NCBI GenBank assembly: GCA_019751125.1
Contig: JAIENU010000017.1
Span: 21,472-85,471 of the forward strand
Direction: 5' to 3'
Source of the DNA: Burkholderiales bacterium
Lineage (GTDB): Bacteria > Pseudomonadota > Gammaproteobacteria > Burkholderiales > SG8-41
Length of the DNA stretch: 64,000 nucleotides
Shown in pieces: positions 1 to 64,000 of this stretch. Position 1 is the first letter of the stretch, and each line of letters opens with the position of its first letter. The translations under genes and the position numbers were made by a program. The notes under the pieces were generated by a model. It searched no databases. It was given only the letters and a program-made list of their open reading frames with translations, and was not told the origin of the DNA.

Positions 1-1
1 C

Positions 2-2080
2 GGCACCGCGGTGCTGGGTCTGGGCAACATCGGCCCGCTCGCCTCGAAGCCGGTGATGGAAGGCAAGGCGGTGCTGTTCAAGAAATTCGCCGGCATCGAC
101 GTCTTCGACATCGAAATCAACGAGCAGGACCCGCATCGCCTGGTCGATGTCATCGCCGCACTCGAACCGACTTTCGGCGGCATCAACCTCGAGGACATCA
201 AGGCGCCGGAGTGTTTCATCGTCGAGCGCGAGCTGCGCAAGCGCTGCAAGATTCCGGTGTTCCACGATGACCAGCACGGCACCGCGATCACCGTCTGCGC
301 CGCCTTCACCAACGGCCTCAAGGTCGTCGGCAAGGACATCTCGAAAATCAAGCTGGTGGTCTCCGGCGCCGGCGCCGCGGCGCTGGCCTGCCTCGACCTG
401 CTGGTGTCGCTGGGCCTGAAAAAAGAAAACATCACTGTCACCGACATCGTCGGCGTGGTCTACAAGGGCCGTGCCGAGCTGATGGACGCCGACAAGGCGC
501 GTTACGCCGTCGAAACCGATGCGCGCCAGCTCGCCGACGTGATCGCCGGTGCGGATGCCTTCCTCGGCCTCTCGGCGGGCAAGGTGCTCAAGCCCGAGAT
601 GGTCAAGAAGATGGCAGACCGCCCGCTGATCCTGGCACTCGCCAACCCCGAGCCGGAAATCCTGCCCGAGCTGGTGAAGGAAGTGCGCCCCGATGCGGTG
701 ATGGCCACCGGCCGTTCGGACTATCCGAACCAGGTCAACAACGTGCTGTGTTTCCCGTTCATCTTCCGTGGCGCGCTGGATGTCGGCGCGACCACGATCA
801 ACCGCGAAATGGAAATCGCCGCGGTCAACGCGATTGCCGCACTCGCCCAGGCCGAGCAGTCGGACATTGTTGCTGCCGCCTACGGCGAGCAGGACCTCAA
901 GTTCGGCCCTGACTACCTGATTCCGCGGCCCTTTGATCCGCGCCTGATCGAACACGTTGCACCGGCCGTGGCCAAGGCCGCGATGGACAGCGGTGTCGCG
1001 ACGCGCCCGATCACCGACTTCGAGGCCTACAAGCAGCGGCTGAACCGTTTTGTTTACCAGTCCGGCCACATCATGCGTTCGGTGTTCACCGCGGCGAAAA
1101 AGTCGCCCAAGCGCGTGGTCTATGCCGAGGGCGAGGAAGAGCGTTTCCTGCGCGCGGCACAGCAGGTGGCGGACGAGGGCATCGCGCGGCCGATCCTGAT
1201 CGGCCGCCCGGATGTGATCAAGACTCGCATCGAGCGTCTCGGCCTGCGCCTGGTGCGCGACAAACATTACGAAATCGTCGATCCCAACAACGACCCGCGT
1301 TACCGCGACTACTGGACCGAGTACCACCGCCTGACCAGGCGCAAGGGCGTCTCGGTCGAACTCGCCAAGCTCGACATCCGCCGCCGGCCGACGCTGATCG
1401 GCGCGATGATGGTGCACATGGGCGATGCCGACGCGATGCTCTGCGGCATCTTCGGCCAGTACGGCCGCCATCTGCGCACTATCGACCAGGTCATCGGCCG
1501 CCGCGCCGGCGTCAACCATTTCTCGGCGATGAACACGCTGCTGCTGCCTAAGGGCACGGTCTTCATCTGCGACACCTACGTCACCTTCGATCCCACCGCC
1601 GAGCAGATCGCCGAATCGACGATCCTCGCCGCCGAGGAAATGCGCCGCTTCGGCATCACGCCGCGCGCGGCGATGCTGTCGCACTCCAGCTTCGGCGGCA
1701 GCGACAGCGCCACCGCGCTGAAAATGCGCAAGGCCCTCGAACTGGTGATGCAGCTCGACCCCAACCTCGAAATCGAGGGCGAGATGCAGGGCGACATGGC
1801 GCTGTCCGAAGAGATCCGCCTGCGCGCGCTGCCCGACAACCGCTTGAAGGGCATGGCCAACCTGCTGGTGATGCCCAACCTCGACGCCGCGAACATCTCC
1901 TTCAACCTGCTCAAGACCGCGGCCGGTGACGGCATCACCATCGGCCCGATCCTGCTCGGCGCAGCGAAGCCGGTGCACATCATCACGCCGTCCTCCACCG
2001 TGCGCCGCATCGTCAACATGACTGCGCTGTCGGTGGTGGATGCCGGTGCGCAGCGCGGCGAGCAGAAACCGCTGATCTGA
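2..2080 (+). CDS. maeB: NADP-dependent malic enzyme (malic enzyme domain plus phosphate-acetyltransferase-like C-terminal domain); 5' end cut by window edge
   Basis: The ORF 11..2080 stays in frame back to the window start (GTA before VLGLGNIG). It has [33 protein letters not shown] and LANPEPEI motifs and a PTA-like tail of about 330 aa. Confidence 0.93.
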
Positions 2081-2112
2081 ATGCAAGGCTGCAGTGCAGA
2101 GAGTAGAAGTAC

Positions 2113-2144
2113 ATAACCCGTTGTTTTTATTGATTAATTTATAA
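2113..2144 (+). repeat. AT-rich intergenic repeat, copy A (forward orientation)
   Basis: Sequence is ataacccgttgtttttattgattaatttataa. It lies between the maeB stop and the fumC start and is near-identical to copy F (44566-44596). Confidence 0.7.
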
Positions 2145-2154
2145 GCTGACGAAC

Positions 2155-3567
2155 ATGGCCAAATTCCGCATCGAACACGACACGATGGGCGAGATCGACG
2201 TGCCCGACAACATGCTGTGGGGCGCGCAGACGCAGCGCAGCCTGCACCACTTCCATTTTCCCGGCGAGACCATGCCGCTGCCGGTGGTGCACGCGCAGGT
2301 GCTGGTGAAAAAAGCCGCCGCACTCACCAACATGGCGCTGGGCGTGCTCGACAAGAAAAAAGGTGCGGCCATCGTCAAGGCTGCTGACGAAGCGCTGGCC
2401 GGCCAGTGGAACGACCACTTCCCGCTGGTGGTGTGGCAGACCGGCTCCGGCACCCAGACCAACATGAACGTCAACGAAGTGCTGGCCAACCGCGCCTCTG
2501 AAATCCTCGGCGGCAAACGTGGCGCCGCGCGCCTGGTGCACGAGAACGACGACGTCAACAAGGGCCAGTCGTCCAATGACACCTTCCCCACCGCAATGCA
2601 CGTCGCCGCGGTGATCGCGCTGGAAAAAGACCTCAAGCCCGCAGTGAAGAAGCTGCGCAACACGCTGGACAAGAAGGCCAAGTCCTTCATGAACATCGTC
2701 AAGATCGGCCGCACCCACCTGCAGGATGCGACGCCGCTGACGCTGGGCCAGGAATTCTCCGGCTATGTCGCCCAGCTCGACCACGCACTGAAACACATCG
2801 ACGCCAGCAAGCCGCACCTCTGCGAACTCGCCCTCGGCGGCACCGCCGTCGGCACCGGCCTGAATGCCCATCCGAAATTTGCCAAGGACGTTGCCGCGCA
2901 ACTGAAGAAACTGACGGGCCTGCCCTTCGTCACCGCGCCGAACAAGTTCGAGGCGCTGGGCTCCTGCGACGGCGTCGTCGCCGCCCACGGCGCGCTGAAA
3001 ATGCTCGCCGCCGCGCTGATGAAAATCGCCAACGACGTGCGCTGGCTGGCCAGCGGCCCGCGCTGCGGCATCGGCGAACTCTCCATCCCGGAAAACGAGC
3101 CGGGCTCCTCGATCATGCCGGGCAAGGTCAACCCGACCCAGTCCGAATCGATGACCATGGCCTGCTGCCAGGTCTTCGGCAATGACGTCGCGATCAACGT
3201 CGGCGGCTCGATGGGCAACTTCGAGCTCAACGTGTTTCGCCCGATGGTGATCCGCAACTTCATGCACAGCGCCCACCTGCTGGCGCATGCCTGCGAGAAC
3301 TTCGAGGAACACTGCGCCATCGGCATCGAACCCAACCGCGAACGCATCGACCAGCTGATGCGCGAATCACTGATGCTGGTGACCGCGCTCAACCCGCACA
3401 TCGGCTACGCCAAGGCCGCCGCCATCGCCAAGAACGCCCACAAGAAAGGCCTGACGCTGAAGGAATCGGCGATCCAGCTCGGCCACCTGACCAGCGCCCA
3501 GTTCGACCAGTGGGTCAAGCCGGAGAGCATGGTGGGGATGAAGATCAAGGTGGCGAAGAAGAAGTAA
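2155..3567 (+). CDS. fumC: class II fumarate hydratase
   Basis: 470 aa. The N-terminus [17 protein letters not shown] and the signature [15 protein letters not shown] are typical of FumC. Confidence 0.96.
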
Positions 3568-3586
3568 GTTTCAGTAGCTTCAAATT

Positions 3587-3624
3587 AAAACGCCCACCGG
3601 CGGGAGTCGGTGGGCGTTTTGTTT
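3587..3624 (+). terminator. rho-independent terminator of fumC
   Basis: Hairpin acgcccaccg / cggtgggcgt followed by ttttgttt, about 20 nt after the fumC stop. Confidence 0.85.
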
Positions 3625-3662
3625 AACACTATCGAGGCGGTACTTTTGATGTCTGTAGATAT

Positions 3663-4313
3663 TTATCGGTTGAACTGACATACCTCTCTGAATCGAACCA
3701 TGCGGAATCGAGGTTTCTTGTTGCTAAACGGTTCACGTATGCTTGCCGCCCTGGTTCGAGTAGAGACTGCTTTATCGATATGCCCCGCCTTTTCTAATGC
3801 AAGTGCAAAATCGTCGAGAACGTCGCTAAGCTGCAGCGGGTCCGCACGCAATATGCCAAGTTCTTCCGCCAGTGAAATTGCTTTTTCGAAGTAACTGACG
3901 GATGCCGGATAATTTTCCTGGTCATATGTGAGAACCGCGAGAGCTGAGGATATTTTCATTACGGTCGATCTACGTCTCACTGCCGAATCACTGGCGCGTC
4001 CTGAATTCGGTCTTGATTCCTCAAGCCCGAGTGCTTCTTTTAGGGTTTTTTCGGCGGCCGGATAGTCGCACAGATAACCCTGCATTCGACCTAAATTAAG
4101 CATGGAATTCGAGATAAATTCCTCGGGTAATTTGTTGATCCTTGCTGTATTCAGCGCATTCTCGTAGAGCTCTTTTGCTTCACTGTAATTTTTTGCTGAA
4201 TCAGCACGCAGCCCAGCTTCATACAAGCGGTGAAATGTTGATTCATTTGATGCAAAGGCGGAATGAGTTGTGGCTAATAACAGGAAAACAACTACCCATT
4301 GAATGATTGGCAT
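3663..4313 (-). CDS. secreted TPR-like repeat protein (orphan, low-GC)
   Basis: Signal peptide MPIIQWVVVFLLLATTHSAFA is followed by TPR-like helical pairs (YSEAKELYENAL, YPAAEKTLKEAL, YPASVSYFEKAI). The start at 4313 has an upstream aaggg. An alternative ATG at 4346 lies inside the 18-nt repeat. Confidence 0.7.
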   Translation of the reverse strand: MPIIQWVVVFLLLATTHSAFASNESTFHRLYEAGLRADSAKNYSEAKELYENALNTARINKLPEEFISNSMLNLGRMQGYLCDYPAAEKTLKEALGLEESRPNSGRASDSAVRRRSTVMKISSALAVLTYDQENYPASVSYFEKAISLAEELGILRADPLQLSDVLDDFALALEKAGHIDKAVSTRTRAASIREPFSNKKPRFRMVRFREVCQFNR

Positions 4314-4343
4314 TATTTGGGCCCTTATGAGCTCAGATGGGTG

Positions 4344-4395
4344 CATTAATAGGGGACAGACCACGATTAATGGGCTGTGAAAATCGTGGTCTGTC
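4344..4395. repeat. 18-nt repeat (cattaataggggacagac, copy 1) fused to a 14-bp-stem hairpin
   Basis: The 18-mer at 4344-4361 is identical to 4787-4804. The arms gacagaccacgatt (4355-4368) and aatcgtggtctgtc (4382-4395) are perfectly complementary. Confidence 0.8.
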
Positions 4396-4429
4396 ACCTA
4401 TTTAAGGAACGTTTCACGTGAGGTGCTTG

Positions 4430-4771
4430 CTAGGGAGCGGATGGCACATATCTCCAGCATTCAATGGGGTCACTGCCATAGTTCCATGATTGGAGAGTAG
4501 AGTCATTGTTACTTGTTACGAGAGTAATTCGACAGGAATTGTAATGCTGAGTCAGCAGGAATGATGTTGAGTTTTCAGTCACGGTCTTTGCCAGAATCAC
4601 TCCATCAAAAAGCTTTTCAACGGGTAGGTGTTTGCCAACCCAAGAGTTCCAGTAGTCTTCTAGCCGTTTCTTTCTTATTTCCTCCGTAGACAAAGCGCGG
4701 TCGGTTAGCGGTATTGCTAAGCATCCAGGCAGAGTAATGGCAAAAATTGCCATTGAAAGCAGTTTGCGCAT
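4430..4771 (-). CDS. small lipoprotein, unknown family (low-GC)
   Basis: MRKLLSMAIFAITLPGC carries a lipobox. No recognisable domain. An alternative ATG at 4789 lies inside copy 2 of the 18-nt repeat. Confidence 0.6.
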   Translation of the reverse strand: MRKLLSMAIFAITLPGCLAIPLTDRALSTEEIRKKRLEDYWNSWVGKHLPVEKLFDGVILAKTVTENSTSFLLTQHYNSCRITLVTSNNDSTLQSWNYGSDPIECWRYVPSAP

Positions 4772-4786
4772 ATCAGTAAATGGAGT

Positions 4787-4804
4787 CATTAATAGGGGAC
4801 AGAC
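4787..4804. repeat. 18-nt repeat copy 2, abutting the IS end
   Basis: cattaataggggacagac is identical to 4344-4361. The similarity stops exactly where the IS terminal repeat starts (4805). Confidence 0.8.
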
Positions 4805-4945
4805 TGAGGTATCCCGGGTTGTACGGACACCGTAGTTAAGCACCACGCCATTGTCGCTCAATCTGCTCGGGGGTGCGGTAGCCGAGCGTTTGATGAATCC
4901 GCTTGCGGTTGTAAATCAGCTCGATGTAATCAAACAGATTAAAGG
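4805..4945 (-). mobile_element. IS3-family insertion sequence remnant (last ~36 codons of the OrfB transposase plus a terminal inverted repeat)
   Basis: The minus-strand translation is NLFDYIELIYNRKRIHQTLGYRTPEQIERQWRGA*, which matches the conserved C-terminal end of IS3-family DDE transposases. The outer end tgaggtatcccgggttgtacggacac (4805-4830) starts with TG, as IS3-family ends do. Everything 5' of about 4945 is missing. Confidence 0.75.
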
Positions 4946-5079
4946 GGCCAGGATAGACTTTCTCAATTTCACGCAAGTAACCCCACCCTGGCCCCTTTGA
5001 CGTTCTTTGTATGAATGGTTCTAACGTTTTAATTGTGGGATGTTGATAGGGGTCCGCGCCAATGAAAAGATAGACGTCA

Positions 5080-5658
5080 CTACTTATCCGCGAAGAACTC
5101 GTCTGCTTCTTTGAGAAAGTTCTCGTAATACTGCAAGCCCACCTCGGCGACTGAAATGATGTTCTCGGGGTCCAGTATATTGCCTAGGTGCTTTCGAGGG
5201 ATATCAAAGGTAACTCCCCGATTCACTACCGGTAGCAACTTGATCCGTGCTGGGTTGAAGACAACGCCAATCGTACCCGTGGTTTCCGCAGTAGCAACAC
5301 CATCGCTAAAAATTCGCAGATTACGGATTGTTCCGCCCTGTTGGCCTGGAATAATCGTGATATTTGATTGCTCATGTCCCACGATATCCGAAACAGTGTG
5401 TTCGTCGGCGCCTCGCGCGTTGCGCAAGTATGAAAGGAGAGGATCGTCCTTTCGTTCCTTCTCGAAGCGTGCCTGCCACCTGTGCCATTTGGGGCTCTTT
5501 TTGTAATGCGCAAATGTTTTAAACCAAATGCGCTCAAGCCGACCCAAATATTCCTTCCAGTGGTCCTCTAGTTCAGGGAGCGTTCCGCTACCCTTCATGC
5601 CTGCAACTGAGTCACGGGCGCGAGAAAGTTCCTCATAAAGTTTCGGTGATGACTTCAT
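5080..5658 (-). CDS. hypothetical protein, 192 aa, no recognisable family (low-GC)
   Basis: Clean ORF with low-GC codon usage. No signal peptide or known motif recognised. Confidence 0.55.
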   Translation of the reverse strand: MKSSPKLYEELSRARDSVAGMKGSGTLPELEDHWKEYLGRLERIWFKTFAHYKKSPKWHRWQARFEKERKDDPLLSYLRNARGADEHTVSDIVGHEQSNITIIPGQQGGTIRNLRIFSDGVATAETTGTIGVVFNPARIKLLPVVNRGVTFDIPRKHLGNILDPENIISVAEVGLQYYENFLKEADEFFADK

Positions 5659-5699
5659 GGTTGTAGTGACGTCTAATTTGTTTATAAGGCAAATACGCG

Positions 5700-5730
5700 G
5701 GATAACATCCCGGTGAGATGGATAACATCC
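5700..5730. promoter_or_regulatory. two copies of the palindromic site GGATAACATCC, 20 bp apart, upstream of the 192-aa ORF
   Basis: ggataacatcc occurs at 5700-5710 and 5720-5730, which is 42-72 nt upstream of the start codon at 5658. Confidence 0.4.
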
Positions 5731-5930
5731 TGATGCAACTAAAGGTGCCGGAGTCGATATCTTTTTGCCAGGTTGGTAGCGGTGCGGTAAGCGACGAAAA
5801 GTACCGGAGTCGATTTTTCGAGGTGGCGCTACTCAATTTAATTCGCTGATTTAACCACTTGGATGTTGGAGCCCTCATTTTCAATTGGCCTCAGAAAGTA
5901 CCCCGTCACCTCCGAAAAACCGCCTCCGTA

Positions 5931-6401
5931 TCATACGTTTTGACGCCCCGCGATGGCGTGGTGCATCAGGCAGTACGGCCCATCCGCGCCATGCCCCTCA
6001 CCGATGACCGCCCAGCCCCGCGACTGGTAGAAGGCCATCGCGTTGACGTTCTCTTTCACGCATTTCAGCGTCGGGGTTTTGGAACAATACTTCGCACAGC
6101 CGGCCAGCAGTGCAGTGCCTACGCCGCGCCGGAATGCGGAGGGGTGCACAAACAGGTGGTGCAAAAAGCTGTCCGGGGCCCAGATCGAGGCGAAGCCCAC
6201 AATCCCGCCCTCGGCGAGGGCCACCAGGATGATTTCGCCTACGGTGTCCCGGTCAAAGTCGAGCAGTTGGTGGGCGTTGGAGGGATTCCAATGGAAGGCG
6301 GCGTTGCGGGATGCCACATACAGATGCCGCAGCGCCGGCCGGTCGGCTTCTTCAAATTCGCGCACCGTGATCTTCAGGGCGCTGCCTGACGCTGCCATCA
6401 T
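5931..6401 (-). CDS. GNAT family N-acetyltransferase
   Basis: Acetyl-CoA binding motif HPSAFRRGVGTALL and a GNAT-like beta-bulge region. It overlaps the upstream ATPase gene by 4 nt (ATGA). Confidence 0.85.
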   Translation of the reverse strand: MMAASGSALKITVREFEEADRPALRHLYVASRNAAFHWNPSNAHQLLDFDRDTVGEIILVALAEGGIVGFASIWAPDSFLHHLFVHPSAFRRGVGTALLAGCAKYCSKTPTLKCVKENVNAMAFYQSRGWAVIGEGHGADGPYCLMHHAIAGRQNV

Positions 6402-6895
6402 TCGCCGCTTGGAACCGGTTGGATATTGAAGCCCTCCGCATCCGTCGGCGGCTGAAAGTGGCGGGTCACCTCCCGAAACACCGCGGCTGTATCAAACCGC
6501 GCCCGCTCCGGCTGGCTTGAGGCCCGCGCGGCAATCCGCTGCAGGCAGGTGGCATCATCCACGTGGAGGTAGATCAGCCGATGCGGGATGCAGTTGGGCT
6601 CGAAGATTTCGCGGAACCACTGGCGTTGCGTGACGGTATTCGCCGGAAAATCCATGACCACCGGCACGCCGGCTTTGAGGAGGCCGCGCACATGCGCGCC
6701 GAGCACGGACTTCAGGCGGCGCGAGCAGCGGATGTAGTCATCGAGGCCGTGGATCTCGTCGAGGTAGAGCGCGGCGAGCCATTCGTCCTCGGACAGCAGC
6801 AGGGCATTCATCTCGGTGGCCATACGCTTAGCGAGCGTGGATTTGCCGGCGCCCATCTTGCCGCAGAAAAAAACCAGTTCGCTTTGCGCAGTCAT
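6398..6895 (-). CDS. P-loop kinase-like ATP-binding protein (AAA_33 / zeta-toxin-fold-like)
   Basis: Walker A motif GKMGAGKST near the N-terminus. 165 aa, with a small-molecule-kinase-like size and layout. Confidence 0.7.
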   Translation of the reverse strand: MTAQSELVFFCGKMGAGKSTLAKRMATEMNALLLSEDEWLAALYLDEIHGLDDYIRCSRRLKSVLGAHVRGLLKAGVPVVMDFPANTVTQRQWFREIFEPNCIPHRLIYLHVDDATCLQRIAARASSQPERARFDTAAVFREVTRHFQPPTDAEGFNIQPVPSGE

Positions 6896-6988
6896 CGCGT
6901 TCAGTTCGCTCGATTCATATGGACAGCTATTGTTCGGTAGTGCGGTATTGAAATCCAGTGCGGACGAATTTAAGACGCACCCTATTAT

Positions 6989-7021
6989 TTGATAAATTAT
7001 TCAATAAAAACAATGACTTAT
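6989..7021 (-). repeat. AT-rich intergenic repeat, copy B (reverse orientation)
   Basis: ttgataaattattcaataaaaacaatgacttat. It shares 19 identical nt (caataaaaacaatgactta) with copy C. Confidence 0.7.
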
Positions 7022-7051
7022 GATTAATTTGCGTGTGATGAGCATTGACAT

Positions 7052-7567
7052 ATGCCACCCCTGAACCCCGAAAGCCCGCTCCGCTCACTGATGGAAACTT
7101 TCCCCATCGAAGGTCGCCTCGAATGGATCGGCCTGCGCCCGGGCCGGCGAGCACCGTTGTTGGCGATGAACCATGTAGAGGTCATCGCCGACCACGGCCT
7201 TGCCGGTGACCACAAGGCACAACGCGCCGGCGGCAAGCGCCAGGTCACGCTGATCCAGCGCGAACATCTGGCGGCGGTGGCGCAGTTGCTGCGGCGCGAG
7301 GCCATCGATCCGGCGCTGCTGCGGCGGAACCTGCTGGTGTCAGGCATAAACCTGCACGCGCTGCGCGGCGAGCACTTTCGCATCGGCGCGGTGGTGCTGG
7401 AAGGTACCGGCCCCTGCGAGCCCTGTTCAAGAATGGAGGAGGTGCTGGGCGCCGGCGGTTACAACGCGATGCGCGGCCACGGTGGCATCGCCGCGCGGGT
7501 GATCACCGGTGGGGTGATTGCGGTGGGGGATGGCGTGGTTTTTGAGCAAGAAAAAAGCCCCGGGTGA
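7052..7567 (+). CDS. MOSC domain-containing protein
   Basis: 171 aa. Has GLAGDHKA, the conserved RRNLLVSGINL, and the GPCEPCSRME cysteine motif of MOSC domains. Confidence 0.85.
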   Translation: MPPLNPESPLRSLMETFPIEGRLEWIGLRPGRRAPLLAMNHVEVIADHGLAGDHKAQRAGGKRQVTLIQREHLAAVAQLLRREAIDPALLRRNLLVSGINLHALRGEHFRIGAVVLEGTGPCEPCSRMEEVLGAGGYNAMRGHGGIAARVITGGVIAVGDGVVFEQEKSPG

Positions 7568-7584
7568 GGGGGCTTTGTGATTTT
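7551..7584 (+). terminator. rho-independent terminator overlapping the MOSC stop codon
   Basis: aaaaaagcccc-gggtga-ggggct followed by ttgtgatttt. An A-tract upstream could make it bidirectional. Confidence 0.7.
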
Positions 7585-7631
7585 GGCGGGCCCTTCGACA
7601 AGCTCAGGGCGAACGGCGCGTTTGAAGCTGT

Positions 7632-7883
7632 TTAATTGATCGCCAGAATCTTCTTCGCCTTCGCCAGCGTATCCATCGACTCCTGGTGTTTCCCGGCCTT
7701 GTGGAAGGCTTCGCCTTCGGCGCGGAATTTCTTGGCGTCGGCCATCTGATCGGCACTGAGTTTCGGGTTTTTCGACATCGCTTCGTCGATCTTTTTCATT
7801 TCCAGCGGGCAGCTGTGTGCGAATGCGGCGCCGCTCAGTGCGATGAGTGCAGCGGCGGTGCCGGCAAGCAGTATCGATTTCAT
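7632..7883 (-). CDS. small secreted protein, unknown function
   Basis: Signal peptide MKSILLAGTAAALIALSGAAFA. A gaggag RBS sits 7 nt upstream of the ATG at 7883. The mature part is lysine/alanine-rich and helical. Confidence 0.65.
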   Translation of the reverse strand: MKSILLAGTAAALIALSGAAFAHSCPLEMKKIDEAMSKNPKLSADQMADAKKFRAEGEAFHKAGKHQESMDTLAKAKKILAIN

Positions 7884-7966
7884 GGGGGGCTCCTCAGGGG
7901 TTGTGGGGTGTTGCAACATCAGTCTGGCATAAACCGCCGGGGGCTTGCAGGTAGAATCGAATCGTC

Positions 7967-8611
7967 ATGCTGATTGACCCGGAAATGGACGCAAAAACCG
8001 ACCAGAAAACCGTGGCCCTGATCACCCCGGAGCAGGTGCGTGCGGCCTTGCTGCGGCCACCGCCGCCGCCGGAATCGGAAGACCTGCACATGATCGCATT
8101 GCGCGAGGGCATGGCCGCGACCGAGGCCGCGGTGCTGGTGCCGCTGGTGCGCCGCGCCCACGGTGTGCAGGTGCTGCTGACCCAGCGCACCGAGCACCTG
8201 CGCGACCACGGCGGTCAGATCAGTTTTCCCGGCGGGCGGGTCGAGCCCGAGGACCCGGACCGTGAAACCACGGCGCTGCGCGAGATGACGGAAGAGGTCG
8301 GCATCGGCGCGGACCGGGTGACGCTGCTCGGCCGGCTGCCGCGTTACGACATTCCCTCGGGCTTTCGCATCACGCCGGTGGTGGGCTGGCTGGAACCGCC
8401 CTTTGATGTGCAACCCGATGCCTTCGAGGTGGCCGAGGTGTTCGAGGCGCCGCTGGAGTATTTTCTGGAGGCGGCGCATTACCAGCGGCGCCAGTATCAC
8501 TTCCGCGGCCGGCACCGCCATTACCTGGCGATACCGTACGAGGGGCGTTACATCTGGGGCGCCACCGCGGGCATGTTGTACAGCCTGTGCCGGGTGATCC
8601 ATGGCCGCTGA
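7967..8611 (+). CDS. nudL: NUDIX hydrolase, CoA pyrophosphatase type
   Basis: Nudix box GGRVEPEDPDRETTALREMTEEVGI preceded by LLTQRTEHLRDHGGQISFPGG, which is typical of CoA pyrophosphatases. Confidence 0.85.
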   Translation: MLIDPEMDAKTDQKTVALITPEQVRAALLRPPPPPESEDLHMIALREGMAATEAAVLVPLVRRAHGVQVLLTQRTEHLRDHGGQISFPGGRVEPEDPDRETTALREMTEEVGIGADRVTLLGRLPRYDIPSGFRITPVVGWLEPPFDVQPDAFEVAEVFEAPLEYFLEAAHYQRRQYHFRGRHRHYLAIPYEGRYIWGATAGMLYSLCRVIHGR

Positions 8612-9092
8612 GCGCATGCCGTCCACCCCTGCGGTGCTGGCGCTGCGCGCAGCCAAGGTCGAGTTCACGCCGCATTTCTACACCTACGAAGAACGCGGAG
8701 GCACCGCGGTGTCGGCGCGCGAGCTGGGCGTTGATGAACACGCTGTGGTCAAAACGCTGGTGATGCAGGATGACGCTGCCAAACCCTGCATCGTGCTGAT
8801 GCACGGCGACCGTGAAGTATCGACCAAGGCGCTGGCACGGCATATCGGTGTCAAAAAAATAGAACCCTGCAAGCCGGAGGTGGCCGAGCGCCATTCGGGT
8901 TATCGCGTCGGCGGCACTTCGCCCTTCGGCACGCGCAAGCGGATGCCGGTGTACCTGCAGCGCACGGTGGCGGCGCTGGAGCGCATCTATATCAATGGCG
9001 GCAGCCGCGGCTTTCTGGTGAATGTTGCCACCGCCGACCTGCAGCGGCTGTTGCAGCCGCAACTGGTCGACGCCGCGATCGAGCCGGACTGA
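8601..9092 (+). CDS. ybaK: Cys-tRNA(Pro)/Cys-tRNA(Cys) deacylase (YbaK/EbsC family)
   Basis: 163 aa. VVKTLVM ... HGDREVSTKALARHIG ... SGYRVGGTSPFG pattern of the YbaK family. Confidence 0.85.
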   Translation: MAAERMPSTPAVLALRAAKVEFTPHFYTYEERGGTAVSARELGVDEHAVVKTLVMQDDAAKPCIVLMHGDREVSTKALARHIGVKKIEPCKPEVAERHSGYRVGGTSPFGTRKRMPVYLQRTVAALERIYINGGSRGFLVNVATADLQRLLQPQLVDAAIEPD

Positions 9093-9094
9093 AC

Positions 9095-10258
9095 ATGGCG
9101 AGCCCGGCCCAGCCTGCGCAGCGTCCCGCGGTCGGCCTGGTGATGACCGGCGGCGGTGCGCGTGCCGCCTACCAGGTGGGGGTGATGCGCGCGCTGCATG
9201 ACATGCTGCCGCGCCACTGCGGCAATCCCTTTCCGGTGATCGCCGGCACTTCGGCCGGTGCGATCAATGCCGCGGTGCTGGCCACCGATGCGCATGATTT
9301 TCGTCGCGGCGTGCGCCGGCTGATGACGGTGTGGAAAAACTTTCATGTGGAGCAGGTGTATCGCGCCGATACCGTGGGTGCACTCGGCAACAGTGCGCGC
9401 TGGCTGCTGGCCTCGCTGTCGGGCGGGCGCTTCAAGGGGCCGGTGTCGCTGCTCGACAACGAGCCGCTGGCGCGGCTGCTGGAGCAGCACATCGATTTTG
9501 CGGCGGTGGGGCGCAACATCGCGGCGGGCCATCTCTCGGCGTTTGCAATCACCTGTTCGGGTTACACCAGCGGCCAGTCGGTGACGTTTTTTGAGGGGCA
9601 TGAGGGTCATCACGAATGGGCGCGGGCGCGCCGCGTCGGCCGCGCGATGCCGATCGGCTTGCCGCACCTGCTGGCCTCGAGCGCGCTGCCCTTCATTTTT
9701 CCGCCGGTGAAGATCGACGGCGAGTACTACGGCGACGGCTCGATGCGCCAGATCGCGCCGGTGAGCCCGGCACTGCATCTGGGGGCCGAACGCCTGCTGG
9801 TGATCGGCGTCGGCCGCCAGGCTTCGCAGTCCGCGGTGCGCCAGCCGGCCGAGGGGTATCCGCCGCTGGCGCAGATTGCCGGCCATGCGCTGGACAGCAT
9901 TTTCCTCGACTCGCTGGAGGTGGACCTCGAGCGCCTGCAGCGCATCAACCGCACGCTGGCGATCGTGCCGCCGGAGAAACTGGCGCAAGTGAGTTATCCG
10001 CTGCGTGCCGTCGATTTCCGGGTGATCACGCCGAGCGTCCCGCTGAGCCAGATTGCCGCACAGTTCGCCACGGAACTGCCGCCGGTGATCCGTGGTCTGT
10101 TGAATACGGTGGGTGCGATGAGGCGCGCCGGCTCCAACCTGGTGTCGTACCTGCTGTTCGAGAAGGCGTTTTGCCGTGCGCTGATCAAGCTCGGTTACGC
10201 CGACACCATGGCGCAGCGGGATGACCTGCTGCAATTTCTGGGTTACCAGCCGGACTGA
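9095..10258 (+). CDS. patatin-like phospholipase
   Basis: Oxyanion GGGARAAYQVG, nucleophile elbow AGTSAGA, and a catalytic DG (YGDGS). Confidence 0.9.
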   Translation: MASPAQPAQRPAVGLVMTGGGARAAYQVGVMRALHDMLPRHCGNPFPVIAGTSAGAINAAVLATDAHDFRRGVRRLMTVWKNFHVEQVYRADTVGALGNSARWLLASLSGGRFKGPVSLLDNEPLARLLEQHIDFAAVGRNIAAGHLSAFAITCSGYTSGQSVTFFEGHEGHHEWARARRVGRAMPIGLPHLLASSALPFIFPPVKIDGEYYGDGSMRQIAPVSPALHLGAERLLVIGVGRQASQSAVRQPAEGYPPLAQIAGHALDSIFLDSLEVDLERLQRINRTLAIVPPEKLAQVSYPLRAVDFRVITPSVPLSQIAAQFATELPPVIRGLLNTVGAMRRAGSNLVSYLLFEKAFCRALIKLGYADTMAQRDDLLQFLGYQPD

Positions 10259-10389
10259 AGCGCAGTACGGACTGTTGCCGCTGGCGCAGTCAGCCGGTAT
10301 AAGCGGAACATCAACTAAGCATCAGGTGAAAAGCAGGCGGCATGGGGCCGCCTGCGGGCGCAAAAGCCTGCGTCAGGAGGAGGAACAGC

Positions 10390-10893
10390 ATGAGCCGTGC
10401 ATTCGTCAAGGAAAGTGATGATGATCTGGGCGACGAGCTGCCGCAGCGGCCGGTGCCCGAGCACGCCAATTACGTGACCCCGCGCGGGCTCGAGCAGTTG
10501 CGCGCGCGGATGCGCGAGCTGGCCGAGCAGCACGAGCAACTGAAGCCGCTCTCAGCCGATGATTCCGAAGCCAAGCGCAAGCTGCGCGAGATCGAGCGTG
10601 ACCAGCGTTATTTTGTGGCGCAGCTCGAGCGCGCGGAGCTGGTCGATCCGGAACGGCAACCCAAGGATGAGGTGCGCTTCGGCGCTACGGTCTGCGTCGA
10701 GGATGAGACCGGGCGGCGCGAAACCTTCAGCATCGTCGGCGACGATGAGGCCGATGTTGCCGCGGGGCTGATCAGCTGGGCTTCGCCGCTGTCGCGCTCG
10801 CTGCTGGGTGCGCGCGTCGGCGACACCGTGAAGTGGCGGCGGCCGGCCGGTGAACTGGACGTCGAGATCATCTCGGTGGTATATAATAAGTAA
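10390..10893 (+). CDS. GreA/GreB-family transcription elongation factor paralogue
   Basis: MSRAFVKESDDD start with an aggaggagg RBS. It has a coiled-coil N-terminal half and a C-terminal GreA/B domain (SWASPLSRSLLGARVGDTV). Confidence 0.8.
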   Translation: MSRAFVKESDDDLGDELPQRPVPEHANYVTPRGLEQLRARMRELAEQHEQLKPLSADDSEAKRKLREIERDQRYFVAQLERAELVDPERQPKDEVRFGATVCVEDETGRRETFSIVGDDEADVAAGLISWASPLSRSLLGARVGDTVKWRRPAGELDVEIISVVYNK

Positions 10894-10918
10894 TTGTTTT
10901 TAAACATAAATTTAAAAC
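10886..10918 (+). repeat. AT-rich intergenic repeat, copy G (variant)
   Basis: ataagtaattgtttttaaacataaatttaaaac. It shares 16 identical nt (ttgtttttaaacataa) with copy D and runs directly into the ATG at 10919. Confidence 0.6.
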
Positions 10919-11839
10919 ATGAAGTTTCTCGCCCTGGTCATCACGCTGCTCATCGAGCAGGCCAAGCCGCTGCGCAGGAACAATCCGCTGTACGCCGCCT
11001 TCGAGCGTTACGCCGATGTTCTGGAGAACCAGTTCAACGGACTGCAGGCGAGCCACGGCGCGATTGCCTGGTGCGTGGCGGTGCTGCCGCTGGCGTTGAT
11101 TGTGCTGATCGTGCATGCGCTGCTCGGCAGCCTCGGCGCGATGTTCGCGCTGGCCTGGTCGGTGGCGGTGCTGTATGTGAGCCTCGGCTTCCGCCGCTTC
11201 AGCCACGGCTTCACCGACATCGCGCAGGCCTTGCGTGAACACGACCTCAACACCGCGCGCGACGTGCTCGGCCGCTGGCGCGGTGCGCCGGCCGATGAAC
11301 TGAATGCCGCCGAAGTGGCGCGGGTGTCGATCGAACTCGGCCTGCTGCAGGCGCACCGTTATGTGCTGGGCCCGATTTTCTGGTTTGTCGTGCTCGGCCC
11401 GGTGGGCCCGGTGGTGTACCGCGCCGCCGACCTGATCGCCGAGCGCTGGGGCCGGCAGATGGAGCCCGAGAAGCGGGTGTTTGCCTTGTTTGCCGAGCGC
11501 GCGTTTTTCTGGATCGACTGGCTGCCGGCGCGGGTCACCGCGGCGAGTTTTGCGGTGGCCGGCAATTTCGAGGATGCCGCCTACTGCTGGCGCACCCAGG
11601 CTGCGTCATGGAACCGCGGTGCCGAGGGTGTGGTGCTGGCGAGTGGTGCCGGCGCGCTGGGGGTGAAGCTCGGCGGCGTGCTGCGCGAGGACGGCATGCT
11701 CAACCAGCGCCCGGAGCTTGGCCTTGGCGAAGAGGCGAATGTTGAAGACCTGCGCGGCGTGGTCGGCCTGATCTGGCGCGCGCTGGTGCTGTGGCTGGTG
11801 CTGCTGTTTATTGTTTCTATTGCGAAGGCGGTGGGTTAA
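10919..11839 (+). CDS. CobD/CbiB/AmpE-family integral membrane protein
   Basis: 306 aa. N-terminus MKFLALVITLLIEQAKPL. Multi-pass membrane protein with a CobD/AmpE-like layout. Confidence 0.7.
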   Translation: MKFLALVITLLIEQAKPLRRNNPLYAAFERYADVLENQFNGLQASHGAIAWCVAVLPLALIVLIVHALLGSLGAMFALAWSVAVLYVSLGFRRFSHGFTDIAQALREHDLNTARDVLGRWRGAPADELNAAEVARVSIELGLLQAHRYVLGPIFWFVVLGPVGPVVYRAADLIAERWGRQMEPEKRVFALFAERAFFWIDWLPARVTAASFAVAGNFEDAAYCWRTQAASWNRGAEGVVLASGAGALGVKLGGVLREDGMLNQRPELGLGEEANVEDLRGVVGLIWRALVLWLVLLFIVSIAKAVG

Positions 11840-11849
11840 CCCGCCTGAT

Positions 11850-11875
11850 GCGGGGATCAAGCCCCCGCTTTTATT
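11850..11875 (+). terminator. rho-independent terminator
   Basis: gcgggg-atcaagc-ccccgc followed by ttttatt, 11 nt after the stop at 11839. It overlaps the rsgA stop. Confidence 0.7.
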
Positions 11876-12770
11876 CCCAGCTCCGCCGCTCGTTCTTCAG
11901 ATTCATTTCCGCCAGCCGGCGATATACCGCCAGCCGCCGTGGTGTGATCTGTCCTGCAGCCTGCGCTTCGGCAATGGCACAACCCGGTTCATTCAGGTGG
12001 CGGCAGTCGCGGAAGCGGCATTGCCCGATCAGCGGCCGGAATTCGATGAAGGCCGCGGCGAGTTCCTCCACGCCGAGGTGATGCACGCCGAAGGCCTGCA
12101 CGCCGGGGGTGTCGATCAGCTCGCTGCGTTGATCAAGGTGGTAGAGCTTGGCGTGGGTGGTGGTGTGTTTGCCGGTGCCCAGCGAAGCCGATACTTCCTG
12201 GGTATGTGCCTCGGCCTGCGGCAGCAGGCTGTTGAGTATTGTTGACTTGCCCATGCCGGATTCGCCGACCAGCACGCTGCGTTCACCGGCGAGCCGCGGC
12301 GTCAGTGCGCTGACGCTGTCGCGTGCCGACAGCTGCAGCAGTTGCACACCGAGCGCGGTGTACGGCGTCAGCGCGGTCAGCGACTTCGCCGATTCGGGCA
12401 AATCCGACTTGTTGAGCACGATCAGCGGTTTGATGCCGGCAGCCACCAGCGCGGCGAGGCAGCAGTCGACCACTTCAAGGTCAAAGGACGGCAACGGCGC
12501 GACGACGATGACCGCCTGGGTGACGTTGGCGGCGATCAGTTTCTGTTTCCACTGGTCGGAGCGGTAGAGCAGGCTGCGCCGCGGCGCGCAGGCGGTGATC
12601 ACGCCCTGGTCGCTGCCTTGCGCGGTGATGCTGACCTCGTCGCCGCAGGCGTAGTCATTGCGTTTGCCGCGGGTGACGCATTCGCGAGTGCCGCCATCGC
12701 CGCATTCGACCCGGAAGCTGCGGCCGTAGGCGGCGGTGATCAGGCCCTGCAGTGTGGGGTCAGAGTTCAA
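11871..12770 (-). CDS. rsgA: ribosome small-subunit-dependent GTPase A
   Basis: Circularly permuted GTPase: NKSDL, then [14 protein letters not shown], then DTPGV. C-terminal zinc motif [14 protein letters not shown]. The start is uncertain: I chose TTG at 12770 next to the phhB stop, and the track ORF extends to 12848. Confidence 0.88.
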
Positions 12771-13089
12771 ACAGCGCGTCGATCTTGGCGGCGCAGATGA
12801 AGTCGTTCTCGGACAGGCCGCCGATGGCGTGGGTGATGTACTCGACACGGCACTTGTTGTAACCGACGACGAGGTCGGGATGGTGGTCCTCGCGGTGCGA
12901 GATCCACGCGGTGGCGTTGACGAAGGCCATGGTGTCGTAATAGTCGGCGAAGTCGAAGGTCTTGCCGAGCTTGCCGTCCGCGAGTGCCCAGCCCTTCAGG
13001 CCCTTGAGCAGGCTTGCGCTTTCAGCTGGTGTCAGTGGCGCGACACCACCTTCGCAGGGTTTGCATTTTTTCTGGGCGAGTGTGCTCAT
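12760..13089 (-). CDS. phhB: 4a-hydroxytetrahydrobiopterin dehydratase
   Basis: 109 aa. CKPCEGG ... HHPDL ... motifs of the PCD/DCoH family. Confidence 0.9.
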
Positions 13090-14354
13090 GCCGGTTGTGC
13101 CGTGGGAGCCTGTTGCAGTTTCGCGATGCGCAGCATCGCCGGGGGATGTGAGTCGTAGAAGGCCGAGTGCAGCGGATCCGGCGTCAGTGTGGCGGCATTG
13201 TCCTTGTAGAGCTTGACCAGCGCCGAGACCAGATCGTTTGCCGGCGTGTGTGTCGCGGCAAAGGCGTCGGCCTCGAACTCATGCCGGCGCGAGTAGACCG
13301 CGCCCAGGGGCTGCAGCAGCAGGGTGAAGGCCGGCACGACGATGGTGAACAGCACCAGGGCCATCGCCGTCGAGGGTTCGGAAACGCCGAGCGCCGAGTA
13401 GAACCACGGCTGCTTCATCGCGACGCCGAGCAGCCACAGGAAACCGAGGCTGGCGGCAAACATCCAGATGATGCGCTTGATCACATGCTTCAGCTTGAAG
13501 TGGCCGAGTTCGTGGGCGAGCACGGCTTCGACTTCCTGCGGCTCGAGGCGGGAGAGCAGGGTGTCGAAAAACACGATGCGCTTGGATTTGCCGAAGCCGG
13601 TGAAAAAGGCATTGCCGTGGCTGGAGCGCAGCGAGCCGTTCATCACGAACAGGCCCTTGGCCTTGAAGCCGCAGCGCTCGAGCAGACGCTCGACCCGCTC
13701 TTTCAGCGAGTCGTTTTCCAGCGGTGCAAATTTGTTGAACAGCGGCATGATCACCGTCGGCGCAATCGCCTGCACAAACAGGCTGAAGGCAATCCAGGTC
13801 ACCCAGGCGTAGAGCCACCACCATTCGCCCATACGCTCCATCAGCCACAGCACCGCGGCGACCAGCGGCAGGCCCAACGCGGCCGACAGCAGCAGGCCCT
13901 TCGCGAAGTCGATCCAGAACAGCGCCGGGGTCATCTTGTTGAAACCGAAGCGTTCCTCGATGACGAAGGTGCGGTAGAGGTTCAGCGGCAGGTCGGCCAG
14001 CGTCATCACCAGCATCACCGCTGCGATCAGCGCGAGGCCGCGGACGATGCCGGGCTCGAACCAGGTGGCGGTGGTTTCATGCAGCGCCTGCAGGCCGCCG
14101 CCGAAGGTCAGCGCCAGCGCGATCAGCAGTTCGAGGCCGATGCCGAGCATCGAAAAGCGCGTCTTGGCGCCGGTGTAGTCGGCGGCCTTCTGGTGCGCTT
14201 CGAGGGTGATCACGCCGGCAAACTGCGCCGGCACCGCGTCGCGGTGGGCGGCGACATGGGTGGCGTGGCGGACGGCCAGCCACAGGCGCAGTGCGCTGCC
14301 CAGCAGCAGGGCGATGATGAACAGGATGGCGAACAGTTGGGCGGGGTTTTGCAT
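13086..14354 (-). CDS. M48 family (Ste24/HtpX-like) membrane metalloprotease
   Basis: [10 protein letters not shown] zinc motif and multiple TM helices. Start set at MQNPAQLF (ATG at 14354). The longer track ORF runs into the orn promoter region. Confidence 0.88.
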
Positions 14355-14469
14355 GGCGGTTCGGTGGATTGTGCGGATATGTACGGATAGGTGCAGGTGC
14401 GGGGGTCCGGACTGTGACAAAATGCGGGACCAAAAATTCAAGGGATCCATGCGGATTCCGAAAATCATT

Positions 14470-15015
14470 ATGGCACAGGATCCCAACGCCCTGATCTGGA
14501 TCGACATGGAGATGAGCGGCCTCGACCCCGAGGTCGAGCGCGTGCTCGAAATCGCCATCGTCATCACCGATGCCCAGCTCAATACCGTGGCTGAAGCGCC
14601 GGTATTCGTGATTCATCAGCCCGATTCGGTGCTGGATGCCATGGACAACTGGAACAAATCCACCCACGGCAAATCCGGTCTGACAGAAAGGGTCAAGGCG
14701 TCAAAGCTGTCGGAGGCGGATGTCGAGAAGCAGATGATCGACTTCCTGTCGGCCTATGTGCCTTCAGGGGTGTCGCCGATCTGCGGCAACTCGGTGCACC
14801 AGGACCGGCGTTTCCTGGTCAAGTACCTGCCCAGGCTCGACGCCTATTTCCATTACCGGATGATCGACGTCAGCACGATCAAGGAACTGGTGCGGCGCTG
14901 GAAGCCGGAGGTGATCGGCGGCATGGTCAAACATGGCAAGCACGAAGCGCTGGCCGACATCCACGAATCCATCGAGGAACTGCGCTATTACCGGGCGCAG
15001 GTGATGAAGATCTAA
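14470..15015 (+). CDS. orn: oligoribonuclease
   Basis: [20 protein letters not shown] aligns with the Orn N-terminus. DEDDh motifs are present ([21 protein letters not shown]). An alternative ATG at 14449 is possible. Confidence 0.93.
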
Positions 15016-15065
15016 AACCCCGTCTTCAAAACGCCTGCGCCCGGCAGGTTTTTGAGACGGGTTTT
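15015..15065. terminator. bidirectional rho-independent terminator between the convergent orn and small ORF
   Basis: Long hairpin aaaccccgtcttcaaaa ... tttttgagacggggttt with an inner stem cctgc/gcagg. A- and T-tracts sit on either side. Confidence 0.8.
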
Positions 15066-15073
15066 GCGTAGCG

Positions 15074-15280
15074 TCAGTCCAGCTTCAGCTCGCCGTCGAA
15101 GGTCACGTCGAGCGCAATTCCGCCCACTTTCAGTGTCATCGCCACCGGCAGCGCCTCGCTGCCCTTGAGCTTGCCGTCTTCGATCGCCTTGCGCACGGCT
15201 TTTTCAATCGCCAGCTGCGAATTCACGCCGACGGTTTTCAGGAAGCGGCGGATGCTCATGTTCAGGGCTTCGTCGTTCAT
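15074..15280 (-). CDS. small conserved hypothetical protein (68 aa)
   Basis: MNDEALNMSIRRFLKTVGVNSQLAIEKAV... It follows pgi on the same strand after a 22-nt gap. Confidence 0.6.
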   Translation of the reverse strand: MNDEALNMSIRRFLKTVGVNSQLAIEKAVRKAIEDGKLKGSEALPVAMTLKVGGIALDVTFDGELKLD

Positions 15281-15302
15281 GGTGACTCCTCTGTGCGGGG
15301 TT

Positions 15303-16904
15303 TCAGTTCTTGTTCTTGCGTTGCTGTTCAACAACCTGCCGGATCAGGCCGGCAGTTGAAGCATCCGGCATTGCTGCCGACTCGCCGGACAGCGCGGGCA
15401 GCAGGCTGCCGGCGAGGCGTTTGCCGTGCTCGACACCGTACTGGTCGAAGGCGTTGATGTCGAGGATTGCGGCGGCTGCGGCGGTGCGGTGTTCATAAAG
15501 TGCGAGCAGCGCGCCGAGGCTGGCGGCATCGAGCCGCGGCAGCAGCAGCGTGGTGCTTGGCCGGTTGCCCGGCAAACTCTGGTGTGCGGCTGCCGCACCG
15601 GCGGCGCCGGTTTCGTCGGGACGTACGCCGCGCATCAGCAGCGAGGACTGGGCAAAGCAGTTGGCCAGCCGCATTGCATGGCTGCCTTCGTCGCCAGCCG
15701 CGGCTGCGGCGCAGGCGACAAACTCCACCGGCATCTCGTGTGTGCCCTGGTGCAGCCACTGGAAGCAGGCGTGCTGGGCTTCGGTGCCGCGGCCGCCCCA
15801 CAGCGCGGCGCCGCTGGCATGGCGCAGCGGTTTCCCGCGGCGGTCGATGCGTTTGCCGAGGCTTTCCATCTCAAGCTGCTGCAGCCAGTCGGGCAGCAGG
15901 CCGAGGCCGGGTTCATAGGCGAACACCGCGCGCGACGAAGCGCCGAGAAAATTCACGTTCCAGACGTCGATCAGCGCCAGCAGCAGCGGCAGGTTGTTGG
16001 AAGCCACGGTGCCGGTGGCATGTGCATCCATCGCCGCCGCGCCATTCAGCAGTTCGTCGAAGCGCGCCGCGCCAATGGCAATCATCGCCGGCAGCCCCAC
16101 CGCTGACCACAGCGAGTAACGGCCGCCAACCCAGTCCCACATCGGGAAAATGTGTTCGTCACTGATACCCATGGCGCGTGCGGCTTCGGGCACGGCAGTG
16201 ACCGCGGCAAGCTGTGCCGCAGCCTGGTCACCGAGAGCCTGTGTCAGCCATTGGCGCGTGATGCCGGTGCTGCGCAGTGTTTCCTGGGTGGTGAAACTCT
16301 TGGACTGGATGATCACCAGCGTGCTGGCAGGGTCGAGTCCGGCCAGCAGCTGCTTCAGCGGCGCGCCCGGCGTGCTGGCGAAATGTACGCGAGGGCCGCT
16401 GCCGTCGGCCAGCGCGGCGGAAACCAGCGCCGGGCCCAGTGCCGAACCGCCGATGCCCAGGCTGACCACATCGCGCAGCGGACGGCCGCCGGCACCGTGT
16501 TTGCCGCTGCGCAGTCCGGCGCTGAATTCGCGCATGCGTTTCAGCGTGCGCTGCACATCGCGTGGTGCGGAAGCGGCTGCGCGCAGGGCGGTATGCAGTG
16601 CAGCGCGTTTTTCGGTGAAATTGACTTTTTTGCCGGCGAACTGTTCGGCAAGGCGTTCGCTGACGCCGCGTTCCGCAGCCAGTTCCAGCAGCAGTTGCAG
16701 CGTTGGGTCGTCGATGCGCTGCTTGGAAAAATCGGCAAACACGCCACAGGCGCTGCGCGAGAAACGTTCAAAGCGGCCGGGGTCGGCGGCAAACAGCCCG
16801 CGCAGCTGCAGGGTACGCCAGTGGCGGGCCTGCGCGGCCAGTGCGCGCCAGGCCGGCGAGCGGGACAGTGAGCTGCGGGTTTTGGGTATTGCGGGCTGCG
16901 GCAT
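15303..16904 (-). CDS. pgi: glucose-6-phosphate isomerase
   Basis: 533 aa. NFTEKRAALHTALR, GIGGSALGP, and C-terminal phosphoglucose isomerase signature regions. Confidence 0.93.
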   Translation of the reverse strand: MPQPAIPKTRSSLSRSPAWRALAAQARHWRTLQLRGLFAADPGRFERFSRSACGVFADFSKQRIDDPTLQLLLELAAERGVSERLAEQFAGKKVNFTEKRAALHTALRAAASAPRDVQRTLKRMREFSAGLRSGKHGAGGRPLRDVVSLGIGGSALGPALVSAALADGSGPRVHFASTPGAPLKQLLAGLDPASTLVIIQSKSFTTQETLRSTGITRQWLTQALGDQAAAQLAAVTAVPEAARAMGISDEHIFPMWDWVGGRYSLWSAVGLPAMIAIGAARFDELLNGAAAMDAHATGTVASNNLPLLLALIDVWNVNFLGASSRAVFAYEPGLGLLPDWLQQLEMESLGKRIDRRGKPLRHASGAALWGGRGTEAQHACFQWLHQGTHEMPVEFVACAAAAAGDEGSHAMRLANCFAQSSLLMRGVRPDETGAAGAAAAHQSLPGNRPSTTLLLPRLDAASLGALLALYEHRTAAAAAILDINAFDQYGVEHGKRLAGSLLPALSGESAAMPDASTAGLIRQVVEQQRKNKN

Positions 16905-16931
16905 GACGCGATTCTACCTTGCGGAGGTTGT

Positions 16932-16967
16932 CACTGAGCTTGCCACTGAGCTTGCCACCGAGGCTGC
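16932..16967. repeat. 12-nt tandem repeat x3 in the pgi / lrgA divergent spacer
   Basis: cactgagcttgc cactgagcttgc caccgaggctgc. Confidence 0.8.
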
Positions 16968-17041
16968 CGCGGACGCAGGCCCGGATGGCGCGTTTACAAT
17001 GAAGCCCTTGTTTAAAGTCTGCTGATTTCAGGAGTGTGACC

Positions 17042-17425
17042 ATGCTTGGCGCACTGACCACGCTGCTGGTGTTCCAGCTGCTCGGCGAAGTGATCGTGCA
17101 GTTCGGCGGTTGGCCGATACCGGGGCCGGTGATCGGCCTGCTGCTGCTGTTTTTCACGCTGGTGCTGCGCGGTGCGCTGGCCGAACCCCTGCGCGACACC
17201 GCCAACGGCATCCTGCAGCACCTGTCGCTGCTGTTCGTGCCCGCCGGTGTCGGCGTGATGGTGCATTTCTCACGGGTCTCGGGCGAATGGCTGCCGATCC
17301 TCGCCGCGACCATCGTCAGCACCGCGCTGGCGATGGGTGTCAGCGCGCTGGTGATGCAGTGGATGATCAGGAGGCGCAAGCAGGGTCACGGGCGCAGCGG
17401 CGACGGGGAAGGGGGCGGCGCATGA
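17042..17425 (+). CDS. lrgA: CidA/LrgA family holin-like protein
   Basis: MLGALTTLLVFQLLGEVIV..., four TM helices, with an aggag RBS 7 nt upstream. Confidence 0.88.
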   Translation: MLGALTTLLVFQLLGEVIVQFGGWPIPGPVIGLLLLFFTLVLRGALAEPLRDTANGILQHLSLLFVPAGVGVMVHFSRVSGEWLPILAATIVSTALAMGVSALVMQWMIRRRKQGHGRSGDGEGGGA

Positions 17426-18150
17426 CCCCGCGCATCAGCGATGTCTGGGTCTATCTTTCAACGACGCCGCTGCTCGGCCTGACGATGACCCTGCTCGCCT
17501 ATCAGGCGGCGTATTGGGTGTATCAACGCGCGGGATTCAATCCGCTGCTCAATCCCGTGCTGCTCGCGGTGGCGATGCTGGTCACCGCACTGCATTTCAC
17601 CGGTACGCCCTATGCGACCTATTTCGACGGCGCGCAGTTCGTGCACTTCCTGCTCGGCCCGGCGACGGTGGCGCTGGCGGTGCCGCTGTACCTGCAGTTC
17701 GGCCGGCTGAAGACACTGGCCTTTCCCTTGCTGGTGGCGCTGCTCGCCGGATCGGTGACGGCGATTGTGTCGGCGGTGGGTGTGGCCTGGCTGCTCGGCG
17801 CGAGTTCGTCGACACTGCTGTCGCTGGCGCCGAAGTCGGTGACCACGCCGATTGCGATGGGCATCGCCGAGAAACTCGGCGGCATTCCTTCGCTGACCGC
17901 GGTGCTGGTGATGTTCACCGGTGTCAGTGGCGCGGTGATGGCCAAGTATGTGCTCGATGGCCTGCGCATCACGGATCACGGTGTGCGCGGGTTTGCCGCG
18001 GGCCTGTCGGCGCACGGCATCGGCACTGCGCGCGCCTTCCAGGTCAGCGAACAGGCGGGGGCTTTCGCCGGGCTGGGCATGGGCCTCAACGGACTGGTCA
18101 CGGCGCTGCTGGTGCCGCTGCTGCTGGTGATCTGGCGGTGGTTCGCATGA
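17422..18150 (+). CDS. lrgB: LrgB family protein
   Basis: MTPRISDVWVYLSTTPLLGLTMTLLAY..., about 242 aa, polytopic. The ATGA overlaps the lrgA stop. Confidence 0.88.
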   Translation: MTPRISDVWVYLSTTPLLGLTMTLLAYQAAYWVYQRAGFNPLLNPVLLAVAMLVTALHFTGTPYATYFDGAQFVHFLLGPATVALAVPLYLQFGRLKTLAFPLLVALLAGSVTAIVSAVGVAWLLGASSSTLLSLAPKSVTTPIAMGIAEKLGGIPSLTAVLVMFTGVSGAVMAKYVLDGLRITDHGVRGFAAGLSAHGIGTARAFQVSEQAGAFAGLGMGLNGLVTALLVPLLLVIWRWFA

Positions 18151-18869
18151 GCACGGTGGCGCAGTCGCTGACGCGCGCCTTTGCCGCGCTGTTCGAGCCG
18201 CGCATCCTCGGCCTGCTGTTGCTGCCGCCGCTGGGCAGCCTGCTGCTGTGGGTGGTGCTCGGCTGGCTGTTCTGGGATGCCTGGACCGGCATGGTGCGCG
18301 GCGCGCTGGGCCTGACCACGGTCGCGGGCTGGCTCGCCGACTGGAATGCGCTGTGGGTGATTGATTACACCGCCGTAATCGCGGTGCTGGTGGCGATCCT
18401 GCCGGCGATGCTGGTCACTGCACTGCTGGTGACCGAGATCGTGGCGATGCCGGTGATCGTGCGCTGGGTCGCGGAACGTTATTACCCGGAGCTGCGGCGT
18501 GCCGCCGGCGGCAGTGTTGCCGGCAGCATCGGCAATGCGCTGATTGCAGTCACGGTATTCATGCTGCTGTGGATACTGACGTTGCCGCTGTGGCTGACCG
18601 GCATCGGCGCCTTTGTCGCGCCGCTGCTCAACTCGGCCTGGCTCAATCAGCGCCTGTTCCGTTATGACGCGCTGGCCGACCACGCCACGCAGGAGGAGAT
18701 GGCGCAGATCACTGCCACCGAACGCGGCCCGCTGTTTGTGCTGGGTGCAGCGCTGTCGCTGCTGCTGTATGTGCCGGTGCTCAACCTCGCGGTGCCGGTG
18801 CTGTCGGGACTTGCATTTACCCACTTTTGTCTGGGACGGCTGGCTGCGCGGCGTGCGGCGGTCTCCTGA
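18147..18869 (+). CDS. EI24/CysZ-like domain membrane protein
   Basis: 240 aa, polytopic. The ATGA overlaps the lrgB stop. Confidence 0.65.
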   Translation: MSTVAQSLTRAFAALFEPRILGLLLLPPLGSLLLWVVLGWLFWDAWTGMVRGALGLTTVAGWLADWNALWVIDYTAVIAVLVAILPAMLVTALLVTEIVAMPVIVRWVAERYYPELRRAAGGSVAGSIGNALIAVTVFMLLWILTLPLWLTGIGAFVAPLLNSAWLNQRLFRYDALADHATQEEMAQITATERGPLFVLGAALSLLLYVPVLNLAVPVLSGLAFTHFCLGRLAARRAAVS

Positions 18870-18886
18870 GTCTGGCGCTATTGGTA

Positions 18887-19006
18887 TGATCAGGGCATGC
18901 GCGACCCTCACGCGCCACGGGATTGCCGGAAACAGATTGCCGAAACCTGATTGCAGAAACTTAAGCCCTTCGCAACGGTCTCTTGGATTGTTCACGCCCT
19001 GATCAT
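18887..19006 (+). promoter_or_regulatory. structured / repeat-bearing leader upstream of the elaB-like gene
   Basis: An 11-bp perfect inverted repeat, atgatcagggc (18887-18897) and gccctgatcat (18996-19006), brackets three direct repeats GATTGC(C)(G)GAAAC at 18921, 18935 and 18949 (14-nt period). Confidence 0.45.
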
Positions 19007-19030
19007 CAACTGTTAACGAAAGGATCCGCC

Positions 19031-19351
19031 ATGGCCAAAGCCGCCACGCCCGTCGAAGTTTCCAAGGAACAGCTGGTCCAGGATTTCAAGGTCCTGGTCG
19101 CTGATGCCGAAGCCCTGTTGAAAGCCACCGCCAGCCAGAGCGGCGAAGCGGTCACCGCGATGCGCGCGCGTGTCGGCGAGTCGCTGGCCGTGGCCAAGGA
19201 CAAGCTGACCGAAGTCGAACGCGTCGCGCTGGACAAGGCCAAGGCCGCAGCGGTGGCGACCGATGAATACGTGCACGAAAAACCCTGGCATGCCGTGGGC
19301 ATTGCCGCCGGTGTCGGCCTGATCATCGGCCTGCTGATCGGCCGCCGCTGA
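19031..19351 (+). CDS. ElaB/YqjD/DUF883 family membrane-anchored ribosome-binding protein
   Basis: 106 aa. Helical N-terminal part, conserved PWHAVGIAAGVGLIIGLLIGRR C-terminal anchor. Confidence 0.85.
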   Translation: MAKAATPVEVSKEQLVQDFKVLVADAEALLKATASQSGEAVTAMRARVGESLAVAKDKLTEVERVALDKAKAAAVATDEYVHEKPWHAVGIAAGVGLIIGLLIGRR

Positions 19352-19356
19352 GCACG

Positions 19357-19749
19357 ATGGCTGAAACCCGCGAGCCGGATGCCGGCGGACTGCTGGCCTC
19401 GGTCAAGTCGATGGCGGCGAACCTGCTCGCCATCGCGCAGACAAGGCTTGAGCTGCTGGCCACCGATGTGGCCGAGGAGCGCGAGCGCCTGACCGCGCTG
19501 CTGGTGCTGGTGCTGCTCGCGCTGTTCAGCTTTGGTGTCGGCGTGGTGCTGCTGGCGCTGCTGATCGTGATTGCGCTGTGGGAATCCAACCGTCTGGTCG
19601 CGCTGGGCGGACTGATCGGTTTTTTCCTGCTGGTTGGTGCACTGTTCGGCTGGCTGGCGCTGAACAAGCTGCGTACCGCGCCGCGCATGTTTGATGCAAG
19701 CATCAGCGAACTGCAGAAGGACCGCGACCAGCTGGAGGCCAAACCTTGA
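19357..19749 (+). CDS. YqjE-like (phage holin family) membrane protein
   Basis: LAIAQTRLELLATDVAEERERL motif and two TM helices. It follows the elaB-like gene. Confidence 0.75.
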   Translation: MAETREPDAGGLLASVKSMAANLLAIAQTRLELLATDVAEERERLTALLVLVLLALFSFGVGVVLLALLIVIALWESNRLVALGGLIGFFLLVGALFGWLALNKLRTAPRMFDASISELQKDRDQLEAKP

Positions 19750-20042
19750 CCGGCCGCAGTGATGCGGTGGCGCGGCGCCGCGCGCAGTTGCTGGCGACGG
19801 TGGCCGCGCAACGCAGCGCATTGGCTGCGCAGTGGCAGGGCGTGCAGCCGGTGCTGAACATCGCCGATCGCGGCGTGTCGCTGGTGCGCAGCGTCGCGCG
19901 CCATCCGCTGCTGGTGGTGGCTGCAGCGGCGGCGCTGGTGGTGTGGCGTCCGCGCCGCGCGCTGCAGTGGCTCCAGTACGGCGTGATGGGCTGGCAGCTG
20001 GTGCGCCGCTTCAGTGCTGAAAACTCAAAAAATATCCAATAA
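19746..20042 (+). CDS. YqjK-like protein
   Basis: TTG start overlapping the yqjE-like stop. RRRAQLLATVAAQRSAL... is typical of YqjK. The last codons run into AT-rich repeat C. Confidence 0.65.
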   Translation: MTGRSDAVARRRAQLLATVAAQRSALAAQWQGVQPVLNIADRGVSLVRSVARHPLLVVAAAAALVVWRPRRALQWLQYGVMGWQLVRRFSAENSKNIQ

Positions 20043-20057
20043 AAACAATGACTTACG
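20025..20057 (-). repeat. AT-rich intergenic repeat, copy C (reverse orientation)
   Basis: tcaaaaaatatccaataaaaacaatgacttacg. It lies between convergent gene ends and contains the stop codon of the yqjK-like gene. Confidence 0.7.
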
Positions 20058-20069
20058 GTATATCCTCAC

Positions 20070-21140
20070 TCACGCGGTGAGTGCCGGGTAGTCGGTGTAG
20101 CCGACCGGTCCCGGTGAGTAGAAGGTGGCCGGATTCGCCGCGTTGAGCGGTGCACCGCGACGGAAACGTTCCGGCAGATCGGGGTTGGCGAGGAAGGGCA
20201 CGCCGAAGGCGACAGCATCAACCTGACCTTCAGCGATGACTTTCTGTGCTTCGTCCGCGCCATAACCCATGTTGGTGATCAGCACACCCTTGAAGTTCGC
20301 CCGCGCCGGCGTCAGCACGTCGCCCTTCTGCTGCTGGAAAAAATCACCGCGCATCACGTGCAGGTAGGCGAGGTTGTAGCGGTTGAGCATCTGCGCCACT
20401 GCGGCGATCAACGCGGCCGGATCACTGTCGATCATGCTGTTGTAGCTGTTCAGCGGTGACAGGCGCACGCCGACACGATCGCTGCCCCAGACTTCGCACA
20501 CCGCCTCGACCACTTCGCAGAGCAGCCGCGCGCGGTTTTCGATGGGGCCGCCGTAGGGGCCGCTGCGCTTGTTGGCGCCGTCTCGCAGGAATTCGTCGAG
20601 CAGGTAGCCGTTGGCGCCATGTACTTCAACGCCGTCGAAACCGGCGGCTTTGGCGTTTTCCGCAGCTTTGCGGAAGCCGGCGACAATGCCCGGCAGTTCG
20701 TCGTCGCGCAGTTCGCGCGGCAGGACATAGGGTTTTTTGCCTTCCGGCGTGTGTACTTCGTCGCCGGTGATCGGAATCGCGCTCGGCGCCACCGGTTGCG
20801 CGCCATTGTTGAGCAGCGGGTGGCAGGCGCGGCCGCCGTGCCAGATCTGCAGGAAGATGCGGCCGCCTTTGGCGTGCACCGCGTCGGTGACTTTTTTCCA
20901 GCCGGCCACCTGGGCCTCAGAGTAGATGCCGGGTTCCATCCAGAACGAGGAATTGCCTTCGATCGCCATCGTCGCTTCGGCGATGATCAGGCCGGCGCTG
21001 GCACGCTGCGCATAGTATTCGGCCATGATGGCGGTGGGGACATGGTCGGCGTCGGCGCGGCAGCGCGTCAGCGGCGCCATGAAAATGCGGTTGGGCGCGG
21101 TGATGGCGCCGAAACGGATCGGACTGTGCAGGTCGGGCAT
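20070..21140 (-). CDS. Old Yellow Enzyme family NADH:flavin oxidoreductase (N-ethylmaleimide reductase-like)
   Basis: 356 aa. N-terminus PNRIFMAPLTRCRA, HGANGYLLDEFL, and the C-terminal pattern of OYE alkene reductases. Confidence 0.9.
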   Translation of the reverse strand: MPDLHSPIRFGAITAPNRIFMAPLTRCRADADHVPTAIMAEYYAQRASAGLIIAEATMAIEGNSSFWMEPGIYSEAQVAGWKKVTDAVHAKGGRIFLQIWHGGRACHPLLNNGAQPVAPSAIPITGDEVHTPEGKKPYVLPRELRDDELPGIVAGFRKAAENAKAAGFDGVEVHGANGYLLDEFLRDGANKRSGPYGGPIENRARLLCEVVEAVCEVWGSDRVGVRLSPLNSYNSMIDSDPAALIAAVAQMLNRYNLAYLHVMRGDFFQQQKGDVLTPARANFKGVLITNMGYGADEAQKVIAEGQVDAVAFGVPFLANPDLPERFRRGAPLNAANPATFYSPGPVGYTDYPALTA

Positions 21141-21171
21141 GGGATTCTCCGGAAGGATCGTTGCAAATTCC

Positions 21172-21221
21172 GGAAAAGATCAGGGCGCCGGCCGGATTTG
21201 CAAGTCCGGTGCGGCGCCCTG
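21172..21221 (-). terminator. rho-independent terminator of the serine hydrolase gene
   Basis: 10-bp outer stem cagggcgccg / cggcgccctg with an inner ccgga/tccgg stem. On the minus strand it is followed by atcttttcc. Confidence 0.75.
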
Positions 21222-21250
21222 TCGTGGACAGCAGTGGCTCGGCAGCTGGC

Positions 21251-22543
21251 TTACTTGATCAGAGCCTGCATCACCAGCGATTTCATCAGCGCGCGGTAGT
21301 ACAGCCGCGGTTCGCCCGGCGTGTGTGCCATGTACACCACCACCAGTTCTTCCTTCGGGTCGACCCAGAACATGGTGCCGTTGGCGCCGCCCCAGTTGTA
21401 GTCGCCGGTGGTGCCGGTGACCGCGGATTCACCTGCCGCGGTGCGCACAGCCATGCTCAGGCCGAAACCGTAGCCGGCGCGTGAAGGGTCGGTTGCCGCG
21501 ACGCGGTTGTCGATGGCCGTGCCGAGATGGTCGGCGGTCATGTATTCGACGGTGGTCTTGCCGAGGATGCGGTTATCACCGAGGCTGCCCTTGTTGAGCA
21601 GCATCTGCGCAAAACGCAGGTAGTCGCCGGCGGTGCCCGCGGCGCAGGCACCGCCACAGTCAAAGCGCGGTGCCGGCCCGGAGTGCACGGTCACCGATTG
21701 CGGGCGGCCGGTGTCGGGATTGACCGGCAGGGCCTTGGCGTAACGGTGCATTTTTTCCTTCGGGATGCTGAACGCGGTGTCGTTCATGCCCAGCGGCTTC
21801 CAGATGCGCTCGGCAAGGATGTCGCCCAGCCGCTGGCCGGTGATGCGTTCGAGCAGGATGCCGAGCACGTCGATCGACACGCTGTATTCCCAAACGGTGC
21901 CGGGATGGTGCACCAGCGGCAGGCCGGCAATCTGGTTGATGAATTCGTCGGCGCTCATTTTCAGCGCGGTGGTGGTGGATGAGGCCGGGTGCAGCGCGTG
22001 CAGCGGGCTTGCACCGCGTGCGCCGTAGGTGAGGCCCGCGGTGTGGCGCATCAGGTCCTGCACCACCATCTGCCGTTTGGCCGGCACGCGCTCGATCACC
22101 GGCTTGCCGTCGGCGCCGGTTTTCACCACGCCGACATCCATCTTCGCCAGCTCCGGAATGTGCTTGCCGACCGGATCACCGATCAGCAGCCGGCCTTCCT
22201 CGTACAACGACATCGCGCCGACCGCGGCCATCGGCTTGGTCATCGAAGCCAGGCTGAAGATGGTGTCGGTGGTCATGCGCACGTTGTTCTGCTTGTCGCG
22301 CCAGCCGAAGGCTTCGTAATAGACCAGCCGTCCCTTGCGTGCGACGGCTACCACCATGCCCGGCAGGTGGTTTTTCTCGATGTGTGCGTTGATCACCGGG
22401 CCGATGCGCGCGAGGCGCTCGGAGGACATGCCGACCGATTCAGGACGCGATCGCGGCAGCGGATCGTCGGCGAGGACGTGTGGCGTGTACAGCGAACAGG
22501 CGAGCGCGACGGGCGCCAGCAGCAGCGCGGCAGTGGATTTCAT
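21251..22543 (-). CDS. beta-lactamase-related serine hydrolase (secreted)
   Basis: Signal peptide MKSTAALLLAPVALACS. SxxK motif SMTK. Start at 22543 has a ggaggag RBS. The track ORF N-terminal extension to 22903 is rejected. Confidence 0.85.
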   Translation of the reverse strand: MKSTAALLLAPVALACSLYTPHVLADDPLPRSRPESVGMSSERLARIGPVINAHIEKNHLPGMVVAVARKGRLVYYEAFGWRDKQNNVRMTTDTIFSLASMTKPMAAVGAMSLYEEGRLLIGDPVGKHIPELAKMDVGVVKTGADGKPVIERVPAKRQMVVQDLMRHTAGLTYGARGASPLHALHPASSTTTALKMSADEFINQIAGLPLVHHPGTVWEYSVSIDVLGILLERITGQRLGDILAERIWKPLGMNDTAFSIPKEKMHRYAKALPVNPDTGRPQSVTVHSGPAPRFDCGGACAAGTAGDYLRFAQMLLNKGSLGDNRILGKTTVEYMTADHLGTAIDNRVAATDPSRAGYGFGLSMAVRTAAGESAVTGTTGDYNWGGANGTMFWVDPKEELVVVYMAHTPGEPRLYYRALMKSLVMQALIK

Positions 22544-22661
22544 TATTGTTCTCCTCCCAAGTGGAGGAAGCAGGTTACGCCCGGGACGGTGGGGCGTAAA
22601 GCGCTGCCGCAGTTTGGTTATGATCGCTGCATAACAGCCTGAAAAAGGAGGGGAGATCATC

Positions 22662-24104
22662 ATGCGGTCCTTGCTTTTATCCTTGTCTGCATCGAGGTTT
22701 GAGCCATTGCGCCGGCTGCTGCTGGCCACGCTGCTGTCCGCGGTGGCAGTTGCGGCCGGTGGTTGTGCCGGCACCGCTACGCAGTCCGCGGGCACAGCGC
22801 CCAGGAACATCATCATCCTGTTTGCCGACGGCACGGCGCCGGTGCAATGGGATTTCGGCAAACGCTCCAGCGCGATCCTGCGCGGGCAGACTTTCGCCAC
22901 CACTGACGTGGTATTCCGTGAGGGTTCGCTGGGCCTGCTGTCGACGCAGCCCCATGGACCCTATGTCACCGACTCCGCGGCTGCGGCCTCGGCGATGTCC
23001 ACCGGCCACAAGGTCGAGAACGGCGCGGTATCGATCACGCCGGACGGCAAGGCGCAGACCACGCTGATGCAGGCGGCGAAGGCCGCGGGCAAGCGCATCG
23101 GGCTGGTGACCTCGGCGACGGTGTATGACGCGACACCCGCCGCGTTTTCGATCAATGCCCGGTCACGGCGTGATTCGCAGCCGCTGGTCGATCAGTACGC
23201 GACCCTGCGCCCGGATGTGCTGATGGGCGGCGGCGCCGATTATTTCCTGCCGTCGACAGCACCCGGCGGCAAGCGCAAGGACGGCCGCGACGTGATCGCC
23301 GAATTCCGTGCCGGCGGCCATGCCATCGCGCGCAACAGCGCGGAACTGAAGGCGGCAACCGGCCCGCGGCTGCTCGGACTGTTCGCGCTCGAGGACATGG
23401 ATTTCGAGCTCGACCGTGATCCTGCCGTCGAGCCATCGACCGCGGAAATGACGGCAGCGGCGCTGCGCGCGCTGGCGCAGGACAGCCCGAAAGGTTTTGT
23501 GCTGCTGGTGGAAAACGAGAACACCGACACCGCCAGCCACGCCAATGACGCGCCGTCGCTGATGCGCGCGCTGTGGGCTTTTGATGACGCGGTGAAGGTG
23601 GCGCTGGAATTCCAGAGACGCAACCCGGATACCCTGGTCATCGTTACCGGCGACCACGAGACCGGCGGCTTTTCACCAACCTATGCGCAGAAGGATCTGG
23701 GCTCGGCCGGCAGCGGTAACCGCTTCTATGCCGGCGACGAGCAGTTCCGTATGCTCGAACGCGTCAGCATGTCGCTGGGCATGTTGCGCGAGAAACTCGG
23801 ACGCAAGCCCGATGCCGCGGTTCTCGATGCTTTGCTGGAAAAGCACTTTCCCGGATTCCGTTTTGATGACGACCTGCGCGCGCTGCTGCTCGGTGGCAAG
23901 CCGCTGGACCGCAATTTCACCTATATCCCGCACAACCTCGTCGGACGCATGATTTCGCGCCAGACCGGTTTTTACTGGGGCACTTCAGGCCACACCTCGG
24001 AGCCGGTCGCGGTTGGTGCCATCGGTCCCGGCGCTGAACTGTTCCGCGGTTATCAGGACAACACCGATTTCGGAAAACATCTGCACCGCCTGATCGGACG
24101 CTGA
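22662..24104 (+). CDS. alkaline phosphatase (PhoA family), probable lipoprotein
   Basis: Lipobox AAGGC. Active-site region DSAAAASAMSTGHK, and metal-ligand regions DTASHAND and GDHETGG. Confidence 0.88.
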   Translation: MRSLLLSLSASRFEPLRRLLLATLLSAVAVAAGGCAGTATQSAGTAPRNIIILFADGTAPVQWDFGKRSSAILRGQTFATTDVVFREGSLGLLSTQPHGPYVTDSAAAASAMSTGHKVENGAVSITPDGKAQTTLMQAAKAAGKRIGLVTSATVYDATPAAFSINARSRRDSQPLVDQYATLRPDVLMGGGADYFLPSTAPGGKRKDGRDVIAEFRAGGHAIARNSAELKAATGPRLLGLFALEDMDFELDRDPAVEPSTAEMTAAALRALAQDSPKGFVLLVENENTDTASHANDAPSLMRALWAFDDAVKVALEFQRRNPDTLVIVTGDHETGGFSPTYAQKDLGSAGSGNRFYAGDEQFRMLERVSMSLGMLREKLGRKPDAAVLDALLEKHFPGFRFDDDLRALLLGGKPLDRNFTYIPHNLVGRMISRQTGFYWGTSGHTSEPVAVGAIGPGAELFRGYQDNTDFGKHLHRLIGR

Positions 24105-24129
24105 GCGCGACCGGGCCGCAGTTCCGGTT

Positions 24130-24501
24130 TTAATACTGCTCGAAGTATTCGACCGGACGCACTTCAACCGCCCAGCCGACGTGGCCGCCGATCAGTGCGG
24201 CCGGGTGTTTGGCGGCGATGCGCAGTGCGTCGTCCATGTCATCGGCTTCGATGATGAAAAAGCCGCCGACCTGTTCCTTGGTTTCGGCAAAGGGGCCGTC
24301 GGTGATTGAAGGCTTGCCGCTGCCCGGCCGCAGCGTGCGGGTGGCGTCAAGTTCACCAAGCGAGGCCTGCAGACGCAGCGCGCCGCTGGCGCGCAGGGCT
24401 GCGTCATGCGCGGGACACTGGCTGACCAGGGCCTGCAGTGCGTCCGGCGGCAGCGCGGCGAATTTTTCGGTGTCGTAATAGGCGAGGCAGAGGAATTTCA
24501 T
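24130..24501 (-). CDS. YciI/DGPF-domain protein (paralogue 4)
   Basis: MKFLCLAYYD... TDGPFAETKEQVGGFFIIEADDMDDALRIAAKHP. Confidence 0.85.
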   Translation of the reverse strand: MKFLCLAYYDTEKFAALPPDALQALVSQCPAHDAALRASGALRLQASLGELDATRTLRPGSGKPSITDGPFAETKEQVGGFFIIEADDMDDALRIAAKHPAALIGGHVGWAVEVRPVEYFEQY

Positions 24502-24534
24502 CGCGATTCTTTCAATCTGTTTAGTCGCTGTGAT

Positions 24535-24792
24535 TCAGCCGCCGGAGAGGGCCTGGGCGATGATGACTTCATCGCTGTCCCGGAGCGCACGCGCGAGGTC
24601 ATGCTCCTGTGTGCCGTTGATGAAGATGCGGATGTGGCGGCGGATGCGGCCCTGCTCATCGACCATGCGGAAGCGGATGCCGGGATAACGGCTTTCGAGG
24701 TCGTCGAGCAGCAGGGCCAGTGTTGCGCCCTGCGCTTCGGCCTGGCCGGACTCGGTGTAGGAGCGCAGCGCGCTGGGGATCATGACTTGCAT
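24535..24792 (-). CDS. MoaD/ThiS-family ubiquitin-like small protein with C-terminal GG
   Basis: 85 aa, MQVMIPSALRSYT ... IFINGTQ ... VIIAQALSGG*. Beta-grasp-like length and a terminal Gly-Gly. Confidence 0.75.
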   Translation of the reverse strand: MQVMIPSALRSYTESGQAEAQGATLALLLDDLESRYPGIRFRMVDEQGRIRRHIRIFINGTQEHDLARALRDSDEVIIAQALSGG

Positions 24793-24811
24793 GAGATCAC
24801 CCGCATGACCT

Positions 24812-25993
24812 TCATGCGAAGACCGCGGTTTCGACGGCGTAGATTTCCGGCAGGTTGCGCACGATGCAGCTCCAGCGTTGGCCTGCTTTTTTGTCGGTGC
24901 TGCGGCTTGCCCACAGTTCGCCGCTGGTGGTGCCGAAGTAGAGACCGACATCGTCCTGCGTGTCACAGCACATCGCCTGGCGTTTTACGGTCCACCAGGC
25001 CTGCTGCCTGGGCATGCCGGCATCGAGGCGCTGCCAGGTCTTGCCGCCGTTCCTGGTGCCGTAAACCGCGGGTTTGCCACCGGGGCTGGTGCGCGGCCAC
25101 ACGCCGCTGCCGTCCATCGGGAACACCCAGGCACGGTTGTCGTCGCGCGGATGCACCACCAGCGGGAAGCCGATGTCGCCGACGGATTTGGGCATGGCTT
25201 TGCCGATACGCACCCAGGTATCCGAAGGACGGTCGAGGCGGTAGATGCCGCAGTGATTCTGCTGGTAGATGCGGTCGGGGTTGGACGGGCAGATGCGCAG
25301 GCAGTGCGGGTCGTGGAAGGTCGGCTGCAGCGGATCAAAGCCGAAGCCTTCGACGACATCGAGGCCCTTGATCAGCGTTTTCCAGCTCTGGCCGCCGTCG
25401 GTGGATTCGTGCACACCGCCGCCGGACATGCCGATGTAGAGGTGGCGCGCATCACGCGGGTCGACAATGATCGAGTGCAGTTTGGGGCCGTCGGGTGTGC
25501 CGTCCTGCGCCGTGCCCATCCACTCGCGGAATTTCGGGTCGTCGTTGATGATCGAGTACGGTTTCCAGTTCACGCCGCCGTCGGTGGAGCGGAACAGGCC
25601 CTGCGGGCTGGTGCCGGCATACCAGACATCCGGTTCGGAAGCCGGGCCGGGCGTGAGCCAGAAGGTGTGGTCCACCGAACGTCCGCTGCCGTCGGCGGCC
25701 TTGGCGAAGGCCGGTGGCTGTGCAGCCTCCTTCCAGTTGCGGCCGCGGTCGGTGGAACGGAACACCGTCGGCCCGAGGTGGCCGGTCTTGGCGGCGGCAA
25801 GCAGCGTGCGGCCGTCGCGCGGATCGAGCACCAGGTGGCTGATGACATGGCCGAGGAAATGCGGGCCGTCGATTTTCCAGGTCTTGCGCTGCGCATCGCC
25901 ATGGATCAGCCAGGCGCCCTTGCGGGTGGCGACCAGCACCGTGGTGTTGTGCGGCTTGCGTGCGGCGGTTTTCTTCTTTCGGACTGCGGGCAT
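24812..25993 (-). CDS. BNR/Asp-box repeat beta-propeller protein (sialidase-like fold)
   Basis: 393 aa. Asp-boxes STDRGRNW, STDGGVNW, STDGGQSW, and a degenerate TRNGGKTW. Start at 25993 has a gaggag RBS. Confidence 0.8.
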   Translation of the reverse strand: MPAVRKKKTAARKPHNTTVLVATRKGAWLIHGDAQRKTWKIDGPHFLGHVISHLVLDPRDGRTLLAAAKTGHLGPTVFRSTDRGRNWKEAAQPPAFAKAADGSGRSVDHTFWLTPGPASEPDVWYAGTSPQGLFRSTDGGVNWKPYSIINDDPKFREWMGTAQDGTPDGPKLHSIIVDPRDARHLYIGMSGGGVHESTDGGQSWKTLIKGLDVVEGFGFDPLQPTFHDPHCLRICPSNPDRIYQQNHCGIYRLDRPSDTWVRIGKAMPKSVGDIGFPLVVHPRDDNRAWVFPMDGSGVWPRTSPGGKPAVYGTRNGGKTWQRLDAGMPRQQAWWTVKRQAMCCDTQDDVGLYFGTTSGELWASRSTDKKAGQRWSCIVRNLPEIYAVETAVFA

Positions 25994-26018
25994 GGTGTTC
26001 TCCTCGGTTTGTGTCGGG

Positions 26019-26378
26019 TCAGGCCTGGACCAATACCTTGAAGCCGCCCCAGAACATGCGTTTGGCATCGAAGGGCATGTTGCCGGGGTCGCACATCGCG
26101 GCCATGCGCGGATCCTTGAACACCCTGGCGTTGACGCGGTCGCGGTGGGCGCGGGACTTGTAGACGATGTACGCAAAGACCACGGTTTCGTCTTTTTTCA
26201 GCTTCACGCTTTGCGGGAAGGACGTGAGCTTTCCGGGCTTCACGTCATCGGCGACACACTCGACATAGTCCAGCGCGCCGTGCTCACGCCATATTTTTCC
26301 GGCCTTGCGCGCGATCTTGCGATAGTCCTCGACCTTCTTTTTTGGTACCGGCAGCACGAATCCATCGACATAGGGCAT
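26019..26378 (-). CDS. DUF1428 family protein
   Basis: MPYVDGFVLPVPKKKVEDYRKIARKAGKIWREHGAL... matches the characteristic DUF1428 N-terminus. Confidence 0.8.
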   Translation of the reverse strand: MPYVDGFVLPVPKKKVEDYRKIARKAGKIWREHGALDYVECVADDVKPGKLTSFPQSVKLKKDETVVFAYIVYKSRAHRDRVNARVFKDPRMAAMCDPGNMPFDAKRMFWGGFKVLVQA

Positions 26379-26411
26379 GGTGTTCTCCTTGATGGGTTTG
26401 AATCGGACCGG

Positions 26412-26780
26412 TCAGGCGCCGGCCTTGCGTTGTTGTTCCGCGGCTACGGTTTCCCGGATCGGCCGCACCGGGCGCACCTCGATGCTGCCGACCGTTGCCG
26501 GCGGAATGCCGGCGGCGATGCGGATGGCCTCATCGAGGTCGGCGGCCTCGATCATGTAAAAACCGGCAAGCTGTTCCTTGGTTTCGGCAAAGGGGCCGTC
26601 GGTGACGGCGACCTTGCCGTCGCGGATGCGCACCGTGGTCGCGGTCTGCACCGGCTGGAGCGCTTCCGAGGCAATACATTTGCCGCTGGCGCGGATCGAG
26701 GCGTCGTAAGCAACGCAGTCCTCGTCGGCCAGTTCCGGCAGGCGTTTTTCGTCGAGATAGACCAGGCAGAGGTATTTCAT
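26412..26780 (-). CDS. YciI/DGPF-domain protein (paralogue 3)
   Basis: MKYLCLVYLDE... TDGPFAETKEQLAGFYMIEAADLDEAIRIAAGIP. Confidence 0.85.
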   Translation of the reverse strand: MKYLCLVYLDEKRLPELADEDCVAYDASIRASGKCIASEALQPVQTATTVRIRDGKVAVTDGPFAETKEQLAGFYMIEAADLDEAIRIAAGIPPATVGSIEVRPVRPIRETVAAEQQRKAGA

Positions 26781-26798
26781 GACGGGCTCTGAGGGGGG

Positions 26799-27284
26799 TT
26801 AACCGCGCCGCGCCGCTTCGATCACGGCGATGTCAATTTTATGCATGGTCATCATCGCATCAAAGGCGCGCTTGGCGGCGGCGGGGTCGGGATCGATGAT
26901 CGCTTCGGTGAGGGCCAGCGGTGTGATCTGCCAAGACAAGCCCCATTTATCCTTGCACCAGCCGCAGGCGCTCTCGCTGCCGCCGTTGCCGACGATCGCG
27001 TTCCAGTAGCGGTCTGTTTCGGCCTGGTCAGCGGTTGCGACCTGAAACGAGAACGCCTCGCTGTGTTTGAATGCCGGTCCGCCGTTGAGCCCGAGGCAGG
27101 GGATGCCCATGACGGTGAACAGGACCGTCAGCACATCACCCTGCCTGCCGGACGGAAAGTCCCCCGGTGCACGATGCACGGCGTCCACGGAAGAGTTTGG
27201 AAAGGTTTCCGCGTAAAACCGCGCCGCGTTCTCGGCGTCTCCGTCAAACCAGAGGCAAATCGTGTTCTTTGCCGTGTTTTTCAT
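26799..27284 (-). CDS. VOC superfamily protein (PhnB / 3-demethylubiquinone methyltransferase-like domain)
   Basis: ICLWFDGDAENAARFYAETFP ... CGWCKDKWGLSWQI is typical of this VOC subfamily. Confidence 0.8.
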   Translation of the reverse strand: MKNTAKNTICLWFDGDAENAARFYAETFPNSSVDAVHRAPGDFPSGRQGDVLTVLFTVMGIPCLGLNGGPAFKHSEAFSFQVATADQAETDRYWNAIVGNGGSESACGWCKDKWGLSWQITPLALTEAIIDPDPAAAKRAFDAMMTMHKIDIAVIEAARRG

Positions 27285-27296
27285 CAGCCATCTCCG

Positions 27297-27692
27297 TCAT
27301 TGATCGGTTACGTGCCTGAAACCGGCATCAAGCACTTTTTGAGTGGCGGCATCCTCGGCGACCGGGCGCACTTCAACACAGCCCTTCGCCGCTCCGGGAA
27401 TGCGCGCGGCAATCCGTATCGCCTCGTTGAGGTCGCGCGCCTCGATCAGGAAGTAACCGCCGAGTTGTTCCTTGGTTTCGACCCATGGCCCGTCGGTGGC
27501 CGTGATCCTGCCGTTCCTGAGGCGGACCGTGGTGGCTTCCGCGGGAGGCAGCAGCCTGTTGCAGCTGATGAAGTGGCCGCTACGGGAGATGTCGGCGGTG
27601 AATTTGACGTACTCGTCGTAATGTCCGGCCGCTTCTTCGGGGGACATCTGTTCCATGACTTTTTCGGCGCAGATCAGGCACAGGAATTTCAT
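27297..27692 (-). CDS. YciI/DGPF-domain protein (paralogue 2)
   Basis: MKFLCLICAEK... TDGPWVETKEQLGGYFLIEARDLNEAIRIAARIP. Confidence 0.85.
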   Translation of the reverse strand: MKFLCLICAEKVMEQMSPEEAAGHYDEYVKFTADISRSGHFISCNRLLPPAEATTVRLRNGRITATDGPWVETKEQLGGYFLIEARDLNEAIRIAARIPGAAKGCVEVRPVAEDAATQKVLDAGFRHVTDQ

Positions 27693-27705
27693 CGGATTCT
27701 CCGTT

Positions 27706-28167
27706 TCAGCCGCAGGCTTTTTTGAAGTTGGCCTCGATTTCGGCCGGGGTCAGATCCTGCTGGTGGGTGGCGATCGACCAGCTGTGGCCCCAGGGATCGG
27801 TGAGTACGCCGTAACGGTCGCCCCAGAACATGTCGGCGGGCGGCATCACTGCAGTGGCACCCGCAGCGACCGCGCGAGCGTAGAAGGCGTCGGTGTCCGG
27901 CACATAAAGATGGATGGTTACCGGTGACCCTTTCAGCGTTTTCGGGCTGATTGCGCCGCAGTGCGGCATTTCGTCGGTGAACATCACCGGCGAACCGGCA
28001 ATGATCAGCATCGCATGGATCAGTTTGCCGTCGGGACCGGGCAGTCTGATGGTTTCCACCGCGTCAAAGGCCTTCTTGTAGAACTCGAGGGCTTCAACAG
28101 CGCCGGCGCAGACCAGATGTGGCGTGACAGTGTGCATGCCTGCGGGCAGATAGTGCGGGGTGCTCAT
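27706..28167 (-). CDS. VOC family (glyoxalase/bleomycin-resistance fold, PhnB-like) protein
   Basis: TPHLVCAGAVEALEFYKKAF ... MFWGDRYGVLTDPWGHSWSI. Confidence 0.82.
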   Translation of the reverse strand: MSTPHYLPAGMHTVTPHLVCAGAVEALEFYKKAFDAVETIRLPGPDGKLIHAMLIIAGSPVMFTDEMPHCGAISPKTLKGSPVTIHLYVPDTDAFYARAVAAGATAVMPPADMFWGDRYGVLTDPWGHSWSIATHQQDLTPAEIEANFKKACG

Positions 28168-28595
28168 TTTTGATCTCCAATACCGATGGCGCGGAATTTT
28201 TCGATGGTCGGGCTGGGCTCGAAATCCTCGAGCTCGAAGAATTCGCGGACTTCGATTTCAGCGTCGAGGCCCCTGCCCGCGGGGTTCGGGAAACGCTTGG
28301 TCCATTCGATCGCTTCCTGCAGCGATTTGACCTTGATGATGGTGTAGCCGGCGATCAGCTCCTTGGTTTCGGCGAAAGGGCCGTCGATATAAGTTCGCTT
28401 TTCACCCGACTGTTTGTCGCCCGAATAACGGATGCGCCAGCCTTTTGAGCTGGGTTTCAGGCCCGAGCCGTCCACCAGCACGCCGGCTTTGGCGAGTTCG
28501 GCGTGGTAGCTCTGCATGTCCTGCAGCAGTTCTTCGGTGGGCATCACCCCGGCCTCGGAGTCTGCTGTCGCTTTGACGATGATCATATAGCGCAT
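28164..28595 (-). CDS. YciI family protein (paralogue 1, first structural gene after the sigma factor)
   Basis: MRYMIIVKATADSEAG ... IDGPFAETKELIAGYTIIKVKSLQEAIEWTKRFP. It overlaps the next gene by 4 nt. Confidence 0.85.
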   Translation of the reverse strand: MRYMIIVKATADSEAGVMPTEELLQDMQSYHAELAKAGVLVDGSGLKPSSKGWRIRYSGDKQSGEKRTYIDGPFAETKELIAGYTIIKVKSLQEAIEWTKRFPNPAGRGLDAEIEVREFFELEDFEPSPTIEKFRAIGIGDQK

Positions 28596-28598
28596 TTT

Positions 28599-28633
28599 AT
28601 AACCCTTTGTTTTTAAACATAATTTTATTGACC
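28599..28633 (+). repeat. AT-rich intergenic repeat, copy D (variant)
   Basis: ataaccctttgtttttaaacataattttattgacc. It starts 4 nt from the YciI start codon (CAT at 28593-28595). Confidence 0.6.
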
Positions 28634-28666
28634 ATCGATTTCGCTATCGATGGTGCTCATACACTG

Positions 28667-28693
28667 GTCGAATGGCGGAACGCCATTTCGACA
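28667..28693 (-). promoter_or_regulatory. candidate ECF-type promoter TGTCGA-N17-CGAC upstream of the YciI/VOC array
   Basis: The minus strand reads ggggacTGTCGAaatggcgttccgccattCGACcagtg. It lies 23 nt downstream of the sigma stop and about 72 nt upstream of the YciI start. The spacer is itself a near-perfect palindrome. Confidence 0.4.
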
Positions 28694-28715
28694 GTCCCCG
28701 AAAAATTTTTTCTGC

Positions 28716-29957
28716 TCAGCCGGCCAGTGCGGCGAGTCGGCGTTCGAGGAAGCGGCGTTCGGGTTCCTGGCGGGTCAGTGCCAGCGCGCGTTGGTAGGCG
28801 CTGCGCGCTTCGTCCCGGCGCCCGAGGCGGCGGCAGAAATCGGCGCGTGCGGCATGTGCCAGCCGGTACCCGGCGAGTTCGCCGCGCTCGAGCAGCGCAT
28901 CGACCAAAACGAGCCCGGCTTCGGGGCCGTCGCGCATCGCCACCGCCACCGCGCGGTTCAGTTCGACCACCGGCGAGGGTTCGATGCGCAGCAGCAGGTC
29001 GTAGAGCCCGGTGATCTGTGCCCAGTCGGTATCAGCGGCCGTCGCAGCTTCCGCATGCACTGCGGAAATTGCCGCCTGCAGGGCATAGGGGCCGACGCGG
29101 CGCGTGGCGAGTGCGCGTTCAACCAGCGCGGTGCCTTCGGTGATCAGGCTGCGATCCCAGAGGCTGCGGTCCTGGTCTTCGAGCAGCACCAGGTCGCCAT
29201 CGGCATTGCTGCGCGCGGCGCGCCGTGATTCATGCAACAGCATCAGCGCGAGCAGCGCCATGGCCTCCGGTTCCGGCAGCAGCCCGGCCAGCAGGCGCGC
29301 GAGGCGAATGGCCTCGCCGGACAAGTCGTGGCGGGTCAGCGTGGCGCCGGAGGAGGCGGCGTAACCTTCATTGAACACCAGGTAGATCACGCGCAGCACG
29401 CTGTCCAGGCGCTGCGGCAGCTCGGCGGGTTCCGGCACCTGGTACGGGATCTTCGCGTCACGGATCTTGTTCTTGGCACGCACGATGCGCTGCGCCAGCG
29501 TTGGCGCGCTGCTGAGGAAGGCGCGGGCGATTTCCTCGGTGGTAAGTCCGCAGACTTCGCGCAGCGTCAGCGCGACCTGGGCATCCGGGTGCAGCGCGGG
29601 GTGGCAGCAGGTGAAGATCAGGCGCAGCCGGTCGTCGCCGATGTCCTCGGCTTCGGGGTCTTCCGGCGCAGGGATATTTTCCGCGGCTTCATCGTCCAGC
29701 GCTTCGATGCGTGACTGGCGGCGCATCTGGTCGATGGCCTTGAAGCGTCCCGCGGATACCAGCCAGGCCCGCGGGTTGGCGGGAATGCCCTCGCGCGGCC
29801 ACTGTTCCAGTGCGGCACGGAAGGCTTCGTGCAGCGCCTCTTCGGCGGCATCAAAATCACCCAGCAGGCGCACCAGCGTCGCGAACACGCGGCGTGATTC
29901 GGCCCGGTAGACCGCATCTACCGTCGCGTGCATTCCAGTATCCCGTTGCTCTTCCAT
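28716..29957 (-). CDS. ECF sigma factor with long C-terminal helical (TPR-like) extension, ECF42-like
   Basis: Sigma-2 region (AEEALHEAFRAALEQWPREGIPANPRAWLVSAGRFKAIDQMRRQ) and sigma-4 region (LTLREVCGLTTEEIARAFLSSAPTLAQRIVRAKNKI). The C-terminal extension is about 230 aa (GPYALQAAISAVHAEA ... ERRFLERRLAALAG). Start is MEEQRD (29957) or MHATVD (29933). Confidence 0.85.
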   Translation of the reverse strand: MEEQRDTGMHATVDAVYRAESRRVFATLVRLLGDFDAAEEALHEAFRAALEQWPREGIPANPRAWLVSAGRFKAIDQMRRQSRIEALDDEAAENIPAPEDPEAEDIGDDRLRLIFTCCHPALHPDAQVALTLREVCGLTTEEIARAFLSSAPTLAQRIVRAKNKIRDAKIPYQVPEPAELPQRLDSVLRVIYLVFNEGYAASSGATLTRHDLSGEAIRLARLLAGLLPEPEAMALLALMLLHESRRAARSNADGDLVLLEDQDRSLWDRSLITEGTALVERALATRRVGPYALQAAISAVHAEAATAADTDWAQITGLYDLLLRIEPSPVVELNRAVAVAMRDGPEAGLVLVDALLERGELAGYRLAHAARADFCRRLGRRDEARSAYQRALALTRQEPERRFLERRLAALAG

Positions 29958-30012
29958 CAGACTGCCACGGCATGCGGGCCACTGGGCTTTACCGGGCGCA
30001 CTGCCGTCGTTG

Positions 30013-30984
30013 CTATTCCGGCTTGATGCCGGCTTCGGCAACGACTTTTCGCCAGCGCGCGAGTTCGCTGCGGATCATCTCGGCCATTTCCTGCGGCGTG
30101 GTTGAAGTCGGCACCATGCCGATGCTCTCCAGATGCTTGACCACGCCGGGATCCTCGACCGCGCGTTTCATCTCGGCATTGATTTTGCGCACCACATGCG
30201 CCGGCGTCCCGGCCGGTCCGAGGAAGCCATACCAGGTGGTGTTGTTGAAGCCGGGATAGGTTTCGGCAATGGCCGGGATGTCGGGCAGCGCTTTCAGCCG
30301 CGTCGGATGGCCGATCGCAATGGCGCGTGCCTTGCCGGTGGCCATGTGCGGCTGCCAGGGTGCGGCACCGCCGAAGATCGCCTGCACGCGGCCGGCGAGC
30401 AGGTCGGCGGTAGCGGCGCCACCACCTTTGTACGGCACATGGGTGAATTTTGCGCCGGTCAGCGAGGTCAGCAATTCCATGCCAAGGTGGTTGGGCGTGC
30501 CGGTGCCGGGTGATGCGAAATTGATCTTGCCCGGCTGTGCCTTGGCGAGATCCACCAGTTCACGCACGTTTTTCGCCGGCACCGAAGGATGCACCACGAT
30601 CAGGAAGGGCACATAGACGCCAACACCGATCGGCGTGAAGTCCTTCACCGGGTCGTAGGCGAGTTTGCTGCCGAAGGCGGCGCTGACCACCAGTCCGCCC
30701 GAGGTGCCCAGCACCAGGGTGTAGCCGTCGGGTGTGGCCTTGGCGGCGAGGCCGTGGCCCAGCGTCGAGCCCGCGCCGGGACGGTTGTCGATGACGAACG
30801 TGGTATTCAGTTTTTCAGCGAACCAGGTGCTGAATGCGCGTGCCGTCGGATCCGTGGTGCCGCCGGGCGGATAGGGCACGATGATGCGCACCGGCTTGGT
30901 CGGGTAGGCGGGCTCGGCGGCCAGTGCCGCGGGCGTGGTTGCGGCAAGCGTAAGGGCAGATGCGCAAAGCAGTTGGCGCAGCAT
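30013..30984 (-). CDS. Bug family (TctC-like) tripartite tricarboxylate transporter substrate-binding protein
   Basis: Signal peptide MLRQLLCASALTLAATTPAALA, then YPTKPVRIIVPYPPGGTTD, the hallmark of Bug proteins. Confidence 0.9.
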   Translation of the reverse strand: MLRQLLCASALTLAATTPAALAAEPAYPTKPVRIIVPYPPGGTTDPTARAFSTWFAEKLNTTFVIDNRPGAGSTLGHGLAAKATPDGYTLVLGTSGGLVVSAAFGSKLAYDPVKDFTPIGVGVYVPFLIVVHPSVPAKNVRELVDLAKAQPGKINFASPGTGTPNHLGMELLTSLTGAKFTHVPYKGGGAATADLLAGRVQAIFGGAAPWQPHMATGKARAIAIGHPTRLKALPDIPAIAETYPGFNNTTWYGFLGPAGTPAHVVRKINAEMKRAVEDPGVVKHLESIGMVPTSTTPQEMAEMIRSELARWRKVVAEAGIKPE

Positions 30985-31074
30985 GGGTACTCCTCCTGGG
31001 TCCTTGTTTATGAGTGATTGTGGACCAGCGATCAATTCTAGGAGCAAAGCGCTGTTTAGCCAATCTCGCCGCGG

Positions 31075-32013
31075 TCAAATCCTGCCGTGTGGTTGTTTTT
31101 TCCCGGATCGTTTGCCTGTCCTCGCGGCGGACAGCTTGCGCAGGCGTTCAACGAACGCTTCGCCAAACGGGCGCAGCACATGATTGCGGTGCAGGCTGAC
31201 CAGCGACATCGAAGCGGGAAACAGATGTGATGAGGGCACGATCTGTATGTCCCTGTCCTTTCTCGGGTCGACAGCCATGGTCTGCAGCACGGCCACCCCT
31301 ACGCCGGCCGCGACATAGGATTTGATGACGTTGGCGTCGCTGCCGCGAACGGCGATGCGGGGTTTCAGGCCCAGCCGCTGGAATTCATGCTGTACGACCC
31401 AGCCGGAGTTGTAGATTTCATCATAGGCAACCAGCGGGTAACGCGACAGTTCGCGCAGGCTGATCCGCCTTGATTTCAGCAGCGGGTGCCCCCGCGGCAC
31501 CACTACGCAGCGTTCGAAGGCAAAGGCCTCGAAGGTAACGATGTCACGCGGTATGGCCGAGGGCAATGTCGATACGCCGATATCGACCTCCCCTTCAATC
31601 ACCCATTGCAGGATGTCCTTGGGGCTGCCCTGGCGCAGCACGATCTCGACCCCGGGATGATCCGCCAGAAAGGCGCGGATCACGCCGACCAGGGAATAGC
31701 TGGCGTGGATATGCGTCGTGCCGATGCGCAGGGTGCCTTCGACCCCGGTTTGCAGGCTGTCCCGCAGCCCGGCAATGGTGCGGGTGTCATGCACCACGCG
31801 CCGTGCGAGCTCCACTGCCCGGCGTCCGGCGTCGGTAAGGTCGACCAGCCGGTTTCCGGTGCGCACGAACAGATCGGTGCCGATTTCTGATTCGAGTGCG
31901 CGTGCCAATTTGCTGACGCCGGGTTGTGTGGTGTGCAAGGCCCTGGCCGTGAGTGAAACGCTGAAATCGTGGTCGACCAGGGCGATCAGGTAACGCAGCT
32001 GCTTGAGTGTCAT
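31075..32013 (-). CDS. LysR family transcriptional regulator (CysB/Cbl-like N-terminus)
   Basis: MTLKQLRYLIALVDHDFSVSLTARALHTTQPGVSKLARALESEIG wHTH, followed by a LysR substrate-binding domain. Confidence 0.9.
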   Translation of the reverse strand: MTLKQLRYLIALVDHDFSVSLTARALHTTQPGVSKLARALESEIGTDLFVRTGNRLVDLTDAGRRAVELARRVVHDTRTIAGLRDSLQTGVEGTLRIGTTHIHASYSLVGVIRAFLADHPGVEIVLRQGSPKDILQWVIEGEVDIGVSTLPSAIPRDIVTFEAFAFERCVVVPRGHPLLKSRRISLRELSRYPLVAYDEIYNSGWVVQHEFQRLGLKPRIAVRGSDANVIKSYVAAGVGVAVLQTMAVDPRKDRDIQIVPSSHLFPASMSLVSLHRNHVLRPFGEAFVERLRKLSAARTGKRSGKKQPHGRI

Positions 32014-32048
32014 GGATGCTTTACGGCCTTTTTCACTATTCGATCAAT

Positions 32049-32062
32049 CGAAAGTATCGGGA
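32049..32062. promoter_or_regulatory. LysR-type T-N11-A palindrome
   Basis: TTCGATCAATCGAA (arms TTCGA/TCGAA), 36 nt upstream of the lysR start in the divergent spacer. Confidence 0.4.
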
Positions 32063-32167
32063 TTAAATATTTATTTTACAGAATGATATGCCGCGCCCAG
32101 AATGATTGGCACAAAAACCGCGCAGACCGGGATCGGACTGCAACGGTAAACCGGAGGAGGGCGTTTG

Positions 32168-34315
32168 ATGGCGGTGTCGGCAGTTTCATCCCCGCGGCAG
32201 GGTGAATGGTGGCATGGCGCGCACCGCGTGCTGTTGTTGAACCTGCGCGAGGGTGACGAGCCCAGGGTCAATGCCGAAGAGCTGGTGCAGTCGGCCCGGG
32301 CCTTTCGCGCCACCGCGTTCTGCATCAGCGGCGGCGGCATCGTCGCGTTCTACCAGACGCGCATCGCCGGCCATCGCCTGTCGAGCGGGCTGCAAGGACG
32401 CGATCTGCTGGCCGAGATCATTCCTGTGGCCCATCGCGAAGGCATGCGCGTGCTGGCGCGCATTGATCCGAGCTGCGCACCGAAAACGCTGGCTGAATCC
32501 AATCCCGAATGGTTCGCGCGCGACCGTGAAGGCCGTTTCTGCGAAGTCAGTGAGCATTATGTGACCTGCCCCAACGCCGACTATTACCGGGTGCGGATGG
32601 TCGAGGTGGTGCGCGAAATCCTTTCTGTTTACGGTGCCGATGGCATCTGGAACAACCAGGGCAAGTTCGCGGCCTGGGACACCGGCGCCTGCTACTGCGA
32701 TACCTGCCAGACCATGTTCCGCGGCGAGACCGGCGAGGGCATTCCCGAGGAAAACTGGGATGATCCGTTATGGCGGCGCTACAACGAATGGCGCTACCGG
32801 CGCATTGCCGACTGGGTTGCCCTGATGCATCGCGAAATTCATGCCGTAAAGCGCGACGCGGTATTCATCGCGGCCGTGCAGCTGATGGAATCGCTGGAGA
32901 CGATACGGCCTGGCGGCTGGGACATTGATTACTGGCTGGAGCACCAGGACATACCGACCTTCGAATGCCAGCGCCGTCATACCGCGCCGTGGTGGCCCGG
33001 CATCCAGGCCAAGTATCTGGCAACGCTGGCGCCGGACAAGCCGCGCTGGATGACGGTCAGCTATTTCTATCCCTGGTGGCGTCTGTACGCCGCGCCCGTG
33101 GCCGAGAACCGGCCGTGGATCGCGCAGCAGGCCGCCAATGGGGTCAGTCCCTGGCTGCACATCAACGGCGGGTATTCCGATCTGTTCGACCGGCGCAGCC
33201 TGCCGGCGATGCAGGACGTGTTCCAGCGGCTAGAGCGATGGCAGGGTTATTTCGACGGCGCCCGCTCGCAGGCCAGGGTGTTGCTTATTCTGTCGCGCCA
33301 TACCCAGGACAATTATGGCCGCGACAAACCCCATGCCCGTTACCTCGATTTCATCCGCGGCTGGTATTGCGCATTGCAGGAAGCCCATATTCCCTTTGAT
33401 GTGATGTCGGACAAGCTGATCACGGCGGACCGCCTGTCGCGCTACGGCGCGGTGATCGTTTCCAATCTCGCCTGCGTGGATGACGCGCTGGAGGGTGTCT
33501 TGCAGGGCTTTGTTGCCGGGGGCGGCGGGCTGGTCGCCGGTTACGACGCCGGCCGTTTCACTCTTGACGGCGCCGCGCGGGAGCGGCCTGCCTTCGCCGG
33601 GCTGCTGGGTATCCGTTACCTCGGCCGCCGCGAAGGTCTGAAATCCTCGTACGCCAAACTTGAAGGCCGGAACGATCCGCTGCTTGATGGCATTGGCGAC
33701 ACCGATGTGATTCCCAATGAAGGGGCGTTGATCGAGGTTGCAGCAACAAGCGGAGACGCGGTGCCGCTGACGCTGATTCCGCCTGTGATTGCCCATTCCG
33801 GCGCAACCATCAGCATTCCGGAATACAGTGCTGTGCGCGAAACCACCGACATCCCGGTCGTACTGCATGGATCGCGCGGCAAGGGACGAATCGTCTATTT
33901 TGCCAATACGATGGAGGGCCTGTACTACAAGTACGGCTTTCCGGACCTGGGGCGCGTGCTGGGCAATGCGGCGCGCTGGGCGGCGGGTGGTTTGCTGCCG
34001 GTCGAGGTTGATGCACCGGATTATGTCGATGTGACGCATATGGCGCAGCCCGGCCGTGAAATGGTGCACCTGATCAATCTGCCGCTCGACAAGCCGCTCA
34101 ATACCGGCTGGCGCCATCCGGGGCGCAATCTGGTGCCGGTGCGCGACATTGCCGTGCGGCTGCGCCCGGCCCGGGGGCGGCGCGTTGTTGAGGTACGGAT
34201 GGCTTCAAGCGATGCGATCCTGCCACATGCCATTCAAGCAGGAGTCGTCGAGGTTGTTGTGCCGGAACTGGCTGATCATGAAATTGTGGTGTTCGAACTG
34301 GGGGAGGGCAGATGA
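32168..34315 (+). CDS. putative glycoside-hydrolase-like protein (TIM-barrel GHL6-like N-domain plus GH42-type trimerisation / GATase1-like domain)
   Basis: 715 aa, no signal peptide. Has a CYCDTC cysteine cluster and a central segment RVLLILSRHTQDN...YGAVIVSNL resembling the GH42 middle domain. ggaggagg RBS 7 nt before the ATG at 32168. The family call is tentative. Confidence 0.55.
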   Translation: MAVSAVSSPRQGEWWHGAHRVLLLNLREGDEPRVNAEELVQSARAFRATAFCISGGGIVAFYQTRIAGHRLSSGLQGRDLLAEIIPVAHREGMRVLARIDPSCAPKTLAESNPEWFARDREGRFCEVSEHYVTCPNADYYRVRMVEVVREILSVYGADGIWNNQGKFAAWDTGACYCDTCQTMFRGETGEGIPEENWDDPLWRRYNEWRYRRIADWVALMHREIHAVKRDAVFIAAVQLMESLETIRPGGWDIDYWLEHQDIPTFECQRRHTAPWWPGIQAKYLATLAPDKPRWMTVSYFYPWWRLYAAPVAENRPWIAQQAANGVSPWLHINGGYSDLFDRRSLPAMQDVFQRLERWQGYFDGARSQARVLLILSRHTQDNYGRDKPHARYLDFIRGWYCALQEAHIPFDVMSDKLITADRLSRYGAVIVSNLACVDDALEGVLQGFVAGGGGLVAGYDAGRFTLDGAARERPAFAGLLGIRYLGRREGLKSSYAKLEGRNDPLLDGIGDTDVIPNEGALIEVAATSGDAVPLTLIPPVIAHSGATISIPEYSAVRETTDIPVVLHGSRGKGRIVYFANTMEGLYYKYGFPDLGRVLGNAARWAAGGLLPVEVDAPDYVDVTHMAQPGREMVHLINLPLDKPLNTGWRHPGRNLVPVRDIAVRLRPARGRRVVEVRMASSDAILPHAIQAGVVEVVVPELADHEIVVFELGEGR

Positions 34316-35268
34316 TGCTGAGACTGACAGTGCTGATTGTGCTGCTTGCGGCCGGGGTGGCGCAGGCGCAGAACTATCCGAACAGGACGGTGCGGCTGGT
34401 GGTGCCGCTGGTGGCAGGCGGTCCCACCGATCTGCTGGCGCGGTTGATCGCGCAGCCGATGGGCGAACGCATGGGGCAGCAGGTCATTGTTGATAACCGG
34501 CCCGGCGCTGGCGGCAACATCGGAGCCGAGCATGTGGCGAAGTCTCCGCCCGATGGCTATACACTGTTCATGGGCACCTCGGGGCCGATGTCGATCAACG
34601 TCAGCATCTATCCGAAGATCGGCTATCACCCTGCGCGGGATTTTTCGCCGGTGCTGCTGGCGGCTTCAGCGCCTTTCGTGGTGGTGGTGCATCCTTCACT
34701 GCCTGCCGGCAACATCCGCCAGCTGATTGCGCTGGTGAAGGCGCGTCCCGGCCAGCTCAATTACGGTGCGGTGCCCGGTAATGCAGCCCATCTCGCGACC
34801 GAACTGTTCAAGAGCAATGCCAATCTCGATATGGTGTTCGTGCCGTACAAGGGAGCGGCGCCAGCCAACACCGACCTTGTGGCCGGACAAATACAGCTGT
34901 CATTTGCCTCGACGCCGGGCGCAATGCCCTTCGTCAAGTCGGGGCGATTGAAGGCGCTGGCCATATCGAGCGCAAAACGAATCGCCAAGCTGCCGGAACT
35001 GCCGACCATTTCGGAATCCGGCGTGCCCGGTTACGAGGCGAGCGTCTGGTACGGCATTGCTGCCCCGGCAAAAACACCGCCTGAAATCGTGGCGCGCCTC
35101 TACAAGGAGGGTGCCGCGGTGCTGCAGGACCGGGCCACCCTGGAGAAGATGGACGTCAACGATTTTGTACCGACCGTGATGAACCCCGAGCAATTCAGCG
35201 CTTTCGTACGCAGCGAAATCGAAAAATGGGGCAAGGTGGTCAAGGCGATCGGCGCGAAGATCGACTGA
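34312..35268 (+). CDS. Bug family (TctC-like) substrate-binding protein
   Basis: MMLRLTVLIVLLAAGVAQAQNYPNRTVRLVVPLVAGGPTD. The ATGA overlaps the preceding gene. Confidence 0.9.
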   Translation: MMLRLTVLIVLLAAGVAQAQNYPNRTVRLVVPLVAGGPTDLLARLIAQPMGERMGQQVIVDNRPGAGGNIGAEHVAKSPPDGYTLFMGTSGPMSINVSIYPKIGYHPARDFSPVLLAASAPFVVVVHPSLPAGNIRQLIALVKARPGQLNYGAVPGNAAHLATELFKSNANLDMVFVPYKGAAPANTDLVAGQIQLSFASTPGAMPFVKSGRLKALAISSAKRIAKLPELPTISESGVPGYEASVWYGIAAPAKTPPEIVARLYKEGAAVLQDRATLEKMDVNDFVPTVMNPEQFSAFVRSEIEKWGKVVKAIGAKID

Positions 35269-35319
35269 GTTTCCGCATCGCGCGTCTTTTGCCGGCGCGC
35301 GACGCAGGACTCGGCGTGC

Positions 35320-36393
35320 CTATTTTCCGAGCCGCGGCGCGTTCTGCAGGAACTCCGCGAGTTCCTTTTTGTAGAACCTGGAGTTGCCGGTGGTGCCGTG
35401 TCCGCGGGTGTCGGCACTTTGAGGTATCAGCAGGTGGCGGCCGTTTTTCAGGCGCTTCATCGCGTCTTCCATCATCCCCAGTTCCGGCGGATTGCGTTCG
35501 TCATCGGCGGCGTTGATCGCCAGCACTGCGGCCTGCACCCTGCCCAGCAGCGGCAGCGGGTTGTAGTCGCGCGACGATTCCCACTGCAGTAGCACGTCGT
35601 TGGCATCGCCGCGGAAAGGTGCTGCAAGGCGCTTGGCGAGCACGGCCTCGGCCTTGTCGGCATCGGGGCCGTCGTTGTAGAGGGCAATGTTGCCGCCATT
35701 GGTGGCTACCGCGAAGTAGGTCAGCAGCCGTGTCATGTTGCGCGGCTGCTGCTGGTAGTCGCCGTTGTTCCATTCCGGGTCGTTGCGGATCGAGTCGGCG
35801 AGCAGCTTGCGCAGCATCCAGTTGCGGCCGGACATCGCGCCGGGCTGGCAGGCCATCGGCACCGCCGCATCCATCATCTGCGGGTATTTGGTCGCCCACA
35901 CCCAGACCTGCATGCCGCCCATGGAATTGCCCATCACCAGCCGCAGGTGGCGGATGCCGAGGCCCTCGGTGACCAGGCGGTACTGGGCCTGCACCATGTC
36001 GTCGTAGTTGTATTTCGGAAATTTCATGCGCAGGCCGCTGCTCGAGGGGCGTGTCGAACGGCCGCTGCCCAGCGCGTCGGGCAGGATGATGAAATATTTG
36101 GTGGCGTCGAGCGGCTGGCCCGGGCCGAACAGCTCATCGGCAAAGTTGCGCGTCAGGAAGTTGGCGCCGGAGCCCGCAGTGCCGTGCAGCAGCAGCACCG
36201 GTTCGCCTTTCGGGTCGCCGATGGTACGGTAGTGCAGGGTGACCTCGGGCATGACTTCGCCGGTATGGAACCGGAAATGCTTCGCCACCCAGCTGCCTTC
36301 TTTCGGTTCCGGGTAGTTTGCGGCTTGTGCCGGACCGGCGGCGCAGCTTATGGCGATGACGAATAAAGCCGCTATACAGCGAATGCCTCGCAT
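35320..36393 (-). CDS. secreted alpha/beta-fold hydrolase (homoserine O-acetyltransferase-like fold)
   Basis: Signal peptide, HGTAGSG, and nucleophile elbow GNSMGG. Confidence 0.8.
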   Translation of the reverse strand: MRGIRCIAALFVIAISCAAGPAQAANYPEPKEGSWVAKHFRFHTGEVMPEVTLHYRTIGDPKGEPVLLLHGTAGSGANFLTRNFADELFGPGQPLDATKYFIILPDALGSGRSTRPSSSGLRMKFPKYNYDDMVQAQYRLVTEGLGIRHLRLVMGNSMGGMQVWVWATKYPQMMDAAVPMACQPGAMSGRNWMLRKLLADSIRNDPEWNNGDYQQQPRNMTRLLTYFAVATNGGNIALYNDGPDADKAEAVLAKRLAAPFRGDANDVLLQWESSRDYNPLPLLGRVQAAVLAINAADDERNPPELGMMEDAMKRLKNGRHLLIPQSADTRGHGTTGNSRFYKKELAEFLQNAPRLGK

Positions 36394-36510
36394 GATTTGT
36401 CCTCCCTTGTATGCGACGAGCTGGTTGTAGTGATTTTTTTGCTGCGCCGACTCCTCAATCCTATTCCAGATTTCCTCAATCCAAACTGATGAAAGTGCCT
36501 CTGTCGGAAG

Positions 36511-36543
36511 TTGATTAAAAATTCAATAAAAACAACAGGTTGT
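36511..36543 (-). repeat. AT-rich intergenic repeat, copy E (reverse orientation)
   Basis: ttgattaaaaattcaataaaaacaacaggttgt. It shares attcaataaaaacaa with copy B. Confidence 0.65.
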
Positions 36544-36684
36544 CGAGGTGGCTGAAAGTGTGGGGAATAACAGCGCAAAGTGTCTGACCGTAAATGCATC
36601 CGTGCGCCGGATATTGCGGCAGCCGGTGTTCCATGAGGTGGCGGTTATTTATCATCTAAATACGTGCTCCTGTAATATCCGCCG

Positions 36685-37665
36685 ATGATTATCATTTCCC
36701 GTCGACATTTCCTCGCGCTTGTGGGGGGTGTCGGTCTGAACGCGGCAGGTCTTACCGCTCAGGCCGCTGAAACGGTCCGCCGCATCGGGTTGTTGACAAC
36801 CTCAACGCAGATTTCTCCCCGGGAAGAAAACCTCAAGCAGGGGCTGCGTGATCTTGGCTGGATCGAGGGCGGTAATATTGTTATCGAGTATCGCCGCGCG
36901 GCCAATAATCAGGTGCGTCTGGCTGAGATGGCGGCTGAATTGGTGGCGCTAAAGGTCGACGTGATAGTCGCCAGTTCGACGCCGTCAGTCATCGCGGCGC
37001 GCAACGCGACCAAAACGATACCGATCGTGACCATTTCGGCGGATCCGGTTGGCAATGGATTTGTAAAAAGCCTTCGCCATCCGGGCGGCAATGTCACCGG
37101 CATCTCGACCATATCGCCGGTACTTTCGGCCAAGCGCCTTGAGCTGTTGCGCGAGATCAACCCCAAGCTGTCCAAGGTGGTTTTTCTCGGCTTTGGCCCG
37201 GATCCGACGCACAAGCGTTTTGTATTTGAGCTCGAGGCAGCGGCCAAAGCGTTCGGCATGACTTTATCTGTGGTGATCGCCGAAAGCCGGGCTGATCTTG
37301 ATCGTGCGCTGAACCAGGTTGCAGTTACGGGCGCAGGTGCGCTGGTCATTCAGCCCCTCTTTCCGATAATGGGTCTTGCCCCGCAAGTGCTTGCTGTCGC
37401 CGAAAAACTGCGTTTGCCAACCGTGACCGACAGTGACGGATTTGCTGAAGCCGGCGGCTTGCTGTTTTATGGACATGACCCTGCAAGCGTGCATCAGCGT
37501 CTGTCGGTGTACGTTGACCGTGTGCTCAAAGGGGCTAACCCGGCTGAGCTGCCGGTCGAGCAACCGCAGAAGTTTCTGCTCGTGGTGAATCGGCGAACTG
37601 CCAGGACATTGGGTGTTCGCATACCCGACTCGATACTGGCTCGCGCCGACAAGGTGATCGATTGA
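36685..37665 (+). CDS. ABC_sub_bind-type periplasmic binding protein (orphan, sensor-associated)
   Basis: RRIGLLTTS ... GWIEGGNIVIEYRRA ... LKVDVIVASSTPSVIAA ... HPGGNVTGIS pattern. Lower GC than its surroundings. Confidence 0.82.
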   Translation: MIIISRRHFLALVGGVGLNAAGLTAQAAETVRRIGLLTTSTQISPREENLKQGLRDLGWIEGGNIVIEYRRAANNQVRLAEMAAELVALKVDVIVASSTPSVIAARNATKTIPIVTISADPVGNGFVKSLRHPGGNVTGISTISPVLSAKRLELLREINPKLSKVVFLGFGPDPTHKRFVFELEAAAKAFGMTLSVVIAESRADLDRALNQVAVTGAGALVIQPLFPIMGLAPQVLAVAEKLRLPTVTDSDGFAEAGGLLFYGHDPASVHQRLSVYVDRVLKGANPAELPVEQPQKFLLVVNRRTARTLGVRIPDSILARADKVID

Positions 37666-39392
37666 GCCGCCGCTTCCCGCTGTTCGTCAAATACGCCGTA
37701 CTCATTGTGGCTGTTGTTGCGGGATTGCTGCTGGCCAGCGGCTCTGTACATTACCGCTGGGCATTGAAGGAAACCCGAGAGCATCTGCAAGCATTGCAGT
37801 CGGAGAAGGCTTCCAGTGCTGCCGCACAGATCAAGCAGTTCATTCTCGATATTGACCAGCAGCTCAGCTGGGTGGAGCTTCCGCCTTCTGGGCCGTCAAA
37901 AGGACTGCTGCAACAGATGCGCATCGAGTATTTGAAATTAATGAGGCAGCAACCGGCGCTGACCCAGGTTACATGGATTGGTGCCGATGGTTTTGAAAGG
38001 CTGGCGATGTCAAGGATAGAGCCGGACCGGTTCGACAGCAGGATTGACTACTCCAGTCGTGCAGGGTTTCAGGAGGCCGTTTCCGGAAGGACTCATTATG
38101 GCGCCCCTTACTTCTTTCAGGATTCAGAGCCATATATGGTCTTGTCGCGACCTTTGCGCGGTGGAGGTGTTGTGACCGCGGAAGTCAATCTCAAGTTTAT
38201 CTGGGATACTGTTTCCCGGATCTCGCATGGCAATAATGTTCATGCGTATGTGGTTGATTCCGGCGGTGCATTGATTGCACACCCCGACATTTCGCTGGTT
38301 CTGAAGAAGGTCAGTCTTGACGGTACGCCGCAGGCGTTGTCGCTGAAACAGGACAATTCCGGGAATGTGGGTCGGAATTTTTCCGGTGAAGAAGTGTCTT
38401 TCGCCAAGGCCGCCATACCCGCGCTGGGCTGGACTGTATTTGTCGAGTCGCCATGGCGCCAAAGCCAGGCTGTGCTTGATCAGGCTATGCTGAGATCGGC
38501 ATTCCTGCTGGTGGCCGGCATTCTGATAGCTGCGGTGGTGAGCTTCCTTCTGGCCCGCACCATGGTCAAGCCGCTTAAGGCCCTGCGGGACGGAGCCTCC
38601 AAGATTGGAGGCGGCGATTTCGACCACAGGATCATGGTGCGCAGCGGGGATGAATTGGAGGTGCTGGCGGAACAGTTCAACCGGATGGGTGCTGGATTGA
38701 AGGCTTCCTATTCACAGCTTGAATTGAAGGTTGCTGAACGCACGGCTGAACTGCAGCAGGAACAACTGCGTGCGAATCAGTTGCTTCATAACATTTTTCC
38801 GGAAGCCATTGCCGATGAACTGGCCCGCACCGGCAAGGTACGCCCGGTTCGACACGAGGCAGTCTCCATCCTGTTCACCGATTTCAGCGGATTCACGCAA
38901 GCCGCTGCAACAATGCCTGCAGACAGGATTGTTGCCGAATTGAACGAGATATTCGCGGAATTCGATGCAATTACAGACCGTTATGGCGTGGAAAAAATAA
39001 AAACCATAGGTGACGCTTACATGGCTGCGGCAGGTTTGCCGCTGTCATGTCACGACCATGCGCAGCGTTGCGTGCGCGCTGGTCTTGCGATGCTCGAATT
39101 TTTGAGGTGCCGCAACGGGTTTTCTGCCTTCAAGTGGTCGCTACGGGTCGGCGTTCATTCCGGCCCTGTTGTTGCTGGCGTCGTTGGAGCGCGGAAGTAT
39201 GCGTTTGACGTTTGGGGTGATACGGTCAATGTGGCTTCCCGGGTCGAAAGTGCGGGTAGGCCGGACAGCGTTAATGTTTCCGCCTACACCTATGATCTCA
39301 TCCGCGATGAGTTCGAATGTGAATACAGAGGCAAGATAGAAGCCAAAGGCAAGGGCATCTTTGACATGTATTTTGTCAAAGGCGCGCATTGA
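37662..39392 (+). CDS. membrane sensor class III adenylate/guanylate cyclase (Cache-like periplasmic domain, HAMP, cyclase)
   Basis: Two TM segments flank a periplasmic domain of about 250 aa, followed by HAMP (KPLKALRDGASKIGGGDFDHRI). The cyclase core is VSILFTDFSGFT ... KTIGDAYMAAAG ... VHSGPVVAGVVG ... DVWGDTVNVASRVES. The TTG start overlaps the preceding stop. Confidence 0.88.
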   Translation: MSRRFPLFVKYAVLIVAVVAGLLLASGSVHYRWALKETREHLQALQSEKASSAAAQIKQFILDIDQQLSWVELPPSGPSKGLLQQMRIEYLKLMRQQPALTQVTWIGADGFERLAMSRIEPDRFDSRIDYSSRAGFQEAVSGRTHYGAPYFFQDSEPYMVLSRPLRGGGVVTAEVNLKFIWDTVSRISHGNNVHAYVVDSGGALIAHPDISLVLKKVSLDGTPQALSLKQDNSGNVGRNFSGEEVSFAKAAIPALGWTVFVESPWRQSQAVLDQAMLRSAFLLVAGILIAAVVSFLLARTMVKPLKALRDGASKIGGGDFDHRIMVRSGDELEVLAEQFNRMGAGLKASYSQLELKVAERTAELQQEQLRANQLLHNIFPEAIADELARTGKVRPVRHEAVSILFTDFSGFTQAAATMPADRIVAELNEIFAEFDAITDRYGVEKIKTIGDAYMAAAGLPLSCHDHAQRCVRAGLAMLEFLRCRNGFSAFKWSLRVGVHSGPVVAGVVGARKYAFDVWGDTVNVASRVESAGRPDSVNVSAYTYDLIRDEFECEYRGKIEAKGKGIFDMYFVKGAH

Positions 39393-39491
39393 CTCCCCGG
39401 TTTCCCGGGGCGCTGCGCGGTTCGAAGTGGAAACCGGATAACTGTCGGCTGCTTGTCGCGCCAGGCGAAGCCGCTGCCTCGCGAGCAATTT

Positions 39492-40100
39492 TCAGTGTTC
39501 GCGCATTGCGCGCGCCTTTTTCGCCGCCGGACGGTCCCAGCAGGTGTGCAGCCAGGTGTCGAATTTCGGCCAGCGGCTGACATCGATGGACAGTGCACGA
39601 TACAGCGCGCTGGCGACATTGAGGTCGGCGATGGAAAAGGCGGAGCCGGCGAGCCAGGGCGTTTTGGCCAGGGCTCCCTCGAGCACCTCGAAGGCCGGCA
39701 CCACCTGTTTCCATGCGGCTTCGGCGACGGCGGCATTGCGCTCCTCGGGTTTCGAGGCCACGGTGTTGCGCACGTAGTCGACGATCTGGCGGTCGAGGCG
39801 GTCGGTTTCCCACAGGCTCCACTGCCAGCACAGCGCTTCCTGCCGCGGATCGGCGGGATACAGCGGGCTTTTGTGTTTTTTGGCCAGGTACATATTGATC
39901 GCCATCGATTCCGACAGGATGAAGCCATCGTCGTCGATGGTCGGCACCCGCGCATTGGCGTTGAGTGCGAGGTAGTCCGCGGTCTTGGTTTCGGGCGAAC
40001 GCGGCAGCCAGTCCTTGTGTTCGTATTTGAGGCCGAGTTCGGCGATGAGCCAGATGACGCGCAGGCCGCGGGAATTGGCTGATCCGTACAACGTGAGCAT
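39492..40100 (-). CDS. glutathione S-transferase
   Basis: MLTLYGSANSRGLRVIWLIAELGL ... RVPTIDDDGFILSESMAINMYL thioredoxin-like N-domain. Confidence 0.88.
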   Translation of the reverse strand: MLTLYGSANSRGLRVIWLIAELGLKYEHKDWLPRSPETKTADYLALNANARVPTIDDDGFILSESMAINMYLAKKHKSPLYPADPRQEALCWQWSLWETDRLDRQIVDYVRNTVASKPEERNAAVAEAAWKQVVPAFEVLEGALAKTPWLAGSAFSIADLNVASALYRALSIDVSRWPKFDTWLHTCWDRPAAKKARAMREH

Positions 40101-40183
40101 TTTTATTGTCCTCCGAGGTTGCCTCTTTTTGCCTCTTTTGCGAGGTATCCCCGCATTCTATCCGCTGCAGCCCGTTGGATAAA

Positions 40184-41077
40184 TCACCCTGCTTTCAGGC
40201 GGGAGCCGATAATCTGCTGCACCAGCGGGTGCGCCACCTTGCGCTCGGTGCCGATGGCAAAAAAACGCTCTTCGACACCTTCGCAGATTCCGATGCGGCG
40301 CAGCCCCTGCTTCTCCATCAAATGCTTCTCGACAATCTCCGCTGCGGGGAAAACTCCGAGACCGGCTGCCCCAAAAGTGGCCAGCATTGCACTGTCCTCG
40401 AATTCGCCGACGATTTTCGGTTTGATGCCGCAGCGCCCGAACCACAGGTCGAGCTGTGCGCGGACCGACACATGCACGGTAGGCAGCAATACCGGAGTCC
40501 GCGTCAGGCTTTGTGGAAATTCGCGGCGAGCCTGGGCGTGAAGTGCCGCCGGCCCATACCAGGCGATGGCCGATTGCCCCAGGGCATGGCTGTACAGCTT
40601 GAGATTGGCGTTGGAGGGCGCGGGCCGGTCGGCAAGCACCATGTCGAGTCGATGCAGTGCAAGATCCCCCAGCAAATCATCGAACTCGCCTTCGTGGCAG
40701 ATCAAATGCAGGTGTTCGTGCCCAAGAGCAGGCTTCAGTAGCCAGCTTGTGGCAAGTTTTGGCACGCCATCGGAGATGCCGACTGAAAGGCGCAGGCTGC
40801 GGTTGCCGGCGGCGTCGCGAACCAGTTCGGGGAGGCGTTCCCCCAACTGGAATATCTGATCGGCAAGGTGCAGCGCGGCTTGGCCAGCCGCGGTCAGCGC
40901 CAGGCCGCGCCCCGCCGGTTTGAGCAGAGCGTAACCAAGCTCGCGCTCCAGTTCACGGACCTGGGCACTGACGGTCTGGATAGCCATGCCCAGCCGGTAG
41001 GCGGCCTTGGTTACACCGCCTTCGCGTGCGACCACCCAGAAGTAGTAAAGGTGACGGTAGCTGAAGTTCCGCTGCAT
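40184..41077 (-). CDS. LysR family transcriptional regulator (NhaR-like)
   Basis: MQRNFSYRHLYYFWVVAREGGVTKAAYRLGMAIQTVSAQVRELE matches the NhaR-type wHTH. Confidence 0.88.
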   Translation of the reverse strand: MQRNFSYRHLYYFWVVAREGGVTKAAYRLGMAIQTVSAQVRELERELGYALLKPAGRGLALTAAGQAALHLADQIFQLGERLPELVRDAAGNRSLRLSVGISDGVPKLATSWLLKPALGHEHLHLICHEGEFDDLLGDLALHRLDMVLADRPAPSNANLKLYSHALGQSAIAWYGPAALHAQARREFPQSLTRTPVLLPTVHVSVRAQLDLWFGRCGIKPKIVGEFEDSAMLATFGAAGLGVFPAAEIVEKHLMEKQGLRRIGICEGVEERFFAIGTERKVAHPLVQQIIGSRLKAG

Positions 41078-41093
41078 AAAGTTCCCTTCGTAT

Positions 41094-41112
41094 ATTCAAT
41101 TATTTTAGGAAT
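41094..41112. promoter_or_regulatory. LysR-type palindrome ATTC-N11-GAAT
   Basis: attcaattattttaggaat lies in the divergent spacer between the NhaR-like gene and the HPF-TerC operon. Confidence 0.4.
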
Positions 41113-41193
41113 TTAATTCAGTAATTATCTTCTTTTAAAGGATTAATAACCAACCTAACCTTCGCGGCGTAATGACAACAAAGGAGGTATGTG

Positions 41194-41568
41194 ATGCAAG
41201 TGCAGATTGGGGATTTAAGGGCTGGCCTCGAAGACGGCGAACGGGTGGATGCAGAGGAACGGGTGCGTTTTGTGATGCGCCGGCTGGCTCAGCGGGTGAA
41301 CCGTGCGGATATCCACCTTTCGGACGTCAACGGCCCTCGCGGCGGTATCGACAAACGCTGCCAGATCACCCTGAAAACAGATCGTAATGGCGTGCTGGTG
41401 ATCCGCACACTGGCGGGTGACTGGCGCAGCGCCCTTGACGAGGCGCTGCAGCGCTCGGTGCGACTGTTGACCAGGGCCTGGCAACGACGAAGCGATCCGG
41501 CCGTGCTGCGTGAAGGCAAGCGGCGCGTCCTGGGTCGAGTTGCAGCCATGAGCCAACACAGTAATTGA
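41194..41568 (+). CDS. HPF/RaiA-family ribosome-associated protein (short form)
   Basis: About 124 aa. IHLSDVNGPRGGIDKRCQITLK resembles the S30EA/HPF fold. aaggagg RBS 6 nt upstream of the ATG at 41194. Confidence 0.65.
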   Translation: MQVQIGDLRAGLEDGERVDAEERVRFVMRRLAQRVNRADIHLSDVNGPRGGIDKRCQITLKTDRNGVLVIRTLAGDWRSALDEALQRSVRLLTRAWQRRSDPAVLREGKRRVLGRVAAMSQHSN

Positions 41569-41583
41569 ATGGAGGAGAGCAAG

Positions 41584-41826
41584 ATGAAATGTCCGGTTTG
41601 CAAGGAAGTGACTCTGAACATGTCGGAGCGCCAGGGGGTGGATATCGATTACTGCCCGCAGTGTCGTGGTGTCTGGCTGGACCGCGGTGAGCTCGAAAAG
41701 CTGATCGAACGCTCTGAAAGACAGCGGCCGATGAAGAGCGTGAGCCCTGCTGATTATCAATATTCGGGCGAGGCGCGGCGCGATCATGGCCGGCGCAAAT
41801 CCTGGCTTGCCGAGATTTTTGATTGA
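41584..41826 (+). CDS. TFIIB-type zinc-ribbon protein
   Basis: MKCPVCK ... YCPQCRGVWLDRGELEKL. ggaggag RBS 6 nt upstream. The track start at 41569 is the alternative. Confidence 0.75.
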   Translation: MKCPVCKEVTLNMSERQGVDIDYCPQCRGVWLDRGELEKLIERSERQRPMKSVSPADYQYSGEARRDHGRRKSWLAEIFD

Positions 41827-41829
41827 CGA

Positions 41830-42285
41830 ATGGGGCTTGCGCAAATGACAACGCTTGAATCCGCAGCCCATCCGCGGGCGGCAGCCCAGGTCCTCGCGCT
41901 GACTCTTTTGGCGGATGGCCGTCTGTCAGCCGGTGAGCGCGGGGTGCTGCAGCGCAGTGGCATTTGTCGATGCCTGGGCATGACCGCGGGTGAACTGGAT
42001 GCGGTGATTCAGCATTACACGTGCGATTTGCTCGTGACGCGCGGCCCAGAATGGGAGGGGCGCTGTCTTCCTGGAGCCGAAGTCCTGCGCTGCGTACTGT
42101 CCGGCGTCAGTGATCACGCAATACGGCAGCAGGTGTTCCGTTTGTGTGTGGAGATCGCCGAGGCGGACGGTGAACTGAGCGAGGGCGAGTTCGAGGTGCT
42201 GGCTGCGGCACTTGACGAATGGGGGATACACCGCCACTTGCTCGGCTGCGCGGTAGGTGACCTTAACAGGCGGTTTGAATCTTGA
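41830..42285 (+). CDS. TerB-like (tellurite-resistance TerB family) protein
   Basis: LLADGRLSAGERGVL ... CVEIAEADGELSEGEFEVL paired helical motifs. Confidence 0.65.
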   Translation: MGLAQMTTLESAAHPRAAAQVLALTLLADGRLSAGERGVLQRSGICRCLGMTAGELDAVIQHYTCDLLVTRGPEWEGRCLPGAEVLRCVLSGVSDHAIRQQVFRLCVEIAEADGELSEGEFEVLAAALDEWGIHRHLLGCAVGDLNRRFES

Positions 42286-42286
42286 A

Positions 42287-43279
42287 ATGGAAGCAGTAAC
42301 CAGTTTTTTACAGGCTCCATTTCTGGGCCAAACCATCTGGCTGTGGCTTGCCTTTGTTGGCATTGTCGTGACCCTGCTCGCTTTTGATCTGGGTGTTTTG
42401 CACAAGGATGACAACGAGATCGGGGTTCGCGAGAGCCTGCTGCTGTCGGCGGGTTACATCGGCGTGGCGCTGTTGTTTGGGGTCTGGGTGTGGTGGTACC
42501 TGGGTGCCGACAGCGGAACTGAATACTTCACCGGCTTCCTGATCGAGAAATCGTTGTCGATGGACAACGTTTTCGTGATCGCCCTGATATTTACCTACTT
42601 TGCGATTCCACGCCAGTATCAGCACCGGGTGCTGTTCTGGGGAATACTCGGGGTAATTGTGCTGCGCGCGATCATGATCGGCCTGGGTGCGGCACTGGTC
42701 AGTCAGTTCAGCTGGATTCTTTACCTGTTCGGCCTGTTCCTGGTGATTACCGGCGTGAAGATGTGGATCCTTGCCGATCAGAGTCATGACATCGGCAACA
42801 ACCCGTTGCTCAGGTTTTTGCGCAAACGGTTGAGGGTAACCGCAGCCCTCGAAGGCAATGCCTTCATTGTGCATCGACCCGTCGATGCTTCCGGGCGGAC
42901 CGAGGTTTGGGTGACGCCGCTGTTTCTGGCGTTGTGCCTGATCGAATTCGTCGATCTGGTGTTCGCGGTGGATTCGGTGCCGGCGATCTTCGCAATTACC
43001 AGCGATCCCTTTATCGTCTACACCAGCAATATTTTCGCGATATTGGGATTACGCGCGCTGTATTTCGCCCTGGCTGCGATGATTCACCGCTTCAGGTATC
43101 TGAAATATGCGCTATCCCTGGTGCTGGTGTTTATCGGCTTCAAGATATTCCTGGTCGGCATCATCGGCAAAATTCCTCCGGTGATTTCGCTCAGTGTCAC
43201 TTTGGGCCTGATTGCCGGTGGCATCCTGGTGTCGTTGTGGAAGACACGCAATGACCGGCCAGCGGAGCCGGCTGGTTGA
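42287..43279 (+). CDS. TerC family integral membrane protein
   Basis: GFLIEKSLSMDNVFVIALIF and FAVDSVPAIFAITSDPFIVYTSNIFAILGLRALYF duplicated TerC motifs. Starts 2 nt after the TerB-like stop. Confidence 0.9.
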   Translation: MEAVTSFLQAPFLGQTIWLWLAFVGIVVTLLAFDLGVLHKDDNEIGVRESLLLSAGYIGVALLFGVWVWWYLGADSGTEYFTGFLIEKSLSMDNVFVIALIFTYFAIPRQYQHRVLFWGILGVIVLRAIMIGLGAALVSQFSWILYLFGLFLVITGVKMWILADQSHDIGNNPLLRFLRKRLRVTAALEGNAFIVHRPVDASGRTEVWVTPLFLALCLIEFVDLVFAVDSVPAIFAITSDPFIVYTSNIFAILGLRALYFALAAMIHRFRYLKYALSLVLVFIGFKIFLVGIIGKIPPVISLSVTLGLIAGGILVSLWKTRNDRPAEPAG

Positions 43280-43296
43280 ACCCTGGCGGCTGACCC

Positions 43297-43330
43297 AAAG
43301 AAAAAGGCGCCTCGAGAGGCGCCTTTTTCT
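43297..43330. terminator. bidirectional rho-independent terminator
   Basis: aaaaaggcgcc-tcgaga-ggcgccttttt lies between the convergent terC and wHTH genes. Confidence 0.85.
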
Positions 43331-43363
43331 TTCGCGTTTTGCTGCGGCGACGGCCGCAGGCTG

Positions 43364-43639
43364 TCAGTTGCTGCTTTCCAGCGCCTGTTTGGCGGCCACG
43401 ACGGCCTTCGGCTTGCGGCCGGGGGCGACCGGCGGGATGTAGCCGGAAATGCGGCACAGCATGCCTTCGGTCGGTTTGCCGTCCTTGTAGCGGATCGATT
43501 TGCAGATCATCACGTCGCCGCGCGATTGCAGCTGGGTGACGTGCTGCCGGACGCTGGCCAGCGACAGTCCGGTGGCGGCGGCGATTTCCGCGTCAAGTTG
43601 TTCGCCGGTTTTCTTCAGGTGATCCAGAATTGCCTGCAT
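43364..43639 (-). CDS. small winged-helix DNA-binding protein
   Basis: 91 aa, MQAILDHLKKTGEQLDAEIAAATGLSLASVRQHVTQLQSRGDV. Confidence 0.65.
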   Translation of the reverse strand: MQAILDHLKKTGEQLDAEIAAATGLSLASVRQHVTQLQSRGDVMICKSIRYKDGKPTEGMLCRISGYIPPVAPGRKPKAVVAAKQALESSN

Positions 43640-43775
43640 GTCTTGCCTTCTCTCTCTGCTAAGGGGTGGAGGGGCAGCACCGCCCGGAAGGGCGGGTGCT
43701 CGGCGGGGGACCGGCATCATACCCCAAAGGGGCCCTTTTACGGAAATTCCCAAGTAGAACAGCTGGTTATTCCGT

Positions 43776-43810
43776 CAAAAAACCCCTTAAAACCCCATTA
43801 TTCTGGGGTT
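43776..43810 (-). terminator. rho-independent terminator of the TSUP gene
   Basis: The minus strand reads aacccca-gaataa-tggggtt followed by ttaaggggtttttt. Confidence 0.75.
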
Positions 43811-43811
43811 A

Positions 43812-44561
43812 TCAGCTGCCAATGAGCGCTTTCAGGCCGTCGTAAACGATCAGCTTCAGCGCCAGCGCGATCAGCATGATGTTGAAGATCAGCAGGAAGA
43901 TCTTTTCGTCCATGCCGGACAGCACCTTCTTGCCGACCGAGGTGCCGACCAGCACGGCGACGGTCATCAGCGCCAGCAGCAGGCCGTATTCGGCAAAACT
44001 GAAACCGATCATCGTGAACGCCGCGATTTTCAGCAGGTTGCCGATGAAGCCGAAAAAGCCCAGCGTGCCGACGATGTTTTCCTTGCTCATGTCCTTGCGG
44101 ATGATCAGTGCGCCGAGCACCGGCGCAATGACGCCGACAATCATGTTCAGCGCGCCGGTGATGAATCCCAGCGGCACGAAAGCCCACAGCGGAAATTCCT
44201 TCGGCGCGAAGCGTTTCAGCTGGCGCAGGAACAGCGTCAGCAGCACAAAACAGCCGATCAGCACCTGCACCAGTTCACTGGCGGTGACCTGGATCAGCCA
44301 GGTGCCCAGCCACACGCCCAGCGGCATCAGCAGGCTGAAGCGGATGATGATCGGCCACACCATGTCCTTGCGGAACAGCCACACGCGCCAGGTGTTGGAG
44401 GCGAGTTGCACCACACCGTGTGCGGGAATGGCCGCGGCGGGCGGCATGAACAGCAGCATCAGTGCGATCAATATCGTGCCGCCACCGGCGCCGGCGACCG
44501 AGGTGAGAGCCGAGGTGAAAAACGCGGCGCTGACGAGCAGCGTCATGTCCAGCCAATCCAT
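43812..44561 (-). CDS. TSUP (TauE/SafE) family anion exporter
   Basis: 249 aa, polytopic. VAGAGGGTILIALM motif. Confidence 0.85.
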   Translation of the reverse strand: MDWLDMTLLVSAAFFTSALTSVAGAGGGTILIALMLLFMPPAAAIPAHGVVQLASNTWRVWLFRKDMVWPIIIRFSLLMPLGVWLGTWLIQVTASELVQVLIGCFVLLTLFLRQLKRFAPKEFPLWAFVPLGFITGALNMIVGVIAPVLGALIIRKDMSKENIVGTLGFFGFIGNLLKIAAFTMIGFSFAEYGLLLALMTVAVLVGTSVGKKVLSGMDEKIFLLIFNIMLIALALKLIVYDGLKALIGS

Positions 44562-44565
44562 ATTA

Positions 44566-44596
44566 ATAACCCGTTGATTTTATTGATAAATTATAA
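44566..44596 (+). repeat. AT-rich intergenic repeat, copy F (forward orientation)
   Basis: ataacccgttgattttattgataaattataa. It begins 5 nt from the TSUP start codon. Confidence 0.7.
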
Positions 44597-44667
44597 TTTT
44601 CAGGAGTGGGGCTGCCGGCGCCGCAGGCGGGTGCGGCGTAATTGCAGGCAGATGCTGATGGCTGCGA

Positions 44668-45876
44668 TCAGGCGGGCGCGGGTTCCGGCTCGTCAGGCAG
44701 CAGCAGCACGATGGCGGCTTTCAGCGCAGCGATTCCGGCCATGATCCACAGCGCGTTGGAGAAGCCGATGTTCTTCACCAGCGGTCCGAGTATCCACACC
44801 GCAAGCGAGCTGAAACCGAAGGCCACGGTGAGGCGCATGCCGGCGACGCGCGAACGCAGGCGGTCATCGACGTAACGCACGATCATCGCGTCGGTGAAGG
44901 GAATCGAACCGAAAACGAAGATCATCACCGCCAGCAGCGACACGAACAGCCACCAGTCCTGGGTATGCGCGGCCCAGATCAGCAGCGGCACCTGGGCCAC
45001 CGACATCCACAGTTGCAGCGGCTTGAAGGGCATGCGGTCGATCATCCGGCCGACAACAATCTGCGCCAGCGAAGCCACCGCATAGATCAAAGCGAGCAGG
45101 ATGCCGATCAGCGCCGGATCCTCGATCACGCCGGTGAAGCCCGCGGACAGCAGCTGCGCGTTGCCGTTGGTGGTGAAGTTGAACAGGATGGTACTCACCG
45201 CAGCGGCCGAGGTCATCACCATGAAGGCGCGCATCAGCATCTGCGGGCTCAGCGAGACCTGTGCCTTGCCGCCCTTGCGTTTGGCGGGGGCTTCGCTTTC
45301 CTTCGGGCAGGCGAGTGCGAACCAGATGCCGCAGGCGATCGAAATCAGTCCGGGGATCACGAAGGCTTCGCGCCAGCCCAGCCATTTGACGATGAATCCG
45401 GTGACCAGCGCCGCCACTGCAATGCCGAGGTTGCCGGCGAGTCCGTTGAGTCCGATCACCGCGCCGGGGTTGGATACACCCTGCACCAGCATCGGGATGC
45501 CGACCGGGTGGTAGATCGCGGCGAAGGCACCCATCAGCGTCAGCGCGCCGGCGAGTTGCCAGGCGTTCTGTGTCAGCGCAACAAGCATGGCCGAGACACC
45601 CATGCCGATGAAAAAGATGATCATCATCACCCGGCGGCCCCACAGGTCGCCGAGGCGGCCGGCAGGCATCGCGCCGAGGCCGAACAGCGCGAAGGCGCCG
45701 ACGCCATAGGGCATCAGTTCGGTCCAGTCGGCGAGGCCGAATTCGCTGGCGATTGACGCCACCGCAGTGGCGAAGATCAGCAGGAACATGTGGTCGATGC
45801 CGTGGCCGATGTTAAGCAGCAGCTTGACCACGGAGGAATGACCGTCAGGGACGGCGGGGGCGGTGGTGGTAGTCAT
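44668..45876 (-). CDS. MFS transporter
   Basis: 402 aa, 12 predicted TM helices, GRLGDLWGRR loop motif. Confidence 0.88.
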   Translation of the reverse strand: MTTTTAPAVPDGHSSVVKLLLNIGHGIDHMFLLIFATAVASIASEFGLADWTELMPYGVGAFALFGLGAMPAGRLGDLWGRRVMMIIFFIGMGVSAMLVALTQNAWQLAGALTLMGAFAAIYHPVGIPMLVQGVSNPGAVIGLNGLAGNLGIAVAALVTGFIVKWLGWREAFVIPGLISIACGIWFALACPKESEAPAKRKGGKAQVSLSPQMLMRAFMVMTSAAAVSTILFNFTTNGNAQLLSAGFTGVIEDPALIGILLALIYAVASLAQIVVGRMIDRMPFKPLQLWMSVAQVPLLIWAAHTQDWWLFVSLLAVMIFVFGSIPFTDAMIVRYVDDRLRSRVAGMRLTVAFGFSSLAVWILGPLVKNIGFSNALWIMAGIAALKAAIVLLLPDEPEPAPA

Positions 45877-45953
45877 GGCCGGATTGTGCCCGGGTTACAA
45901 TCGTCTGACTTTCGGCGTTTTACCGTGAATTTACTCAAAATGGACAAGCCCTG

Positions 45954-46802
45954 ATGCCCGCGCCGGTGCTTCCACGTTCCGCTGCGGGTCTGCGCCGCGA
46001 GCGCGCTTTTGCCGCGGCGCCGGAGCATCCGGTGCGCGGTGATACGGGCCGCGCGCTGGTGATGCTGCGCACCGCCTATCCCAAAGGCCACCACATCCAG
46101 CCGCACTGGCACGCCCGCGCGCAGTTTGCCTACGCGGTGTCGGGCACGATGCGTGTACGTACCGCGCGCCATGCCTGGATCGTGCCGCCTTCACGCGCGC
46201 TGTGGCTGCCCGCGCGTACGGTGCATGAAATCCAGATGTATGGGGTTGTGCAGATGCACAGCCTGTATGCCAATGCCGAGGCGGGTGCCGGCATGCCCGG
46301 GGACTGCGCCGTGCTCGAAGTGACGCCGCTGGCGCGTGAGTTGATCGTGCGTGCTGCGGCGCTGCCCGCCGATTACGATGACCGTGGCGACGACGGACTG
46401 CTGATGCGCCTGCTGATGGCGGAAATCCGCCGCCTGCCCGGCAGTGCGCTCGACCTGCCGCTGCCGGAGAGCGCCGACTTGATGCAGCTCTGCGAGCGCA
46501 TCCTCGCCGACCTTTCGACGCGGCGGCCGAGCATCGAGGACGCCGCCACGATGAACACCAGCACGCGCACGCTGTATCGCCGTTTCCTGCGTGAGACCGG
46601 CATCACATTCGCGCGCTGGAAACAGCAGGCGCGCCTGCTTGAATCGATCCGCCGCCTCGCCGAGGGCATGCCGGTGACGACGGTGGCGGTCGATCTGGGT
46701 TATGAAAGCCCCGGCGCTTTTTCGACGATGTTCCGTCGTGCGCTGGGTGTGGCGCCGCGTGCCTTTGCCGCGACCGGTGACTACTTCAGAAAGCGTTCGT
46801 AG
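45954..46802 (+). CDS. AraC family transcriptional regulator (cupin N-domain)
   Basis: The C-terminal region is a dual HTH ending YESPGAFSTMFRRALGVAPRAF. It is divergent from the MFS gene. Confidence 0.88.
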   Translation: MPAPVLPRSAAGLRRERAFAAAPEHPVRGDTGRALVMLRTAYPKGHHIQPHWHARAQFAYAVSGTMRVRTARHAWIVPPSRALWLPARTVHEIQMYGVVQMHSLYANAEAGAGMPGDCAVLEVTPLARELIVRAAALPADYDDRGDDGLLMRLLMAEIRRLPGSALDLPLPESADLMQLCERILADLSTRRPSIEDAATMNTSTRTLYRRFLRETGITFARWKQQARLLESIRRLAEGMPVTTVAVDLGYESPGAFSTMFRRALGVAPRAFAATGDYFRKRS

Positions 46803-47563
46803 AAGGCGGCGATCGCACGTGCCGAGTCGCGGGCGGTCGCTTCCAGCGCCGCACCTTCGCGCAGGTCGCGCCCGTATTCGAGCTGCATTGCGTCGATGCC
46901 GTCGCTGCGATGGCTGCCGTAGATCTCGACCGTGTGGCCGCCGATGTAGTTTTTCGCCTCGACAGGATCGGTGGGGGCGTTGTTGTTGCCGGGCACGATG
47001 TTGTAGCCCAGTGCGGCGAAACGCCCGAACACGCTGTCCGGCCCGTTGATCGCCGCCGCGCCCGCGCGGGCGAGCAGTGCCTGAGCCGTGCGGCCGTAAC
47101 GCGTGCCGCGCAGGATGGCGTTGCGATAGGCGATCTGGCCGTGTACATCGAACAGCATTGCGTGAGGGTATTTGCCGCGGATGTCGTCGATGTGGCCACG
47201 GACTGCCGCATGATAGGCGGCGTATGCCGCGGCGCAGCCGGGGTCGCCATAGGCCTCCTCGGGCCGGCGGTTGGCGTCGATGTATTTGCGGTGAAAACGC
47301 GCAATCACCAGGTACGGCGCGCGGCCGGTGATCTGCCTGAGTTCGGCAGCGATCAACCGTGCCAGACGGTCGGTGTGGGCGTCGGGACCGGTGACAAAGC
47401 GGGTGCCGACGGGGGTGCGTTCGTCGCAGCCGGGCAGGCTTTCGACGCCGCCATGTGGTGCGGTGAGGATCACCGGCAGTTCGCCGGCCGAGGTTTCAAC
47501 CGGAGCCGCGGCCTGCGCCGCCGCAGCTGCAGTGAACAGCAGGGCGGCGGCGAGACGCAGCAT
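46781..47563 (-). CDS. N-formylglutamate amidohydrolase-family protein with signal peptide
   Basis: MLRLAAALLFTAAAAAQA signal. TAPHGG ... RKYIDANR ... DVHGQ motifs of the FGase family. Confidence 0.7.
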   Translation of the reverse strand: MLRLAAALLFTAAAAAQAAAPVETSAGELPVILTAPHGGVESLPGCDERTPVGTRFVTGPDAHTDRLARLIAAELRQITGRAPYLVIARFHRKYIDANRRPEEAYGDPGCAAAYAAYHAAVRGHIDDIRGKYPHAMLFDVHGQIAYRNAILRGTRYGRTAQALLARAGAAAINGPDSVFGRFAALGYNIVPGNNNAPTDPVEAKNYIGGHTVEIYGSHRSDGIDAMQLEYGRDLREGAALEATARDSARAIAAFYERFLK

Positions 47564-47565
47564 GG

Positions 47566-48552
47566 TCAGCGGGTTTCCCTGGCGCCGGAGATACGCACCA
47601 GTTCATTGATGCGCTTGAGTTCTTCCTTGCGCCAGGCATCGAGTCCGGCGCGGTCGCCGGCCATCACGTCGATGCCCATGCTGCGGAACTTGTCCATCAG
47701 CGCCGGCTCGCGCACCACCTTGGTCACCTCGGTGCTGACCACGTTCATCACCGCGGCCGGGGTTTTGGTCTGCACCACCAGGCTGTACCAGGCATTCATC
47801 GCGTAGCCGGGCACCACCTCGCCGATCGCCGGCACGTCGGGGATCAGTGCCGCGCGCTTGGCGGTGGTGACACCGAGCGCACGCAGCCGGCCGCCGGTGA
47901 TGTGCGGCAGCGCCGCGGGCAGCACGGCGTAGGTGGCCTGCACCTCGTTGGCGAGGGTGTCGGCGATCGACTGCGGCACGCCCTTGTACGGCACGTGCAG
48001 CATGTTGGTGCCGGTCAGGTGGTTGAGCAGCACGCCGGAGAGGTGTTCCGAGGCGCCGGTGCCGGCGGAACCGTAGCGCAGCTTGCCGGGCTGCTTGCGC
48101 GCGAGTTCGATCAGTTCCTTCAGCGATTTCGCCGGCAGCTGGTTGTTCACCAGCAGCACGAAGGGCGTGGTGCCGATCAGTGCCAGCGACTGGAAATCAC
48201 GCTGCAGGTCGAACTTGATGTCGGCGAGCACCTGAGAGGCGACGAAGAGCTGCGAGGTCAGCATCATCCAGGTGTAGCCGTCGGGTGCCGAAGCCAGCGC
48301 CAGCTCCGCACTGATCGCACCGGCCGCACCGGGGCGGGCGTCCACGACGACGCGCTGTTTCCAGGTCTCGTAGAGGCGGTCGGCGAGCGTGCGGCTGATG
48401 ATGTCGGGGCCCGAGCCGGGGGCGCTGCCGATGATCAGGCGGATCGGTTTTTCAGGGAATTTGCCTTCAGCCGCTTGTGCCGGTGCGGTGGGCAGCGTTA
48501 ATGCGGCGACCAGGGCGGCTGCCATCGAAAAAAAGGGTTTTTGGCTCGACAT
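47566..48552 (-). CDS. Bug family (TctC-like) substrate-binding protein
   Basis: Signal peptide, then FPEKPIRLIIGSAPGSGPD. Confidence 0.9.
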   Translation of the reverse strand: MSSQKPFFSMAAALVAALTLPTAPAQAAEGKFPEKPIRLIIGSAPGSGPDIISRTLADRLYETWKQRVVVDARPGAAGAISAELALASAPDGYTWMMLTSQLFVASQVLADIKFDLQRDFQSLALIGTTPFVLLVNNQLPAKSLKELIELARKQPGKLRYGSAGTGASEHLSGVLLNHLTGTNMLHVPYKGVPQSIADTLANEVQATYAVLPAALPHITGGRLRALGVTTAKRAALIPDVPAIGEVVPGYAMNAWYSLVVQTKTPAAVMNVVSTEVTKVVREPALMDKFRSMGIDVMAGDRAGLDAWRKEELKRINELVRISGARETR

Positions 48553-48641
48553 GAAATCTCCTCTCGGTTTTGTTTGTGTAATTGAAGCTGAATCCGGTTG
48601 CTGGTCTTTGTATCGGATGCCTGGAAGCGGCGGCTCGCGGT

Positions 48642-49943
48642 TCAGGTGGCAGGGCCGTGCAAAAGGTGCTCGCGATCTTTAGAAAACATGTGCCGGGCCA
48701 CGGCTTCGTTGACCAGGAATTCGATCAGCGGACGCCGCGCCTCCCCGGCTGCGAGCGAACCCCCGGCTTCACGCAGCTCGTCAGCCTTGCGCAGCAGCCC
48801 GGTGTGGATCCGGCGGTGTTCATCGAGCTGCGGGTGACGGTTTGTCTCGAGCAGTTGTTCCTCGGCGGCAAAATGTCCGCGCAGGGCCTGCAGCAGGGTG
48901 CTCACCGCTGCGTCAAAGACCGCCGGCGGTGCCGATTCGGCGGTGTTCAGGGTGTTGGCGAGTGCAATCAGGTGGCGGTGTTCCGCATCAATCTGGGCAT
49001 GGCCGCTGCCGTTGCTGTCGCGCCACACCAGGCTCATCACCGGCGCCGGATCAACAGCCCAGCTGTCGGAGTTGCCGCGCGGATCAGTGACCACGCGGTT
49101 GCGTCCGCCGTTCTTGGCGACAAACAACGCGGCATCGAGCCGTGAGAACCAGGACTGGACGTCTTCCCTGATGTTGTGTTCCGCCACGCCGATACTGGCG
49201 GTTACCGGAGCCCCATGTGGAAACAGGTGGCCGGCAATCAACTCGCGCAGGTGTTCGGCCAGGATGTGCGCATCGCGGTAACGCGTTGAAACCGCGAGCA
49301 CGACAAATTCCTCGCCACCCCAGCGGAAAAGCAGGTCGGCGCTGCGTATCTTGCGCTGGATCAGTTCCACCACTTCGCACAGCACTGCATCCCCGGTCTG
49401 GTGTCCACTGCGGTCGTTGATCTGCTTGAAATGGTCGACGTCAATCAGCAGAGCCGACAAGGGTTGCCTGAAGCGCAGGCTGCGCGAAAGTTCCGACTCG
49501 AGCACGCGGTTCAGGTGGGCGCGGTTCCAGGCGCCGGTGAGGTGGTCGGTGGCGCTGGCTTTCTCGAGCTCGCTGATGCGTCTGCGCAGGTGGTCAAGCT
49601 CGGGATCACGGGCCGCCGCGATATCGTCTGCCAGCATGATCAGGGTGCCGGCGGCGAGGTTGGTTGACTGTGCGTGGATCTCGGCGGTGTCGCCGCTGCG
49701 GCTGCGCAGGCTGACGGTGCGCCAGCCGCGTCCCGGGGTTTCAAGCAGCTGGCGCAGCGTCCCGGTCTCGAAGTCGGCCGGTTCGAAGCAGGCGCTGTAG
49801 TGGTCGTTGACGCGCACCGTGCCGTCGTTGCCGTGCAGTGCCAATGCCAGTGGAAAGCGCGCGAACAGCTCGCGGTCTTCAGTTACTGGCAGGCGCCGGA
49901 TGCCCGGCTCGGTGCCGGTGGCCGATTTCGAGGTCGGGGTCAT
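48642..49943 (-). CDS. diguanylate cyclase (GGDEF) with C-terminal hemerythrin-like domain
   Basis: GGEEF active site with RxxD upstream. The C-terminus (HAQIDAEHRHLI ... HFAAEE ... HRRIH) has hemerythrin His/Glu ligand spacing. Start set at MTPTSKS (49943) to avoid overlap with the thiolase gene. Confidence 0.85.
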   Translation of the reverse strand: MTPTSKSATGTEPGIRRLPVTEDRELFARFPLALALHGNDGTVRVNDHYSACFEPADFETGTLRQLLETPGRGWRTVSLRSRSGDTAEIHAQSTNLAAGTLIMLADDIAAARDPELDHLRRRISELEKASATDHLTGAWNRAHLNRVLESELSRSLRFRQPLSALLIDVDHFKQINDRSGHQTGDAVLCEVVELIQRKIRSADLLFRWGGEEFVVLAVSTRYRDAHILAEHLRELIAGHLFPHGAPVTASIGVAEHNIREDVQSWFSRLDAALFVAKNGGRNRVVTDPRGNSDSWAVDPAPVMSLVWRDSNGSGHAQIDAEHRHLIALANTLNTAESAPPAVFDAAVSTLLQALRGHFAAEEQLLETNRHPQLDEHRRIHTGLLRKADELREAGGSLAAGEARRPLIEFLVNEAVARHMFSKDREHLLHGPAT

Positions 49944-50013
49944 TGCTGAGGTGTTCGGCGGCAGTGCCCGGGGCCAGCGGCCCCGGGCACTGCCTGCGCC
50001 ATCAGCTTGGTGA

Positions 50014-51204
<1,191 letters not shown>

Positions 51205-51220
51205 CACTGTCTCCGTTATG

Positions 51221-51254
51221 TAACCGATTGATATTAAAGGATATTTTTATTGAC
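51221..51254 (+). repeat. AT-rich intergenic repeat, copy H (variant with internal insertion)
   Basis: taaccgattgatattaaaggatatttttattgac. Confidence 0.5.
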
Positions 51255-51322
51255 CCAGGGTGTGGGTTCAGAACACCTGAAAGTTTACGCCCGCCGCCCC
51301 GGCATCGGCAAACAATGGTTCT

Positions 51323-52192
51323 TCAATGGCGTGTGCGGCCTGCGGCACCGGTGCTGTGGCTGGCGAAAATCTGTTCGCTGTCCACTGCATCGAAGGCGTA
51401 GCGGCGGTTGCAGAATTCGCAGTGCACTTCAACTTCACCGCGCTCGGCAATGACCCCGCGCACTTCGTCGTGGCCGAGCATGCGCAGCATGTCGATCACC
51501 CGCTCGCGCGTGCAAGAGCAGCGGAACGAAACCGGCTTGGCGTCAAAGAGGCGCAGGTCTTCCTCGTGGAACAGGCGATGCAGCAACGGTAGCGCATCGA
51601 GATGCAGCAGTTCATGCGCGGTGACAGTGGCAGCAAGATGCCCGGCGCGCGGCCAGGCGTCGGGATCGTTGCCCGCCTGATCGGGCAGTTTCTGCAGCAG
51701 CAGCCCGGCAGCGTGATGTTGGTCGCTGGCGAGCCACAAGCGTGTCGGAATCTGTTCCGAGGTGGCCATATAGTGCTCCAGCGCGGCGGCGACAGTGTCA
51801 CCTTCAAGACCGACTACACCCTGGTAGCCTTGTTGTCCCGAGGCCGGCATCAGGTTGACCACAAACCGGCCTTTGCCGAGCAGCGCACGCAGGCCGCCGT
51901 CAGGGATTTCGCCCTGCCATTTTGCCGTGGCACGCATGGTGTGATCGCGCGTGCACTCGACCACGATCAGTTTCACCGGGCCGTCCCCCTGCAGTTGCAG
52001 GGCCAGCAGGCCGTCGAATTTCAGCGTTGCCGCCAGCAGCGCCCCAGCGGCCATCAGCTCGCCGAGCAGCGTGCGCAGCGGTGGCGGATAGTCATGGCGT
52101 TCGAGCACGGCCTGCCAGGTCGCGGTGAGGCGTACACACTCGCCGCGCACGGGAGTGTCTTCAAGCACAAAACGCTGCAGGCTGTCGCTCAT
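51323..52192 (-). CDS. hslO: Hsp33 family redox-regulated chaperone
   Basis: MSDSLQRFVLEDTPVRGE ... C-terminal zinc centre CSCTRERV ... HCEFCNRRY. Only the last 289 codons of the 737-aa track ORF are real. Confidence 0.9.
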   Translation of the reverse strand: MSDSLQRFVLEDTPVRGECVRLTATWQAVLERHDYPPPLRTLLGELMAAGALLAATLKFDGLLALQLQGDGPVKLIVVECTRDHTMRATAKWQGEIPDGGLRALLGKGRFVVNLMPASGQQGYQGVVGLEGDTVAAALEHYMATSEQIPTRLWLASDQHHAAGLLLQKLPDQAGNDPDAWPRAGHLAATVTAHELLHLDALPLLHRLFHEEDLRLFDAKPVSFRCSCTRERVIDMLRMLGHDEVRGVIAERGEVEVHCEFCNRRYAFDAVDSEQIFASHSTGAAGRTRH

Positions 52193-53835
52193 CGTGCCTG
52201 GGCCGTGCGCTGGTAGAGGCGGAAGCGCTCGTCCTTGTCGCCGGGGCGGTGGCCTTCCCAGATTTGTTTCCATTCGGTGCCGATCACCAGTTCGTCGAGT
52301 GGCCGACCCTGCACCAGCAGCAGATCGCAGCTGGCGGCACGTGCACTGGTTTCGAAGCGCTCGGTGCGCAGCCCGGCGAAGTACTGCAGCATCGCGCGTT
52401 GCGCCTCGCCGAGGTCGCGGCTGGCCAGGCAGCGCTGCTGAGCGGGCAGCGCGCGGCCGAGGTCGGCGACCATCGAGCGGTAGCTTTTGCTGACGTCGAC
52501 CCAGCCGATGAACAGCGTGGCGAGCAGCGCCCATACCGCGGTGATGCCGGCGGTCCACACCACCAGTGGACGTTCGACACTGCGCTTCAGGCGCGCGAGC
52601 AGCACGAACCAGCCGACGGTGTAGGCCAGTCCGAGCAGGAAGGGCAGCAGGCGGAAGCCGAAGTCGTAACCGGGGCGGATGGTGTGCAGGTGGCCGTGCA
52701 GCTTTGCCGGCAGCCCCAGTTCCAGCGCGCTCCAGTAGAACCAGCCGATGGCGATGAAAAAAGTGAAGGTCATGATGCTGAACCAGTACCAGCCGTTCAC
52801 CGCGCCGCGGCGCAGCGCATCGACGCCGGGCACCGCGAGCAGCGCCAGCGGCAGCAGCATCGGCAGGCCGTAGAGTTCGCGGGTTTCGGCGGCGCCGCCG
52901 AGCATCAGCAGCGTCACCACAAATCCCGTCAGCGGCAGCACCATGCCCGGATCGGCGAGCCGGGTGCTGCGATACGCGCGCCACAGTGCCCAGGCCGCGA
53001 GCGGCCACGCCGGAAAGGCGTACCAGGGGAGGATGCGCAGGTAGTAGCCGAGGCCGGACAGGAGGTTGGGGGTGGCAAAAAAGCGCGCCAGGTTTTCCGC
53101 GTTGAGCCAGGCCGCATACAGCGCCGGGTCGCGCTGGTGCAGCAGTGCCGGCCAGATCACCAGCCAGGGCAGTGCTGCGACCACGGCGGTGATCAGTGCC
53201 GCGGCATAACGCGGCGTGCGCCAGTGCGGGGATAGCGGCAGCAGCAGTGCGATCAACGCGATCATCACCGCTTCGGGTATGCCCAGGGTCATGAAGCCGA
53301 TGCCGCAGCCGGTGCCGATCCAGAATCCGCCGGGCGCGGCGCGGCGCAGTGCAAGCGCGGCACCGTAGTAGGCCATCGCAAAACCGCAGAATGCAGCAAC
53401 GTCGGTGATCAACTGGTGGCCACGTACCACCAGGCCGAGGCAGCCGAGCAGCAGCAGCGCCACCGTAAGGCCGTGGCGCGGCCCGTGCAGCTCGCGCGAG
53501 GCGAGTGCGGCAAACAGGAAGGCAAGGCCGATCCACAGGCCGGCGGCAATACGCGCCGCGTCATGCAGCGGCAGCAGCCAGGACAGGGCCAGCGCGCTGG
53601 CCGCGGCGGTGAGGTGAAACAGCGGCGGTTTGTCGAGGAAGGGTTCGCCGGCGATCTGCGGAATCACCCAGCTGCCGCCGCGCAGGATTTCGTGCACCAC
53701 GCCAAAGGTATAGGCCTCGTCCGGTTTCCACGGGTCGTGGCCGATCAGACCGGGCAGCAGCCAGGCAGCGGCGAGCAGCGCGATCAGCAGCGGGCGCATG
53801 GGCAGGCGCGTGGTGGTGTTCAAGACGGCATTCAA
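52189..53835 (-). CDS. ArnT/PMT-like (GT39/GT83-type) membrane glycosyltransferase
   Basis: 548 aa, polytopic. N-terminal DPWKPDEAYTFGVV ... FLDKPPLFH motif, as in undecaprenyl/dolichyl-phosphate-sugar transferases. Confidence 0.8.
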   Translation of the reverse strand: MNAVLNTTTRLPMRPLLIALLAAAWLLPGLIGHDPWKPDEAYTFGVVHEILRGGSWVIPQIAGEPFLDKPPLFHLTAAASALALSWLLPLHDAARIAAGLWIGLAFLFAALASRELHGPRHGLTVALLLLGCLGLVVRGHQLITDVAAFCGFAMAYYGAALALRRAAPGGFWIGTGCGIGFMTLGIPEAVMIALIALLLPLSPHWRTPRYAAALITAVVAALPWLVIWPALLHQRDPALYAAWLNAENLARFFATPNLLSGLGYYLRILPWYAFPAWPLAAWALWRAYRSTRLADPGMVLPLTGFVVTLLMLGGAAETRELYGLPMLLPLALLAVPGVDALRRGAVNGWYWFSIMTFTFFIAIGWFYWSALELGLPAKLHGHLHTIRPGYDFGFRLLPFLLGLAYTVGWFVLLARLKRSVERPLVVWTAGITAVWALLATLFIGWVDVSKSYRSMVADLGRALPAQQRCLASRDLGEAQRAMLQYFAGLRTERFETSARAASCDLLLVQGRPLDELVIGTEWKQIWEGHRPGDKDERFRLYQRTAQAR

Positions 53836-53908
53836 GTCAGGTGGGCTTTGAATATTATTTGGGTTCGTGGCGGTGAGGCGCGGCGATTATCGCACCCGCC
53901 GCAGCAGC

Positions 53909-55360
53909 TTATTCGATGATTTTCAGCGCCTGGCCTGCAACAGGTTCACCCTGCGGGTAGAGCCCGTTGATCAGTCGCAGCTGGCCTTCGGCATGGCGGC
54001 CCAGCGGCGAGTTTTGGGCGAGTTCGGCAAAGGTGATCCCGGCGCGCGCGGTGATGATGCGCATGCGCAGCGGTTTGGCCTGTTCGCGCTCCTCTGCGGT
54101 CAGGGCATGGAAGCTGCGCATCGACGCATCCATTGCGGCGATGTGCTGGCGGAAGGCGCCGTCGTTGGCGGCCTGCACGCCGATGGCATAGGCCTGCTTG
54201 CCGAGGAATACCACGGCCACGCGCGAGGGTTTGCCGGACAACGGCAGCTCGGTGATGGCCGCGGGCAGGCCGCCGATGTTTGTCGGAGTCACCGGCTGGC
54301 CCGCACCCAGCTTGAGCAGGCGGCGCAGCACATCGGCGGGCATGCCTTCGGCGGCGCCGGCGCTGCGCAAATCGACCAGAGCGTTGCGGTCGGGGCTGGT
54401 GGCGGCGACGTTCTGCGTGCTGTTGCGGATGCGCCAGCCTTCGGGAAAACGCAGTGCGAGCCCCAGTTTCGAATGGAAGAACTGCTGCTTGCGCACGATG
54501 CCCTGTTCCGGACTGTCGGCAAATACCAGCTGGTCCATGCGCTTGAGGAAGGATTCGCGGTCTGTGCGTTTTTCACTGTTGCTGAAACGTGCCGCTTCGC
54601 GCACCACCTCCTGCAGCCGGGTGTCGTTGTCGGGGTGGGATGCGAACAGGCCGTGATAGCGCCGCGGTTCGCGGCCTTCGGCCTTGGCGAGTTCGGCGTC
54701 GAACAGTTCCTGGTTTTTCAGCACACCGACCACCTTGATCATCGCCTGCGGGTCGTAGCCGGTGCGCGCCAGGTATTCAGCGCCCAGGCGATCTGCCTCG
54801 AGTTCGTGCTCGCGGCCATAGCCTGAAAGCAGCGCGCCACCCACGGTATTGACCAACAGGTCACCCGCGGAACTGCGCACTTGCGGCACGATGATCTGCA
54901 GGATCGAGGCCCCGATGTTGGCTGCCGTTGTCGCCGACATCTGCTGCACCGAATGCCGCGCCGTGACATGGCCGAGCTCGTGGCCGAGCACGGCGGCAAG
55001 CTCCGCCTCCGAATTAAGGTAGGCCAGGATGCCGCGGGTGATGTAGATATACCCGCCGGGCAGTGCGAAGGCGTTGACCTCGGGCGAATCCACCACCAGA
55101 AAGTGATATTGCAGGCTGGGGCGATGGCTGGCCTGGGCGAGGCGCTGGCCGATGGCGCTGACATAGTTCTGCAGTTCGATGTCGTCGTAGCTGCTGTACT
55201 GCTGGCGCACGCGGCGGTCCTCGCTGCGTCCCGTACTGACCTCCTGGGCTTCGGACATGGTCACGAAGTTGGGGTTGCCGGTGACCGGATTGACGGCGCA
55301 GTTGGCCAGTGACAATGCGGCGAGCAGGGCGGTAAGGCGTGTTTTCGGACCGGGGTTCAT
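53909..55360 (-). CDS. M48 family metalloprotease lipoprotein
   Basis: Lipobox LSLANC and zinc motif HELGHVTARH. Confidence 0.85.
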   Translation of the reverse strand: MNPGPKTRLTALLAALSLANCAVNPVTGNPNFVTMSEAQEVSTGRSEDRRVRQQYSSYDDIELQNYVSAIGQRLAQASHRPSLQYHFLVVDSPEVNAFALPGGYIYITRGILAYLNSEAELAAVLGHELGHVTARHSVQQMSATTAANIGASILQIIVPQVRSSAGDLLVNTVGGALLSGYGREHELEADRLGAEYLARTGYDPQAMIKVVGVLKNQELFDAELAKAEGREPRRYHGLFASHPDNDTRLQEVVREAARFSNSEKRTDRESFLKRMDQLVFADSPEQGIVRKQQFFHSKLGLALRFPEGWRIRNSTQNVAATSPDRNALVDLRSAGAAEGMPADVLRRLLKLGAGQPVTPTNIGGLPAAITELPLSGKPSRVAVVFLGKQAYAIGVQAANDGAFRQHIAAMDASMRSFHALTAEEREQAKPLRMRIITARAGITFAELAQNSPLGRHAEGQLRLINGLYPQGEPVAGQALKIIE

Positions 55361-55591
55361 GGCGTTGGGGCAGCGGAGGGGATTTTAGGGGAAGGCAGCG
55401 AAAGTCCCTATAACGCGCCATCACATGGTGCGTTACGCCCCATTTGGGGGCATCCGCTACCGGGCGAAGTGGTGTGCTGAACCGATTTCGTGCGACGCGA
55501 TGGTTCCGTGCACGATCACCGCGCTAAAAACCGTTGCTAATCAGCAGGCTAGCTGCGGAACCGAGATGGGGGTTCGGAATCGGTGACGCAC

Positions 55592-55607
55592 TGGCACGGT
55601 AGATGCA
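55592..55607 (+). promoter_or_regulatory. sigma-54-like -24/-12 element
   Basis: TGGCAC-ggtag-aTGCA, against the consensus TGGCAC-N5-TTGCW, with correct GG-N10-GC spacing. It lies 21 nt upstream of the ATG at 55628. Confidence 0.3.
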
Positions 55608-55627
55608 TTTATGGCGGCAACCCGACC

Positions 55628-56890
55628 ATGGCTGCCATGAACACGCATACCGCATTTCCCCCGCTTGCCACCGTTTCCGCTGATTCAGGGTCCCGGACAG
55701 CCGCCTTGCATCCGCTGTTGCCGGGCGGCAGTGCCGGGCCGTGGAGTGACCGGTTGACGCTGCTGCTTGAATCAACCGGTGAAGGCATGTTCGGCATCGA
55801 TCTTGATGGCCGCTGCACCTTCATCAACCGCGCCGGGGCCAAGACCCTGGGTTACACCGCCGAAGACCTGATCGGCCGCAACATGCATTACCTGATCCAC
55901 CATGCCCACTGCGATGGCCGGCATTACCCGGTGGAGGAGTGCCCGATTTTCCGTGCCTTCCGCCAGGGGCTGCCCTGCCGCATCGATTCCGAGGTGCTGT
56001 GGCGGGCGGACGGCTCCTGTTTTCCTGCGGAATACTCCTCCTATCCGATCATCGAAGGCGGTTTGGTGGTCGGCGCCGTGGTCACTTTTGTCGATATCTC
56101 GGAGCGCAAACAGGCCGAGGAACTGCTGCGCCGTGCCAACGACGAGCTCGAGCGCCGCGTCGAGGAGCGCACCCAGGCGCTGTCCGGTGCGCTGACCCAG
56201 CTGCGCGAGCTGTCGGCCTACCTGCACAGTGTGCGCGAGGAAGAGCGTACCCGCATCGCCCGTGAAATCCATGACGAGCTGGGCAGCCTGTTGGTGGCGC
56301 TGAAGATGGACGTCAACTGGCTCGGCAAGCGAGTGGGCGAGAACGCCGAGCTGGGCCGCAAGCTGCAGTCGATGGGGAGGATGATCGAAACGGCGGTGGA
56401 CAACGTCGGCCGCATCATGACCGACCTGCGGCCGAGCATTCTGGACCATCAGGGTCTGTGGGCGGCGCTGGAGTGGCAGGCCCAGGAATTTGCCGAGTCC
56501 AGCGAGCTGCGCTGCGATTCACGGCTCGAGGTGGCGGCCGGCACGCCGGTGCCGACCGGTACGCTGGCGATTGCCGTGTTCCGCATTTTCCAGGAAATGC
56601 TGAGTAACGTCGCACGCCATGCCCAGGCCACTGCGGTCACCATTCGTATCCTCGCCGAGGACGGGTTGCTGGGCATCGAGGTCATCGATGATGGCTGCGG
56701 TGCGCCCGCTGCAGCCTTCGACAGCCCGCGCGCCTACGGCGTGCTCGGCATGCGCGAGCGCGCAGGCCATTTTGGCGGCGAGCTGGCAATCACCAGCCGG
56801 CCCGGCGCCGGTACTGCGGTGCGCCTGCGCATTCCGATACCTGAGCCGATACCCGAGCCGATCCCTGAGACTTTGCAGGAGGCGCAATGA
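55628..56890 (+). CDS. PAS-domain sensor histidine kinase (HisKA_3 / NarX-DegS type)
   Basis: PAS domain (EGMFGIDLDGRCTFINRAG ... HYPVEECPIFRAF), H-box EEERTRIAREIHDELG, and an HATPase_c domain. The track start at 55583 is upstream of the sigma-54-like motif, so an in-frame ATG was chosen. Confidence 0.85.
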   Translation: MAAMNTHTAFPPLATVSADSGSRTAALHPLLPGGSAGPWSDRLTLLLESTGEGMFGIDLDGRCTFINRAGAKTLGYTAEDLIGRNMHYLIHHAHCDGRHYPVEECPIFRAFRQGLPCRIDSEVLWRADGSCFPAEYSSYPIIEGGLVVGAVVTFVDISERKQAEELLRRANDELERRVEERTQALSGALTQLRELSAYLHSVREEERTRIAREIHDELGSLLVALKMDVNWLGKRVGENAELGRKLQSMGRMIETAVDNVGRIMTDLRPSILDHQGLWAALEWQAQEFAESSELRCDSRLEVAAGTPVPTGTLAIAVFRIFQEMLSNVARHAQATAVTIRILAEDGLLGIEVIDDGCGAPAAAFDSPRAYGVLGMRERAGHFGGELAITSRPGAGTAVRLRIPIPEPIPEPIPETLQEAQ

Positions 56891-57525
56891 TCCGCCTGCT
56901 GATCTGTGACGACCATCTGGTGGTGCGCCAGGGCCTGAAGCAGATTCTCGCCGACGCGCCGGATATCGAGGTGACGGCAGAGGCCTCGAGCGGCTGTGAG
57001 GCGATGCGGCTTGCCCGCGCCGGCGGCATCGACGTCGTGCTGCTGGACATTGCGATGCCCAATCGCGACGGGCTGGAAACGCTGAAACAGCTGCGTTCCG
57101 AATTGCCCCGGCTGCCGGTGCTGATGCTGTCGACCTACCCCGACAAGCAATATGCGGTGCGCTGCCTGAAGTTGGGTGCCTCAGGTTATCTCAACAAGAG
57201 CGCGGATACCGACCAGCTGCTTGAAGCCATACGCAAGGCAGCCCATGGTGGCGTGTTTGTCACTACCACCCAGGCAGAAGCGCTGGCTGCGGCGCTGAGC
57301 GCACCGGCCGCCGACCGCCAGCCCCATGAATTCCTGTCGGACCGCGAATATCAGGTGTTGCGCCTGATTGCCGCCGGCCAGAGTGTCACCCAGATTGCGG
57401 CACAGCTTGCGCTGAGCCCGAATACCGTCAGCACCTATCGTGCGCGGATCTGCGAAAAAACCGGGGCACGCAACGACGTCGAGATTGCACTGTATGCGGT
57501 GAGGCAGGGGCTGCATCAGGTGTAG
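56887..57525 (+). CDS. NarL/FixJ (LuxR-type HTH) response regulator
   Basis: REC domain (LLICDDH ... VVLLDIAMP) and C-terminal LSDREYQVLRLIAAGQSVTQIAAQLALSPNTVSTYRARI. Confidence 0.92.
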   Translation: MIRLLICDDHLVVRQGLKQILADAPDIEVTAEASSGCEAMRLARAGGIDVVLLDIAMPNRDGLETLKQLRSELPRLPVLMLSTYPDKQYAVRCLKLGASGYLNKSADTDQLLEAIRKAAHGGVFVTTTQAEALAAALSAPAADRQPHEFLSDREYQVLRLIAAGQSVTQIAAQLALSPNTVSTYRARICEKTGARNDVEIALYAVRQGLHQV

Positions 57526-57550
57526 TGCCGCCCTGTTGTGGGGGCCGGAT

Positions 57551-57568
57551 TGTAGTTCTATTACTACA
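57551..57568. promoter_or_regulatory. palindrome TGTAGT-N6-ACTACA upstream of the cynA-like gene
   Basis: tgtagttctattactaca lies 26 nt after the response-regulator stop and about 110 nt before the ABC operon start. Confidence 0.3.
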
Positions 57569-57676
57569 GCCGATAGGCAGGTGCAGCGACAGTCACATAT
57601 CTGCCGCTTGCCTAAGCTGTACTCCAACCAAGGCGGGCTGCGAAGCCCGCCGTAATGTCGAGGAAAGGAAGCCACG

Positions 57677-59038
57677 ATGTCCGCTTTCAAAGACCCGTTC
57701 AACCCCGGGGTGAAGCTTGGCTGCGGTTGCGGCCGCCACAGTGATCAGGCCGCGCATGATGCCGATCTCGCCACGCAGACCAGTGATACCGAGGCGCTCG
57801 GAAACCGCGTCGTCGAAGCGGCAGTGATGCGCGCGCTGTTTCCCCACGATGCGACGCGGCGGCGCTTCCTCAACGCCGTGGGCGCGAGCACCGCGATGGC
57901 CGCGGTGTCGACCTTTTTCCCGATGGGCATGGCGAAAGACGTGTTCGCGCAGACTGGTCCCCTGGAAAAATCCTCGATCAAGGTCGGTTTCATACCGATT
58001 ACCTGCGCCACGCCGATCATCATGTCGCAGCCGATGGGTTTTTACGGCCGCCAGGGTCTCAACGTCGACGTGGTGAAGACCGCCGGCTGGGCGGTGATCC
58101 GCGACAAGACGCTGAACAAGGAATACGACGCCGCGCACATGCTGTCGCCGATGCCGATCGCCATTTCGCTCGGCATCGGTGCCAATGCGATGCCATACAC
58201 GGTGCCGGCAATCGAGAACATCAACGGTCAGGCAATCACGCTGTCGATCAAACACAAGGACAAGCGTGACCCGAAATCGTGGAAAGGCTTCAAGTTCGCG
58301 GTGCCTTTCGACTACTCGATGCACAATTACCTGTTGCGCTACTACCTGGCCGAACACGGTCTGGATCCGGACAAGGACGTGCAGATCCGTTCGGTGCCGC
58401 CGCCGGAGATGGTGGCCAACCTGCGCGCCGACAACATCGACGGTTTCCTGGCGCCGGATCCGGTCAACCAGCGCGCGGTGTTCGACGGTGTTGGCTTCAT
58501 CCACACCCTGACCAAGGAGCTGTGGGAAGGTCATCCCTGCTGCGCTTTTGCAGCAAGCCGCGAGTTCGTCACCAAGATGCCGAACACCTACCGCGCGCTG
58601 CTCAAGGCGATCATGGAGGCGACGGCCTATGCGGCGAAACCCGAGAACCGCAAGCAGATAGCCGAGGCCATCGCGCCGGCCAATTACCTGAACCAGCCGG
58701 TCACCGTGATCGAGCAGGTGCTTACCGGCACCTACGCTGACGGCCTGGGCAATGTGAAAAAGGATGCGAACCGCATCGACTTTGATCCCTTCCCCTGGCA
58801 TTCCTTTGCCATCTGGATCATGAGCCAGATGAAGCGCTGGGGTCAGCTGAAGGGTGATGTCGATTACGCCAAGGTCGCGCGCGAGGTGTTCCTCGCCACC
58901 GACGCGGCGCGCCTGATGAGGGAGGTAGGCATGAAGCCGCCGACCACCACCACCAAAAAATTCTTGGTGATGGGCAAGGAATTCGATCCGGCGAAGCCCG
59001 AAGCCTATATCCAGAGCTTCGCGATCAAGCGGGTCTGA
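57677..59038 (+). CDS. cynA: NrtA/CmpA/CynA-family ABC transporter substrate-binding protein (Tat signal)
   Basis: Twin-arginine RRRFLNAVGAS. VGFIPITCATPII and HMLSPMP motifs of the nitrate/cyanate/bicarbonate binding proteins. The symbol is inferred from the downstream cynS. Confidence 0.8.
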   Translation: MSAFKDPFNPGVKLGCGCGRHSDQAAHDADLATQTSDTEALGNRVVEAAVMRALFPHDATRRRFLNAVGASTAMAAVSTFFPMGMAKDVFAQTGPLEKSSIKVGFIPITCATPIIMSQPMGFYGRQGLNVDVVKTAGWAVIRDKTLNKEYDAAHMLSPMPIAISLGIGANAMPYTVPAIENINGQAITLSIKHKDKRDPKSWKGFKFAVPFDYSMHNYLLRYYLAEHGLDPDKDVQIRSVPPPEMVANLRADNIDGFLAPDPVNQRAVFDGVGFIHTLTKELWEGHPCCAFAASREFVTKMPNTYRALLKAIMEATAYAAKPENRKQIAEAIAPANYLNQPVTVIEQVLTGTYADGLGNVKKDANRIDFDPFPWHSFAIWIMSQMKRWGQLKGDVDYAKVAREVFLATDAARLMREVGMKPPTTTTKKFLVMGKEFDPAKPEAYIQSFAIKRV

Positions 59039-59051
59039 CCGGACGAACGAG

Positions 59052-59894
59052 ATGACCAGTCTGCGCAACTGGCGCGCACCCGCGCTGTCGATGGTGGTGT
59101 TCCTGCTGATGATCGGCATCTGGCATGCACTGACGCTGCCGAAGGCGGCGCCGCCGGCGGCCGATTCGGAATATGCGGCGCTGGTCGGCGCCGCAGCGGC
59201 ATCCGGGCAGAAGTCGGCATTTCCGTCGCCGGCCGATGTCGGCGCCAAGATCTGGCAGCACCTGCAGGAGCCGTTCTACGACCGCGGTCCCAACGACAAG
59301 GGCATCGGCATCCAGCTGGCATTCTCGATCGCCCGGGTGCTCACCGGCTACCTGCTCGCGGCGCTGGTGGCGATCCCGGTCGGTTTCCTGATCGGCATGT
59401 CGCCGACGGTGTACCGCGCGCTGGATCCCTACATCCAGGTGCTGAAGCCGATTTCACCGCTGGCGTGGATGCCGCTGGCGCTGTTCACGCTGAAGGACAG
59501 CTCGATATCGGCAATTTTCGTGATCTTCATCTGCTCGCTGTGGCCGATGCTGATCAATACCGCTTTCGGTGTTGCCAGCGTGCGCAAGGAATGGCTCAAC
59601 GTTGCACGCACGCTGGAGGTCGGCCCTCTGCGCACGGCTTTCCGGGTGATCCTGCCTGCTGCCGCGCCGACGATCATGACCGGCATGCGCATTTCAATCG
59701 GCATTGCCTGGCTGGTGATCGTGGCCGCAGAGATGCTGGTCGGCGGCACCGGCATCGGTTACTTCGTCTGGAATGAATGGAACAACCTGTCGATCACCAA
59801 CATCCTGACTGCGATCCTGGCGATCGGACTGGTCGGCATGCTGCTCGACCTGCTGCTGGCCCGGCTGACGCGGCTGGTCACCTTCCCGGAATGA
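59052..59894 (+). CDS. cynB: ABC transporter permease (NrtB/CynB type)
   Basis: 280 aa, six TM helices, EAA-loop region ASVRKEWLNVARTLEVGPL. Confidence 0.82.
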   Translation: MTSLRNWRAPALSMVVFLLMIGIWHALTLPKAAPPAADSEYAALVGAAAASGQKSAFPSPADVGAKIWQHLQEPFYDRGPNDKGIGIQLAFSIARVLTGYLLAALVAIPVGFLIGMSPTVYRALDPYIQVLKPISPLAWMPLALFTLKDSSISAIFVIFICSLWPMLINTAFGVASVRKEWLNVARTLEVGPLRTAFRVILPAAAPTIMTGMRISIGIAWLVIVAAEMLVGGTGIGYFVWNEWNNLSITNILTAILAIGLVGMLLDLLLARLTRLVTFPE

Positions 59895-59901
59895 TTGAGC
59901 C

Positions 59902-60822
59902 ATGAGCGAACCGTTGATCCGCGTTGAAGGTATTGCCAAGAAGTTCACCGGTCGGGACGGTACTTCGACCACGGTGTTCGAGAATCTTTATTTCGGCATC
60001 GAACCCGGGGAGTTTGTCTGCCTGATCGGCCACTCCGGCTGTGGCAAGACCACCATCCTCAATGTGCTTTCGGGGCTCGAGCAGGCCTCATCCGGCTATG
60101 TGTTCGTCGGCGGCCGTGAAGTCAGCGGACCCAGCCTCGACCGCGCGGTGATTTTCCAGAGCCACGCGCTGATGCCCTGGCTCACGGTGATGGGCAACAT
60201 CTCCTTTGCCGTGTCCTCGCGCTGGCCGGAGTGGAGCGACGCCAAGGTGCGCGAGCATGCGCAGAAATACATCGATCTCGTCAACCTGACCGGTTCCGAG
60301 AAAAAACGGCCGGCCGAACTTTCCGGCGGCATGAAGCAGCGTGTCGGCATCGCGCGCGCGCTGTCGATCCAGCCGAAGATGCTGCTGATGGACGAGCCGT
60401 TCTCGGCCCTCGATGCCCTGACCCGCGGCGTGCTGCAGGAGGAAGTGCTGCGCATCTGCGCGGAAACACGGCAGACCGTGTTCATGATCACCCACGATGT
60501 CGACGAGGCGATCCTGCTCGCTGACAAGATCATCCTGATGACCAACGGTCCGCAGGCCAAGATCGCAGAGGTCGTGGTCAATACCATGCCGCGCAGCCGC
60601 ACCCGGCACGACCTGCACAAGCATCCGCATTACTACCGCATCCGCAACCACCTGATCGATTTTCTGGTCGACCGCTCGAAGCTGTTTGCCGCGGTATCGG
60701 CCGAGTTCGATCCGCGCCATCCGCCACTGGTTTCGCCGGGCCTTGATCCGGCGGAGGCTACGGTGCTTGATCCGTCGCGACCGCAGGGTGGCGGTGTCAC
60801 GCCGCTCGCGGCTGTGCGCTGA
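59902..60822 (+). CDS. cynD: ABC transporter ATP-binding protein (NrtD/CynD type)
   Basis: Walker A GHSGCGKTT, signature LSGGMKQRVGIARAL, Walker B LLMDEPFSALD. Confidence 0.88.
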   Translation: MSEPLIRVEGIAKKFTGRDGTSTTVFENLYFGIEPGEFVCLIGHSGCGKTTILNVLSGLEQASSGYVFVGGREVSGPSLDRAVIFQSHALMPWLTVMGNISFAVSSRWPEWSDAKVREHAQKYIDLVNLTGSEKKRPAELSGGMKQRVGIARALSIQPKMLLMDEPFSALDALTRGVLQEEVLRICAETRQTVFMITHDVDEAILLADKIILMTNGPQAKIAEVVVNTMPRSRTRHDLHKHPHYYRIRNHLIDFLVDRSKLFAAVSAEFDPRHPPLVSPGLDPAEATVLDPSRPQGGGVTPLAAVR

Positions 60823-60865
60823 TCCGATTTCCGTCAATCCCGATTTCACCACCAAGGAGAATCCG

Positions 60866-61366
60866 ATGAAAAAAAACGATGCACCCGAGGCGCTGCTGGC
60901 TGCCGCCAGCGTTAGCAAACCGATGAAGCGTACTGATGTCACCGAACTGGTGGTTGAGGCCAAGCTGAAGAAAGGCCTGACCTGGGCCAAGATTGCCAAA
61001 GCGGTTGGCACCAGCAAGGAATGGGCAACCGCTGGCCTCCTCGGTCAGATGCAGATGACCAAGGCACAGGCGGAAGCCGCGGGCAAGCTGCTTGGTCTGC
61101 CGCCCTATGCCGTGCTGCTGCTGCAGCAGGTGCCGTACAAGGGTTCGCTGCCGACCGCGGTGCCGACCGATCCGCTGATCTACCGCTTCTACGAGCTGGT
61201 AAGCATCTACGGCACCACCTTCAAGGAACTGATCCATGAAGAGTTCGGCGACGGCATCATGAGTGCGATCGACTTCAAGATGGACTTGAAGCGTGAGCCC
61301 GATCCCAACGGCGACCGCGTGAAGATCGTGATGAGCGGGAAATATCTGTCCTACAAGACGTACTGA
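60866..61366 (+). CDS. cynS: cyanate hydratase (cyanase)
   Basis: The C-terminal half, PTDPLIYRFYELVSIYGTTFKELIHEEFGDGIMSAIDFKMDL, aligns with E. coli CynS. aaggaga RBS 5 nt before the ATG at 60866. An internal ATG (MKRTDV) would give the more usual length of about 147 aa. Confidence 0.92.
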   Translation: MKKNDAPEALLAAASVSKPMKRTDVTELVVEAKLKKGLTWAKIAKAVGTSKEWATAGLLGQMQMTKAQAEAAGKLLGLPPYAVLLLQQVPYKGSLPTAVPTDPLIYRFYELVSIYGTTFKELIHEEFGDGIMSAIDFKMDLKREPDPNGDRVKIVMSGKYLSYKTY

Positions 61367-61460
61367 CCGGACAGCCCCCACCAGACCCGAACCAGCATGC
61401 GGGATGAGCGGCAGCAGATTGCCCTCGTCCCGTTTCATTTTCCAACCCAGGAGTCCGTCC

Positions 61461-62561
61461 ATGACAACAAACCGCAGGAAATTCCTCAAGGGTGGCACTA
61501 TTGCCGCAACCGGTGCAGCCATCACCGGTTTCCCGATGATCGGCAAGGCGCAGTCGGCGCAGACATTCAACTGGAAAATGACCAGCGCCTACCCCAAGGG
61601 TGCGCCTTTCTATATGGACGGCCCGGGCAGTGCGACCGATCTCGCACGACGCATCGAGGCCATGTCCGGCGGCAGGCTGCGCATCCAGGTGTTCGGTGCC
61701 GGCGAGTTGATTCCCGCTTTCGAGGGATTCGACGCCGTGCGTGCCGGCACGGTCGAGATGAATCATGCCAACAGCTACTTCTGGACCGGCAAAACCTTCG
61801 CCGCCCAGTACTTTACCGCGGTGCCTTTCGGCCTCAATTTTCAGGGCATGAACGGTTGGCTCTACGACGGTGGCGGCATCGATCTCTGGAACGAGGTTTA
61901 TGCGCCCTTCGGCATGGTCGCCATGCCCTGCGGCAATACCGGCGTGCAGATGACCGGATGGTTCAAGAAGGAGATCAAGTCGGTTGCCGATCTCAAGGGC
62001 CTGAAGATGCGCATCCCGGGCCTGGCTGGCAAGGTTTACGCCAACCTCGGTGTTGATGTAAAGGTGCTGCCCGGCGGCGAGATCTTTCCCGCGCTTGAGC
62101 GCGGCGTCATTGATGCTGCCGAGTTCGTCGGCCCCTTCCAGGACCGGCGGCTGGGGCTGCAGAAGGCGGCGCGTTACTACTACACCACTGGGTGGCACGA
62201 GTCGGCCACGGTGTCCGAGCTGCTGATCAACAAGGCGGCTTGGGAAAAGCTGCCGCGGGACCTGCAGGCCATCGTCAGCAATGCGTCCGCGGCCTGCAAC
62301 GTGATCAGCGAAGGCTGGTGCCAGAAGGCCAATTCGGAGGCCATGGAGGACCTGATCAAGAACCAGAAGGTCATCGCCAGGCCCTTGCCCGATCCAGTGA
62401 TCAAGGCCCTGCGCGCCGAGACCGACAAGGTTCTCGCTGAAGCCGTCTCAAAGGATCCGCTGGTCAAGAAAGTGCACGATTCCTACTTCTCCTTCAAGGC
62501 CAAGTATGACCGCTGGGTCGAGGTCAGCGAGGAGCACTATCACACCAAGGTTCGTGGCTGA
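61461..62561 (+). CDS. TRAP transporter substrate-binding protein (DctP family, Tat signal)
   Basis: MTTNRRKFLKGGTIAATGAA signal. FNWKMTSAYPKGAPFY is typical of this DctP subfamily. Confidence 0.88.
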   Translation: MTTNRRKFLKGGTIAATGAAITGFPMIGKAQSAQTFNWKMTSAYPKGAPFYMDGPGSATDLARRIEAMSGGRLRIQVFGAGELIPAFEGFDAVRAGTVEMNHANSYFWTGKTFAAQYFTAVPFGLNFQGMNGWLYDGGGIDLWNEVYAPFGMVAMPCGNTGVQMTGWFKKEIKSVADLKGLKMRIPGLAGKVYANLGVDVKVLPGGEIFPALERGVIDAAEFVGPFQDRRLGLQKAARYYYTTGWHESATVSELLINKAAWEKLPRDLQAIVSNASAACNVISEGWCQKANSEAMEDLIKNQKVIARPLPDPVIKALRAETDKVLAEAVSKDPLVKKVHDSYFSFKAKYDRWVEVSEEHYHTKVRG

Positions 62562-62576
62562 CCGCGGAGAGTTTCC

Positions 62577-63092
62577 TTGAACAAGACGCTCGTCGCCCTC
62601 AAAAGCGGCATCGAGTCGCTGATTGAAGTTGTCGGGAGGGTCACCCTGTGGGTGGCCCTCTCGATGATCGCGCTGGTCGCGGTCAATGTGCTTCTGCGAT
62701 ATGCCTTCAGCTTCGGTTCGGTATGGGCCCAGGAGCTGGAGTGGCACCTGCTGGCGGCGCTCATCCTTCTCGGCATGAGCTATGCCTTGCAGAACGGCGA
62801 AAATGTCCGTGTTGACCTGTTTTATGCCCGCTATTCGGCGCAGAAAAAGTTCTGGGTCGATGTGGTTTCGCTGCTGCTTCTTCTGGTCGTGTCGTTGATT
62901 TTCATCAAGCTGTCCATCGCCTACGTGGCCCAGTCCTGGGCCATCGGGGAGAAATCCCCTGATCCCGGTGGCATACCCTGGCGCTGGGCTATCAAGTCGA
63001 TGATCCCGTTGGGCTACAGCTTGCTGGCGGTGCAGTGCCTGGGTCGGCTGCTGCACATGTTTCTGAAGCATCCGTCCTCGAAGGAAGCCTGA
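62577..63092 (+). CDS. TRAP transporter small permease (DctQ)
   Basis: 171 aa, four TM helices, TTG start, located between the dctP-like and dctM-like genes. Confidence 0.8.
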   Translation: MNKTLVALKSGIESLIEVVGRVTLWVALSMIALVAVNVLLRYAFSFGSVWAQELEWHLLAALILLGMSYALQNGENVRVDLFYARYSAQKKFWVDVVSLLLLLVVSLIFIKLSIAYVAQSWAIGEKSPDPGGIPWRWAIKSMIPLGYSLLAVQCLGRLLHMFLKHPSSKEA

Positions 63093-63093
63093 G

Positions 63094-64000
63094 ATGTTCG
63101 ACCAGCAGACTTACGCCATCCTGATGCTGGTGGCATTTTTTGCGCTCCTGATGATCGGGGTGCCGGTCGCCACCACGCTGGCCGTGGTGGGGTTTATCTT
63201 CGGCTATCTTGGTTTCGGGGAGGGGTTGTTCAGCCTGCTGCCGGCGCGTTTCTACGGCATTGTCGCGGGTTATCAGTGGATGGCCATCCCGCTGTTCGTC
63301 TTCATGGGCGTGATGCTGGAAAAATCACGCCTCGCGGACGACCTGCTCGATGTGATGGGCCACATTGCCGGTGGCGTGCGCGGTGGCATGGGCGTGGGCA
63401 TCATCCTCTTTGGCGTGCTGATGGGCGCAACCACCGGCATTGTCGGCGCGACCGTGATCACCCTCGGGCTGCTGACACTGCCCACGCTGATCAAGCGCGG
63501 TTACGACAAGGGCATTGCCTGTGGGGCCATCTGCGCTTCAGGCACCCTGGGCCAGATCATTCCACCGAGCCTGATCCTCATCCTGCTCTCGGACATCATG
63601 CAGCTCTCGGTGGGGACACTGTTTGCAGCCGCTGTTGGTCCGGGACTGCTGCTTTCGGCGACGTATGTGATCTTTATTCTGGTGCGGGGCTGGATGAACC
63701 CCGAGCTCATGCCGCCCATTCCCCTGGCCGAGCGCAGCGAAGTAAGCCGGCGCCAGTTGTGGATCCGGTTCTGGAAAGTGGTGGTGCCACCGATCATGCT
63801 GGTGGTGTCGGTGCTGGGCTCCATCGTCGGCGGTGTCGCCGCACCCACTGAGGCCGCGTCCATGGGAGCGGTAGGGGCGGTGCTGATCACCGTGGTTTCC
63901 GGCCGCTTCACGATGAAGACGCTCAAGGAGGTCGCGCTGGAAACCAGCAAAATCACCGCCATGATGATGCTTATCCTGATGACGGCCCAGGTGTTTGCGC
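63094..64000 (+). CDS. TRAP transporter large permease (DctM), 3' end cut by window edge
   Basis: My own translation from the ATG at 63094: MFDQQTYAILMLVAFFALLMIGVPVATTLAVVGF ... QWMAIPLFVFMGVMLEKSRLADDL ... GATTGIVGATVITLG. The frame is open to the window end. It is not in the supplied track because it has no stop. Confidence 0.85.
   Translation, partial: MFDQQTYAILMLVAFFALLMIGVPVATTLAVVGFIFGYLGFGEGLFSLLPARFYGIVAGYQWMAIPLFVFMGVMLEKSRLADDLLDVMGHIAGGVRGGMGVGIILFGVLMGATTGIVGATVITLGLLTLPTLIKRGYDKGIACGAICASGTLGQIIPPSLILILLSDIMQLSVGTLFAAAVGPGLLLSATYVIFILVRGWMNPELMPPIPLAERSEVSRRQLWIRFWKVVVPPIMLVVSVLGSIVGGVAAPTEAASMGAVGAVLITVVSGRFTMKTLKEVALETSKITAMMMLILMTAQVFA

Follow-up and report, generated by a model that had tools for sequence, protein, structure and literature searches.

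The ten genes at positions 24130–29957 of the window (the whole stretch of 64,000 nucleotides analyzed, originating from a Burkholderiales bacterium) can with good probability be regarded as an alternative sigma factor of the ECF42 group together with its main target operon. As described previously in a sequence-only reading of this DNA, all ten open reading frames (ORFs) are encoded on the minus strand and, according to the ORF listing, are separated, from the sigma gene on, by gaps of 120, -4, 13, 12, 18, 33, 25, 19, and 33 nt. Pfam searches with each ORF confirmed every domain call of that reading. The nine products are all small, soluble, and of ligand-binding or enzyme type. The array had been considered unusually large; in size it does rank among the larger ones, without being unique, since comparable arrays were found at three other loci (L006, L020, and L044), and otherwise it is a typical ECF42 locus. 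Three start positions were refined compared to the longest ORFs. The longest ORFs over-extend for the propeller (26176) and the MoaD-like gene (24966); starts at 25993 and 24792, respectively, feature a Shine–Dalgarno sequence and fit the homologues. For the sigma factor, an alternative start at 29933 (M9) corresponds to the database gene call and yields a protein of 405 aa.

ECF42-type sigma factor and its predicted promoter

The sigma gene (28716–29957, minus strand) was characterized by means of Pfam, AlphaFold2, and Foldseek. Pfam identified Sigma70_r2 (aa 17–83, 5.8e-10) and Sigma70_r4_2 (aa 114–165, 2e-8) as the only sigma regions, followed by DUF6596 (aa 183–282, 8.5e-39) and TPR_2 (aa 367–402, 1.6e-5) within an extension of approximately 240 aa after sigma-4. 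In the AlphaFold2 model (mean pLDDT 80, pTM 0.70), this tail is all-helical, with block-mean pLDDT values mostly between 80 and 97 from residue 200 onwards. Foldseek matched the N-terminal part to the ECF sigma factors SigE, SigL, SigH, and AlgU, and the best matches of the C-terminal part were TPR superhelices. The previously proposed architecture, consisting of sigma-2, sigma-4, and a helical C-terminal extension, was therefore recovered, as was the proposed lack of a nearby anti-sigma gene: no Pfam-recognisable anti-sigma domain was present in the 16 genes scanned (ten array genes and six flanking ones).

NCBIfam provided generic ECF matches only, all below the cut-offs. Assignment to ECF42 is based on the domains, the YCII neighbours, and a promoter matching mapped ECF42 promoters, with DUF6596 representing the nearest proxy for HMMs of ECF groups. 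These features support the ECF42 identity suggested before, as well as the conclusion that the sigma factor is real and of ECF42 type, all testable ECF42 features being present. The studied ECF42 members, namely RpoE10 of S. meliloti, SVEN_0747/4377/7131 of S. venezuelae, ECF-10 of P. putida, and the X. campestris member, likewise feature a sigma-2/sigma-4 core, a TPR-bearing extension of approximately 200 aa, no anti-sigma factor, and a YCII/DGPF neighbour. ECF42 sigma factors depend on this extension for their activity (reviews PMC8999054 and PMC9023288; bioRxiv 10.1101/2019.12.11.873521), its requirement for transcriptional activity having been reported for the S. venezuelae and X. campestris members. 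By analogy, the activity of the sigma factor described here may be controlled by the DUF6596/TPR extension at its own C-terminus, with no anti-sigma partner involved.

A predicted ECF42-dependent promoter, TGTCGA-N17-CGAC (28667–28693, minus strand), was located within the 120 nt that separate the sigma gene from the first YciI gene on the basis of sequence, a PWM, and conservation; an A/T tract (28701–28712) lies immediately upstream. Its score of 32.9 bits, compared to 12.6 bits for the runner-up in the 64-kb window, makes it the sole strong PWM match in the 64 kb. It is intergenic, and all remaining core-motif matches in the window are placed within ORFs. Moreover, its position is precisely where the sequence-only reading had placed the start of a transcript (near 28660). 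The core and the 17-nt spacer are shared with the RpoE10 promoters in S. meliloti, for which TGTCGG-N17-CGTC was mapped by 5'-RACE/RNA-seq (PMC6180224), and the studied ECF42 promoters in general consist of a TGTCG(A/G) −35 element, a 17-nt spacer, and a CG(A/T)C −10 element.

ECF42-type motifs were detected at most 400 nt past the sigma stop codon in 44 of 79 related loci distributed over many phyla (background rate 0.077 per kb), and in 17 further related loci the motif precedes a YciI–sigma gene pair. Alignment of the intergenic region across relatives revealed that the promoter is kept and the leader is divergent. Among 140 ORFs located downstream of such promoters (counted in the first 74 sigma-anchored loci with promoter matches), YCII was represented by 59 members, followed by Glyoxalase (12), PhnB-like (11), AHSA1 (6), BNR (5), and DUF1428 (3).

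In the proposed mechanism, the holoenzyme would recognise this single promoter (28693–28667), and the nine downstream genes would be transcribed into one message of approximately 4.5 kb from near 28660. Since the promoter is situated downstream of the sigma gene, it does not drive auto-induction of that gene, which is probably expressed together with the TctC gene upstream of it, or shortly afterwards. This order differs from that in S. meliloti and in the 17 related loci mentioned above, where a YCII gene comes first and the sigma gene second. Operon size differs as well: most promoter matches in related loci precede three genes or fewer, whereas nine genes follow here. One weak sigma-70 consensus match, a possible internal promoter, was observed inside the array (26863–26836). 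The regulatory wiring is well supported, and we infer a sigma-dependence of the whole operon.

Gene content and conservation of the proposed operon

The first operon gene (28164–28595; this and all following genes on the minus strand) encodes a YCII/DGPF paralogue of 143 aa (Pfam YCII, 1.9e-17), which is 56–86% identical to its orthologues in related loci. Its stop codon is overlapped by 4 nt by the start of a gene encoding a VOC protein with the glyoxalase/bleomycin-resistance fold (27706–28167, 153 aa; Pfam Glyoxalase, 2.5e-12), which is likewise found at this place in the two closest syntenic relatives, L161 and L163. These genes are followed by YCII/DGPF paralogue 2, a DGPW variant (27297–27692, 131 aa; Pfam YCII, 2e-19), a PhnB-like VOC-fold protein (PF06983; 26799–27284, 161 aa; Pfam, 1e-48) matching PDB 1U69 (1.4e-82), paralogue 3 (26412–26780, 122 aa; Pfam YCII, 9e-24) matching PDB 1S7I, i.e., PA1349 of P. 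aeruginosa (4.3e-34), and a DUF1428 protein (26019–26378, 119 aa; Pfam, 8.4e-43) matching YbaA (PDB 2OKQ, 2.2e-29). The last gene encodes paralogue 4 (24130–24501, 123 aa; Pfam YCII, 5.8e-17), is found at the equivalent position in L161 and L163, and converges on an alkaline-phosphatase gene (22662–24104). All four YCII paralogues exceeded the Pfam cut-off (PF03795), and the motif DGP(F/W)xETKE, previously noticed as common to them, was found in 4/4. At least one YCII gene was also present in 49 of the 56 related loci with full flanks.

The synteny check suggested in the sequence-only reading held for close relatives: gene order is kept at sigma identities of 95% and 87%, with the PhnB-like gene as the exception. 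In distant relatives, the same families (YCII, VOC, PhnB-like, DUF1428, and BNR) are reshuffled. The PhnB-like gene is absent from both L161 and L163 and therefore represents an insertion or deletion difference.

Propeller and ubiquitin-like gene pair

The remaining two genes encode an Asp-box (BNR) beta-propeller (24812–25993, minus strand, 393 aa; Pfam BNR, 33.2 bits) and a ubiquitin-like (Ubl) protein of the ThiS/MoaD fold (24535–24792, minus strand, 85 aa; Pfam ThiS, 1.6e-7) with the C-terminus ...ALSGG. The Ubl protein achieved 32.2 bits for Pfam ThiS (cut-off 22.5), and its match to NCBIfam SAMP1 (4.8e-10) was under the cut-off. Its best PDB matches were 4N6E_B (ThiS/MoaD family, 1.6e-10) and 3DWG_C (M. 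tuberculosis cfp10A, 1.2e-9), both of which we take to be CysO sulfur carriers. The fold is that of the carriers in the CysO–CysM and ThiS/MoaD systems, and the protein ends exactly in Gly-Gly, as do adenylated, thiocarboxylated carriers; unlike in these systems, the partner is an Asp-box propeller and not a PLP enzyme, MoaE, or ThiG.

The propeller belongs to a family of 630 clusters (E ≤ 1e-30) and matches PDB 3B7F of R. eutropha (YP_299179.1) over nearly its full length (E = 5.9e-157). For this 7-bladed propeller with five Asp-boxes, the function is listed as not known (PMC2716378), the name 'glycosyl hydrolase, BNR repeat' being annotation only. Because of this entry, a match to NCBIfam F510_1955 of only 70 bits (cut-off 175), and other weak matches to Ycf48, a non-enzymatic assembly factor, the propeller was not filed as a glycosidase. 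A role as a secreted glycosidase is disfavoured, since no obvious signal peptide was read at the N-terminus. In the proposed model, the propeller would be cytosolic, with the Gly-Gly-terminated CysO-like protein as its partner. The co-directional neighbours of the pair included neither an E1-like activating enzyme nor a JAMM protease; the Ubl protein could be activated by a housekeeping E1-like enzyme encoded elsewhere in the genome.

The propeller and the MoaD-like gene had been regarded as extra genes of the array. This view had to be revised, since in an independent sample of 67 loci a CysO-like gene adjoins the propeller gene in 63, and 60 of these 63 Ubl partners end in Gly-Gly; the two genes form a tightly conserved module. 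No published description of this gene pair was found, and neither the pair nor DUF1428 was mentioned in the ECF42 literature consulted.

YCII, sigma, or ECF42-promoter features occurred in only approximately 14 of 80 loci sampled by propeller similarity alone, and elsewhere the neighbours of the pair are heterogeneous. As the pair is mostly found outside ECF42 contexts, its function may be independent. It is accordingly conceivable, albeit rather unlikely, that the array is a composite in which just the genes near the promoter belong functionally to the sigma factor, the propeller/Ubl pair, and perhaps also the PhnB-like gene missing in the closest relatives, representing independent modules that came to lie in a suitable operon. 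A PA1351-like locus of P. aeruginosa (see below), where the two genes of the pair are adjacent but lack an ECF42 promoter of their own, is in line with such a composition. However, 13 sigma-anchored loci from several phyla also carry the pair next to ECF42 sigma genes; they cover two propeller subfamilies with only 30–35% mutual identity, and the pair is frequently flanked there by DUF1428 or YCII genes. Furthermore, the gaps of 25 and 19 nt leave no room, and contain no signal, for a separate promoter of the pair.

Proposed role and related cassettes

The products of the operon would most likely act on toxic small molecules of some class, either by binding them or by neutralising them chemically; candidates are electrophiles, quinone-like aromatics, and antibiotic-like compounds. 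This interpretation as a detoxification regulon is plausible and indirectly supported. Among the RpoE10 targets are glyoxalase-like proteins and one hydrophobic-ligand-binding protein (PMC6180224). A point against is that deletions of ECF42 genes in S. venezuelae caused no morphological phenotype.

One or more of the YCII/DGPF proteins could instead be regulators, turning the sigma factor on or off by binding to its TPR tail. The operon would in that case serve in part as a feedback loop and not for detoxification. A review proposed such a role, pointing out that YCII genes are always located beside ECF42 and that YCII is fused to some ECFs (PMC8999054). The arrangement in 17 loci, with the YciI gene behind the promoter and directly before the sigma gene, resembles a sigma/anti-sigma pair, and the Foldseek matches of the tail include peptide-binding TPR domains, e.g., PEX5. 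Nevertheless, this possibility appears improbable: the four paralogues are only 26–49% identical to one another and each has its own orthologues, which suits diversified effectors better; YCII is by far the most frequent family behind ECF42 promoters (59 of 140 ORFs); and the YCII member TftG is a true enzyme, as cited in PMC10304115.

The same-strand run extends upstream of the sigma gene into unrelated TctC (30013–30984) and LysR genes (31075–32013), so that shared strand alone means little, but a chance run without common regulation is nonetheless very improbable, since the same families recur after the same promoter motif across phyla, nine genes are spaced by only -4 to 33 nt, and the unit boundaries are identical in the relative with 87% sigma identity, whose different flanks also place the TctC and LysR genes outside the unit.

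Cassettes related to the proposed sigma factor–operon unit were also detected on clinical Pseudomonas and Acinetobacter plasmids, adjoining a MATE efflux pump gene. On pMKPA34-2 of P. aeruginosa and pE47_001 of A. baumannii, the sigma factor of the cassette is 73% identical to the one described here, its gene lies ahead of YciI and VOC genes, and three ECF42-type promoters are present. Besides two YciI, one NTF2-like, and four VOC genes, the cassette includes those for the MATE efflux pump and for a methyltransferase, and it is bordered by recombinase and IS481 genes. It differs from the array in having neither the propeller/Ubl pair nor DUF1428. The PA1351-type locus of P. aeruginosa (on pZYPA1927) encodes a 70% identical sigma factor and the YciI homologue PA1349 (PDB 1S7I), with YciI, VOC, and the pair of MoaD/ThiS and 'exo-alpha-sialidase' (BNR) genes located within 4 kb. 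In contrast to the array, its genes form divergent units, the Ubl gene lies before the propeller gene, and genes for a thioredoxin-family protein and an MFS transporter are present; ECF42-type promoters were identified before YciI–VOC–MFS and before YciI–thioredoxin–sigma.

The array and its sigma factor

The ten genes that the sequence-only reading had placed at 24130-29957 on the minus strand were confirmed as real by ORF listing, and every domain named in that reading was found again by Pfam. The sigma factor (gene at 28716-29957) features Sigma70_r2, Sigma70_r4_2, DUF6596 (8.5e-39) and a terminal TPR region. The remaining nine proteins were assigned to YCII (four), glyoxalase-type VOC (one), BNR/Asp-box (one) and the ThiS/MoaD fold (one), together with one PhnB-like PF06983 protein (1e-48) and one DUF1428 protein (8.4e-43). 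The close spacing also stood, with intergenic gaps, from the sigma gene onward, of 120, -4, 13, 12, 18, 33, 25, 19, and 33 nt. Shine-Dalgarno sequences are present at the starts at 25993 (propeller) and 24792 (MoaD-like gene), both consistent with the gene calls of relatives. In the database, the sigma factor is called from M9 (29933) and is 405 aa long. The motif DGP(F/W)xETKE was identified in all four YCII paralogues; since these share only 26-49% identity with one another, they appear to be old, diversified copies and not recent duplicates. Eight of the ten array proteins matched no specific NCBIfam family, the matches for the sigma factor were all generic and sub-threshold, and no RNA family was detected by Rfam over 23900-31200.

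The group features given in reviews and in the Sinorhizobium meliloti study were compared with the locus, and the proposed ECF42 assignment held for all features examined, namely domains, lack of a nearby anti-sigma domain, YCII neighbours and promoter. An anti-sigma domain was absent from the ten array genes and from the six flanking genes (TctC, LysR, glycosyl-hydrolase-like, alkaline phosphatase, beta-lactamase fold, and OYE flavoenzyme), as judged by Pfam. In the AlphaFold2 model (mean pLDDT 80, pTM 0.70), the approximately 240 residues following sigma-4 are all-helical, with block-mean pLDDT values of mostly 80-97 from residue 200, and Foldseek placed the N-terminal part with ECF sigma factors, whereas the tail resembled TPR superhelices. 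This extension was described to be essential for activity in studied ECF42 members (PMC8999054, PMC9023288, bioRxiv 10.1101/2019.12.11.873521). With more than 10,000 sequences, ECF42 is among the largest ECF groups (bioRxiv 10.1101/2019.12.11.873521), and members from four genera have been investigated, so that the locus adds to an already-known kind. The ECF reviews of 2021-2022 consulted here name neither the inducing signal nor the biochemical role of the YCII/DGPF targets, and the locus represents a compact ECF42 model with one promoter and nine genes.

Residues C117-C118-H119 (motif FTCCHP; about 29609-29601), C136 (29552-29550), and H301 (29057-29055) are invariant across 81 sigma sequences. 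The CCHP...C residues in sigma-4 could possibly form a metal or redox site; as paralogues at 34-52% identity retain only C118 and H301 of these residues, the idea is left as an observation. Sigma homologues with 65-85% identity were found in contigs labelled Cyanobacteria, Planctomycetes, Acidobacteriota, Chloroflexi, Bacteroidota, Nitrospirota, and Pseudomonas (sigma-anchored loci L001-L080). Such identity is unusually high among ECF sigma factors, which hints at strong constraint combined with horizontal transfer.

One predicted promoter for nine genes

The transcript start proposed near 28660 fits a predicted ECF42-type promoter, TGTCGA-N17-CGAC at 28693-28667, located in the 120 nt that separate the first YCII gene from the end of the sigma gene. 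RpoE10 of S. meliloti is classified as ECF42, and 5'-RACE or RNA-seq mapping of the promoters depending on it gave TGTCGG-N17-CGTC (PMC6180224), the spacer of 17 nt being the same as in the window. Because the bare motif is too common for significance in 64 kb (two matches vs 0.74 expected), relatives were used for the test. Among the 79 of 80 sigma-anchored loci with at least 150 nt beyond the sigma match, 44 carry the motif no more than 400 nt beyond the sigma stop, the background rate being 0.077 per kb, and in 17 further loci it lies about 450 nt before the sigma start, ahead of a YciI gene preceding the sigma gene. A weight matrix built from 106 sites of the sigma-anchored loci yielded the extended consensus TGTCGA(T/A)TT-N9-CC(G)WWCGAC(T)A, against which the window promoter scored 32.9 bits and the runner-up anywhere in the window 12.6 bits. 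Core-motif matches at 36052 (plus strand) and 4091 (minus strand) were rejected as promoters, given their low matrix scores and their position inside ORFs. When the intergenic regions of relatives were aligned, conservation was seen at the promoter and at an A/T tract upstream of it, with a divergent leader.

No second ECF42-type promoter was detected within the array; hence the nine genes, if sigma-responsive, would respond as one operon, and the sigma gene, being upstream of the promoter, would not be auto-induced from it. A scan for sigma-70-like sites found none in the 55-nt gap between the sigma gene and the TctC gene, and one ahead of TctC at 31063-31035.

The promoter spacer at 28671-28687 is a perfect palindrome (AATGGCG-TTC-CGCCATT). 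Its G+C-rich flanks (GGCG...CGCC) are common to many related promoters, for which reason the palindrome may be part of the promoter motif rather than a separate operator. The predicted leader also contains, at about 28651-28630, a perfect 8-bp hairpin, CCATCGAT-N6-ATCGATGG, which was discarded as a regulatory element, being kept at 95% sigma identity but lost at 87%.

Beyond the parts, the promoter with its conservation and the synteny, which are observed, the mechanism draws on the family: the sigma factor would be controlled through its own C-terminal extension, and the holoenzyme would start transcription near 28660. From the gene content, the array products would bind a toxic small molecule or convert it chemically. 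As a rival reading, some YCII proteins may be regulators binding the sigma TPR tail, as has been proposed (PMC8999054).

Related regulons and plasmid cassettes

The window comes from an uncultured organism, and the closest relatives bearing a name are MAGs of the Burkholderiales. Conservation of the gene order, put forward as a check in the sequence-only reading, was found in two close relatives (sigma identity 95% and 87%), but the order is reshuffled further away, though parts recur. Both close relatives (L161 and L163, respectively) feature the order sigma-YCII-VOC-YCII-YCII-DUF1428-propeller-ThiS-YCII and are collinear with the window except for the PhnB-like gene (26799-27284), which is missing from both and thus points to a recent gain in the window or a loss in the relatives. 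The locus with 87% identity has different flanks and the same unit boundaries as the window. Directly after its array, on the same strand, lies a gene for an OYE-family flavin oxidoreductase (13354-14424); the OYE gene of the window (20070-21140) is located 3 kb further on, past the alkaline-phosphatase and beta-lactamase-fold genes.

Between five and nine of the array's families were found in sigma-anchored loci L001, L002, L006, L019, L020, and L044. Among the 56 sigma-anchored loci with complete flanks, at least one same-strand YCII gene was present in 49 and two or more in 25; PhnB-like genes occurred in 11, propeller genes in 10, VOC genes in 7, and DUF1428 genes in 6. Pfam was furthermore applied to 140 ORFs downstream of ECF42-type promoters in the first 74 loci with promoter hits, assigning YCII (59), Glyoxalase (12), PF06983 (11), AHSA1/SRPBCC (6), RibD_C (5), SnoaL_2 (5), BNR (5), DoxX_2 (4), and DUF1428 (3). 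Mostly, three genes or fewer follow a promoter hit, and the longest downstream chain comprised nine, as counted with a crude ORF caller. Since these families recur near related sigma genes and promoters, the window array, previously described as unusually large, represents a large version of the typical regulon of its clade: it is at the large end but not odd in composition. One lead is the extended promoter consensus, by which a set of target families spanning phyla is defined.

Another lead comes from clinical plasmids of Pseudomonas and Acinetobacter, which carry mobile cassettes related to the array. Using tblastn against plasmids, a 73%-identical sigma factor was detected on pMKPA34-2 (P. 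aeruginosa; NZ_MH547561.1) and pE47_001 (A. baumannii; NZ_CP042557.1), which carry an identical cassette with the same protein accessions. It encodes the sigma factor, two YciI proteins, an NTF2-like protein, four VOC proteins, a MATE efflux pump, and a methyltransferase, followed by recombinase and IS481 genes, and contains three ECF42-type promoters. A 70%-identical sigma factor occurs on pZYPA1927 (NZ_CP133752.1, 20000-40000; P. aeruginosa, annotated as a plasmid). This region presumably corresponds to chromosomal PA1349-PA1361, including PmpM, its record being without these locus tags; it also encodes YciI, VOC, MFS, and thioredoxin-family proteins, as well as a pair made up of MoaD/ThiS and 'exo-alpha-sialidase'. 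The MATE pump beside the clinical-plasmid cassettes points toward defence against toxic compounds, and the linkage of efflux pumps and bleomycin-resistance-fold proteins lends indirect support to a role against toxic small molecules.

The propeller and its Gly-Gly-terminated partner

The 85-aa protein (Ubl) encoded at 24535-24792, which ends exactly in Gly-Gly, has as its closest structural relatives 4N6E_B, of the ThiS/MoaD family, and 3DWG_C, M. tuberculosis cfp10A; we take both to be CysO sulfur carriers. The propeller encoded ahead of it (24812-25993) matched PDB 3B7F nearly over its full length (E = 5.9e-157). This entry, from R. eutropha, is a 7-bladed Asp-box propeller listed with no known function (PMC2716378). 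With 630 clusters at E<=1e-30, the propeller family is of moderately large size.

In all 13 sigma-anchored loci with a propeller, a Gly-Gly-terminated gene (~90 aa) comes next. This also holds for a subfamily of propellers, from loci labelled Chloroflexia, Anaerolineae, and Planctomycetes, that shares only 30-35% identity with the window protein. An independent sample was obtained by a metagenome scan anchored on the propeller alone (80 loci, L081-L160, 67 with enough downstream sequence). Here, a MoaD-like gene follows the propeller in 63 of 67 loci, with an exact GG end in 60 of the 63, whereas YCII, sigma or ECF42-promoter features were found in only about 14 of the 80. The pair thus appears to be an autonomous two-gene module, repeatedly recruited by ECF42 regulons; as a rival reading, it may be functionally independent. 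Pfam on 55 co-directional neighbours of the pair gave scattered families only, with no third partner and no E1-like or JAMM gene among them.

Literature searches found no published description of the propeller/ThiS-MoaD pairing and no functional study of PA1351/PA1349, 3B7F or a BNR-MoaD association. It is conceivable, though in our estimation unlikely, that the propeller and its CysO-like GG partner represent an undescribed two-component enzyme system that modifies or neutralises a small molecule and was recruited to the ECF42 chemical-stress response. In such a system, the CysO-like protein would be activated at its C-terminus, as a thiocarboxylate or conjugate, and the cytosolic propeller would use the activated partner to modify or neutralise the small molecule. 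If true, this would open the first biochemical access to the function of ECF42 regulons.

A further lead is that the conserved pair also occurs in a PA1351-type locus of P. aeruginosa, where genetics is easy. On pZYPA1927, ECF42-type promoters precede YciI-VOC-MFS and YciI-thioredoxin-sigma and none precedes the pair, whose order is reversed: it begins with the Ubl gene there and with the propeller gene in the window.
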